Part shown: piece after piece, positions 1 to 34,244 of the stretch
Numbering within the stretch: position 1 is the first letter of the stretch
Layout: each line of letters starts with the position of its first letter
Source of the DNA: Candidatus Hydrogenedentota bacterium
GTDB lineage: Bacteria > Hydrogenedentota > Hydrogenedentia > Hydrogenedentales > SLHB01
Direction: 5' to 3'
Assembly: GCA_026387845.1 (NCBI GenBank)
Contig: JAPLKX010000254.1
Location: 1-34,244, forward strand
Length of the DNA: 34,244 nt
Program-made: the position numbers and the translations under genes
Notes under the pieces: generated by a model
The model's database searches: none
The model's input: only the letters and a program-made list of their open reading frames with translations
Told to the model about the DNA's origin: nothing

Positions 1-1152
1 CCCGTCATCATGATCACGGCGCATGCGTCGGTGGAAACGGCCATCGAAGCCATGAAACTGGGCGCCGCCGATTACATCATGAAGCCGTTCACCAACGATG
101 AGATGCGGCTGCTGGTGAAACGGGCCATCGAGCAGCGCAACCTGCTGCGCGAGAACGTGGCGTTGCGCAAGGACCAGGCGGCACGCGGCAAGATCGACAA
201 CATCATCGGCAAGAGCCCGGCGATCCACACCGTCATGGGGATGATTCGCCGCGTGGCTTCGCTGCCCAGCACGGTGGCCATACACGGCGAGAGCGGCACC
301 GGCAAGGAGTTGGTGGCGCGGGCCATTCACCAGCTCAGCGACCGGGCCGGCAAGCCTTTTGTGGCGATCAACTGCGGCGGGATTCCGGAAAACCTGCTCG
401 AGAGCGAACTGTTCGGCCACAAGAAGGGATCGTTCACGGGCGCCGTCGAAGATAAGGAAGGCCTGATGGTCGTGGCGGACGGCGGGACGCTGTTCCTCGA
501 CGAGATCGGAGAGATGCCGTTGGCGCTGCAGGTGAAACTGTTGCGGGTGCTCGACAACAGCAGCGTGATGCCGGTAGGCGGCGTGAGCGAAGTGACGGTC
601 GACGTGCGGATTATCTCCGCCACGAACAGAGACCTCGAAAAGATGGTGCGGGAAAACCTGTTCCGCAAGGATCTCTATTACCGGCTCAACGTGATTCCAA
701 TCGTGGTGCCGCCGCTGCGTGATCGCGTGGACGACATCCCGCTGTTGGCGCGCCACTTTGTCGCGGGCCACGCGAGGCGAATGGGCCTGCAGGAATTGAC
801 GATCACTCAGGGGGCGCTCGATGCTCTATGCGCGTTTACGTGGGCGGGGAACGTCCGGGAGTTGGAAAACGTGTTGGAGCGGGCGGTGGCGCTGTGCAAC
901 GGGTCCGTGGTCGACGTGCAGGATCTCCCGCCGGAGGTGGCCAACTATGTGGCGGGCCCGCGGGCCGATATCGCGATGTTGCCTCCGGGCGGCCTTGACC
1001 TGGAGTACGTGGTTTCGGATTTGGAAGTCAACCTCATCAAACAGGCGCTGCAGCGGGGCAAGTTCTCGCAAAAGAAAGCGGCGGAACTGCTTGGGCTGAG
1101 CCCGCGGTCGTTCCGGTATCGGTTGCAGAAATACGGGCTCGACACCGATTAA
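1..1152 (+). CDS. sigma-54-dependent response regulator (NtrC/Fis family), 5' end cut by window edge
   Basis: Frame 1 is open from base 1. Receiver-domain tail AADYIMKPF. AAA+ domain with Walker A GESGTGKE, GAFTGA-type loop GSFTGA and Walker B LFLDEIGE. C-terminal Fis-type HTH KKAAELLGLSPRSFRYRLQKYG. TAA stop at 1150-1152. Confidence 0.9.
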   Translation, partial: PVIMITAHASVETAIEAMKLGAADYIMKPFTNDEMRLLVKRAIEQRNLLRENVALRKDQAARGKIDNIIGKSPAIHTVMGMIRRVASLPSTVAIHGESGTGKELVARAIHQLSDRAGKPFVAINCGGIPENLLESELFGHKKGSFTGAVEDKEGLMVVADGGTLFLDEIGEMPLALQVKLLRVLDNSSVMPVGGVSEVTVDVRIISATNRDLEKMVRENLFRKDLYYRLNVIPIVVPPLRDRVDDIPLLARHFVAGHARRMGLQELTITQGALDALCAFTWAGNVRELENVLERAVALCNGSVVDVQDLPPEVANYVAGPRADIAMLPPGGLDLEYVVSDLEVNLIKQALQRGKFSQKKAAELLGLSPRSFRYRLQKYGLDTD

Positions 1153-1245
1153 GCGCACGAAAATAGGCTTCCCGTTTGAACCGCCTTATTGTCCGCCGTA
1201 TACTTCTTGCGGTGTTACCCTTCTATGCCAACCGGAGTAAACGGA

Positions 1246-2229
1246 ATGAAAGCACTTGTAACGTGCGGGGCGGGTTTTATCGGGTCGCACCTATGCGAGG
1301 CGCTGGTAGCGCAGGGCGACCAGGTTTTCGTGTTGGACGACCTGAGCACGGGCCGGTTCGAGAACATCGAGCATATCAAAGGCCTGACGTGCGTCATTGA
1401 CTCGACGTTGAACCAGGAGATTGTGCGGGACCTTGTGCGCGAGGTCGAGGTTGTCTACCATCTTGCGGCCACGGTCGGGGTGCAACTGGTCGTCAACGAG
1501 CCCATCCGGACTATTGTCAATAACATCCGGGGTACGGAAACGGTCCTTGAAGAGACGTGCCGGTACCGGCGCAACCTGCTGATCACGTCTACGAGCGAAG
1601 TGTACGGCAAAGGGATGCGCAAGGTGTTCCACGAAGGCGACGACGCCGTAATCGGCCCAACGACGCGCACCCGATGGTGTTACGCCGCGTCAAAAGCGAT
1701 CGACGAGTTCTTGGCGCTGGCCTATTGGTACGAGAAGCGGCACCCGGTGATCATTGTGCGGCTGTTCAACACGGTGGGGCCCAGGCAAACCGGCCGGTAC
1801 GGGATGGTGATCCCGCGGTTTGTGAGCCAGGCGTTGCGCAACGACCCGCTTACGGTATATGGCGACGGCAAACAGACGCGGTGTTTTGCGTACGTGGGGG
1901 ACGTGGTGCCCGCACTGAAAGGCCTGATGGCGCGGCCCGATCTGAGCGGCGAGGTGTTCAATATCGGGACGACCGAGAGCGTGACGATGGAGGATCTGGC
2001 GCGGCGCGTTATCGAGCGGACAGGCAGCGCGTCAGGCATCAGCTACGTGCCGTACGACCAGGTGTATGGGCCGGGGTACGAAGACATGCGCCACCGAGCG
2101 CCCAGCCTCGATAAGATCAAGAACGCGATCGGCTATCAGCCCCAGACGTCGCTAAACCAGATCCTGGATGCCGTGATCCAGGACATCCGCAGGCGAATGT
2201 CTTCCGTGCCGCAGGAGCCGGTCTGCTAA
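1246..2229 (+). CDS. NAD-dependent epimerase/dehydratase (extended SDR; UDP-glucuronate decarboxylase / UDP-sugar 4-epimerase-like)
   Basis: ATG at 1246 preceded by GGAG (1234-1237). Rossmann motif GAGFIGSH directly after MKALVTC. Catalytic YxxxK as YAASK. The ORF-track start at 1189 adds an unlikely leader. Confidence 0.85.
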   Translation: MKALVTCGAGFIGSHLCEALVAQGDQVFVLDDLSTGRFENIEHIKGLTCVIDSTLNQEIVRDLVREVEVVYHLAATVGVQLVVNEPIRTIVNNIRGTETVLEETCRYRRNLLITSTSEVYGKGMRKVFHEGDDAVIGPTTRTRWCYAASKAIDEFLALAYWYEKRHPVIIVRLFNTVGPRQTGRYGMVIPRFVSQALRNDPLTVYGDGKQTRCFAYVGDVVPALKGLMARPDLSGEVFNIGTTESVTMEDLARRVIERTGSASGISYVPYDQVYGPGYEDMRHRAPSLDKIKNAIGYQPQTSLNQILDAVIQDIRRRMSSVPQEPVC

Positions 2230-2289
2230 GAACAGTGGGATGCTCCCGAATGGCACCAAGCACATGCTTCCCGAAGTACGGTGAGATAT

Positions 2290-2318
2290 GGAGTGCGGCA
2301 GCTTGCTGCCGCTTTTTG
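2290..2318 (+). terminator. rho-independent-type terminator (hairpin GCGGCAGC-TT-GCTGCCGC followed by TTTTTG) downstream of the epimerase gene
   Basis: GGAGTGCGGCAGCTTGCTGCCGCTTTTTG read directly. It is the left arm of a 29-bp inverted repeat whose partner lies at 2376-2404. Confidence 0.65.
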
Positions 2319-2375
2319 TAGTGCGTGCCTTTCCCTGCAATCGATGTTGCACTTGTCAGATAAAGCTTTCCTCCC

Positions 2376-2404
2376 CAAAAAGCGGCAGCAAGCTGCCGTA
2401 CTCC
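2376..2404 (-). terminator. mirror-image terminator for the minus-strand PHP-like gene
   Basis: CAAAAAGCGGCAGCAAGCTGCCGTACTCC. Its reverse complement differs from 2290-2318 at one base. On the minus strand it is a hairpin plus TTTTTG, 8 nt after the stop at 2412. Confidence 0.65.
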
Positions 2405-2411
2405 AAATGAG

Positions 2412-4217
2412 TTAAAACTTCCACTTGGGTTTGATTTCGCCTGGGCCGGGCGATTGGGGGAGTTGCACCTCGGGCGCGGACTGCATGAGCTTTTTCTTGG
2501 TTCGCTCTTTAGCTTCTTTTATTTTCTCGTCTTTAACTTCGACTTCCTGGGCGTAGATGGGGCTGGTCATGGCGTAGACTTCGAGGTTTCCGAACCGGAC
2601 TTCCTGTGGCCTGCCGACGACGCGGGCCCTGTATACGGCATAGGTGGCCGGGGTGTCTTCGAAGGTGATGGCAAACCCGTTGCTTTCGATTTGCTTCGAG
2701 ATAAGGGGGCGCCCATTGAGCAGGATTTGAAGTTCTTTTCCCTCCGCGCCGTCGACGGCGGCTTCAAACGTGGTGGGCACGCCGAGGGGAACGGTTCCGC
2801 CGACGCCGACGTCCATCTTTTTGTCGCTGAGGATATCGGCGGAAAACCGCATCCGCGGCCCTTTGAGGCCGCTGGACACATACGTCCGGCCGCGGCGCAA
2901 CCCGTCCAGGATGCCTCTTACAGATTTTTCGGTGGCGTAGACGTAGGTTACGGGCGATGCGAGGGGAACGGCGGGGCTGGCGCTGCCGCTTCCGCCGATT
3001 GCAGCGGCTTTCAGCCCGCGGACCAGTTCGGCGTCATAAAACACGCAGGCCTGTCCGTTCGCCGAGAGTTGGTTGGGCTGGCCGCGCACAATCGCCGAGG
3101 CCGCCGCGTACGCCACGGAATGAACCAGCTTGCCGTCCCTGCGTTCGCCGAGGTCCTCGCTCAATTGATTGATCGACAAGGGCGGCACCGATGACCAGTC
3201 GCGGCACCATACCTCGATTCCGTTTACGTAGGAAAGCCCCCACTGCCAGGGTTTGCCCGGGAAACACGGATGGGCTACGCCAAAAAAACCTCCCTGCGCC
3301 TGCACCAGATCGACCAAGGCCTGCGCCTGCGGGGTGCTGTCAACAAACTCGGGAAACGTCCGTGGCCCGTACAGCAGCGCAACGCCCCGTTCATCGCTGC
3401 CCCATTCCATTGCGGGAATCAATACGACCGACTTCGACTTGAACCCGGCGTCCTGACTGGCTGCCAGCGTGTTGCGGTCGGTTATCGCCAGGAAGTCCAG
3501 GCCCAGCTTCTCCGCGCGCGCCACCAGGTCTGCCACGGATTCTTTTCCGCCGCCGTAGGAAGATTGGCAGTGCAACTCGCCCCGGTACCATTTCTCTTCC
3601 TTGGCCAAGACGTGATCTTCGAACGGCAACGCCGGCTTCCCAGGAATGCTGGATGCGTCGGCCGGGTTGGTGCCCTCGGCTATCTCGACCCGATCCAACG
3701 CGAAATCGCAGTCCTGGTCAAAATCAAACAGCGCCCTCTGCCCACTGCCCTCGAGCAAATTCACCAGAATGAATTCGGTGGCGCCGGCTTGGACTTTTGC
3801 ATTCTTCACATCCACCAAGACGGGGACGCCCAACACATAAACGTAAACATACGCTTTGTACTTCGCGGCGGGGACGTTAGTTTTGAGATGGCCTTGCGGA
3901 ATTTCGAGCACAATTGGCTCTTTTTCCACACCCTGCAGGTCTACCCTCCCTGCCAAGTCGTGCCCGAGCACGTCAGTGAGATCCACTTGGATCTCGCCAT
4001 TGGCAGGATTTGACGGAGGCGCCGCTGCGACGGGCATCGCGGCGGCAAGAAACAGCGCCAAGGCAATCCACGTTCTCGAAATGTTCAGGGGATACCGCCG
4101 TCTGATGGTACGGGCAGGGTGGGCGCTAGTCCTACCTGACCAACCCGCTGCTGAACAAGTCAGCCCGGCAGGAATCAAAATTGTCGTTACGTGCTTGATA
4201 TTTGACTTACAGTTCAT
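2412..4217 (-). CDS. secreted PHP-like (CehA/McbA-type) metallohydrolase with N-terminal beta-rich region and a DxDxD calcium-type motif
   Basis: PHP-like block ELHCQSSYGGGKESVADLVARAEKLGLDFLAITDRNT, then PAMEW and GVAHP. Signal-like segment RTWIALALFLAAAMPVAAAP. DFDQDCDFALDRVE motif. Start is uncertain: the ORF-track start 4232 is TTG, the first ATG is 4217, and both lie ~45-50 aa upstream of the signal-like segment. Confidence 0.55.
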   Translation of the reverse strand: MNCKSNIKHVTTILIPAGLTCSAAGWSGRTSAHPARTIRRRYPLNISRTWIALALFLAAAMPVAAAPPSNPANGEIQVDLTDVLGHDLAGRVDLQGVEKEPIVLEIPQGHLKTNVPAAKYKAYVYVYVLGVPVLVDVKNAKVQAGATEFILVNLLEGSGQRALFDFDQDCDFALDRVEIAEGTNPADASSIPGKPALPFEDHVLAKEEKWYRGELHCQSSYGGGKESVADLVARAEKLGLDFLAITDRNTLAASQDAGFKSKSVVLIPAMEWGSDERGVALLYGPRTFPEFVDSTPQAQALVDLVQAQGGFFGVAHPCFPGKPWQWGLSYVNGIEVWCRDWSSVPPLSINQLSEDLGERRDGKLVHSVAYAAASAIVRGQPNQLSANGQACVFYDAELVRGLKAAAIGGSGSASPAVPLASPVTYVYATEKSVRGILDGLRRGRTYVSSGLKGPRMRFSADILSDKKMDVGVGGTVPLGVPTTFEAAVDGAEGKELQILLNGRPLISKQIESNGFAITFEDTPATYAVYRARVVGRPQEVRFGNLEVYAMTSPIYAQEVEVKDEKIKEAKERTKKKLMQSAPEVQLPQSPGPGEIKPKWKF

Positions 4218-4499
4218 GTACACTAGCTCCAACTTTGCCGGATCTGAAGTTGAAAGTTAAGGTCACATCGACATTGCTACCAGATTTTGTGCCGTGCTTG
4301 TCGGCACGGCCACTGCCTCACCGGGGCTTGTCTCGTAACGAGGTTTATCATACACAACGCAAGGGTTCGGATAAAGTTACACTGAGTATGGCAGCGCCGC
4401 TAAACGGCGGCGCGATTGTGGCGCGGGCAGCCGGGCCCATGACCGGTTGAACGCAATTGTATGAAAGCAGTAGAAGTAACCGCAACGAGGAGGAAAACA

Positions 4500-4949
4500 A
4501 TGATCCCCAGCATCGACATTCACAGCAGCGTGGCCGTCTACGTACAAATCGAGAACCACGTACAATTCGCCATCGCCTCTGGCCGGCTGAAGCCGGGCGA
4601 CCAGCTTCCGTCGGTACGTGAACTTTCGGAACGTCTCGGCGTCAATCCCAACACGGTAGCCAAGGCGTATCGGGATCTCGAAGTAATGGGCTTGTTATAC
4701 ACGCGCCGCGGAATGGGCGTATTCGTCAACAAGAACATTGAATCGAAATGCGGCGAAGAATGCCGTAGGCGCATCATCAGCCGGCTGCACGAAGTGGTGG
4801 CGGAAGCCAAGTCGGCCGGCATGTCCCGCAAGGAAGTAATCAGTATCGTAGAAGCCAGCCTGGCCGTCGATGCCACTCCGTACGGGGAAACTCCCGCCTC
4901 CTTGACGGCTATGGCAAAACAGCCCAAAAAAACCGCCAAACAGAGCTAA
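4500..4949 (+). CDS. GntR-family transcriptional regulator (short, YtrA-like)
   Basis: ATG at 4500 preceded by GAGGAGG (4487-4493). wHTH signature YVQIENHVQFAIASGRLKPGDQLPSVRELSERLGVNPNTVAKAYRDLEVMGLLYTRRGMGVFV. Confidence 0.85.
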   Translation: MIPSIDIHSSVAVYVQIENHVQFAIASGRLKPGDQLPSVRELSERLGVNPNTVAKAYRDLEVMGLLYTRRGMGVFVNKNIESKCGEECRRRIISRLHEVVAEAKSAGMSRKEVISIVEASLAVDATPYGETPASLTAMAKQPKKTAKQS

Positions 4950-4965
4950 ACCAGGCTTATCCGGC

Positions 4966-4994
4966 GCGGCCACCCCTTTTGATGGGGTGGCCGC
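4966..4994 (+). terminator. hairpin terminator after the GntR gene
   Basis: GCGGCCACCCC-TTTTGAT-GGGGTGGCCGC (11-bp stem) followed by a T/A-rich tract GTTCTATATAT. Confidence 0.55.
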
Positions 4995-5256
4995 GTTCTA
5001 TATATGGCGCATAATTCTCTTGGTTGTTGATATTTTATCTGTGGGAAACTATTGACATTTTGAGAAATTTGCCGTAAACTACGTTCAAAGGCTGTGCATT
5101 CTGAGAAAGAGCACGGGCGGGTAGACCTGCCATTCTGGGCGCTAGTTTCTGGATTTCAAGTAGTGCAATTTTGATTTTTATGTAAAGTTTTACGGGATGC
5201 GGTTTGGTTTGCGGGATAGCCACATGGGAAATTGAGCTATAGGGGTTGATGCACTC

Positions 5257-5763
5257 ATGCCAAATGGACAATCTACGATGACCGTAATCGAGAGACCCGA
5301 AATCGAACAACTGGATTCGACCCAGCGGCTGACCCACGGCGCCAAGGTGAAGCGGGGCCAGTTGAGCGCGGTCCAGCAGGGCAGGTACGGGACGGGCCCG
5401 GCGCCCTATGGGTATCGTCGCGGCAAGGAGGGCGAGAAGCCGCTGGTGGTGGACGACCGGGAAGCGGAGGTGGTGCGGATGATATTCCGCGAGTACTTGC
5501 GCCACCGGAGCACGGGCAAGGTCGTGTCCTACCTTCATTCGCGCAGCGTGTACACGCGAAAGGGGAACAAGTGGTCCCGCCAGGCCGTGGCCATCATACT
5601 TTCGAACCGCACGTACCGGGGCCGGGTCACGTACGGGGATGTGGAGACGCAGGGGCTGCACGACCCGATCATCGAGCCGGCGCTGTTCTACAAGGCCAAT
5701 GCCCTCAAAGAGCGCAAACGGCGCCGCAAACAGCAACGTTCCGGCGAAGATATTGAAGATTAA
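5257..5763 (+). pseudogene. truncated large serine recombinase: 'recombinase' domain only, lacking the N-terminal resolvase catalytic domain and the C-terminal zinc-ribbon/coiled-coil
   Basis: GPAPYGYRRGKEGEKPLVVDDREAEVVRMIFREYL...KWSRQAVAIILSNRTYRGRVTYG...HDPIIEPALF matches the pattern of the large-serine-recombinase 'recombinase' domain. Only 168 aa are present and no catalytic Ser region is visible. An AT-rich sequence lies directly upstream. Confidence 0.65.
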
Positions 5764-5771
5764 GCCATTCC

Positions 5772-5821
5772 CGCGGGCCTGAATCGCCGTTTTACGGATA
5801 AATCGTCGATTCAGGCCCGCG
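5772..5821 (+). terminator. long hairpin downstream of the recombinase fragment
   Basis: CGCGGGCCTGAATCG (5772-5786) pairs with CGATTCAGGCCCGCG (5807-5821), followed by TCTGTTTAT. Confidence 0.5.
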
Positions 5822-5904
5822 TCTGTTTATGCCTTTCCCCCGTTGTCCGCCCCTGATTGCTATGTTATGATCGCCGCGTGCTGGACACCAGGAAAGGGCA
5901 AACC

Positions 5905-6666
5905 ATGCGATTTTTTGTGGTTTTTTTGTCGTTTTTGTCGATGTTTACCGTGGCTGAGCGCGCGTATGGCGCCCCGCGCGCCAAAGGAACTACGGGCGAT
6001 ATGCGGCATCAAGCGGCGCCTACCGGCTTCCTGAACAAGACCATGGTGATAGACGGCCACCCACGGCACTATGTCCTGTACGTGCCTCGGGAATACAAGC
6101 CGGACCAGCGGTGGCCGCTGATCGTGTTTTTGCACGGGATGGGCGAGCGGGGCAGTGACGGGCTGGCACAGAGCGAAGTGGGGATAGGCCGTGCGATCCG
6201 GCTGCACCCGGACCGGTTCCCGTGCCTGGTTGTGATGCCTCAGTGCCCCGACAAGGTGGCTTGGGTAAAGGCCGTGAGGGACATCGACACCTGCCTCCAC
6301 GATACGCGCAGGGACTATTCGGTCGATGACGACCGCATCTACCTGACGGGCCTGTCGATGGGCGGGTATGCGGCGTGGCAGTATGGCGCGGAAAAGGTCA
6401 AGACGTTTGCCGCCATCATGCCGATCTGCGGCGGGGGTAAAGTCAATGACGCCGAAAAACTGGCGCGGGCGCCGATTTGGGCGTTCCATGGCGCGGATGA
6501 CAAAACCGTGAAGCCCAAGAAGACTCAGGAGATGGTCGAGGCGGTGAAGAAGGCGGGCGGGCAGGTGAGGTACACAGAGTACCCCGGCGTAGCGCACAAT
6601 TCGTGGGACAAGGCTTACGAGGACGCGGAAGCCATTAAGTGGCTGCTGAGCCAGCGTAAGAAATAG
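5905..6666 (+). CDS. secreted alpha/beta-hydrolase (carboxylesterase / PHB-depolymerase-type esterase family)
   Basis: ATG at 5905 gives the signal peptide MRFFVVFLSFLSMFTVAERAYG. Also PLIVFLHGMGERG, nucleophile elbow GLSMGG, HGADD, and a catalytic-type His in GVAHNSW. Confidence 0.8.
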   Translation: MRFFVVFLSFLSMFTVAERAYGAPRAKGTTGDMRHQAAPTGFLNKTMVIDGHPRHYVLYVPREYKPDQRWPLIVFLHGMGERGSDGLAQSEVGIGRAIRLHPDRFPCLVVMPQCPDKVAWVKAVRDIDTCLHDTRRDYSVDDDRIYLTGLSMGGYAAWQYGAEKVKTFAAIMPICGGGKVNDAEKLARAPIWAFHGADDKTVKPKKTQEMVEAVKKAGGQVRYTEYPGVAHNSWDKAYEDAEAIKWLLSQRKK

Positions 6667-6689
6667 GCGCGGCCGGGAAAAGACGGGCA

Positions 6690-6728
6690 GTGCAGGCCGG
6701 TAACATTGGGAGGGTCCCCGGCCTGCAC
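6690..6728. terminator. hairpin between convergent genes (possible bidirectional terminator)
   Basis: GTGCAGGCCGG (6690-6700) and CCGGCCTGCAC (6718-6728) form an 11-bp stem. It lies between the esterase stop (6666) and the DUF4097 stop (6765). Confidence 0.45.
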
Positions 6729-6764
6729 GGTGCCGCACGCCACGTGCGCGTATCAAGAGGGTGG

Positions 6765-7784
6765 TTAGAGTTTATTGATTGAGACGTCGCCGGAGGTGGT
6801 GGAGATCCGGACGTAGCCGTCGCCGGTTCCAAGGGCAAAATTGAGGCTGCGGTTGATCCCTTCTGATTTGAAGCCGAACCCTGTCCTGACGTGCCCGGAC
6901 ATGGAGCTGATCTCAAACTCGGCGGACACGTCGGGGGGAAAACTGATTTCGACACCGCCGGATTGCGTAGAAGCGGTTACGCGTCCCGCGGGGGCCAAAG
7001 CACCTTCCATCGTGACATCGCCGGAAACGGTGCGGGCGGATACTTTGTTCATCGAGGCCAAGGTCATCTGCACATCGCCGCTGATGGATGAGACCTCGGC
7101 GGCGCGGCCGATGTTGGAAGCGGTAAGGTCGCCGCTGGTGGATTTGGACCTGACGGAATCGGCATTGGCGACCTTGACATCGCCGCTGATCGTGCGGACG
7201 TCGGCGGAGTGGGCGCCGGCACACTGGATATTTCCGCTGACGGTTTCTGCATCAAGGGTTTCGGCGGCGCCTGAAAAGGTCACGTCGCCGCTGACCGACC
7301 TGATTTCCACGGCGCTCGCCCACGTGTTGACTCCGACTTCGCCGGAGACGCTGCGGGCGTAAACGGACTGACGCATGGGCCGCTCGAGTTCGGGCGGTGC
7401 GGCATCTTCCACATGGATGTCGGCGCTGACGGCGTCCGCCTCGATGCTCGATGCGGCCGGCGCCGACACCGTCAAATAAGCGGCGGCGTCGCCGTGGGAA
7501 TGCTCGCGGACCACGACCCGGATGCTGGTACGGCCGTCGCGGACCTCAAAATCGACCCGCTCGACGTTTTCTTCCAGTTCTCCGGAAAGACGGACTTCGG
7601 ATTTTTCCCATGACACCACCCGCACCGAGCCCGCGACGTTCGAGATCTGAACCACGCCGTCGGGTTTGACCGCTCGGGTTTCGTCTATAGACTTCTGGGC
7701 CGCGGCGGCCGTAATGGCCGTGTGCATTGGCACGAGGGCCAGCGCCGCCAGCAGCATAACGCCCCACAACAACTTTCTTTTCAT
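6765..7784 (-). CDS. DUF4097-type beta-strand repeat protein (putative adhesin-like), last gene of the ECF operon
   Basis: ATG at 7784 preceded by AAGGGAGAG. Signal peptide MKRKLLWGVMLLAALALVP. About ten repeats of the (V/I/T)SG(D/E/N)(V/I/L) motif (VSGEVGV, VSGDVTF, VSGNIQC, ISGDVKV, TSGDLTA, ISGDVQM, VSGDVTM, ...). Confidence 0.75.
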   Translation of the reverse strand: MKRKLLWGVMLLAALALVPMHTAITAAAAQKSIDETRAVKPDGVVQISNVAGSVRVVSWEKSEVRLSGELEENVERVDFEVRDGRTSIRVVVREHSHGDAAAYLTVSAPAASSIEADAVSADIHVEDAAPPELERPMRQSVYARSVSGEVGVNTWASAVEIRSVSGDVTFSGAAETLDAETVSGNIQCAGAHSADVRTISGDVKVANADSVRSKSTSGDLTASNIGRAAEVSSISGDVQMTLASMNKVSARTVSGDVTMEGALAPAGRVTASTQSGGVEISFPPDVSAEFEISSMSGHVRTGFGFKSEGINRSLNFALGTGDGYVRISTTSGDVSINKL

Positions 7785-7810
7785 GACACTCTCCCTTGCA
7801 TTGGCATGAT

Positions 7811-8452
7811 TCACCAGGTGTTGGACGTAATCGCCCCTTCAAGACCGAGAAGCTGGAGGCTGCGGTCCTGTTCGGCGACGAGCATGTCGAACAGGAACAC
7901 GTTCTCGGGGTCTTTTTCGAGCGACGCGCGGATCTCCTGGATGGCCCCGTCGATGACGGCGAGGTTCTGGTCGATGACGGTGCGTGTTTCTGGCGCGAGC
8001 CGGCGTGGCAGTTGATCCATGGCGGCCACCAGTTCGCGCCGCGCGCGCTGGTATTCGGCCTCGACCACGAGCACTTCCTGTTCGAGCCGGACCGGGGCCT
8101 CAGCCGCCAAGCCGGGATTGAGCGGCCTGGGGTGGTCCAGCATTAGCAAGCTTCCAGCCAGAATGGCCAAAACGGCCGCGGCCAAGGCAAGCACGGTAAA
8201 TCGGCCTGCTCTCGAGATGCGCCGTTTCGAGCCCTTTTCAATCTGCCCGCGGATGCCCGGCCACAGGTCTCTGTGCGGCTCGATATGGCGCGGGAGGGCT
8301 TTTGCCGATTGCAGCAATTCCCGCAGGCCGTTGGCTTGGCGCGCGCAGTCAGGGCATGAGGCCAAATGACGCGCCACCAGCGCGGGCTCTTCCCCGATCA
8401 GCAGGCCGTCGACGTAGTCGTCCAGGAGGTGCTGAACCGTTTGGCATTTCAT
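7811..8452 (-). CDS. membrane anti-sigma factor (zf-HC2 type)
   Basis: MKCQTVQHLLDDYVDGLL...HLASCPDC contains the H-x3-C-x2-C zinc motif. One TM segment, FTVLALAAAVLAILAGSLLML. The ATG at 8452 overlaps the sigma stop (ATGA, 8449-8452). Confidence 0.8.
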   Translation of the reverse strand: MKCQTVQHLLDDYVDGLLIGEEPALVARHLASCPDCARQANGLRELLQSAKALPRHIEPHRDLWPGIRGQIEKGSKRRISRAGRFTVLALAAAVLAILAGSLLMLDHPRPLNPGLAAEAPVRLEQEVLVVEAEYQRARRELVAAMDQLPRRLAPETRTVIDQNLAVIDGAIQEIRASLEKDPENVFLFDMLVAEQDRSLQLLGLEGAITSNTW

Positions 8453-8979
8453 GGCTGTATCATCTCCCTGAGCAATCGGCGGGCATGGTGCAACTGGGCT
8501 TTTGATGTTCCCACGGCCACGCCCAACTGCTCGGCAATTTCTTCGTGGCGGCACCCTTCAACGTCATGCAGAACGAACACGGCCCGGGCCCCTGCCGGCA
8601 ACGTGCTGATGGCTTCTTGAAGATCGAGTCGGAGGGTTGGGTCGAATTGCACGGACCGCGCCGGGGCGTTGGACTCACAAGCGGCGCGCCGCAGTTCGGT
8701 TCTGTACCGTGCGGCAACGGCGTTGACGGCGATTCTGAACAGCCAGGAGCCGAACGAGCTGTCGCCGCGGAACCCACCCAGGTTCCGCCACGCCCGGATG
8801 AAGGTTTCCTGGGTGAGGTCTTCGGCCGCGGCCGCGTTGCCCGTGAGGCGCAGGCAAAGACCGTGGACCCGCCCCGAGTGCATGCGGTAAAGCGATTCAA
8901 ATGAAGTGAGGCAGCCGGATTGTGCAGAAGTTACGAGCGCGTTCTCGTCTACGGCCGGTTCTGTCATGATGGCTGCCAC
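8449..8979 (-). CDS. ECF (sigma-70 group 4) RNA polymerase sigma factor
   Basis: Region 2 DLTQETFIRAWRNLGGFR and FGSWLFRIAVNAV. Region 4 HEEIAEQLGVAVGTSKAQLHHARRLLRE. GTG start at 8979 has AAGGGGA 8 nt upstream; the alternative ATG is at 8967. Confidence 0.9.
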   Translation of the reverse strand: MAAIMTEPAVDENALVTSAQSGCLTSFESLYRMHSGRVHGLCLRLTGNAAAAEDLTQETFIRAWRNLGGFRGDSSFGSWLFRIAVNAVAARYRTELRRAACESNAPARSVQFDPTLRLDLQEAISTLPAGARAVFVLHDVEGCRHEEIAEQLGVAVGTSKAQLHHARRLLREMIQP

Positions 8980-9189
8980 GTCCGCTGTCCCCTTATTCTT
9001 AACCTTTTAGATGCCGCCGAAGGCAAAAAGGTTTGAGCGGGGAAAAAGAATGAGGGACATTGTACAGGAAACCCGTTGGGACGCCCGCCGCCCGCGCCGC
9101 AACACCCCTCGCCGGGCTCCAACACGGACGATACCGTAACCCAAATCAGCCTTGACATAACACGCCCTCGCTTCTCAACCACGCCATCA

Positions 9190-9255
9190 ACGTCCGCACC
9201 AACACCCTCTGTTTTATATAGCCTTCTTGGTGCACTTTTTGACCAGAAAAGGCGG
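9190..9255 (+). repeat. copy A of a ~65-bp imperfect direct repeat
   Basis: ACGTCCGCACCAACACCCTCTGTTTTATATAGCCTTCTTGGTGCACTTTTTGACCAGAAAAGGCGG aligns without gaps to 10102-10167 with about 9 mismatches. Confidence 0.8.
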
Positions 9256-9439
9256 GCAAACCCTGGCTGGAATTGCGAAACAAGGGGGATTCAGTTGACA
9301 CAATTGGCAATATAGATAGGTATTCTACAAAATTATGGTCAAAAGGTCTGGCAGAAAATTATTTTGGCGACAGATGCCGGAGACGGGAAGATGAGGGATC
9401 GAGGGAGGAAGAAATCTTGCAAGTGAGGCTTCCGGGGAC

Positions 9440-9901
9440 CTATTTTGGGTGTGATGTTCGCAGTACGGCGAGGGCTTCGGCGAGCGCCCTCTTCCTGAAC
9501 TGTTGCAAAAAATGCAACAGTTGACTCCCGGTCGACTTCACCCGGTAGCCGACCGAGATGATCGCATCGAGGTTGTAGAAGGAAGTCTGGTAGACCTTGC
9601 CGTCCTCGGCAGTATGTGCAAATTTTGCACATACTGCCTCGCGGTCCAACTCCCCTTCTTTCAACACGTTGCGCAGATGTTTGGTGATGACGCTCCGCTC
9701 CGTGTCGAAAAGCGCCGCCATCTGCTTCTGCGTGAGCCAAACCGTGTCCCTCTCCAATCGCACATCGAGCGAGACTTGGCCGTCCGGCGCGTGATAGAGC
9801 ACAATGGCGCTTCCGCCATATCCGGCGGTTTCCTCACGCACCATCCGGTTTTCCACGCACGCTTTGCTTTTGGCCTTCATCTTTCGCCCATCCTTTGCCA
9901 T
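9440..9901 (-). pseudogene. RhuM-family (virulence/Fic-associated) protein, N-terminal fragment only
   Basis: IVLYHAPDGQVSLDVRLERDTVWLTQKQMAALFDTERSVITKHLRNVLKEGELDREAVCAKFAHTAEDGKVYQTSFYNLDAIISVGYRVKS follows the conserved RhuM N-terminal pattern. It then diverges and stops ~35 aa later, at a CTGTTGCA-N5-TGCAACAG hairpin (9500-9521). Start codon uncertain. Confidence 0.6.
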
Positions 9902-10101
9902 CTTACAATTCTCCCTCGAATTGCCAGCGTAGAAAGCCAGCCGGAAGGTAGTATGGCGACCTTTTCCGTCCGCGGCAACCCGTGCCTTTCTGCAAGAGTT
10001 CTCCGCAAATGGCCGCATGTTCTCGTAGGTCATTTAACTGGCGAGAAATGCGCAGTCTTGAAGTCATAATTTGTGACTTCAAGTCCCTGGTGCTGCCGCC
10101 G

Positions 10102-10167
10102 ACGCCCGCACCAACACCCTTTGTTTTATATAGGCTTCTTGTTGCACGTTTTGAGCAGGAGAGGCGA
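10102..10167 (+). repeat. copy B of the ~65-bp direct repeat
   Basis: ACGCCCGCACCAACACCCTTTGTTTTATATAGGCTTCTTGTTGCACGTTTTGAGCAGGAGAGGCGA. Same orientation as copy A. The two copies bracket the RhuM fragment. Confidence 0.8.
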
Positions 10168-10278
10168 AGAACACCTCTTGCTTGTTGTTTCCCCGCTGCG
10201 TGACATGGTGCGATGCACCAGGGACGACTATGCGCGCCAGTCGCCCCGCCTCATGTCAATATAAACGGTGACTGTCCC

Positions 10279-10512
10279 GAATGGCACTGACTTAAGCTCA
10301 ACCCGTTTCCGGTAAATAGCTTGTGCATGAGTCCATCTGTTCTGGGCCTCACGATGCAGGAACCTGTCATCATGCACGTGAAAAAGCCCGTTTCTATTAC
10401 GTCTTACGTACGACACTTGGCGAGGTTGCTCTTCGGGTAGCTGGATACTAACCACATCGTTTCAGTGCAAGTCTTTTTCTATGAGTAGGTTGCGGTTAAG
10501 TCAGTGCCATTC
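10279..10512. mobile_element. 234-bp MITE-like non-autonomous element with perfect 17-bp terminal inverted repeats and 11-bp target-site duplication
   Basis: TIR-L GAATGGCACTGACTTAA (10279-10295). TIR-R TTAAGTCAGTGCCATTC (10496-10512) is its exact reverse complement. The TIR extends to 25 bp with 2 mismatches. Identical GTGACTGTCCC lies immediately outside both ends (10268-10278 and 10513-10523). Confidence 0.6.
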
Positions 10513-10719
10513 GTGACTGTCCCCATTTACCGCCATTTACCGGTCCCCATTTACCGATTTACCGAACCTTGGCATTTGTTCCGTTACCTGAACGAGCATT
10601 GTTTCCGGTTCAACAGCCGCAAGATGACTGATTCTGATCGGTTTCAGATGCTTCTTGGAATGATTAGCGGGAAGCGCTTGACCTATGCTACACTAACGAA
10701 TGAGACACCAGCTTACTAA
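10504..10719 (+). pseudogene. C-terminal remnant of an IS1595-family (ISXO2-like) transposase
   Basis: PWHLFRYLNEHCFRFNSRKMTDSDRFQMLLGMISGKRLTYATL matches the typical IS1595 transposase tail pattern (HLxRYLxEFxFRFNxR...RF...L...RLTYxxL). Only about 50 aa are recognisable. The N-terminal part of the ORF is MITE/TSD/tandem-repeat sequence. Confidence 0.55.
10523..10564 (+). repeat. short tandem repeat of CCATTTACCG
   Basis: CCATTTACCG at 10523-10532, 10533-10542 and 10547-10556, plus a partial ATTTACCG at 10557-10564. Confidence 0.8.
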
Positions 10720-10753
10720 ATACCCTTCGGACCCCCGAAGAGGGGTAGGCATA

Positions 10754-10897
10754 ATGGAAGAAAAAGACGAGAACAAGGGAAGTGATTCCCCGTTCGACAA
10801 GTTTAAGAATTTGAGCAAGCGCCTTGTGCATGTGCCCAAGAAGGAAGTAGACCGCAAGGAAAAAGCACAGCGGGCAAAGAAACGCTTTGCGAAATAG
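10754..10897 (+). CDS. small lysine-rich hypothetical protein (47 aa); coding status uncertain
   Basis: ATG at 10754 with GAGGGG about 9 nt upstream. MEEKDENKGSDSPFDKFKNLSKRLVHVPKKEVDRKEKAQRAKKRFAK. TAG stop. No recognisable domain. Confidence 0.3.
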   Translation: MEEKDENKGSDSPFDKFKNLSKRLVHVPKKEVDRKEKAQRAKKRFAK

Positions 10898-10902
10898 AAT
10901 TG

Positions 10903-10973
10903 TGCCCCCGGCGGGGTTCGGACCCGCATGATCGGTTTTAAAGACCGACATCCTTCCGGTAGATGACGGGGGC
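10903..10973 (-). tRNA. tRNA with anticodon UUA (ochre-suppressor type; Lys/Gln/Tyr-derived origin not determinable); atypical T-loop
   Basis: Minus-strand cloverleaf: GCCCCCG-UC-AUCU-ACCGGAA-GGAU-G-UCGGU-CUUUAAA-ACCGA-UCAU-GCGGG-UCCGAAC-CCCGC-CGGGGGC-A. Seven-bp all-Watson-Crick acceptor stem, U8 and GG in the D-loop. Perfect 5-bp anticodon stem with a 7-nt loop having U33 and A37, so positions 34-36 are UUA. Oddities: a 4-nt variable loop, C instead of U at position 55, and no encoded CCA. Confidence 0.6.
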
Positions 10974-11130
10974 ATGATAAGGTGGGGCTCGCCTCGCCAA
11001 TGCTACGACAGGGCAACTATCGTAGCACGACTGTTAGCTCCACCAGTGGGCAAGCCCGCTTGACGCTGGTGGAGCTTCTGCTGATAAGGCGTGGTATTGC
11101 ATACCAGCATCCTTTCCGGTTATCACCAAA

Positions 11131-11817
11131 TCACCGCGATTCGGTGCTAGTGCCTTTAGGCCCGGACTTAGCCAAGCACCAAAGCCCGTTCTTGTTCTTT
11201 GCAAACACATCCGGCTCTCGCTTTAGCAGAGTCCTGAGCGTATTTTTGTTGCTTATGTTTCCACCGCGCTCCCGGATTTCCGTACAAAGTGTGCTTAGGC
11301 TCATTGGTGTTTGTTTGTCGGCGAGTATCTCGGCAACGTATGCGGTAACTTTCTTGGCGGGGTGAAAACGATCTACTTTTGCTTTCTCGACTGTCACAAG
11401 AGTCAGGTTTTGTTGCTGTATGTCACCTTTTCTAAATACGACTTTGCCATTATCTTTCTTAATGAGCCTGATGACGCCCTTTTCCGAAAGACGTGTTGCC
11501 GCTTTGTAGAAATTTGGATATTCACTACGCGGGTTAGTAATCTTTCGTCCGCCTTCTTGGGCAGCTTTGATTATTTCAATCAATGACCATTCGCTGGAAG
11601 AACTGTTAACGACAGCCTGCACGATTTCGCTAGGTCCTATATTTTCGTAAGGGTTTATAGCGGGAATGGTTGCTTGCTTCTCTCGTCTCAGAAGCGCTTC
11701 CACCTTTTCAATAGCCGCAATAACCTCTGTAAGACGAGCTATTTCCTTTCTGTGGCCCTCTATCTCATTCTCAAGATTAGCCTTAAGGCTCTTTAGCTCT
11801 TGAATTGAGTCAGACAT
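11131..11817 (-). CDS. coiled-coil protein with two winged-helix regions, the C-terminal one HARE-HTH-like
   Basis: ATG at 11817 preceded by AAGGAGAA; TGA stop. N-terminal heptad-rich segment SIQELKSLKANLENEIEGHRKEIARLTEVIAAIEKVEALLRREK. C-terminal VTAYVAEILADKQTPMSLSTLCTEIRERGGNISNKNTLRTLLKREPDVFAKNKNGLWCLA follows the HARE-HTH pattern (ILxxxxxPMxxxEL ... F.....G.W.L). Low-GC gene. Confidence 0.7.
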   Translation of the reverse strand: MSDSIQELKSLKANLENEIEGHRKEIARLTEVIAAIEKVEALLRREKQATIPAINPYENIGPSEIVQAVVNSSSSEWSLIEIIKAAQEGGRKITNPRSEYPNFYKAATRLSEKGVIRLIKKDNGKVVFRKGDIQQQNLTLVTVEKAKVDRFHPAKKVTAYVAEILADKQTPMSLSTLCTEIRERGGNISNKNTLRTLLKREPDVFAKNKNGLWCLAKSGPKGTSTESR

Positions 11818-11901
11818 GACTATTTTCTCCTTAGCAAGATGCAGCTTGTAGGTTTTATGTTGACAAATGTTGTCATATGTGGTACCTTTAATTAAAGAAA
11901 A

Positions 11902-11974
11902 TGGCCGACCGGGGATTCGAACCCCGAACTAACGATTCGCAGAAACGTCGTTCTATCCATTGAACTAGTCGGCC
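11902..11974 (-). tRNA. tRNA with non-canonical anticodon arm (nominal anticodon UGC; isotype uncertain)
   Basis: GGCCGAC-UA-GUUC-AAUGGAUA-GAAC-G-ACGUU-UCUGCGA-AUCGU-UAGUU-CGGGG-UUCGAAU-CCCCG-GUCGGCC-A (73 nt). Canonical acceptor, D and T arms, with a UUCGAAU T-loop. The anticodon stem has a U-U mismatch and the loop has C at position 33. There is no G3:U70, so it is not a standard tRNA-Ala. The sub-string CUGCGAA resembles Arg(ACG)-type loops (CUACGAA), but that register does not pair. No encoded CCA; a TTTTCTTT tract follows. Confidence 0.7.
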
Positions 11975-11978
11975 TTCT

Positions 11979-12008
11979 GGGCACTCAGAGTGTCACCTCT
12001 GAGTGCCC
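11979..12008. other. perfect 12-bp-stem hairpin 4 nt upstream of the tRNA 5' end
   Basis: GGGCACTCAGAG (11979-11990), loop TGTCAC, CTCTGAGTGCCC (11997-12008), followed on the plus strand by TTCTATTT. May insulate the tRNA from the divergent promoter region. Confidence 0.5.
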
Positions 12009-12076
12009 TTCTATTTAAGATCGTACCACACGCCGCACAGCTTTGTCAATCGAAAAGTGAACGCCCCGCCATGTTT

Positions 12077-12172
12077 AAACTTGGCCGCTAGACAAACGCT
12101 AGACAGCCCCTTGACAAGGTGTACACCTGTTATGCATGTTGTACATGTACTTATTGCACACAAATGCCATTC
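12077..12172 (+). promoter_or_regulatory. candidate promoter/operator cluster upstream of the large methyltransferase-fusion gene
   Basis: Direct repeats GCTAGACA at 12077-12084 and 12088-12095 (11-bp period). TTGACA at 12101-12106. 10-bp palindromes GGTGTACACC (12108-12117) and GTACATGTAC (12131-12140) share a GTACA core. Possible sigma-70 promoter TTGCAC (12144-12149), 17-nt spacer, TGATAT (12167-12172). All are pattern matches only. Confidence 0.35.
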
Positions 12173-12436
12173 CTGATGATATTTTCAGATGACGAAATGG
12201 TGCCCCCCCTTCCCCTTGCTCTAACCAAAATGTACCACTACCAAGAAATGGTCCCGTTTTTCGCTCGACATGCCCCTCTTGATGAGTCAAGTATATTATC
12301 GCCGAAATAAGAGTGGGGTGGCCGAATCTCGTAGTCTGTCCGGGAGTTGCCCGGAATTGCCCACGAGAGAATAAGGGGGATTTTCGAAGGGTCGGCGATT
12401 TCGTGTATTGTAGTGGTTGGACTTAGGGGTAAGGAT

Positions 12437-15400
12437 ATGGGAACGACTGAGCACACGATTAATGATGCAATCGCGGAAGTTTTGAGGGAAACTCGGCGTG
12501 TGTGGCGGAACAGCAAATTTGTGAGTTCCGAGAACACGGGGATGCTGAAACATAGCGCTAAGCAGCCGGACATAGTGATTATTGAACCCAATATGTCGCC
12601 GGTAGTAATCGAAAACGAGGTGATGCCTGCTGCCAATGTGGAATCAGAAGCAATATCACGTCTTGGGCAGAAGATTCGGTATGCAGGACGAACCATTCTG
12701 TCTTGTATTGCTTTGAGGTCACCATTGCGCCTGCGGGAAAAGCATGGGCAGTCATTGCTGAATGATTTGCGTCAGGCAGATGATCTGGAGATGGCACTTT
12801 TCACGGGTGTTTCTCGTGCGGAGTATACGCGCTGGCCGCGATCAGGGTGGATCAGCGCTAGCATTCCAGACGTTTCTGTTGTTGTGCAAACCGCATCAGT
12901 TCCGCCGGAAGTTGTCGAACAGGCCGCAGAAGAATTAATCAGTGGCGTAAGTGATGCTGCCGGTCTAATGGAGGATATTGGAGCAACCAACCCGGGGGCG
13001 ATTGAAAAGATATGCCGAGAACTGCGGCAAGAGAACTGCGAGCAGACTTTGCGTATGGCTGCAACTATTCTGGCTAATGCGTTTGTATTTCAAGAGACTT
13101 TGGCCGGCGGACCGGGTGAGTTGAAGCTTGTCAAATCTCTGGATCAACTTCGGTCTTCCAGTGGGGGACTTTCAAGACCTGGTGTTTTGAGCGAGTGGCG
13201 AAACATTCTGAAAGTAAACTACTGGCCGATTTTCGACATCGCACGGCGGATTCTAGAAGTCATCCCAGCCGGCGAGACGAAGCCGCTCATAGACTGTCTT
13301 GCAACGACCGCAGAACGATTACTGGCAAATCGGGTGATGCGGTCGCACGACGTGACGGGAGCTGTTTTCCAGAGACTTATTGTAGACAGAAAATTTTTGG
13401 CTGCGTACTACACGACGCCGGCGTCGGCTGCGTTGCTGGCAGGGTTGGCAATCTCGTCGGATCACCCGCCGGGGGGCGGATCATGGGCCAATGCAGAAGA
13501 TGTAAAAAGGCTTCGGATTGCGGATTTTGCTTGCGGGACCGGCACCCTTCTGACAACAGCTTACCAACGAATTGGACAATTGCATGAGGCGGCGGGTGGA
13601 GATGTTGAGGCAATCCATCCGGAGATGATGGAAAGCAGCCTCGTGGGTTGCGATGTCTTGCCAGCGGCAGCACATTTGACTGCGTCCATGTTGGCCGGCG
13701 GACATCCAACTGTGAAATACGATCAGAGCTGCATTTTCACTGTTGCTTACGGAAAGCAGGAGGAAGGGCACGTCGCGCTTGGGTCGTTGGATCTGTTAAA
13801 TCCCCAGGGTCAGTTAGAAATTCTTGCGATTACGGCCAAGGCTATTGGAAGCTCGGGTGAATCAGATAAGGACACGTGGCAGTCGCTTCCTCATGCGTCG
13901 TTCGACCTTGTTATTATGAACCCGCCGTTTACTCGTGCGACCAACCATGAGGCAGGAAAAGCCAACGTACCAAATCCTGTGTTTGCAGCTTTCAGTTCGA
14001 GTTCTGAAGAACAAAGGATGATGGGAAAGGCAACTGAAAAACTGACAAAAGGCACGGCTGCTCACGGGAACGCAGGAGAAGCTTCTATCTTTCTTGTTCT
14101 CGGTGATAAGAAGGTAAAGGCAGGGGGAGTCTTGGCATTAGTTATGCCGCTCAGTTTCATGTCAGGTGAGTCTTGGGAAGGTTGTAGGTCACTGTTGGCA
14201 AAGAATTACGATGAGCTCATTCTTCTGTCAATTGCTGGGGCGGGCGATAATGACATTTCTTTTTCGGCAGATACAGGTATGGGCGAATGCCTGTTGATTG
14301 GGAAAAAGTGTCCGTCGGCGACGAATCGGGCGACGTTTGTCGTGCTGAATGAACGCCCGACATATAGGCTTGTTGGATCAAACCTTGCCGAGCAGATCGC
14401 GGATCTCATCCGCAATGGAAATGTGAGACGCCTTGAAGACGGACCTCTAGGAGGTTCTCCCATCCTTTTCGGAGATGAGGTAGTTGGACATGCGCTTGAC
14501 GCACCTTTGCCAGAGTCGGGCCCTTGGAATTTGGCACGGATAAGCGATCTGTCTTTGGCGCAAGCGTCGTATCAGATGATAGTAGAGCAGAGGGTTTGGT
14601 TGCCGGGGATGCGCGCCAGAGATGCTGTCGCGGTACCCATTACTTCAGTTGAAACGGTGGGACAGGTGGGACCAATTGATCGCGATATCAACGGCTATAC
14701 GCCGGAGGGAGCCATACGGGGGCCTTTTGATACGCCTGATGTGAGGCCGGGAACGGTACCAACTTACCCTGTTCTTTGGTCACATGATGCTGCACGTGAG
14801 CGTAGTATGGAATTCGATGCGGATTGTGAGGGAATTGCAAGGCGGGGAAGTAACGCCGAAGAGCAGATGGCTCTTGAGACGAAGTTGGCAGCCGTATGGG
14901 ATACAGCTTCGCATTGCCACTTTAATCGTGATTTTCGATTCAACAGTCAAGCAACAGCAATGCAATACACACCACGGAAAACCATGGGAGGCCGCGCGTG
15001 GCTGTCGATTCAGCTTGCGTCCGATGATCTGGAAAAGGCTCTTGTTTTGTGGGCGAATACGTCTTTGGGACTGTTGTTGCGTTGGTGGCACTCGAACAAA
15101 CAACAGGCTGGAAGAGGAAGCGTTGCCAAATCTGCGCTCCAGACCTTACCTATACTTGACGTGACGAGGCTCAGCGCGAAGAGACTTCGTGAAGCAGTGC
15201 GGTTGTTTGAGAGTTTCAAGAGGAAAGAACTTTTGCCGATCAATGAAATCGAACATGATGCGGTGCGTGCGGAAATGGACTCTGAGTTCGCCCTAAAGGT
15301 GCTGGGGCTTGATCCGGAGTTGGTTAAGACGGGTGGGACGCTTGAACTGCTGAGAAATAAGCTGGGGCGGGAACCTTCGGTAAGAGGCCTGAAGAAGTAG
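12437..15400 (+). CDS. ~988-aa fusion protein: PD-(D/E)xK-like N-terminal region + gamma-class N6-adenine (amino) methyltransferase core + uncharacterised ~400-aa C-terminal region (Type IIG/IIL-like architecture)
   Basis: First ATG is at 12437 (the ORF is open from a TTG at 12347). MTase motif I ADFACGTGTLL (nt 13523-13546 for DFACGTGT) precedes motif IV MNPPFTR (NPPF at nt 13919-13930). AAYYTTPASAALLAGL helix lies upstream, and GCDVLPAAAHLTASML lies between the two motifs. N-terminus has AIAEVL...KQPDIVIIEPNMSPVVIENEV, i.e. PD-x13-ExE. TAG stop. Confidence 0.75.
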   Translation: MGTTEHTINDAIAEVLRETRRVWRNSKFVSSENTGMLKHSAKQPDIVIIEPNMSPVVIENEVMPAANVESEAISRLGQKIRYAGRTILSCIALRSPLRLREKHGQSLLNDLRQADDLEMALFTGVSRAEYTRWPRSGWISASIPDVSVVVQTASVPPEVVEQAAEELISGVSDAAGLMEDIGATNPGAIEKICRELRQENCEQTLRMAATILANAFVFQETLAGGPGELKLVKSLDQLRSSSGGLSRPGVLSEWRNILKVNYWPIFDIARRILEVIPAGETKPLIDCLATTAERLLANRVMRSHDVTGAVFQRLIVDRKFLAAYYTTPASAALLAGLAISSDHPPGGGSWANAEDVKRLRIADFACGTGTLLTTAYQRIGQLHEAAGGDVEAIHPEMMESSLVGCDVLPAAAHLTASMLAGGHPTVKYDQSCIFTVAYGKQEEGHVALGSLDLLNPQGQLEILAITAKAIGSSGESDKDTWQSLPHASFDLVIMNPPFTRATNHEAGKANVPNPVFAAFSSSSEEQRMMGKATEKLTKGTAAHGNAGEASIFLVLGDKKVKAGGVLALVMPLSFMSGESWEGCRSLLAKNYDELILLSIAGAGDNDISFSADTGMGECLLIGKKCPSATNRATFVVLNERPTYRLVGSNLAEQIADLIRNGNVRRLEDGPLGGSPILFGDEVVGHALDAPLPESGPWNLARISDLSLAQASYQMIVEQRVWLPGMRARDAVAVPITSVETVGQVGPIDRDINGYTPEGAIRGPFDTPDVRPGTVPTYPVLWSHDAARERSMEFDADCEGIARRGSNAEEQMALETKLAAVWDTASHCHFNRDFRFNSQATAMQYTPRKTMGGRAWLSIQLASDDLEKALVLWANTSLGLLLRWWHSNKQQAGRGSVAKSALQTLPILDVTRLSAKRLREAVRLFESFKRKELLPINEIEHDAVRAEMDSEFALKVLGLDPELVKTGGTLELLRNKLGREPSVRGLKK

Positions 15401-15448
15401 AGTGGGTTATGGTGGGGGAACTCGTTGTCGGGGGGAGTACGCGCGGGC

Positions 15449-17281
15449 CTACGTTGGGACGCCCCCGGTCGGGCGAGGGCGCTTTCGGCGCATGGCGTAC
15501 GCGCCGAGGAGGGCCAGCGAGACGGCCATAATCAGAACGGCCGGCGCGTATGTGCTCAGCAGGGGCGGGTGAACATCGATTGTTACGGTGTAGATAGTTT
15601 TCGGTTCGCCATCGTACTCGCAATGGTAGGCGCCGGAGTCGGTGAGTTGGAGATCGGGAATCATCAGGGTCCGGCAGTTGACGCCCTGGCAGCGGTCCTC
15701 GTCGAGCCCGCCTTCGCCCTCTTTGCTCCACTGGAATGTGGCTGACGGCGCAATTTCTCCGGGCACGCGCAGGCAGGCATCCTCGCCCGCGGCGAAAGAC
15801 GTTTGGACGGACGGCGCGCAATCGGGGCAATCCGATCCCTGGGCGCGCTGGGCCAGCGGAACGTACGGGGTCCCTGACCGATAAAGCAGGTACAGGCCGA
15901 CGTTGCCCGTGGTGCCGTTCTGCAACGTGTAGGGGTAGCCGGTATTCCACAATACCCAGGCGGCCTGTTCCCATTCGGGATGGGGTTCGTTTTCATAAGC
16001 CGCGAGTTTCCACAAACCAATGAGGAACGGATACGGAATCGAATGCATGCTGACATTGAGCGTAGCGGCGGGCCCAAGGTTGTTCAGTTCCCACGCCAGG
16101 TTGTCCAGCATCGCGACCGCGTAAGGGCGCAGTTCAGCGGCTTCCGCGGAGTCGCCTCGGTCGCGAAGCGCGACATAAGCCTCGGTCATGGCCCAGGCGT
16201 TCATGCACCCGTACCACAGAAGCGCGTTGTGACCGTCCCAGTTGCGGCCGGGCCGTTGCGCCCCGGCCCACAGCGCGCTGAACGGCTGGCCAGCCATGCC
16301 GTCGACCATGCCATCCTCGTTCCAGTCGGTCAGCACACCCGGCTTGAGGTTGCGCTCGAGTTTGTCGAGCATGGCTTCCTTGAACGGCGCCTCGCCGGTG
16401 AGGCCATACAACTGCGCCAGGAGCCAGACGTTTTTGGCGGTGTAATTGTGGTTGCGCACGGGCGGCTCAGACGCGCTCCACGCGCCCGCCAGCCGCGCCG
16501 ATTCCAGAAACTGGGCGCGTTGGACGGGGTCGTCTTGTTGAATGGCCGCCTCGACCATCATCACGCCGGTCCAGCCGTGGTCGTAGGCCATGCCGCCGTC
16601 GTACACGCGCGGGGACACCCAGAAGTCGCCGGCGACGAACTTGCGCCCGCTCCACTTGCCGCCGGCATAGGTGACACACAAATCAGGTACTGTGGCGCAG
16701 AACGTGGGAATGACATCCATTATGCCGCCGCGATAACAAGGGTCCGCGGGATCGCCCAGCGAGTAGGCATACGCATAGGCGCCTTGCCAGGTGACGGGCG
16801 GGGTGGCGGCGTGCGCTTCGCTGTATTGCGTGGCGGCCATGTCGCCGGCGATAACCGCCAAGTCGGCCAGTGGGACCGTCAAGCTCCCCGCCAACCGGGC
16901 ATAGTAGGCGCCAAGCGCCGCGGAGGGCCATTCCCTTCCGAGGGTGGGACACGCGGAATTGTACGCCGCAAAGCGGGGAGCATGAACCGATTCCCATACC
17001 GTAGTGACGGTTTGCAGGGATGGCGGTGTAGGATTGGGGGCCGCCCGGGTATAGTCCTGCTCGGGACACCCCACGTCCGCGCCCCGGGTTTCCTTGGCGG
17101 CGTTGATAGCGGCCCGCACGTCGGACGCCGACCCCGAGTACATCGCGTTCTCGATGGCCCAACGGTCAGTCGAGGAACCGTAGGGATCGGCGCAAGGCGC
17201 CGCGCCAACCGGGACGGCGGCCAGCCAGAGGAAGCACAAGAGTATGTTGCGGAACCAATGCGGCCGGATTGTGCCCTTCAT
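15449..17281 (-). CDS. secreted, C-terminally membrane-anchored protein: large alpha-helical (possibly alpha/alpha-toroid) domain + Ig-like domain
   Basis: ATG at 17281 preceded by GGAGGAGG. Signal peptide MKGTIRPHWFRNILLCFLWLAAVPVGAAP. Ig hallmark C-x14-W ... LQLTDSGAYHCEY near the C-terminus. TM segment APAVLIMAVSLALLGAYA followed by RRKRPRP. Confidence 0.7.
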   Translation of the reverse strand: MKGTIRPHWFRNILLCFLWLAAVPVGAAPCADPYGSSTDRWAIENAMYSGSASDVRAAINAAKETRGADVGCPEQDYTRAAPNPTPPSLQTVTTVWESVHAPRFAAYNSACPTLGREWPSAALGAYYARLAGSLTVPLADLAVIAGDMAATQYSEAHAATPPVTWQGAYAYAYSLGDPADPCYRGGIMDVIPTFCATVPDLCVTYAGGKWSGRKFVAGDFWVSPRVYDGGMAYDHGWTGVMMVEAAIQQDDPVQRAQFLESARLAGAWSASEPPVRNHNYTAKNVWLLAQLYGLTGEAPFKEAMLDKLERNLKPGVLTDWNEDGMVDGMAGQPFSALWAGAQRPGRNWDGHNALLWYGCMNAWAMTEAYVALRDRGDSAEAAELRPYAVAMLDNLAWELNNLGPAATLNVSMHSIPYPFLIGLWKLAAYENEPHPEWEQAAWVLWNTGYPYTLQNGTTGNVGLYLLYRSGTPYVPLAQRAQGSDCPDCAPSVQTSFAAGEDACLRVPGEIAPSATFQWSKEGEGGLDEDRCQGVNCRTLMIPDLQLTDSGAYHCEYDGEPKTIYTVTIDVHPPLLSTYAPAVLIMAVSLALLGAYAMRRKRPRPTGGVPT

Positions 17282-17355
17282 GACTCAGCCTCCTCCGTTT
17301 GGCATGCTACCACACTCGCGGCTCGGCTGGTCTTGGGAAACGGCGCGTTGAAGTG

Positions 17356-18081
17356 TTACCGCCTGCGGATCCAATCCTGGGCCCGGTATGTTTCTTTGGC
17401 GAGGTTTTTTGCGGCTTCGAGTTCATTGTGGCCGGGTTTGACGGGCCGGGGGTCGGCGTTGAACGCATCGCACAGGACGAGTTTGAGGTCCTGCGAACGG
17501 AGCGGGACGGTGGTGAGGAACCCGTGGTGGTCTCGAGTTCCGCGGTACTGGGGCCGGTCGATGGGCTCGCGGATGTACCTGGCGATTTTCTGGGTGTCGA
17601 GGGCGTAGAGGACGGTGCCGTGGTGGAGAATATGCCTGCGTCGTCGTTTTTGGGCGTTTCCGGAGAATTTGAGGCCGCGGATGGCCATGTCGGAGACACC
17701 TTTGTGTTTTGCGCTGATGCCGCGGTTGGCGAGCGCGGCGGTAATCGCCCCGAGGATGTAGCAGTACGAGCCGCGGATGGTGCAGAGATCCGGATGGCGG
17801 TCGTGGGCAAGCACGAGCGAGAAGTTCAGGCAGCCCGGCCCCTGTAGGACGCAGCCGCCCGCCGAGCACCGACGCATGATGGCCACCCTGTCATCGAGGC
17901 AATTCTTTTCATAGACTTCCTGCCGCAGGACCTGTGAGACGCCCAGCACAACAAACGGCACCCCGCTTTCCCAGACGCGCAACGTCTCCTCGCCGCGGCC
18001 GTTTTCGGCCATTTCGAGCAGGATTTCGTCGTACGCCAGGTTTTCCTCGGGCCGGGTGAAAGAGTAGTCGAGAAATCGCAT
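17356..18081 (-). CDS. lipoate-protein ligase / octanoyltransferase family protein (BPL_LplA_LipB fold)
   Basis: RVWESGVPFVVLGVSQ, RRCSAGGCVLQGPGCLNFSLV, and a catalytic-Lys-type motif GLKFSGNAQKR. Sits directly downstream of the glycine-cleavage genes, whose H protein needs lipoylation. Confidence 0.8.
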   Translation of the reverse strand: MRFLDYSFTRPEENLAYDEILLEMAENGRGEETLRVWESGVPFVVLGVSQVLRQEVYEKNCLDDRVAIMRRCSAGGCVLQGPGCLNFSLVLAHDRHPDLCTIRGSYCYILGAITAALANRGISAKHKGVSDMAIRGLKFSGNAQKRRRRHILHHGTVLYALDTQKIARYIREPIDRPQYRGTRDHHGFLTTVPLRSQDLKLVLCDAFNADPRPVKPGHNELEAAKNLAKETYRAQDWIRRR

Positions 18082-18147
18082 CAGTCGGATAATGCCTTCA
18101 TGCCAATAGTTGGTCAGTGTGCCATTTTTTGGTTCGCCGAAAAGCGG

Positions 18148-18216
18148 GCCGAAAAGCGGGGACAGGCACCCTTTTTTTCAAACTGCCAAAAAAAGGGTGC
18201 CAGTCCCCGTTTTTCG
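18148..18216. repeat. palindromic intergenic repeat, GGGGACAG...CAAACTGCC...GTCCCC family, copy 1
   Basis: CCGAAAAGCGGGGACAGGCACCCTTTTTTTCAAACTGCCAAAAAAAGGGTGCCAGTCCCCGTTTTTCGG is a nearly perfect ~30-bp-stem hairpin. The left arm CCGAAAAGCGGG is partly duplicated just upstream (18136-18147). Lies between the gcvPB stop and the ligase start. Confidence 0.85.
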
Positions 18217-18245
18217 GGGTCTGCAACTCGTTGTCACACCATACT

Positions 18246-19715
18246 TTAAATATACGTGCAATTCAACTCGCGGGCGGCCTTGACTTCGTCGAGCCGGCCC
18301 ACGGGCAAGTGTTGCGGGGCCTCGTGCAGGGCCTGGGGATTTTGGCGTGCGAGCTTTGCGATTTCAAGCAGGGCGTCTGCGAACGCGTCGAGCGTCAGTT
18401 TGGACTCGGTCTCTGTGGGCTCGATCATCATGCTTTCCTTCACCGTGAGCGGGAAGTAGACGGTTGGCGCATGAAACCCTCTGTCGAGGAGCGCTTTGGC
18501 GACGTCAATGGCGTGTACATCGAGTTCGGAAGCGAAATCGGACAGGGTCAGCACGCATTCGTGCATAAAGCCGGAGGGGAATGCGGGCTTGTAGGCTTGT
18601 TTGAGGCGGGCGAGCAGATAGTTGGCATTGAGGACTGCGTGGCGCGAGACCTCGCGCAAACCATCGCCGCCCAGCGCCAGGATATACGCGTACGCCCGAA
18701 GGGCAATCATGAAGTTGCCAAAAAACGGGGCAATCCGGCCTATGGATTTTTCAGGCGTGGCCAGCTTGTAAGATGCAGGCGGGATGCCTGCGCTACGATT
18801 TGCAGAATCTACTTTGACTACACGCGGGCCGGGCAGGTAGGGGGCGAGTTTATCGCCGACGCCGACGGGGCCCGAGCCCGGGCCGCCCATACCGTGGGGT
18901 GTGGCGAAGGTTTTGTGGAGGTTGAAGTGCATGACGTCGAACCCGAGGTCGCCGGGCCGGCATTGGCCGATGATGGCGTTGAGGTTTGCGCCGTCGTAAT
19001 AGAGGAGCGCGTCGGCCTGGTGAGCGAGGTCGGCGATTTTCCGGACCTCCGGCTCAAACAGGCCGTGGGTGTTCGGGCAGGTGAGCATTACGCCCGCCAC
19101 ATTCTCGTTGAGGACTTTGCGAAAACTGTCGAGGTGGATAGTGCCATCGGGGGCGGATGGAACCTGGAGGACTTTGAACCCGGCGATGGCGGCGCTGGCG
19201 GGGTTGGTGCCGTGAGCGGAGTCGGGGATGATGATGGTGTCTTTCCGGTGGCCTTTGTCGCGGTGGTAGGCGGCGATGAGCAGGACGCCGGTGAGTTCGC
19301 CGTGGGCGCCGGCGATGGGCTGCAGCGAGACCTCGCGCATGCCAGAAATGCCGGCGAGCAGCCGCTCAGTTTCGTAGATGACCTCGAATGCACCCTGGCA
19401 GCAGGCGTAACCGGCCGGAGTAGTTGCCAGATGCGGGTGGAGGTCGCGAAAACCGGCGTTGGCGGCGACCGCCTCGGCCATTTTCGGGTTGTACTTCATG
19501 GTGCAGGAGCCGAGGGGGTAAAAGTTGGAGTCGACCCCGAAGTTGCGTTGCGAGAGGTGGGTGAAATGCCTGACGACATCGAGTTCGCTGACTTCCGGCA
19601 ACGGCGCCGGATCTCCGCGGAGCAACTCGGCGGGCAACGGCGCTTCGGGCACATCGAGCGGATCCAGCGTGACACCGCGGCGGCCAGAGCGCGTCTTCTC
19701 GAAAATCAGTTCCAT
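18246..19715 (-). CDS. gcvPB: glycine dehydrogenase (decarboxylating) subunit 2
   Basis: 489 aa. PLGSCTMKYNP and the PLP-lysine region NLHKTFATPHGMGGPG. The ATG at 19715 overlaps the gcvPA stop (19706-19708). Confidence 0.93.
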   Translation of the reverse strand: MELIFEKTRSGRRGVTLDPLDVPEAPLPAELLRGDPAPLPEVSELDVVRHFTHLSQRNFGVDSNFYPLGSCTMKYNPKMAEAVAANAGFRDLHPHLATTPAGYACCQGAFEVIYETERLLAGISGMREVSLQPIAGAHGELTGVLLIAAYHRDKGHRKDTIIIPDSAHGTNPASAAIAGFKVLQVPSAPDGTIHLDSFRKVLNENVAGVMLTCPNTHGLFEPEVRKIADLAHQADALLYYDGANLNAIIGQCRPGDLGFDVMHFNLHKTFATPHGMGGPGSGPVGVGDKLAPYLPGPRVVKVDSANRSAGIPPASYKLATPEKSIGRIAPFFGNFMIALRAYAYILALGGDGLREVSRHAVLNANYLLARLKQAYKPAFPSGFMHECVLTLSDFASELDVHAIDVAKALLDRGFHAPTVYFPLTVKESMMIEPTETESKLTLDAFADALLEIAKLARQNPQALHEAPQHLPVGRLDEVKAARELNCTYI

Positions 19716-21019
19716 TTCAATTTCCCCAGGGCGTTGGCAAAAACATCAAGCTCAGCCCGCGTCCGTTTCTCCGTCACGTCCACCAGCAAATCGTTTGGCC
19801 CTCCGGCTCCCAGTGCGGCCAGCGGCACGCCTGCGAAAAAGCCTCTGTCAAGCAATTGGGCGGCGGCGCGATCGGCCGGGCCGGGCAGGCGCACCACAAA
19901 TTCGTTGAACGTTGGGCCTTTGTTGACGATCTCGATTCCGGGCGTTTCCCGCAACAGGCCTTTCAGATACTCGGCCTTGGCGTGACATTGCGCGGCGACT
20001 TCGCGTAGCCCTTCTTTGCCCAGCAGGCACAGGTAGATGAGCGCGCGCAACGCGCAAAGCGCTTCGTTCGAGCAGATGTTCGACATGGCGCGTTCGCGCC
20101 GGATGTGCTGCTCGCGCGCCTGCAGCGTCAGGACGAACCCGCGGCGGCCCTGCCCATCCTGCGTTTGCGCGACAAGGCGGCCGGGCATCTTGCGCATGTG
20201 GGCGCGGCGCGTGGCCATGATGCCGAGGTAAGGTCCCCCAAACCCGGGCGACATGCCGAGCGACTGGCCTTCGGCGATGGCGATGTCGGCGCCCATCAGG
20301 CCGGGCGTCTTCAGGAGGCCGAGCGAAATCGGGTAAAACGAGACCGCCAGCAGGGCGCCCGTGGCGTGGCAGGCTTCCGCTGCACGGGAGAAGTCGGCGA
20401 TGTCGCCGTGGAACGACGGGTTCTGGGCGATAAGACAAGCGGCGCCGTCCAACTGTGATTCAAATCCTTCAGTGGGCACATCGAGAATATTGAAGTTCAG
20501 GTTGGCGGTGTGCGTCAGCAGCATCCGTTTGTAAACGGGGTTCAAGGAGGGGAGGCAGAGGATTTTGGTTCGCTTGGTGAGCCGGGCGGACATGGTGGCG
20601 GCCTCGAACACGGCCGTGCCGCCATCGTAAAGCGATGCGTTGGCCACCTCCATAGACGTCAGGCGGCAAATGGCGGACTGGTACTCGTAGATTGACTGGA
20701 GGGTGCCCTGGGCGGCCTCGGGCTGATAAGGCGTGTAGGCGGTATAGAACTCGCTGCGGGAGGATAGCGCGTCGACGGCGGCAGGGATGAAATGGTCGTA
20801 CACACCGCCCCCCATGAAGCAGATGTTGCCGGGGCAGTTTTTGGCGGCCAGCGCGTCGAGCCGGGCCCGCACGGACATCTCGGACATCCCCGGGGGCAGG
20901 TCCCACCCGGCAAGCCGCAATTCCGGCGGGATCGTGGTGAAGAGATCGTCGATGGAACTGACGCCGACGGCGGCGAGCATCTCTTTTTGCTCATCAGCGG
21001 TGGTGGGAATCCAGGTCAT
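19706..21019 (-). CDS. gcvPA: glycine dehydrogenase (decarboxylating) subunit 1
   Basis: 437 aa. FMGGGVYDHFIPAAVD, YTPYQPEAAQGTLQSIYEYQ. The ATG at 21019 directly follows the gcvH TAA. Confidence 0.93.
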   Translation of the reverse strand: MTWIPTTADEQKEMLAAVGVSSIDDLFTTIPPELRLAGWDLPPGMSEMSVRARLDALAAKNCPGNICFMGGGVYDHFIPAAVDALSSRSEFYTAYTPYQPEAAQGTLQSIYEYQSAICRLTSMEVANASLYDGGTAVFEAATMSARLTKRTKILCLPSLNPVYKRMLLTHTANLNFNILDVPTEGFESQLDGAACLIAQNPSFHGDIADFSRAAEACHATGALLAVSFYPISLGLLKTPGLMGADIAIAEGQSLGMSPGFGGPYLGIMATRRAHMRKMPGRLVAQTQDGQGRRGFVLTLQAREQHIRRERAMSNICSNEALCALRALIYLCLLGKEGLREVAAQCHAKAEYLKGLLRETPGIEIVNKGPTFNEFVVRLPGPADRAAAQLLDRGFFAGVPLAALGAGGPNDLLVDVTEKRTRAELDVFANALGKLKWN

Positions 21020-21400
21020 TTATTGCTCCTTGAGGTAACTTTCATATTCGGAGGCGCTCATGAGGGCATCGAACTCGGCGCGCTCGATGTCCTCGAGTTT
21101 GAAAAACCAGCCGTCCTCGTAGGGGCTCTTGTTGACGATCTCGGGCTGATCGAGGAGCCGCTGGTTGATCTGCGCCACGCGCCCGCCAACCGGCGCGTAG
21201 ACCTCGCTGGCCGCTTTCACGGATTCGATGGACGCCACGTCGTCGTCCTGGGCGACATCCAACCCGACTTCGGGCAGTTCGATGTAGGTGATATCGCCGA
21301 GCTGTTCGACGGCGTAGTCCGTGATGCCGACGACAAACACCACGCCGTCGTCGCGGATCCACTCATGGTTCTGGGAGTACTTCAGATGCTGCGGGTTCAT
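21020..21400 (-). CDS. gcvH: glycine cleavage system H protein (lipoyl carrier)
   Basis: 126 aa. YSQNHEWIR ... ASIESVKAASEVYAPVGG, with the lipoyl-lysine motif ESVK. AAGGAG RBS. Confidence 0.95.
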   Translation of the reverse strand: MNPQHLKYSQNHEWIRDDGVVFVVGITDYAVEQLGDITYIELPEVGLDVAQDDDVASIESVKAASEVYAPVGGRVAQINQRLLDQPEIVNKSPYEDGWFFKLEDIERAEFDALMSASEYESYLKEQ

Positions 21401-21450
21401 AAAAAGGCTCCTTGATTTCTGACGGCAGGGCCGTTTTCCCCAGTGCGAAT

Positions 21451-22542
21451 CTAACCCTTGAACGATCCATTCTTATAGAACGGGAATTCTTCAGTCACTA
21501 TTTCCATATCTTTCGGGCCGGCGGTGAGGCGTGTTCCGGGCATGGACAACTCGACCGGAATGTAAGCCATCCCGATTCCATAACCGACGCTGGGCCCGTA
21601 GCTGCCGCTGGTCACCACCCCCACGGGGCGGCCTTCGTGAAACACCTCGTAACCCGGGCGCGGGGCCCGGCGGTCCATTGAACGGATGCCGGTTCGCACC
21701 TTGTACCGGCCGAGTTCGCGCTGCATCACGAGGAATTCCTTGGCGTGGAATTCGCTGTTCCAATCGATAAACCGTCCCATCCCGGCTTCGAGCGTGGTGT
21801 GTGATTCGTCGACGTCCTGGCCGTACAGGGTGTAGCCCATTTCGAGCCGGAGCGTGTCTCGCGCGCCAAGCCCTGCCGGCTCGACCGCCGGGTGCGCGGT
21901 GACCTCGCGCCAAAACGGCGCCGCCAGCGCGTTTGGGAGAAAGACTTCGTAGCCCAGTTCGCCCGTATACCCCGTGCGCGACACCAGCATCTCCGAACCT
22001 TGCCACTGCGTCCTGCAGCAGGTGAAATACTTGAGGGGCTCGATGTCGCGCAGGCCAAGGTCCAACAGGACGCGCCGCGACAGCGGCCCCTGGACGTCGA
22101 TCTTTGCGGTGCCGGCCGTGACGTCGGTGGCGAGGCAAACGCGGTAGAGGATTCGGGCGACTTTTTCGTAGGGGCCGGCGTTGGTGACCACGAACAACTC
22201 GTCTTCGCTGAGTTTCATGGCGATGACGTCGTCGATGATGCCGCCGCAGGTGTCGAGGATGCTCGAATACCGGCACCGGCCCACTTTGAGGCAGATCATG
22301 TCGTTGAACACCATCGCCTCGAGTGACCGTATGGCCTTGGGACCCTTGAGTCGGAACTCGCCCATGTGGCAGCAATCAAACACGGAACATTTGGATCGAG
22401 TGTGATGGTGCTCCTCGAGGATACCCTTGAACTGGACGGGCAACATCCATCCGTGGAACTCGGTCATTTTGGCGCCGCGCAGGATGTGTTCGTCGTAGAG
22501 AGGGGTTCTTTTGACGTTTCGTGCTTCCAGGACGGCTTTCAT
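21451..22542 (-). CDS. gcvT: aminomethyltransferase (glycine cleavage T protein)
   Basis: ATG at 22542 with AAGGAGG 5 nt upstream (the ORF-track start 22548 is GTG). KRTPLYDEHILRGAKMTEFHGWMLPVQF, GYTGELGYEVF. Confidence 0.93.
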   Translation of the reverse strand: MKAVLEARNVKRTPLYDEHILRGAKMTEFHGWMLPVQFKGILEEHHHTRSKCSVFDCCHMGEFRLKGPKAIRSLEAMVFNDMICLKVGRCRYSSILDTCGGIIDDVIAMKLSEDELFVVTNAGPYEKVARILYRVCLATDVTAGTAKIDVQGPLSRRVLLDLGLRDIEPLKYFTCCRTQWQGSEMLVSRTGYTGELGYEVFLPNALAAPFWREVTAHPAVEPAGLGARDTLRLEMGYTLYGQDVDESHTTLEAGMGRFIDWNSEFHAKEFLVMQRELGRYKVRTGIRSMDRRAPRPGYEVFHEGRPVGVVTSGSYGPSVGYGIGMAYIPVELSMPGTRLTAGPKDMEIVTEEFPFYKNGSFKG

Positions 22543-22800
22543 AGCCACCTCCTTGCCGGAGGCGATGACGCCTCCGACCTCGCGCGCCCCGCATCGCGCC
22601 GACCCGGAAGCCGGCTCATGCTTGGCGCACAGCTACCCGGCGCGCATCAGCGCGCCAGGCGCCCAGGCGAGCGGCAATCCTGGAACCCGCCGCTTCCTCG
22701 TGGTTCGTTCCACGCAAGTCGCCAGTCACGGCGGGAACATTCAACAGCGAGAATGTGCCACACCGGGGAGGGCCACGTCAAGCCGCCGCGTAACGCGGAT
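22543..22800 (-). promoter_or_regulatory. long structured 5' leader of the gcv operon with an SD-sequestering alternative hairpin (riboswitch-like expression platform; aptamer class not confirmed)
   Basis: About 260 nt without a credible ORF. RNA reads GGAGGCG-UCAU-CGCCUCC-GGC-AAGGAGG-UGGCU-AUG. The CGCCUCC arm (DNA 22569-22575) can pair either with GGAGGCG (22558-22564) or with the SD region GGAGGUG. Several further GC-rich hairpins lie upstream. Confidence 0.4.
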
Positions 22801-23046
22801 GCAAAAATCGGGGACAGTTGGCCATGAGGCTTTGCCTCCCCCGTAAACGATGAAAACAAACTGCCAAAAAAGTAGGTCCCATCTCCGAATGGGACGGGCA
22901 CGGGGCGTTGTCCAGTCCGAATCGGAATTCGGACCTACGCTGTCTGCATCAGTTGGAATTTTCAGAGCAGACACGCTTTTCCAACCGCCTACGGGCCGAA
23001 AATGCGCCTCCAAACTGCCGGAGGCGTGGTCAGTCCCCGTTTTTTG
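22801..23046. repeat. composite/nested copy of the palindromic repeat family (copy 2)
   Basis: Outer arms GCAAAAATCGGGGACAG (22801-22817) and GTCAGTCCCCGTTTTTTGC (23029-23047). The interior contains two CAAACTGCC motifs and a CCAACCGCC...GGGCCGAAAATG block like copy 3. It also contains extra hairpins: GTAGGTCC/GGACCTAC (22872-22879 / 22931-22938), GTCCGAAT/ATTCGGAC, and TGTCTGC/GCAGACA. Confidence 0.75.
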
Positions 23047-23556
23047 CTAAGCGGGCGGGTTAATGTTCCCGGTGTTGTTATAGTCGAGGACTTCGTCGTA
23101 CTTGTACTCGAGTTCGATACGCGCCTGGCGGAGCAAGGATTCAGATTCGCCGCCCGCGTGATATTTGCGCTCGCACACGACGCGCTTGATGCCGCTGTTG
23201 ATCAGGAGCATGGCGCACGTGCGGCACGGCGTCATCTGCAGGTAAATGGTGGCGCCGTCAATCGATACGCCCAGTTTGGCAGCCTGGCAGATGGCGTTCT
23301 GCTCGGCGTGAACGGTGCGCATGCAATGCGAGGTATGGATACCGTCCTCGTGCACGAGTTGTTTCATTTGGTGGCCGACCTCGTCGCAGTGGGGCAGGCC
23401 GGCGGGCGCCCCAGCGTAGCCGGTTACCAACAATTGTTTGTTGCGGGCGATGACGCATCCGATCCGGCCGCGGTCGCAGGTGGACCGCTTGGCGATGGCG
23501 CGCGCCACCTCGAGAAAATAATCGTCCCAGGAAGGTCTCTGATACTCGGTCGCCAT
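23047..23556 (-). CDS. dCMP deaminase (CMP/dCMP-type zinc deaminase)
   Basis: 169 aa. WDDYFLEVARAIAKRSTC. Zinc motifs HAEQNAI and PCRTCAMLLINSGIKRVV. Confidence 0.9.
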   Translation of the reverse strand: MATEYQRPSWDDYFLEVARAIAKRSTCDRGRIGCVIARNKQLLVTGYAGAPAGLPHCDEVGHQMKQLVHEDGIHTSHCMRTVHAEQNAICQAAKLGVSIDGATIYLQMTPCRTCAMLLINSGIKRVVCERKYHAGGESESLLRQARIELEYKYDEVLDYNNTGNINPPA

Positions 23557-23687
23557 AGTCGCCGATCCCCTGTATTACCGTGTGATTCTATACGACGTGA
23601 GACAATTGGGACAATTGAGACGATTGGGACCTCTGAAACTCCCGATTGGCTGTCCTTTGCACGCCTTATCACCTCCAGAAAAGGTAA

Positions 23688-24422
23688 CTAGAACTGGTCG
23701 GACGGGTGTTTCATGGGCTCCCAAGTGAGTACGATGGCGGGTTCTTGATGTTTTCTCGCCACCAACTCGTCGCCTTCGTACAGTTCGATGTACTCGGTGG
23801 AATTATCGTAAGTGAGGATGCCGGGCCCGCGTGTGATCAGGATGCGCACGGCCGAATCCTCCGGGACGATCACGTGGTTGGTATGTTCGGAAGTCGATTT
23901 GAACGCCACGCCGATCCCGGAGTGAAAAAACCCCCGCGTGATATGGTTGAAATAGGCGGTGCTGCCGAACGGCGTGCTGATTACAAACCCATCGCCCAAG
24001 ATTTCGATGCCGGACTTGTAGGTATCCTCGTCGATCCACATTCTAAACCGCAATGCCGAGTTGATCCGCGCCATATGGACATTGATCTCGTTCATGGCGG
24101 TGAGCACGGAGGCGGGTCCGGGCTGGTCGGCGCGCAGGACCACACATTCCAGCTTGGCGTACAACGTTTCGACCAGTTCGCCCCTGGCGAGCCGCTCGAT
24201 GACGGCGGCGGGGGGATGCTCGATGCACCGGTTTCCCCGCCGGCTGTTTCGGATGGGCGCCTTGGGGACGCCGGGCCACTGGCGTTCGGCGGCCAGCAGC
24301 GTGCCGTCGCCGCCGTAGCAGACAACGACGTCGGGGTCTTTCAGTACGAGTTCGAGTTGCGGGTATTTCTGGAACTCGTCTCGAATGTCGGTCGCGCGCG
24401 CGCCAAACAACAAAACTCTCAT
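23688..24422 (-). CDS. nadK: NAD(+) kinase family protein
   Basis: 244 aa. VVCYGGDGTLLAAER (GGDG motif), TAMNEINV, STPFGSTAYF. Somewhat short for the family. Confidence 0.75.
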   Translation of the reverse strand: MRVLLFGARATDIRDEFQKYPQLELVLKDPDVVVCYGGDGTLLAAERQWPGVPKAPIRNSRRGNRCIEHPPAAVIERLARGELVETLYAKLECVVLRADQPGPASVLTAMNEINVHMARINSALRFRMWIDEDTYKSGIEILGDGFVISTPFGSTAYFNHITRGFFHSGIGVAFKSTSEHTNHVIVPEDSAVRILITRGPGILTYDNSTEYIELYEGDELVARKHQEPAIVLTWEPMKHPSDQF

Positions 24423-24452
24423 GAACCTTTCCTAAGTGGGCCACTTCATAAG

Positions 24453-24588
24453 TTCGCTAATGTATTCATGCCTCAAAAAGCGGGGACAGACACGATTTTC
24501 AAACCGCCTGCGGGCCGAAAATCGAGTCGGTCCCCACTTTTTGCTTTGTGTATTATACGTTGCCATATTTACGGATCTGTGTACCTAG
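24453..24588. repeat. palindromic repeat family copy 3, extended ~135-bp unit
   Basis: Core hairpin CAAAAAGCGGGGACAGACACGATTTTCAAACCGCCTGCGGGCCGAAAATCGAGTCGGTCCCCACTTTTTG (24474-24543). Flanks TTCGCTAATGTATTCATG and GCTTTGTGTATTATACGTTGCCATATTTACGGATCTGTGTACCTAG are also shared with copy 4. Confidence 0.85.
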
Positions 24589-24637
24589 CGTTCATAGCGC
24601 CAACAGAATAGCGTCGGGCTGTGAACCGGCCGGTGGT

Positions 24638-24994
24638 TTAAACGTTGCCGGTTGCCAGATCGTGTTCGACGTAATTGACGACGGCGGAGTGGTCGTCGTC
24701 GGAGATCTTGGTATAGAGGATGGCGACCTTGAACCGGTCGTCGCCTTTTTCATCGGGATCGCACCTGACAACGATGCCTTCGCACTCGATCCGTTTTGTC
24801 TCCGGCCGGGGGATCTCGAGGACGATACTCATGCGCGTCATGACGGGGATCGGTTTGACGGTGTGGCACAGAATGCCGTTGCCGCTGACGTTGTCGATGT
24901 GATTCAGGACGCCCGGCCCGGCTTCGTCCATGACGGCTGGAAATCCGCGCCGGCTCCGCGGATAGCGTCGCCGCTCTTCTCCCTCGTAGTGCAT
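24638..24994 (-). CDS. PilZ-domain protein (putative c-di-GMP receptor)
   Basis: ATG at 24994 with AAGGA 6 nt upstream (the ORF-track start 25009 is TTG). RRxxxR motif in EERRRYPRSRR and (D/N)xSxxG motif in DNVSGNGI. Confidence 0.8.
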   Translation of the reverse strand: MHYEGEERRRYPRSRRGFPAVMDEAGPGVLNHIDNVSGNGILCHTVKPIPVMTRMSIVLEIPRPETKRIECEGIVVRCDPDEKGDDRFKVAILYTKISDDDHSAVVNYVEHDLATGNV

Positions 24995-25193
24995 AAAAAA
25001 TCCTTTCAACCCAGTGGAGTGGTGTGCTTATGGTACCGCACGGGGCCGATTAACGCAACGGAGAAGAGGCCGGGTCGATCTCCTGCTCGACCGCAGCCTC
25101 TAACCGGCAGACTTTGGCGTTAAACCCCTCCACCGCCGCCACACGGTCGCGCGGGAGCGCGACCCCACCGCGGTGCTGGTGATGCGGCAGGCT

Positions 25194-26330
25194 TCAGCCG
25201 TAGTACTCGTCAAAATACTTATGGGCGGCGAGGACGGCGTGGCGCATCATGTCTTCGGCTTTCGCAGTCTGGCGCGCGGCCAGGAGGGCCATCAGCGCGT
25301 TGACGTCAATCTCGGCGGCGGATTTGGCGCAGGCTTCCCAGCTCAACACGCTGCGCACGACTCTGTCGACGGCCTGGTCGGCGTTGTCGTAGGGGCGCGG
25401 CTGCATGTCGTGGCCTTTCCACCGCGCGTAGCCGGCTTCCTGCACGAGGCCCGCGATGGCGACGTTGAACCCGTTGACGCGGCATCCGTGGTCGATGTCG
25501 AACTTGCCGGGCCCGCCGAGGATGATGCCGTCGTTGTACCCCTGGCTGTTGAGGTGCATGTGCATGACGGCGCCGTTGTCGATTTCCTCGACGGTGTCGT
25601 ACACGTGGTCAAGGCCGATCATTTCGGAATGGCCGAATTCTTTGTTGACTCCCTTGTTTGTCCGCGGCACCTTAAATTCTTCCTCGAGTTTCCGCCAAAA
25701 CAGGATGGCGCTGGCGACGGTCGGGATAAGCATGGCGGGGTGGCCTTCATTTGGTTTGGGCTCGAATGCGAACCGCAGCAGGCCGCCCTTTTTCGCCTCG
25801 TATTTGCAGAGGCCCGCGACGCTTTCCTTTAGGTTCTGGTACATCCTTCGTATGCCGACGGTTGCGATATCGTAGCCGTACGACCCGTTCCAAAGCACGT
25901 AGGCCGGCGCCAACTGCTCGTCGGGATGCCAGGCTTTCCTCAGCGGCCCGTAGGCGACGTCGACAGCGCGCGTGCCCAGACCTTCGGCGGCTTTGCGCTC
26001 GCTCGGGTCGAGCGAACTGATGCCGCCGTAGGCAAAATGGCTGTGTGCGCCGGGCGTAATCAGCGCCAAGTGAAGGCCCGTGGACACCATGGCGTCGGCG
26101 ATTTCAGGTGCGGTCTTCTCATTGACCTCCGCGTCGTAATGCACCTCGATGCCCAGCTTGACGTGTTTGGGCATCCGCGGCACAACCTTTTCCGCGGTCA
26201 GCCGGATCATGTCGGCGGTCGAAAACATGCCCCCAAACTCCGGCCTGATGTTGCTGGGCACAAACCCGCCTTTGCCGGCGTTGAACGTCCAGCGGCAAAT
26301 GCTGTGATAAGAAAGATTCTGGTTGCTCAT
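25194..26330 (-). CDS. xylose-isomerase-family TIM-barrel sugar isomerase (class-I XylA-like, divergent)
   Basis: ATG at 26330 with GAGGA upstream. FEPKPNEGHPAMLIPTVASAILF, NKEFGHSEMIGLD and HMHLNSQGY parallel the XylA blocks IEPKPNEP..., NPEVGHEQMAGL and FHIDLNGQ. Confidence 0.7.
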   Translation of the reverse strand: MSNQNLSYHSICRWTFNAGKGGFVPSNIRPEFGGMFSTADMIRLTAEKVVPRMPKHVKLGIEVHYDAEVNEKTAPEIADAMVSTGLHLALITPGAHSHFAYGGISSLDPSERKAAEGLGTRAVDVAYGPLRKAWHPDEQLAPAYVLWNGSYGYDIATVGIRRMYQNLKESVAGLCKYEAKKGGLLRFAFEPKPNEGHPAMLIPTVASAILFWRKLEEEFKVPRTNKGVNKEFGHSEMIGLDHVYDTVEEIDNGAVMHMHLNSQGYNDGIILGGPGKFDIDHGCRVNGFNVAIAGLVQEAGYARWKGHDMQPRPYDNADQAVDRVVRSVLSWEACAKSAAEIDVNALMALLAARQTAKAEDMMRHAVLAAHKYFDEYYG

Positions 26331-26374
26331 CCCTGTTCCTCTTTTCTTCGACACTTAGTACTCTTGTTCGTAAA

Positions 26375-26500
26375 TTCGGTCAGCTATTCATGGCGCGAAA
26401 AGCAGGGACAGACACGATTTTCAAACTGCCGGGGGCGCGTCAGTCCCTGTTTTTCGCTTTGTCTATCGTACGTTCCCGTATTTGTGAATCCGTCTACTTA
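26375..26500. repeat. palindromic repeat family copy 4, extended unit
   Basis: Core GCGAAAAGCAGGGACAGACACGATTTTCAAACTGCCGGGGGCGCGTCAGTCCCTGTTTTTCGC (26395-26457). Flanks TTCGGTCAGCTATTCATGG and TTTGTCTATCGTACGTTCCCGTATTTGTGAATCCGTCTACTTAG align with copy 3. Confidence 0.85.
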
Positions 26501-27523
26501 GTTCTGAGGTTCAATAATCACCTTGAGCGAATCGCCGGCGCCGGCGACAAGCTGGAAACCTTTTTGCGTCTCGGCCAGCGGGAGCCGGTGCGTGATCATA
26601 TTGCTCACCGGCAGCCGCCGCGCCGCCAGCAGTTCATTGGCCACCTGCGCTTCGTAGGGGCTGTTGGCGTACGACGGCAACACGGTAATTCCGTTGCGCC
26701 AGAACTCGTTGAGCGGTATCGGCAGCTCGACGCCGGGATCGGTCGTGGCAAAACACAGGATTGTCCCGGCCCGGTCAACGGATTTCAGCGCCTGTTGAAA
26801 CGCGGTCAGCGCACCGGTACACACGATCACCAGATCCGCCGGGCGACCCCCGTTGGCTTCGCGGACCCGCGCCGGCACGTCATCCCGCGCATTGATGGTG
26901 GCGTCCGCCCCGAACTCACCGGCCTTTGACAGTCTGTAGGGGCTGATGTCGGTGGCGATGATGCGGCCGGCGCCCGTGGCACGCGCCAGCATGATGTGAA
27001 GCAGACCGCTGATGCCGCTGCCCATCACGACAACCGCCTGGCCGGGCTTGAAACGGGCCAGGCGCTGGCCGCGGATCACGCAGGCCAGCGGCTCGACGAA
27101 CGCGCCCTCCTCGTACGACACGGTCTCCGGCAGTACGAACGTGCCGCGGTCCACGTTGATGGCGGGGATGCGCACAAACTCGGCAAATCCCCCCGGATCG
27201 AAATTCGTGGTGTGAAGCGTCCGGCAGACGGTGTGGTTGCCGTTGAGGCAATACCAGCACGTATTACACGGGACATGATGCGACACAAACACCCGCTGGC
27301 CCGGCCGGAACCGCGTCACCCGCTCGCCCGCCTCGGCGATCTCGCCGGCGATCTCGTGCCCCAGCACGATGGGCGCTTTCTTGATGCGGTACCACTCGAG
27401 CACGTCGCTGCCGCAGATGCCGCTGGCGATGATCTTGACGAGCAATTCGTCCGGCGCGATTTTGGGCACGGGCATCTGCTCGAGCCGCACGTCGCTGTTG
27501 CGGTAATACATGGCCACCCGCAT
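26498..27523 (-). CDS. zinc-dependent alcohol/polyol dehydrogenase (MDR family; threonine/sorbitol dehydrogenase-like)
   Basis: GICGSDV, GHEIAGEI. Structural-zinc cysteines CNTCWYCLNGNHTVC. Rossmann VVMGSGISGLL. AGGAGG RBS. TAA stop. Confidence 0.88.
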   Translation of the reverse strand: MRVAMYYRNSDVRLEQMPVPKIAPDELLVKIIASGICGSDVLEWYRIKKAPIVLGHEIAGEIAEAGERVTRFRPGQRVFVSHHVPCNTCWYCLNGNHTVCRTLHTTNFDPGGFAEFVRIPAINVDRGTFVLPETVSYEEGAFVEPLACVIRGQRLARFKPGQAVVVMGSGISGLLHIMLARATGAGRIIATDISPYRLSKAGEFGADATINARDDVPARVREANGGRPADLVIVCTGALTAFQQALKSVDRAGTILCFATTDPGVELPIPLNEFWRNGITVLPSYANSPYEAQVANELLAARRLPVSNMITHRLPLAETQKGFQLVAGAGDSLKVIIEPQN

Positions 27524-27526
27524 TGG

Positions 27527-27745
27527 TCAGGCCTCCTGTGTGGCCTTTACAACGTGGTACCCGTGCTTGATCAGCCAGTGGTGGAAATCGTACGTGGTGT
27601 GAAGGCACCGCGACGAGCAAATGGCCCGGATTTCCTCATAGTCGGGCGTCTCCGGCGCGGTCTTGTCCAACAGCACTTGCACGGGGCATCGCACATCCTT
27701 GCAATACGCCCGCCGCTCGTAGTCCATAAATCCAGGAATCGCCAT
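27527..27745 (-). CDS. small conserved-looking hypothetical protein (72 aa, four Cys), first gene of the dehydrogenase operon
   Basis: ATG at 27745 with AAGGAGA RBS. Its stop lies 3 nt before the dehydrogenase start. Cys residues at CKDVRC and CSSRC (C-x4-C ... C-x3-C). Confidence 0.55.
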   Translation of the reverse strand: MAIPGFMDYERRAYCKDVRCPVQVLLDKTAPETPDYEEIRAICSSRCLHTTYDFHHWLIKHGYHVVKATQEA

Positions 27746-27815
27746 TTTCGTTTCTCCTTTGATTTCCTTACGCTATCACAAACCGCCGTATCGAAAAAAG
27801 CATTAAACTCTCTCT

Positions 27816-27860
27816 TTTTATTCATCATTTATCATTCATTTATTCATTTATTCATCATTA
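27816..27860. repeat. AT-rich degenerate tandem array of TTTATTCA(TCA) units in a divergent promoter region
   Basis: TTTTATTCATCATTTATCATTCATTTATTCATTTATTCATCATTA read directly. A strong local GC drop in an otherwise GC-rich genome. Confidence 0.8.
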
Positions 27861-27862
27861 CG

Positions 27863-27892
27863 TTGTATGCCGCCGCCGGCCTTCGCTATAAT
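27863..27892 (+). promoter_or_regulatory. candidate sigma-70 promoter for lptF
   Basis: TTGTAT (27863-27868), 18-nt spacer, TATAAT (27887-27892). Lies 27 nt upstream of the lptF ATG. Confidence 0.45.
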
Positions 27893-27918
27893 CGACGCAG
27901 CTTAAACAAGGGCTGTCA

Positions 27919-29031
27919 ATGGGCATACTGAGCCGATACGTGCTGCGCCAGATCGCCGTGCCGTCGCTGCTGGCGGTTGCGGTGGTCGCTATTCTGGGCG
28001 TAGCCAACGAAATCCAGGAAGAACAACGCGATACGATCCTGCCGCTGGCCCAGATGACGATGGGCGACCTGGGCCGGCTGGTGATGTATTTTTTGCCGGC
28101 GCTGGTCGGGTACCTCATCCCGATCACGTATATGCTGGGTATCATGCTGGCGTTTGGCCGGTTCTCCCACGACAACGAAATCGTCGCCATGAAAGCCGCG
28201 GGCATCCCGATCAAGCGGATTGTGCTTCCAATTATCCTGGTTGGCGCGGTGCTGAGCGGTGCGTCGTTCTGGATCCAGGACCGGATCCACCCGTGGGCGG
28301 TGCGCCGGGCGGATGAGTTTATCCACGGCGAACTGCCGCTGCGCGCCACGCTCGAAGTCCTGCCGACGGGCGTTATCCAGGAGTACGGCGGCTGGCGCAT
28401 CTACATCGGCAAAAAAGACCCCGCCGAAGGCACGCTCGAAAAAATCGTGATCCTCAAGCCCGAGGAAAACGGCGGGGCCTCCACCTACTACGCCGAAAGC
28501 GCAAAAATCTCCAAACAAAACGGGCGTAATATGCTGGAACTCGCAAACGTCCATTTTATCCAGTCCGGTGAAGGCAATGACATAATGCCGTTGCGGGCCG
28601 ACACCACCAGCCTGCCCATACCTCAAATCAAAACCCGAATCCCCGACAGCGGCCGAAACGCTATGAACCTCCGCCAGCTCCTGTCCAATGAGACAACGCT
28701 CGCCGGCCAGATCGCCCAGACGCCGTCGGAACCCGCCAAGCTGGAGTTGCTCAAAGTGCGCCGGGACATCGCCGACCGGCTGTCGCTTCCGTTTGCGTGC
28801 CTGGCGGTAAGCCTTGCGGCGGCGCCGCTGGGCGCGAGGGCCAAACGGTCAGGCCGGTCCTATACGTTCGCGGTAGGGTTTTCGGTGCTCCTGATTTATT
28901 ACGTCTTGCAGATGCTGGTGGAAGGCCACTCGCTGCAGCCGCTGTGGTTGACGGTGCTGCGCCTGTGGGTGCCCAACCTGCTGTTCTGCCTGGCGGGCCT
29001 GTTCTTCCTGTGGCGGGTGGACCGGGTATGA
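27919..29031 (+). CDS. lptF: LPS export ABC permease, LptF/LptG (YjgP/YjgQ) family
   Basis: 370 aa. N-terminus MGILSRYVLRQIAVPSLLAVAVVAILG. Multiple TM segments with a large periplasmic loop. The stop overlaps the next start (ATGA at 29028-29031). Confidence 0.8.
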   Translation: MGILSRYVLRQIAVPSLLAVAVVAILGVANEIQEEQRDTILPLAQMTMGDLGRLVMYFLPALVGYLIPITYMLGIMLAFGRFSHDNEIVAMKAAGIPIKRIVLPIILVGAVLSGASFWIQDRIHPWAVRRADEFIHGELPLRATLEVLPTGVIQEYGGWRIYIGKKDPAEGTLEKIVILKPEENGGASTYYAESAKISKQNGRNMLELANVHFIQSGEGNDIMPLRADTTSLPIPQIKTRIPDSGRNAMNLRQLLSNETTLAGQIAQTPSEPAKLELLKVRRDIADRLSLPFACLAVSLAAAPLGARAKRSGRSYTFAVGFSVLLIYYVLQMLVEGHSLQPLWLTVLRLWVPNLLFCLAGLFFLWRVDRV

Positions 29032-30113
29032 CGATTCTTGACCGGTACCTGGGAGCGCGCCTGCTGGCGACGCTTTTCAAGGTCATGGTGTCGCTGGTTC
29101 TCCTGTTTATCCTGATCGACCTGCTCACGCACCGCCGTGGCGAGATCGCGCGGCATGACATCCCCTGGGCGGTCGTGCTCCGGTATTATGCCGCCTACAC
29201 GCCCACGATCCTCTACGAGCACCAGGTTGCCGCGTTTTCGATGCTGGTTGCGGCCCTGTTGGTGCTCGGCGGCGCGGCTCAAAACAACGAAGTCACCGCG
29301 GCACTGGCCGGCGGAATTGGCCTGCGCCGGCTGGTGCTCGTGCCGATTCTGATTTCCGTGGCGCTCGCCGTCGGCGTGTTTATCATGCAGGAAAGCTTCG
29401 GCGCCGCCGCCCGGCGCCAGGCCGACAACATCGAAGCGCGATATTTCTCGAGGGACGGCGCAATCCGCGCCGGGATCAGTTGGCCTGACCTTGCCGGAGA
29501 CTGGACCTGCCACATCATGAAGTTCAACAGGACCGCGCTCACCGGCGAAAACGTATCGATGCACTCGATCCGGGACGACGCGGTCGAACTGATACAGGCA
29601 CGCCGGATTTTCTGGGACCCGGCCTCCGCAAAATGGATGCTCGAAGACGGCCGGTGGTTTACGTTTTTCCCCAACAAAAACTGGGATTACGTGGTTCCGC
29701 GGATTACGCGCAGGCCCGCGCCCATCGTCGAGACCCCGGAAGAACTGTTCGCCCTTGAACAACCCCCGGAAACCAGGACCGTCGGCCAATTAAGGGAGGA
29801 TATTCAGCGGGCGGCCAGCCACGGCATGCCCGTTCAAGGCCACTGGACCGATTTTTATGCAAAGTTTTCCCAGCCCGCGCTGGCGTTTGTGATGATTTTC
29901 CTGGCGATCCCGTTTGCGATGCGGCTGCGCCGCGGCGGGCTCGCCATCGGGTTTGGCGTCAGCATAGCCATCGCCCTGGCGTACCTCCTGTTGTTCCGCA
30001 TGGGCATGGCCCTCGGCCACGTCGAACGGATGCCCGCCCCACTCGCCGCGTGGCTCGCCACCGCCGTGTTCCTGGTCGCCGGCATCGAGATGTTCCGCAG
30101 GACGCCCACGTGA
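29028..30113 (+). CDS. lptG: LPS export ABC permease, LptF/LptG (YjgP/YjgQ) family
   Basis: ATG at 29028 gives MTILDRYLGARLLATLFKVMVSLVLLFILIDL. The ORF-track start at 28797 overlaps lptF in another frame and is rejected. Confidence 0.8.
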   Translation: MTILDRYLGARLLATLFKVMVSLVLLFILIDLLTHRRGEIARHDIPWAVVLRYYAAYTPTILYEHQVAAFSMLVAALLVLGGAAQNNEVTAALAGGIGLRRLVLVPILISVALAVGVFIMQESFGAAARRQADNIEARYFSRDGAIRAGISWPDLAGDWTCHIMKFNRTALTGENVSMHSIRDDAVELIQARRIFWDPASAKWMLEDGRWFTFFPNKNWDYVVPRITRRPAPIVETPEELFALEQPPETRTVGQLREDIQRAASHGMPVQGHWTDFYAKFSQPALAFVMIFLAIPFAMRLRRGGLAIGFGVSIAIALAYLLLFRMGMALGHVERMPAPLAAWLATAVFLVAGIEMFRRTPT

Positions 30114-30144
30114 GCGGTCTGGTGAGGATTGGGGGTAACAAACG

Positions 30145-30705
30145 TCAGACGAAGAAGGGGTTGAACTGTCTTTCGATGGCGATAGTAGATGCGGGGCCGT
30201 GCCCGGGGTGAATTTCGCAATCGGCGGGCAGGGTGAAAATATGCTGGCGGATGGCTTCAATCTGCTGGCGAGCGGCGTCGGATGAACTGGTTCCGCCGAC
30301 GGAGCCGGAAAACAGGGCGTCGCCCGTGAAAACGACTCCGGGAAGTGTGAGGCTCAGGCTGTCAAACGTGTGGCCGGGGGTGGCGAGGACGGTACCTTTA
30401 ATCTCGCCGACGGCGATCTCGTGGCCGTGGACAACGCGCCGGCCGGCGGTTCTTCCGGCGTTCCCGGATCCGGACCAGACTTTGACCCGGTATTGTCTCA
30501 TGAGATCGGTTAGGCCGCTGGTATGATCGTAGTGGTCGTGCGTGATGAACACGCCGCCGAGGTTGAGGTTGTTTTCTTCAATGAAGTCGTGGATTCGGCT
30601 GTCGAAATCGCCGGCGTCGACGAGGATGGCATCGCGGGTCGTTTCGGAGGCGACGAGGTAGCAGTTGGACTCGTTGATGTCGAGCAGAAACGCTTGAAAG
30701 ATCAT
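30145..30705 (-). CDS. MBL-fold metallo-hydrolase (hydroxyacylglutathione-hydrolase-like)
   Basis: ATG at 30705 gives MIFQAFLLDINESNCYLV (186 aa). HxHxDH motif THDHYDH, PGHT, and a late HPGHG. The start overlaps the pentapeptide gene stop (ATGA). Confidence 0.88.
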   Translation of the reverse strand: MIFQAFLLDINESNCYLVASETTRDAILVDAGDFDSRIHDFIEENNLNLGGVFITHDHYDHTSGLTDLMRQYRVKVWSGSGNAGRTAGRRVVHGHEIAVGEIKGTVLATPGHTFDSLSLTLPGVVFTGDALFSGSVGGTSSSDAARQQIEAIRQHIFTLPADCEIHPGHGPASTIAIERQFNPFFV

Positions 30706-31304
30706 CGTTTCATTCCCTGCATATTTGCGCTCTCGAAATTGGCGGTTCCGTGTGCGGCGGTAAAATCGGTGTCGGACAGGTTGGCGCGGCGGAAGATGGT
30801 CCTCTCGATGGTAGAGCCGCGGAACGAGGAAGCGCGCAAGTCGGCGTTGCCCGGCCGCGCATAATAAAGGTCGGCCTGCGAGAAGTCGGCGCCATGGGCT
30901 TTGGCGCCGACGAGGTTGGAGCGCCTGAGATCGGCGCCGGTGAAATCCGCGCCGGACGCGTCGGCCCCGCCGAGGACGGCGAGTTCGAGGTTGGCCTTCC
31001 GCAGTTTGGCGTGCGTAAGATTGGCGCCGTCGAGAAACGCGCGGCGGAAATCGGCCCCGGAGAGGTTGCAGCCGGATAGGTTTGCGCCGGAAAGCCTGGC
31101 ACGGACGCAATTGGCGTTGGACAGGTCGCGGCCGGACAAGTCGATCTCGGCCAGCCAGGCGTCGACCAAGGCGCTGAGGTTCAGCGACTGAATGAACTGG
31201 TCTTTATTTTTAAGGTGAGTCCAGCAATAGGGAGAGCCGGAGAGGGCGAATTTTTCGCACCGGCCCGCGCTGCACGGTACAGGCTCATAATGAGAACTGG
31301 ACAC
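30702..31304 (-). CDS. pentapeptide-repeat protein with N-terminal Cys/His motif
   Basis: Long run of A(D/N)LxX pentads (ANLSGCNLSGADFRRAFLDGANLTHAKLRKANLELAVLGGADASGADFTGADLRRSNL...). Proposed GTG start at 31304 with GGGGAGA 7 nt upstream. CSAGRC...CWTH lies near the N-terminus. Upstream ORF extension rejected. Confidence 0.75.
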   Translation of the reverse strand: MSSSHYEPVPCSAGRCEKFALSGSPYCWTHLKNKDQFIQSLNLSALVDAWLAEIDLSGRDLSNANCVRARLSGANLSGCNLSGADFRRAFLDGANLTHAKLRKANLELAVLGGADASGADFTGADLRRSNLVGAKAHGADFSQADLYYARPGNADLRASSFRGSTIERTIFRRANLSDTDFTAAHGTANFESANMQGMKR

Positions 31305-31485
31305 AGAACCGTCTCCCCAGCCAACCGCCAAAATGGCATCCGTTAGGCTAGATTGTATCAGCCGGCCGTCGCTCCCACAATCCGTCCGTGGCAACACGTT
31401 ATTGCTTCGTTTTATGCCTCTCCGGTAATATCGTGGTTTCGTAGTGAGAGATCGGGCCCGGGCGGCAAAAACTGGAGTAAATGGC

Positions 31486-32379
31486 GTGGAAAAGACAGGG
31501 AAAATCATTGATGGTGCGAAGATTTCGGAGGAAATCAGGCAAGGCCTGCGGCGAGAGGTCGAAGCGCTGGCAAGTCGCGGGGTAACGCCGGGCCTGGCAG
31601 TGGTACTCGTGGGAGAAGACCCCGCAAGCCAGGTGTACGTCCGGCGCAAGAATAAGAGCTGCGTAGACCTCGGCCTGGCGTCGTTCTCGCACGAACTGCC
31701 GGCGGATTGCACGCAGGACCGCCTGCTGGGATTGATAGCGGAACTGAACGCGGACAGCCGGGTCCACGGGATACTCGTCCAGTTGCCGCTGCCCAAACAG
31801 ATTGACGAGCACAAGGTGCTGCTGGCCATCGACCCGGACAAGGACGTGGACGGGTTCCACCCGGTGAACGTGGGCAAAATGCTAAGCGGCGAGCCGGGTT
31901 TCCTGCCGTGTACGCCGGCGGGTTGCCAGCAACTGCTGATCCGGAGCGGCTACAACCCCGACGGCAAGCACGTGGTCATTGTCGGTCGCTCGAATATCGT
32001 TGGAAAACCGCTGGCGGCCATCCTGATGCAGAAAGCGCCAGGGGCGAACGCGACCGTGACGATTTGCCACTCGCGCACCCGGGACCTGCCGTCGATTACG
32101 CGGCAGGGAGAGATCCTGATCGCGGCGATCGGTGTGCCGCGGTTTATCAAAGCCGACATGGTGAAGGAAGGGGCCGTGGTGATCGACGTGGGCGTGAACC
32201 GGGTGGCGGACGCCACGGCGAAAGCGGGGTACCGTCTGGTGGGAGACGTGGATTTCGAGGAGGTCAAAGCCAAGGTTGAAGCCATTACGCCGGTGCCGGG
32301 CGGCGTGGGGCCGATGACGATCGTCATGCTGATGAAAAATACGGTCCAATCGGCGCGGAGAACATTAGAAGAAGCCTGA
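31486..32379 (+). CDS. folD: bifunctional methylenetetrahydrofolate dehydrogenase / methenyl-THF cyclohydrolase
   Basis: IIDGAKISEEI, LAVVLVGEDPASQVYVRRK, HGILVQLPLP, VVIVGRSNIVGKPLA, ITPVPGGVGPMT. Proposed GTG start at 31486 with GGAG 8 nt upstream (the ORF-track start 31444 is also GTG). Confidence 0.92.
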   Translation: MEKTGKIIDGAKISEEIRQGLRREVEALASRGVTPGLAVVLVGEDPASQVYVRRKNKSCVDLGLASFSHELPADCTQDRLLGLIAELNADSRVHGILVQLPLPKQIDEHKVLLAIDPDKDVDGFHPVNVGKMLSGEPGFLPCTPAGCQQLLIRSGYNPDGKHVVIVGRSNIVGKPLAAILMQKAPGANATVTICHSRTRDLPSITRQGEILIAAIGVPRFIKADMVKEGAVVIDVGVNRVADATAKAGYRLVGDVDFEEVKAKVEAITPVPGGVGPMTIVMLMKNTVQSARRTLEEA

Positions 32380-32394
32380 CCACAAGCCAAAAGT

Positions 32395-32443
32395 GGGACA
32401 CCCCCCACAACGCGCGCTGGGAAGCGCGGCCAGGGGGCGTCCC
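32395..32443. repeat. GC-rich hairpin element flanked by an 18-bp duplication of the folD 3' end
   Basis: GGGACACCCCC (32395-32405) pairs with GGGGGCGTCCC (32433-32443) with one mismatch. Inner stem CGCGCT/AGCGCG. GATCGTCATGCTGATGAA occurs at 32319-32336 (inside folD) and again at 32449-32466. Confidence 0.7.
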
Positions 32444-32474
32444 AGCGTGATCGTCATGCTGATGAAGGGACAAC

Positions 32475-32491
32475 GGGCAAGGCTTTTGCCC
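32475..32491 (+). terminator. weak hairpin terminator candidate between folD and flhG (convergent)
   Basis: GGGCAA-GGCTT-TTGCCC followed by ATTCTTCC. Confidence 0.3.
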
Positions 32492-32531
32492 ATTCTTCCT
32501 CCGGACTCCGGTCTCCAGACTCCAGACTTCT

Positions 32532-33392
32532 TCAGGCGTTTGAGGCGATGCCGATGGTTTGTGCGAACCGGTGGAAGAACCCTGCGCGGGCCTCTTTGTT
32601 TTCGGGCTTCTGCTGGATGAGTCTTGTGGCGAGATCGTTGACGCACTTGGTGGCGGGCGCGTTGGGGAATCGCAGGGTGAACGGTTGGGTCTGCATGACG
32701 CCCTGGGCGACGTGCGGGTCTCGCAGGATGTGGCCGAGGTACGACAGGCGCAGGCCGAGATATTGCTGGGCGACGCGGGTGAGATTGGTGGTTACGGCGA
32801 GTGCCTGCTGCGAACTCGCCACCATGTTTACGATCAGCCGGAACACGGCGTCTTCGCGAACGGCCTGAATGGTTTTTATGGTGGCGTAGGCGTCGACGAT
32901 GGCGGAGGGCTCGGGTGTGGTTACGACGAGGACCTCATCGGCGGCGGCGGCGAATGAGATGGCGTTCTGGCCGATCCCCGCCATGGTGTCGATAATGATG
33001 AAGTCGGTCTGTTCCTGGAGGTCTTTGAGGCCCTTGAGGACATTTTGGCGTGCGGCTGCGGACAGGTCGGCCAGCTTGGCGAGGCCCGATGTCCCGGGGA
33101 CCACTTCAATCCCGCCGGGCCCCTGCACGAGGATCTGCATGATGGTCTTCTCGCCGTCGATCACGTGCTGGAGGTTGTAGAGCGAGTTGAGGCCCATGAG
33201 GACCTCGACGTTGGCGAGGCCAAGGTCGGCGTCGAGGACGATGGCGCGTTTTTTGTGGGCAGCGAGCGCAATGGCGAGGTTGACGCTGGTGCTGGTTTTG
33301 CCGACGCCTCCTTTGCCGCTGGTGACGGCGAGCACGCGGGCCAACCGGCCGTTTTGCTTAACAAGCTCGCGTAGATTTTGCGCCTGATCCAA
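32532..33392 (-). CDS. flhG: MinD/ParA-family ATPase FlhG (FleN/YlxH), flagellar number/placement regulator
   Basis: Deviant Walker A TSGKGGVGKTSTSVNLA, and VLDADLGLANV. C-terminal amphipathic tail. Lies directly downstream of flhF. Start is uncertain: TTG at 33392 with GGAGGA 6 nt upstream, or GTG at 33410. The ORF-track start at 33533 overlaps flhF heavily. Confidence 0.85.
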   Translation of the reverse strand: MDQAQNLRELVKQNGRLARVLAVTSGKGGVGKTSTSVNLAIALAAHKKRAIVLDADLGLANVEVLMGLNSLYNLQHVIDGEKTIMQILVQGPGGIEVVPGTSGLAKLADLSAAARQNVLKGLKDLQEQTDFIIIDTMAGIGQNAISFAAAADEVLVVTTPEPSAIVDAYATIKTIQAVREDAVFRLIVNMVASSQQALAVTTNLTRVAQQYLGLRLSYLGHILRDPHVAQGVMQTQPFTLRFPNAPATKCVNDLATRLIQQKPENKEARAGFFHRFAQTIGIASNA

Positions 33393-34244
33393 ACGAATTT
33401 CCTCCGTCACTGACGATAAGCCTCCCGATGGTGCGTGTGCTGGCGAGTTCGATGTCGTCGGGGACATTCTGGCCGATGCTGAAATAGCCGACGGGCAGCC
33501 TGGATTCGACGGCGATGGTAAACATCGCGCCAAACCGGCGGGTTTCGTCGAGCTTGGAAAAGAGCAGCGAGTTGGGCTTGAGGCAGCCGAAATTCTCGAC
33601 GGCGCTGCGTAGGTCTTCGATCTGGGTGTTTGCGCTGAGGACGAGCGTGACGTCGTCCATGGGAACGGCCTCGAGGTTGGTGCGGAGTTCCTGGATCTTG
33701 ACGCTGTTGAACTGGCTGCCGCCCGCGGTGTCGATCAAGATGAGATCGTAATCGGGGAACATGTGCAACGCGCGGGCAAGTTCTTCGGGTGTGTTGGTGA
33801 CCTGCATGGGCAGGCCGATGATGTTGGCATAGACGCGCAACTGTTCGGGAGCGGCCACGCGGTACGTGTCTGTTGTGACCAGCGCCACCCGGGCCCGTTC
33901 CTTGACGGCGAACATGGCGGCCAGCTTGGCGAGGTTGGTGGTTTTTCCCACGCCGGTCGCGCCGACCAGGGCAACAACCCGCCGCTGGCCGCGCGTCAGT
34001 TTGATGCCGCCCGTGACGGACAGGCGTTTTTGCATCTCGACCTTGAGCCGTTCCTGAAACACGCGCGGGTTCCTGATGATGTTCATGTCGCTGCCGGCAA
34101 TAGCCGATGAGAGAAGGGTTGCGGCAAGGGTGCGGCATACGCCGCTCTCGACCATCAATCGGTACCAGGAAATGAATTCGGCCGGCAGGTCGGATCCGGG
34201 GCTCTCCGCCATGAGCACCTGGATCATTTCGCGCATTTCATGGA
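33358..34244 (-). CDS. flhF: SRP-type GTPase FlhF, N-terminus beyond the window edge
   Basis: G domain with GATGVGKTTNLAKLA, DTAG and LSANTQ. The frame stays open to the last base of the window, upstream of the first listed Met (34236). Confidence 0.88.
   Translation of the reverse strand, partial: HEMREMIQVLMAESPGSDLPAEFISWYRLMVESGVCRTLAATLLSSAIAGSDMNIIRNPRVFQERLKVEMQKRLSVTGGIKLTRGQRRVVALVGATGVGKTTNLAKLAAMFAVKERARVALVTTDTYRVAAPEQLRVYANIIGLPMQVTNTPEELARALHMFPDYDLILIDTAGGSQFNSVKIQELRTNLEAVPMDDVTLVLSANTQIEDLRSAVENFGCLKPNSLLFSKLDETRRFGAMFTIAVESRLPVGYFSIGQNVPDDIELASTRTIGRLIVSDGGNSFGSGAKSTRAC

Follow-up and report, generated by a model that had tools for sequence, protein, structure and literature searches.

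The window analysed in this work is a 34,244-nucleotide stretch of DNA, the full length of its contig, from a Candidatus Hydrogenedentota bacterium, in which ARAGORN calls two tRNA genes. One of them, at 10903..10973 on the minus strand, has a UUA anticodon and a Glu-type body and is identified by ARAGORN, Rfam, covariation within its family, and a family covariance model (91.6 bits). ARAGORN reports the gene as tRNA-Stop with anticodon tta at 10902-10973 (-), and Rfam RF00005 (gathering score, 29 bits) gives a full-length match (1-71) to 10903-10973 (-) with 54.3 bits and E = 3.6e-9, flagging zero non-canonical pairs. The 71-nt gene, referred to below as tRNA(UUA), reads GCCCCCG-UC-AUCU-ACCGGAA-GGAU-G-UCGGU-CUUUAAA-ACCGA-UCAU-GCGGG-UCCGAAC-CCCGC-CGGGGGC-A. 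The acceptor stem (GCCCCCG/CGGGGGC) consists of seven G-C pairs and is followed by U8 and C9, the D stem (AUCU/GGAU) contains a U13.G22 wobble and closes the loop ACCGGAA with a GG inside, and the anticodon stem (UCGGU/ACCGA) has five perfect pairs. Read from the sequence, the 7-nt loop C-U-U-U-A-A-A at 10937-10943 places the anticodon U34-U35-A36 at 10939..10941 (-) between U33 and A37, which is the canonical register. The variable loop (UCAU) has 4 nt, the T stem (GCGGG/CCCGC) carries the T loop UCCGAAC with a C at position 55, and A73 is followed by CAA, so CCA is not encoded. The tertiary nucleotides U8, G18-G19, U33, purine 37, and A58 are kept; position 55 is C, not U. A first-pass annotation made from the sequence had described this cloverleaf, and its statements on the 7-bp GC acceptor stem, the 4-bp D stem with GG, and the 5-bp anticodon stem are all correct on direct reading. 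The UUA anticodon in canonical register, for which it had named tRNA predictors as the check, is returned by ARAGORN and Rfam alike, and the oddities that it listed (C55, the 4-nt variable loop, and the lack of an encoded CCA) are all present.

The gene had also been placed inside a genomic island, and it does lie in horizontally acquired DNA, next to what is left of a transposon. On the plus strand, 10552..10719 holds the last 54 codons of an IS1595-family transposase together with its TAA stop (10717-10719); when the window was searched by tblastn with P0005 and P0006, only residues 258-311 matched, and the first ~257 codons are deleted. Past the stop, the transposase frame continues at 10720..10785 (+) as IPFGPPKRGRHNGRKRREQGK and then TGA, with the first nine codons of this extension conserved as protein. 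A gene for a conserved 47-aa basic protein (SPFDKF...VPKKEVDRKEKA) at 10754..10897 (+) is convergent with tRNA(UUA) and ends 5 nt from its 3' end. Upstream of tRNA(UUA) on the minus strand lies a structured leader with two strong hairpins (10974..11130), and the fold of 10895-11135 reaches -101.8 kcal/mol (z = -3.75). It is preceded by the gene for a 228-aa cargo protein at 11131..11817 (-), on the strand of both tRNAs, with an N-terminal coiled coil and a winged-helix/HARE-HTH-like C-terminus (a weak Pfam WH_Rok match; its homologue P0002 matches HARE-HTH at 3e-4). The 228-aa family has two members among 5.8 billion proteins and the 47-aa protein forms 11 representative clusters among 1.84 billion; PADLOC and Pfam returned nothing significant for the two proteins. 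A 157-aa ORF in L121 was considered as a homologue of the 228-aa protein; the similarity is marginal at best (E = 0.009 and 0.6) and homology is not claimed.

The second tRNA gene, at 11902..11974 (-), is likewise unusual. It is called by ARAGORN and scores 57.4 bits with Rfam, its anticodon is UGC by position, and it combines C33 and an Arg-like body with the absence of G3:U70. A hairpin at 11979-12008 (-) separates it from a sigma-70-like, TG-extended promoter sequence (TTGACA-18-TACGAT) at 12020..12049 (-), found by consensus scan only. The minus-strand order is promoter-like site, hairpin, tRNA(UGC), 228-aa gene, leader, and tRNA(UUA), and 12049-12020 is a candidate promoter for a transcript of tRNA(UGC), the 228-aa gene, and tRNA(UUA). 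The identical cargo order is found in L131 in a different chromosomal context, where the syntenic tRNA(UGC) differs by ~nine compensatory pair changes and has the loop YCUGCGA in common with that of the window. Sulfatases and glycoside hydrolases surround L131.

The right end of the element is defined by the terminal inverted repeat GATGAGTCAAGTATATTATCGCC at 12281..12303, an exact match to GGCGATAATATACTTGAC, the inverted repeat of L144 and L145, and the adjoining GAAATAAG at 12304-12311 is presumed to be a copy of the target duplication. No left inverted repeat was found in the window with up to four mismatches allowed. Because the right repeat is present and the left one absent, the window copy is a 5'-truncated remnant spanning 10552-12303. 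Where the left part of the element has been destroyed, ~20 bp upstream of the transposase remnant, lies a 268-bp unit (10262..10529) bounded by 42-nt inverted repeats (86% complementary); this unit and unrelated debris are what is found to the left of the remnant. A RhuM-like fragment and a type IIG-like methylase are found beside the copy, and no phage genes were found in the window flanks. Both tRNA genes, the small ORF, the 228-aa gene, and the right repeat are intact, and the copy is almost identical to L129, in which the transposase frame is open to the contig end. Given the truncated transposase, the window tRNA(UUA) is probably a recently orphaned, structurally intact gene of a dead copy.

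Folded as a single sequence, tRNA(UUA) is only modestly better than its shuffles (z = -2.6), and therefore the question of chance was settled by comparing relatives. A search pattern consisting of the anticodon arm and the T arm gave two matches in 185,579 species genomes, 14 in JGI metagenomes, and none in viral contigs. Those with the odd features of the window gene are L129 (near-identical), L131, L121, and L130, four tRNAs that were found with the loop fixed in the pattern, so that the sample is partly biased. Further members were reached by searches blind to the tRNA sequence, two through the small neighbouring protein (L140 and L141, both UUA) and three through the neighbouring transposase (L142, L144, and L145, all UUA). 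A looser pattern with a free anticodon drew ordinary Trp, Cys, and Arg tRNAs as well as amber suppressors and was kept as a background set only.

The family alignment comprises nine distinct sequences, some of them close kin. The loop CUUUAAA is invariant in 9/9 members while all four stems vary; 98.9% of cells are paired, and 10 of the 21 pairs show changes on both sides, values that none of 500 shuffles reached. U8-C9, A73, and the 4-nt variable loop are present in 9/9 members and C55 (T loop UCCGAAY) in 8/9. Matches to the Rfam tRNA model reach 54-60 bits, and the L121 gene encodes a full CCA end, that of L142 a partial one. C55 is rare in other tRNAs, at about 1%: among ~1000 distinct tRNAs from the collected loci, 13 have it, and six of these 13 belong to this family. 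On this comparative evidence, 10903-10973 is a genuine conserved tRNA gene with a UUA anticodon, and the pattern of change indicates that it is under purifying selection as a tRNA. That the gene is instead a decaying pseudogene, or a chance cloverleaf in island junk DNA, is very improbable. Such a reading could draw on the location of the window copy inside a dead element with a truncated transposase, on a 1-nt deletion in the 3' acceptor strand of the L131 tRNA, and on a C3.A70 mismatch in that of L140. It is already contradicted by the strong covariation in the family alignment and by the Rfam scores, and the odd features recur in homologues with as little as 63-69% transposase identity to L129, the near-identical relative of the window copy. 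The earlier suggestion of a "decayed or specialised" tRNA is accordingly split: specialised stands, whereas the gene is not decayed, C55 and the 4-nt variable loop being traits of the family.

The first-pass annotation had also pointed to suppressor tRNAs of recoded phages and proposed a search for near-identical tRNAs in metagenomic phage genomes. The phage link found no support. Three scans of 2.9 million viral contigs, one of them with the exact tRNA sequence, returned no family member; BLAST of tRNA(UUA) against phage records gave only short partial matches to ordinary tRNAs (≤41% of length, E ≥ 0.2); the 1.7-kb region around the gene had no match in phage records; and BLAST against E. coli genomes gave none either.

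To what amino acid such a tRNA would correspond can be approached from its body, which is closest to tRNA-Glu by two sequence comparisons. Among 1224 ARAGORN-predicted tRNAs, the nearest outside the family by pairwise alignment are tRNA-Glu, and the family covariance model scores members at 88.9 bits or more and the best outsider, a tRNA-Glu(UUC), at 66 bits. The identity elements of E. coli GluRS are an augmented D helix (U11-A24 and U13.G22), a missing nucleotide 47, and U34-U35-C36-A37. In the family, U11-A24 is found in 9/9 members and U13.G22 in 8/9, and the D stem xUCU/GGAx (U13.G22, U11-A24) together with the missing nucleotide 47 is what we take to be this set of GluRS identity elements. 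The Glu-type U34, U35, and A37 are present as well; position 36 is A, not C. A single change, C36 to A, is needed to go from UUC to UUA. Charging with Glu is our probable assignment from sequence, with Gln or Lys possible because U35 weighs heavily in recognition by the synthetases for these two. The classical suppressors that had been cited earlier are Lys, Gln, or Tyr tRNAs; the body here is of none of these types and is closest to tRNA-Glu. One isolated case would fit Glu insertion: codon 2 of the small ORF is GAA (Glu) in the window and TAA in L131, the latter in three assemblies. We give it little weight, the L131 element being decayed.

The nature of the carrier is apparent from relatives of the window copy. 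The L129 transposase matches Pfam DDE_Tnp_IS1595 at 2e-38, and complete transposases with Zn_ribbon_IS1595 and DDE_Tnp_IS1595 domains are encoded in L142, L144, and L145. The nearest full-length transposases, P0005, P0007, and P0008, are 63-69% identical to the L129 fragment, and each of their contigs has a tRNA(UUA) downstream on the opposite strand. The order transposase, small ORF, antisense tRNA is also found in L129 and L141, and homologues of the 47-aa ORF occupy the same place in L129, L131, L140/141, L142, L144, and L145. The transposase and the small ORF both run towards tRNA(UUA), in a tail-to-tail arrangement, and in most elements the small ORF stop lies 5 nt from the tRNA. The elements end in inverted repeats of the form GGC(G/A)ATAATATACTTG(A/G)C; the two copies match perfectly over 23 nt in L142 and in L144, while in L145 the match is 92% over 24 nt. 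With these repeats, element boundaries could be set at 106-2634 in L142 (2.5 kb, 8-bp target duplication CTTGTTCC), 54-3397 in L144 (3.3 kb, GAAACAAA), and 4220-6294 in L145 (2.1 kb, CTTGTTTC). As the inverted repeats and 8-bp duplications in all three enclose the transposase and the tRNA(UUA), the whole unit, including the tRNA, transposes. By sequence comparison, tRNA(UUA) is standard cargo of one clade of IS1595-family transposons. In the account of Siguier et al. 2009 summarised in PMC8101967, IS1595 elements contain one gene, that for the transposase, and have 8-bp target duplications as a hallmark. The closest transposase relatives in plasmid and phage collections reach at most 41% identity, and in viral contigs the element inverted repeat was found only in other subclades, without tRNA(UUA). 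The L144 element carries Fic and P63C; the cargo of the tRNA-bearing elements is variable and defence-flavoured.

The constant position at a convergent junction raises the question of whether the tRNA-shaped sequence works as an RNA or DNA structure that is never aminoacylated, either as a processing or termination signal where transposase and cargo transcription converge or as a tRNA-like handle of a longer leader-tRNA RNA. The gene is always at the tail-to-tail junction, at the short spacing given above; conserved hairpins precede it; and the rare C55 recalls non-proteinogenic tRNAs. The leader hairpins recur in L129, L131, and L140 at equal positions with different sequences; RNAalifold on a MAFFT alignment of the leader did not recover them, and is uninformative here because the hairpins cannot be aligned. 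We nevertheless regard a purely structural role as unlikely. It gives no reason for the 7 nt of the anticodon loop to stay fixed when all four stems are free to change, nor for U8, G18-G19, U33, A37, A58, and A73 to be kept, and it leaves the full CCA end in L121 and the partial one in L142 without a reason.

A dedicated role in decoding is suggested by how the transposase gene terminates. TAA is used as stop in 7/7 transposase 3' ends of this clade (window, L129, L141, L142, L143, L144, and L145), a small sample that, like the nine tRNAs, contains some close relatives. The stop is followed in the transposase frame by a nine-codon motif, (I/L)PF(G/D/E)xPxRG, with the peptides IPFGPPKRG, IPFGPPNRG, LPFGKPQRG, LPFEAPKRG, TGFGSPQRG, and IPFDPPQRG. 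Codon positions 1, 2, and 3 of this stretch show 7, 4, and 17 extra character states, respectively, mostly third-position variation; AGG, AGA, CGC, and CGG are all used for Arg, and each of the four Gly codons occurs. Synonymous changes make up 99/175 (57%) of all pairwise codon differences over the nine codons in the transposase frame, as compared to 12/154 in the second frame, 1/157 in the third, and 256/550 in the last 40 codons of the transposase proper. The post-stop synonymous share was not reached in any of 5000 column permutations, and amino-acid identity is 0.68 in the extension versus 0.65 in the transposase proper. By these measures, the nine post-stop codons evolve as protein-coding sequence in the transposase frame, with a signature equal to that of the transposase proper. 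As there is no start codon between the TAA and the motif, the motif would be translated only through the stop codon. In L143 the extension is present, and the contig ends before the expected place of the tRNA.

Post-stop hairpins are modest and not consistently above shuffles, and a readthrough-stimulating hairpin after the UAA is not claimed. A frameshift from the extension into the frame of the small ORF was rejected, because no slippery site is conserved and the position of the stop is variable.

Sister IS1595 elements provide the comparison for this arrangement. Neither ARAGORN nor the family covariance model found a tRNA in them, and the motif is absent too; the sister contigs L158-L160 end 1.2-1.8 kb past the transposase, and the absence there covers that span only. 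Among these relatives, the stop is TGA in P0012, P0009, and P0010 and TAG in P0035 and one viral copy, and P0043 has TAA followed by unrelated sequence. The tRNA-bearing elements do not form a single clade in a neighbour-joining tree. P0008, with a tRNA and TAA plus extension, shares 74% identity with P0009, which has TGA and lacks the extension; the two part company only at their last residues. The lack of monophyly and the contrast between P0008 and P0009 indicate that the tRNA module and the TAA-plus-extension come and go together. Counting against readthrough, the conserved part of the extension is only ~9 residues long, has no recognisable function, and is missing from active-looking relatives.

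The main competing explanation is that tRNA(UUA) is general cargo, a functional suppressor or otherwise useful tRNA with no dedicated role at the transposase stop, and that the post-stop conservation reflects basal readthrough or some other constraint. Variants of this explanation, which we weigh jointly with it, would have the tRNA confer tolerance to nonsense mutations in host or element, or serve against anticodon nucleases, whether as a decoy or as a replacement. The L121 and L130 tRNAs have no adjoining IS1595 transposase, so tRNA(UUA) also exists outside the IS1595 setting, in line with this explanation, and the variable, defence-flavoured cargo noted above for L144 and beside the window copy fits as well. 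Further UUA tRNAs, in L122, L124/125, and L127, sit in tRNA clusters and can be read the same way. What general cargo leaves unexplained is the TAA in 7/7 transposase genes, the full coding signature of the nine codons behind it, and the joint loss of TAA plus extension and tRNA in close relatives. Basal readthrough of UAA in bacteria is, moreover, normally far too low for selection to act on. We consider this explanation improbable, though it is the one to which we would give the most room after readthrough itself.

Our current hypothesis, which we hold to be rather probable, is that tRNA(UUA) is a functional, specialised tRNA of the ochre-suppressor type, carried as cargo by a clade of IS1595 transposons, that drives programmed readthrough of the element's own transposase UAA. 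The tRNA would be transcribed from the cargo side, in the window probably from 12049-12020 through tRNA(UGC) and the 228-aa gene, then processed, furnished with CCA, and charged, probably with Glu. At the transposase UAA it would compete with RF1 and RF2. UAA is recognised by both release factors, and for this reason suppression is expected to be inefficient; C55 in place of the near-universal U55 could weaken tRNA(UUA) in translation further and may in this way keep suppression weak and the cost to the host low. A fraction of ribosomes would yield a transposase with a longer C-terminus (+21 aa for the window type), and how much of it is made relative to the short form would depend on the level of tRNA(UUA). 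In another frame, the extension covers the Shine-Dalgarno sequence (ribosome-binding site) and start of the 47-aa ORF, and because of this, readthrough and translation of the 47-aa ORF probably influence or interfere with each other. Since relatives without the extension look intact, its function is more likely regulatory than catalytic. A more far-reaching version, to which we would give about even chances, is that a clade of bacterial DDE transposons uses a private ochre-suppressor tRNA as an obligatory recoding factor, such that the isoform ratio, and hence mobility, is set by the element and not by the host. The first-pass annotation had argued that an active ochre suppressor would be costly to a host with genes ending in TAA. 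This holds in principle, as the host does use TAA; what it overlooked is that the likely client is the stop codon of the element's own transposase.

It is instructive to compare the proposed system with known cases of stop-codon suppression. The classical ochre suppressors of E. coli with the anticodon UUA are supB/glnU, supC/tyrT, and supG-supL/lysT, and tRNA(UUA) is like them in its canonical cloverleaf, its UUA in normal register, and its expected reading of UAA (and UAG by wobble) against the release factors. Those suppressors arose in the laboratory by mutation of essential host tRNAs and differ from the wild type at one base, whereas tRNA(UUA) is no mutant host tRNA and its family consists of natural, conserved, transposon-borne genes with an invariant UUA, a Glu-type body, C55, and A73. 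To our knowledge, natural and conserved UAA suppressor tRNAs are essentially unknown in bacteria, and UAA is considered the hardest stop codon to reassign. Recoded phages (crAss-like, Lak, and others; TAG or TGA) offer a second parallel, that of a mobile element with its own suppressor for in-frame stops. Here, in contrast, the carrier is a 2-3.3-kb DDE transposon with 0 matches in viral contigs, and the codon is UAA, which we do not know to be among the stop codons recoded by phages. There is also a single implicated site, the end of the transposase gene, which argues for programmed readthrough rather than genome-wide recoding.

In this last respect, the system is closer to the -1 frameshift of IS1 and IS3/IS911, with its OrfA/OrfAB ratio, and to retroviral gag-pol readthrough, in which two isoforms arise by low-frequency recoding at a fixed site, presumably tuning mobility. 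These systems rely on host tRNAs and on cis-acting slippery sites or pseudoknots, while the present elements would use stop readthrough and apparently supply the trans-acting tRNA themselves. With regard to the transposon, the Zn-ribbon and DDE_Tnp_IS1595 transposase, the inverted repeats starting with GG, and the 8-bp target duplications agree with the IS1595 family as summarised in PMC8101967; compared with the single-gene elements of that summary, those described here have in addition a tRNA gene, a 47-aa ORF that is conserved, and cargo that varies. In a full-text literature search, neither an IS1595 element with a tRNA nor a suppressor encoded by an insertion sequence was found described.

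If the proposal is correct, tRNA(UUA) would be the first natural, conserved UAA-decoding bacterial tRNA with a defined client codon, and its carrier the first insertion sequence to bring its own translational recoding machinery. It would also provide genetic code engineering with a tRNA scaffold, evolved in nature, in which a UUA anticodon is tolerated. Annotators would have to reckon with functional transposon cargo behind some of the "tRNA-Stop/Sup" calls made in bacterial islands, and with a neighbouring transposase ORF that may exceed its annotated length. The element would impose low-level readthrough on every host gene ending in UAA, with consequences for host fitness. Should the tRNA indeed serve the UAA of its own transposase, it would represent a new mode of transposon self-regulation, contained in an element of 2-3 kb and paralleling both IS1/IS3 frameshifting and the recoding of stop codons by phages.

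The IS1595-family transposon remnant that carries the UUA-anticodon tRNA gene, tRNA(UUA), contains a second unusual tRNA at 11902-11974 on the minus strand. The anticodon, as assigned from its place in the loop, reads UGC (Ala); position 33 is C, not U, and there is a U30.U40 mismatch in the molecule. The G3:U70 pair, which is the alanine identity pair of tRNA, is absent, and the nearest body type is that of tRNA-Arg, with A20 present. A syntenic homologue was found in L131, a relative with the same cargo order, and the loop YCUGCGA is common to both, while their stems differ by approximately nine compensatory changes. The kept loop and the covarying stems show that the second tRNA is under selection.

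L131 also informs on the 47-aa ORF, which encodes a small basic protein and is located between the transposase and tRNA(UUA). In the L131 homologue (1461-1606, minus strand), and also at L137-L139, codon 2 is an in-frame TAA versus GAA (Glu) in the window; the TAA is seen in three assemblies. In the transposase-readthrough frame, the base change at this codon is silent as a stop. The TAA could be a suppressor-dependent codon or could simply reflect the decay of a dead element.

Insertion sites of the clade resemble one another. The shared motif is CCCCTTGTTTC, or its complement GAAACAAGGGG, and similar sites lie at 12304-12318 in the window and at the element flanks in L142, L144, and L145, which are complete IS1595 elements with tRNA(UUA), as well as in L143, a member of the same clade whose contig ends before the expected tRNA position. 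This suggests that the insertion sequences of this clade have a target-sequence preference. L142 contains the motif once more at 31-41, where no element is inserted.

The island around the remnant is of defense type, based on a methyltransferase-like protein and a RhuM-like gene fragment. The former (12347-15400, plus strand) is an N6-adenine methyltransferase-like protein of 1017 aa with an NPPF motif and weak matches to Eco57I, PglX, and type IIG enzymes, and its gene starts ∼45 bp past the right end of the transposon. The latter (PADLOC PDC-S05; 9440-10033, minus strand) lies between 72-nt direct repeats (9183-9254 and 10095-10166, 85% identical); these repeats may have arisen when an att-like site or a promoter of another small mobile unit was duplicated. 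In addition, a 268-bp MITE-like unit (10262-10529) with imperfect 42-nt terminal inverted repeats (86% complementary) lies ∼20 bp upstream of the transposase truncation point. Elsewhere in the window, a ZMP/ZTP riboswitch (pfl motif) was identified at 22654-22739 on the minus strand (Rfam 60.5 bits, gathering score 39); downstream of it lies an ORF at 21451-22548 (minus strand).

At L121, a tRNA(UUA) locus from a Proteobacteria MAG at which no IS1595 transposase was found, a 70-nt tRNA-like minihelix (1117-1186, minus strand; Rfam tmRNA 21 bits, E = 3e-5) lies directly upstream of tRNA(UUA) and is preceded by a winged-helix-like ORF of 157 aa with a TAA stop codon. The minihelix has G3:U70 in its acceptor stem, a CCACC tail, and a T arm that resembles the tmRNA 3′ end. 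Strong sigma-70-type promoters (TTGACA/TTGACT, 17-18 nt spacer, TATAGT) are predicted at ∼975-1015 in L121 and ∼1040-1080 in L130, a second tRNA(UUA) locus of proteobacterial type. Both are directed into the tRNA(UUA) 3′ end in the antisense orientation, a layout reminiscent of the IS elements, in which the transposase and the small ORF are transcribed convergently with the tRNA.

Further, unrelated tRNA(UUA) genes were found in bacterial and metagenomic DNA (L122 from Spirosoma arboris, L124/L125, L127, and L132-L135). Some reside within tRNA clusters; that of L127 is inside a 20-tRNA array, and that of L124/L125 is 5 nt upstream of tRNA-Glu(UUC). Thus, natural UUA-anticodon tRNAs are rare, yet they also occur outside the tRNA(UUA)-bearing insertion sequences.

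Follow-up and report, generated by a model that had tools for sequence, protein, structure and literature searches.

A probable single-chain Type IIL-like restriction-modification enzyme with a predicted BamHI-type nuclease site in a Candidatus Hydrogenedentota bacterium

The window analysed here is a stretch of 34,244 nucleotides from a Candidatus Hydrogenedentota bacterium (contig JAPLKX010000254.1). The gene of interest lies at 12437..15400 on the plus strand, stop codon included, and is an intact open reading frame for a protein of 987 amino acids. The reading frame in full, 12347..15400 (+), opens with a TTG codon; the ATG at 12437, which gives the 987-residue product, agrees with the starts of homologues ('MATTEHTINDA…'). 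Homologues at 63-67% identity cover 100% of the protein. AlphaFold2 (AF2) secondary structure, Foldseek matches and the domain boundaries of MmeI together place a nuclease, a methyltransferase and a target-recognition domain (TRD), in this order from N- to C-terminus, on a single polypeptide. The motif coordinates given in a preliminary description of this DNA all agree with the sequence.

The gene occupies a low-GC island (9000..15450, no strand assigned) together with two tRNA genes, a winged-helix open reading frame and a RhuM fragment. The composition profile of the island runs at 46-55% GC against ~60-65% in the flanks, and the gene itself has 51% GC against 62% for the genome. Both tRNA genes are on the minus strand, tRNA-Ala(UGC) at 11902-11974 and the second at 10902-10973. 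The setting had been described as a lower-GC island beside tRNAs with debris of mobile elements, and the GC dip, the two tRNAs, the RhuM fragment and 72-nt direct repeats bear this out. No flanking repeats bracketing the gene were found in the window.

The adjoining genes include none for an endonuclease, an S subunit, a helicase or an ATPase, as had been noted before, nor one for a second methyltransferase, and a PADLOC check of the 25 other open reading frames and two sub-segments of the focal protein found no such partner across the window; nor does the window hold partners of RM, BREX, DISARM or MADS type. Among ~85 homologue loci no neighbour is conserved across lineages. All-against-all clustering of the open reading frames within 5 kb of ~80 loci recovered lineage-specific synteny only, in one Chloroflexi clade, and the DNA upstream and downstream is not conserved across lineages. 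Some homologues sit among NERD, BrnTA, M78+DUF4411, SLFN-AlbA2 and Type ISP genes, company that suggests defence, and several among plain metabolic genes. The gene is thus 'lone' in the sense used for Type IIL enzymes: the window offers it neither a methyltransferase of its own nor any other partner, and the ~85 loci show no conserved neighbour. With no neighbour conserved across lineages, the suggestion that it encodes the effector of an undescribed multi-gene module finds no support. The label 'orphan' holds as far as partner genes are concerned, but not for the protein itself, which has thousands of full-length homologues.

The first 142 residues (12437..12862, +) form a predicted nuclease domain of PD-(D/E)xK type, assigned from the AF2 model, weak Foldseek matches and conserved columns. 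The model of residues 1-160 has a pLDDT of 90.6 and an alpha-beta-beta-beta-alpha-beta core. Foldseek returned nothing significant for it (best E 0.15 in the PDB and 3e-3 in BFVD, none at E 1e-3); most of the weak matches with a name are PD-(D/E)xK proteins, and these results are used here qualitatively only. A search of PDB sequences with a profile of the N-terminus gave no matches. When a profile built from 30 diverse N-termini was used to look for the domain in other architectures, none was found: the matches were all short pieces or truncated versions of this same family and carried no Pfam labels.

The conserved residues are more informative. In the 30 diverse N-termini, which are 21-53% identical to the query, E5, D45 and E59 are the sole invariant columns. 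E5 (12449..12451, +) lies in helix 1 and is glutamate in 101/101 ungapped family sequences. The 'PD' half of the motif, P44-D45 (12566..12571, +), stands at the start of a beta-strand (46-48 in the models), with the aspartate present in 107/107 sequences and the proline in 94/107. The '(D/E)xK' half is E59-N60-E61 (12611..12619, +), where E59 is again found in 107/107 and glutamate takes the lysine slot. Position 61 is E in 89 of the 107 sequences, K in 15, D in two and S in one, with ~11 changes on a neighbour-joining (NJ) tree. Because E and K alternate at this position across the family, it can be identified as the Lys slot of PD-(D/E)xK, and the earlier reading of ENE as a glutamate where lysine is expected is thereby confirmed. 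The catalytic residues of a PD-(D/E)xK nuclease are therefore conserved, in the variant form ExE in the 987-residue protein. As a matter of sequence, the invariance of E5, D45 and E59, and the retention of E or K at position 61 throughout the family, the Chloroflexi clade included, argue for a working active site. Of the proposed nuclease core, then, the catalytic residues and a modelled alpha-beta core stand, but the fold support from Foldseek is weak.

A site of this composition has a precedent. The catalytic set of BamHI is E77/D94/E111/E113, and OkrAI shares the E/D/E/E set with it (PMC3025578). Like these two enzymes, the new protein would present four acidic residues, E…D…ExE, with glutamate in the slot that is mostly lysine in PD-(D/E)xK enzymes, and its nuclease metal site is most likely of this BamHI type and not the usual ExK. 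In other respects BamHI is different: it is a small homodimeric Type IIP enzyme without a methyltransferase, and we found no sequence relation between it and the 987-residue protein. Glu at the Lys slot is rare among characterised restriction enzymes, and E/K swaps there severely reduce cleavage in BamHI, where the mutant is E113K, as well as in EcoRV and EcoRI (PMC3025578). Since the same swap cripples cleavage in those three enzymes, the ease with which E and K have been exchanged, ~11 times in the new family, weighs against reading the protein as a restriction enzyme.

The nuclease domain is followed by an all-helical connector, residues 143-300 (12863..13336, +), in which DSSP run on the model finds helices over 143-297. 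Its position is that of the helical spacer of MmeI (residues 156-300) and of the connector of DrdV. Next comes the gamma-class N6-adenine methyltransferase, residues 301-620 (13337..14296, +), recognised from sub-threshold Pfam matches, PADLOC, the family profile and Foldseek. Its motif X region, AAYYTTP (residues 322-328; 13400..13420, +), has A322, Y325, T326 and P328 conserved in at least 95% (n=107). Motif I, DFACGTGT, the SAM-binding loop (residues 363-370; 13523..13546, +), aligns to motif I of BrxX, and its D363, G367, T368 and G369 are invariant (n=74). Motif IV, NPPF, the catalytic loop of amino-methyltransferases (residues 495-498; 13919..13930, +), has N495, P496 and P497 invariant. 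The order X, I, IV is that of the gamma class, as was stated before, and all three motifs are conserved across the family. Chance matches are an inadequate account of any of these motifs, given that D45, E59, D363, G367, G369 and N495-P496-P497 are invariant or nearly so in 74-107 members that are 31-67% identical to the query.

Curated models approach this core from below. Pfam gives sub-threshold matches to Eco57I, N6_Mtase and MmeI_Mtase; for Eco57I (PF07669) the score is 23.6 bits against a gathering cut-off of 25.3. Among five relatives scanned with PF07669, P0136 passes (27.3 bits) and the others reach 18-22 bits or give no match, and for some close homologues a precomputed match to PF07669 is on record. 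PADLOC matches MTase_II at 5.8e-11 and its REase_MTase_IIG models only at ~1e-3 over ~100 residues, and every NCBIfam match is far under the cut-off. Searched against the PDB, the single sequence finds only BrxX, at E 0.11; a family profile of 74 sequences finds methyltransferase cores only, BrxX/PglX at 1.8e-5 and DrdV at 3e-4. Foldseek matches to CamA, M.BseCI, DrdV and LlaBIII support the assignment. In the full-length model the methyltransferase is poorly predicted, with pLDDT <50 at 398-489 and 499-546.

The remainder (14297..15397, +) is a target-recognition-like region, beta-rich over about residues 621-800 and partly helical over about 801-987, so assigned from its divergence, from Foldseek and from its position, which corresponds to the TRD of MmeI (621-825) and the C-terminal helical bundle behind it (826-919). 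Residues 640-800 are the most divergent stretch in the wide family, with a mean identity of 27% against 43% for the methyltransferase, and contain indels; within the close subfamily, conservation of the C-terminus equals that of the nuclease. Foldseek aligns the full-length model with BpuSI and PglX/BrxX over >1000 columns. No Pfam or PADLOC model matches this region, and the N-terminus, the spacer and the C-terminus, each taken in isolation, match nothing among curated families even at E up to 10. The C-terminus had been called unknown. This remains true for curated models, but the region behaves like one for target recognition.

Which known enzyme does the whole protein resemble? By Foldseek, the full-length model comes closest, among PDB entries, to the Type IIG enzyme BpuSI (3s1s), which aligns end to end over 1114 columns at E 7.8e-14; PglX/BrxX, DrdV, CamA, M.BseCI and LlaBIII come next. 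BpuSI has the same nuclease-spacer-methyltransferase-TRD order, but the identity is 11% and the global TM-score 0.21-0.23, a value so low that either domain orientations differ or they are mis-modelled. BpuSI acts alongside separate methyltransferases, which have no counterpart near the 987-residue gene. MmeI and DrdV combine a PD-(D/E)xK nuclease, a helical spacer, a gamma-class N6A methyltransferase, a TRD and a helical C-terminus, work without a companion methyltransferase and are of similar size (919 and 1029 residues against 987). The domains of MmeI, 1-155, 156-300, 301-620, 621-825 and 826-919, agree closely with 1-142, 143-300, 301-620, 621-800 and a helical end here. DrdV appears in both structural and profile matches.

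The likeness to MmeI does not extend to sequence outside the methyltransferase core. MmeI_Mtase of Pfam scores 11.5 bits (E 0.17) against a cut-off of 27, MmeI_N, MmeI_hel, MmeI_TRD and MmeI_C give no matches, and the family profile meets the MmeI PDB chain at E 0.93. The nuclease motifs also differ, D-x13-ExE here and D70-x9-E80-x-K82 in MmeI. As no domain model reaches its gathering score, membership in the Pfam MmeI family was rejected. True distant homologues exist elsewhere: gp37 of halovirus HSTV-4, deposited as a 'type IIG restriction modification enzyme', and an 'N-6 DNA methylase' of plasmid pUSP4 are 26-27% identical over most of the length (E 1e-71 and 2e-41). Their N-terminal PD…ExK aligns to D45/E59/E61, with the canonical Lys third. 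The C-terminus of gp37 is largely unrelated to that of the 987-residue protein.

Taken together, the MmeI/DrdV layout, the fold match to BpuSI and the E/K slot, drawn from sequences and models, favour one of the two possibilities raised in the preliminary description, a single-chain enzyme similar to Type IIG/IIL with a non-canonical nuclease motif. We put the probability that the gene encodes a stand-alone, single-polypeptide restriction-modification enzyme of Type IIL-like kind at roughly 65%. The family looks like an uncharacterised one of a known kind.

If so, analogy with MmeI and DrdV suggests how the enzyme may work. The C-terminal region would read a short asymmetric DNA site, and the gamma-class methyltransferase would flip out one adenine of this site and methylate it at N6 using SAM. 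Such methylation would mark host DNA, and on unmethylated foreign DNA site-bound molecules might come together. That the enzyme methylates and cleaves DNA, is specific for a site and protects against phage is inferred from these relatives.

The family is large. It comprises >1,100 clusters at 50% identity, chiefly from bacteria of soil and water that are not in culture, and was found in 215 GTDB species of many phyla, where carriers are 53-67% identical to the query, besides the plasmid and halovirus homologues. Nitrosospira sp. NRS527 (plasmid pNRS527-2), Rhizobium terrae NAU-18, Borborobacter arsenicus CB3 and Tundrisphaera sp. TA3 are among the carriers. Names of homologues are all absent or generic; in cultured strains they are 'hypothetical protein' or 'DNA methyltransferase family protein' only, and literature searches returned no description of the family. 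One copy, 61% identical, is on a T4SS plasmid. This copy, the low GC in the window and the patchy distribution across phyla show that the gene spreads horizontally.

One group of Chloroflexi behaves differently. In at least 12 species of Aggregatilineales/Phototrophicaceae the gene occupies one slot, with MsrB on one side and a DinB-like gene on the other, and its mean pairwise identity is 72%, where the flanking genes reach 75% and 84%. This suggests long vertical retention, and with a divergence so like that of its flanks the gene looks less like a defence gene of fast turnover. Might DNA methylation, then, be the protein's main activity, for an epigenetic or housekeeping purpose, with its nuclease-fold domain serving, say, DNA binding, repair nicking or autoregulation? 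The uniform conservation along the protein in the close subfamily, C-terminus included, and the several loci among plain metabolic genes would agree with this. We consider it unlikely all the same: even in the Chloroflexi clade E5, D45 and E59 are invariant and position 61 is E or K, and the divergence of residues 640-800, the patchy cross-phylum distribution and the plasmid and virus copies also speak against it. A speculative suggestion, unlikely as a whole, is that we are dealing with a very large MmeI-like clade that current annotation tools miss, with a BamHI-type all-acidic site in which Glu and Lys have been swapped ~11 times, and that, to judge from its long retention in place in at least one lineage of Chloroflexi, it may have a stable role in epigenetics or housekeeping beside phage restriction or instead of it.

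It is improbable that the likeness to Type IIL is architectural only and that the protein does something other than classical restriction-modification, with a fixed or structural nucleic-acid target or a trigger other than unmethylated sites. In favour of this are the lack of any curated family matching the nuclease, the spacer or the C-terminus, the rarity of a Glu-for-Lys site and the high full-length conservation across many phyla (53-67% identity to the query), but each recognisable feature has a counterpart in MmeI, DrdV or BpuSI and no new mechanism is required.

We regard it as very improbable that the protein serves as a subunit, for methylation or for specificity, in a multi-gene system of the type of BREX PglX, MADS MAD2 or DISARM DrmMI, with partners encoded elsewhere. 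PglX functions only with other BREX genes. The best sequence matches of the methyltransferase core are indeed BrxX/PglX, the closest around motif I and similar in their methyltransferase-TRD fold, with PADLOC mad2 at 1.5e-6 and PglX at 8.7e-5. Against this, the matched region of PglX/BrxX begins at about residue 305, and the matched regions of these families begin ~230-410 residues into the profiles and take in the methyltransferase core only. NF033452 (BREX PglX) reaches 14.1 bits where 500 are required and NF047738 (MADS MAD2) 15.4 where 720 are, and neither the window nor the genes adjoining homologues in ~85 loci include one of BREX, MADS or DISARM. With such scores and the missing partner genes, membership in BREX, MADS or DISARM was rejected; moreover, an N-terminal nuclease of this kind is not known from PglX or the other methyltransferase families of these systems. 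Least probable of all is a substrate other than DNA: the NPPY/F motif also occurs in RNA adenine and protein glutamine methyltransferases, and there are weak matches to METTL5 (0.009), PrmC (0.065) and an MTS domain, but these cover just ~20-40 residues around the NPPF loop of motif IV, the fold of the protein as a whole matches DNA methyltransferases or TRD-bearing restriction-modification enzymes, and the fused PD-(D/E)xK nuclease and MmeI-like layout point to DNA.

The understanding of restriction-modification itself is unchanged by this family. As it escapes PADLOC, Pfam and NCBIfam, inventories of defence systems and methylome-to-gene assignments in these phyla that use those models probably miss it. 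The family offers a comparative system for how PD-(D/E)xK sites tolerate a repeated natural Glu/Lys swap. If its members are active, they would make up a large and phylogenetically broad pool of single-chain restriction-modification enzymes that, like enzymes of the MmeI family, could yield new recognition sites and cut offsets.

The open reading frame that encodes the enzyme is intact on the forward strand and ends at 15400. From the ATG at 12437, the start shared by all homologues ("M-x-TTEHTINDA…"), it specifies 987 aa. Every motif coordinate given in the preliminary description agrees with the sequence. The two halves of the nuclease motif, P44-D45 and E59-N60-E61, lie at 12566-12571 and 12611-12619; motif X (AAYYTTP, 13400-13420), motif I (DFACGTGT, 13523-13546) and motif IV (NPPF, 13919-13930) follow on the same strand, in the gamma-class order that had been claimed.

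A full-length AlphaFold2 model, built with 41 homologues as input, has a mean pLDDT of 68.6, with residues 1-300 and 560-987 good and 398-546 poor. The model comprises an alpha/beta domain (residues 1-142), an all-helical stretch (143-300), a methyltransferase (301-620), a beta-rich region (621 to about 800) and a partly helical end. These limits almost equal those published for MmeI, namely endonuclease 1-155, helical spacer 156-300, methyltransferase 301-620, target recognition domain (TRD) 621-825 and helical bundle 826-919 (PMC4833311), and the layout described for DrdV, another Type IIL enzyme, agrees as well. In Foldseek the model's best PDB match, spanning its entire length, is the Type IIG enzyme BpuSI (E 7.8e-14); CamA, BrxX/PglX, DrdV, M.BseCI and the Type ISP enzyme LlaBIII come next.

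By sequence, only the methyltransferase core is recognisable with Pfam, NCBIfam, PADLOC and a family profile. Pfam Eco57I is borderline (23.6 bits, cut-off 25.3), PADLOC MTase_II matches at 5.8e-11 and the PADLOC REase_MTase_IIG models at only about 1e-3, while a profile of 74 family sequences reaches BrxX at 1.8e-5 and DrdV at 3e-4. The enzyme failed the membership tests for the MmeI Pfam families, BREX PglX and MADS MAD2. Because of these failures and the borderline Eco57I score, we place it in no named family and regard it as new at family level within a known functional kind.

The preliminary description proposed a PD-(D/E)xK-like N-terminus with Glu where Lys is expected, and both points are supported. 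Modelled separately, residues 1-160 (pLDDT 90.6) form the core expected of such enzymes: helix, three strands, helix and strand, with D45 at a strand start and E59-x-E61 within the following strand. Foldseek gave no single significant match to this model (best E 0.15 in PDB, 3e-3 in BFVD). Its named matches, each non-significant, belong mostly to the PD-(D/E)xK superfamily; the matches include the restriction-endonuclease-like fold protein 3ijm (TM 0.43-0.46), Cas4 SSO0001 and ACE1, the Eco15I N-terminal domain, an Mrr-domain protein, VRR-NUC, cap-snatching endonucleases and UL24. Comparison within the family makes a stronger case for a nuclease. E5, D45 and E59 are unchanged in all 107 full-length sequences and are the sole invariant columns among 30 N-termini of 21-53% identity to the query, plasmid and halovirus homologues included. 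Position 61 is Glu in 89 of the 107, Lys in 15, Asp in two and Ser in one, and on a neighbour-joining tree it changes about 11 times; the plasmid and halovirus homologues read PD…IEGK and PD…GEAK. Given this conservation, the Glu/Lys switching and the ExK in homologues, position 61 is the Lys slot of PD-(D/E)xK, occupied in this protein by the Glu variant. The active site of BamHI consists of the same four-residue set, E77/D94/E111/E113 (PMC3025578). As of 2010, the only enzymes known to have Glu there were BamHI, its isoschizomers and BtsCI, and cleavage is severely reduced by BamHI E113K and by K-to-E in EcoRV and EcoRI (PMC3025578). Free exchange of the two residues within one family is the only mildly surprising point.

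The gene had also been called an orphan. This is right in that it has no partner gene and wrong as to relatives, of which there are thousands. A word-indexed search gave more than 6,000 matches; the best 120 are all full length (about 986 aa, 63-68% identity) and come from Nitrospiraceae, Planctomycetota, Acidobacteriota, Chloroflexota, Poribacteria, Verrucomicrobiota, Alphaproteobacteria, Betaproteobacteria and a CPR bacterium. A relative is encoded in 215 stretches of the GTDB one-genome-per-species set. An exhaustive search of 50%-identity representatives, with E up to 1e-30, yielded 1,134 clusters; the majority have representatives of 950-1,020 aa whose alignments run end to end, at 33-56% identity. 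Cultured strains also carry copies, under no names other than "hypothetical protein" and "DNA methyltransferase family protein". The gene has spread horizontally: Nitrosospira sp. NRS527 carries a 61%-identical copy on a T4SS-bearing plasmid, and remoter full-length homologues occur on Aminobacter and Sulfuricystis plasmids and in Hafunaviridae haloviruses, where depositors named them "type IIG restriction modification enzyme". The Aminobacter pUSP4 (L087) and Sulfuricystis pSTJ1 (L088) copies have canonical ExK and sit on mobilizable (MOB-typed) plasmids beside zincin-like metallopeptidase, DUF5710, DUF3560, PRTRC-system and topoisomerase genes, surroundings that we read as plasmid establishment or anti-restriction neighbourhoods. 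Four short ORFs of 125-253 aa (P0282, P0321, P0350, P0352), on contigs of 92 kb to 1 Mb, match the nuclease domain only, which suggests truncated or frameshifted copies in some genomes.

As to partners, the claim that no separate partner gene is adjacent stands. PADLOC scans of the window's 25 other ORFs and of two sub-segments of the enzyme detected nothing from RM, BREX, DISARM or MADS systems. When ORFs lying up to 5 kb from the gene were compared at about 80 loci, no family of neighbours was common to different lineages. No conserved ends were seen in the flanking DNA of homologues. Some annotated loci are toxin-antitoxin or defence settings (NERD, BrnT/BrnA, M78 peptidase with DUF4411, SLFN-AlbA2, a Type ISP enzyme); at others the gene is a lone insertion amid metabolic genes.

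The only recurrent synteny is lineage-specific. In at least 12 Aggregatilineales/Phototrophicaceae (Chloroflexi) species the gene occupies one chromosomal slot (loci L051-L084, gene at about 8001-10960), with MsrB upstream and, on the downstream side, a DinB-like gene and a further conserved gene (about 365 aa). Mean pairwise identity is 72% for the enzyme and 75% and 84% for flanking genes; the shared slot and this similar divergence indicate long residence in the clade. Residence so stable is somewhat atypical of a presumed restriction gene; it is the main support for a rival reading, in which the enzyme is a "domesticated methylase". All of these copies retain an intact nuclease motif.

In the window, the lower-GC island beside tRNAs and mobile-element debris was confirmed. 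At about 51% GC, the gene sits within a region (about 9000-15500) of 46-55% GC, against about 62% in the rest of the genome. A tRNA-Ala(UGC) lies 460 bp upstream on the opposite strand; beyond it come another tRNA, also inside the low-GC island, then a small winged-helix ORF and a RhuM-family gene fragment. The second tRNA (10902-10973, minus strand; "tRNA-Stop" in ARAGORN; Rfam tRNA 54.3 bits, cut-off 29) is well formed, with anticodon UUA, loop C-U-UUA-A-A and acceptor stem GCCCCCG/CGGGGGC. It would read UAA as an ochre suppressor, and may be a suppressor tRNA from a mobile element or else a Glu, Gln or Lys tRNA that has mutated. Between the tRNAs, a 228-aa ORF (11131-11817, minus strand) begins with a coiled-coil-like stretch; its sole family match is a weak Rok winged-helix (E 7e-4, below cut-off), PADLOC gave none, and no counterpart adjoins enzyme homologues at the roughly 80 loci. 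The truncated RhuM-family ORF (9440-10033, minus strand; PADLOC defence candidate PDC-S05, 1.9e-44) is flanked by a 72-nt direct repeat (9183-9254 and 10095-10166, 85% identical), just past which is a 42-nt inverted repeat (10262-10303 and 10488-10529, 86% complementary, 184 nt apart); together these seem to be what remains of a mobile or defence element. Downstream of the enzyme gene are an unrelated Ig-domain protein, probably secreted to judge by its sequence, and then a lipoate-protein ligase. Elsewhere, a ZMP/ZTP riboswitch (22654-22739, minus strand; RF01750, 60.5 bits, cut-off 39) precedes a 365-aa ORF (21451-22548, minus strand).

Conservation is even along the whole chain in the close subfamily. 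Across the wide family, divergence is highest in residues 640-800, where mean identity is 27% (43% in the methyltransferase) and coverage of the alignment drops to 72-90% for the members that diverge most; several representatives align in two pieces with a break near residue 625-665. A specificity-determining region would look like this; no clean module swaps were seen.

Of the two possibilities raised in the preliminary description, a single-chain Type IIG/IIL-like enzyme with a non-canonical nuclease motif or the effector of an undescribed module, the first is the most economical: a lone Type IIL-like restriction-modification enzyme of a large uncharacterised family. The analysis shows the layout, the conservation apparent in both predicted catalytic centres, the lack of partners and the horizontal spread. 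Such an enzyme would methylate an adenine in a short asymmetric site and would cut unmodified DNA at a distance through a BamHI-style acidic active site; any enzymatic activity, recognition sequence or protection from phages is inferred. Conceptually the enzyme is not new. The family is of use in enzyme discovery and in annotating the defence genes and methylomes of little-studied phyla, and it provides a natural Glu/Lys experiment at a catalytic slot.
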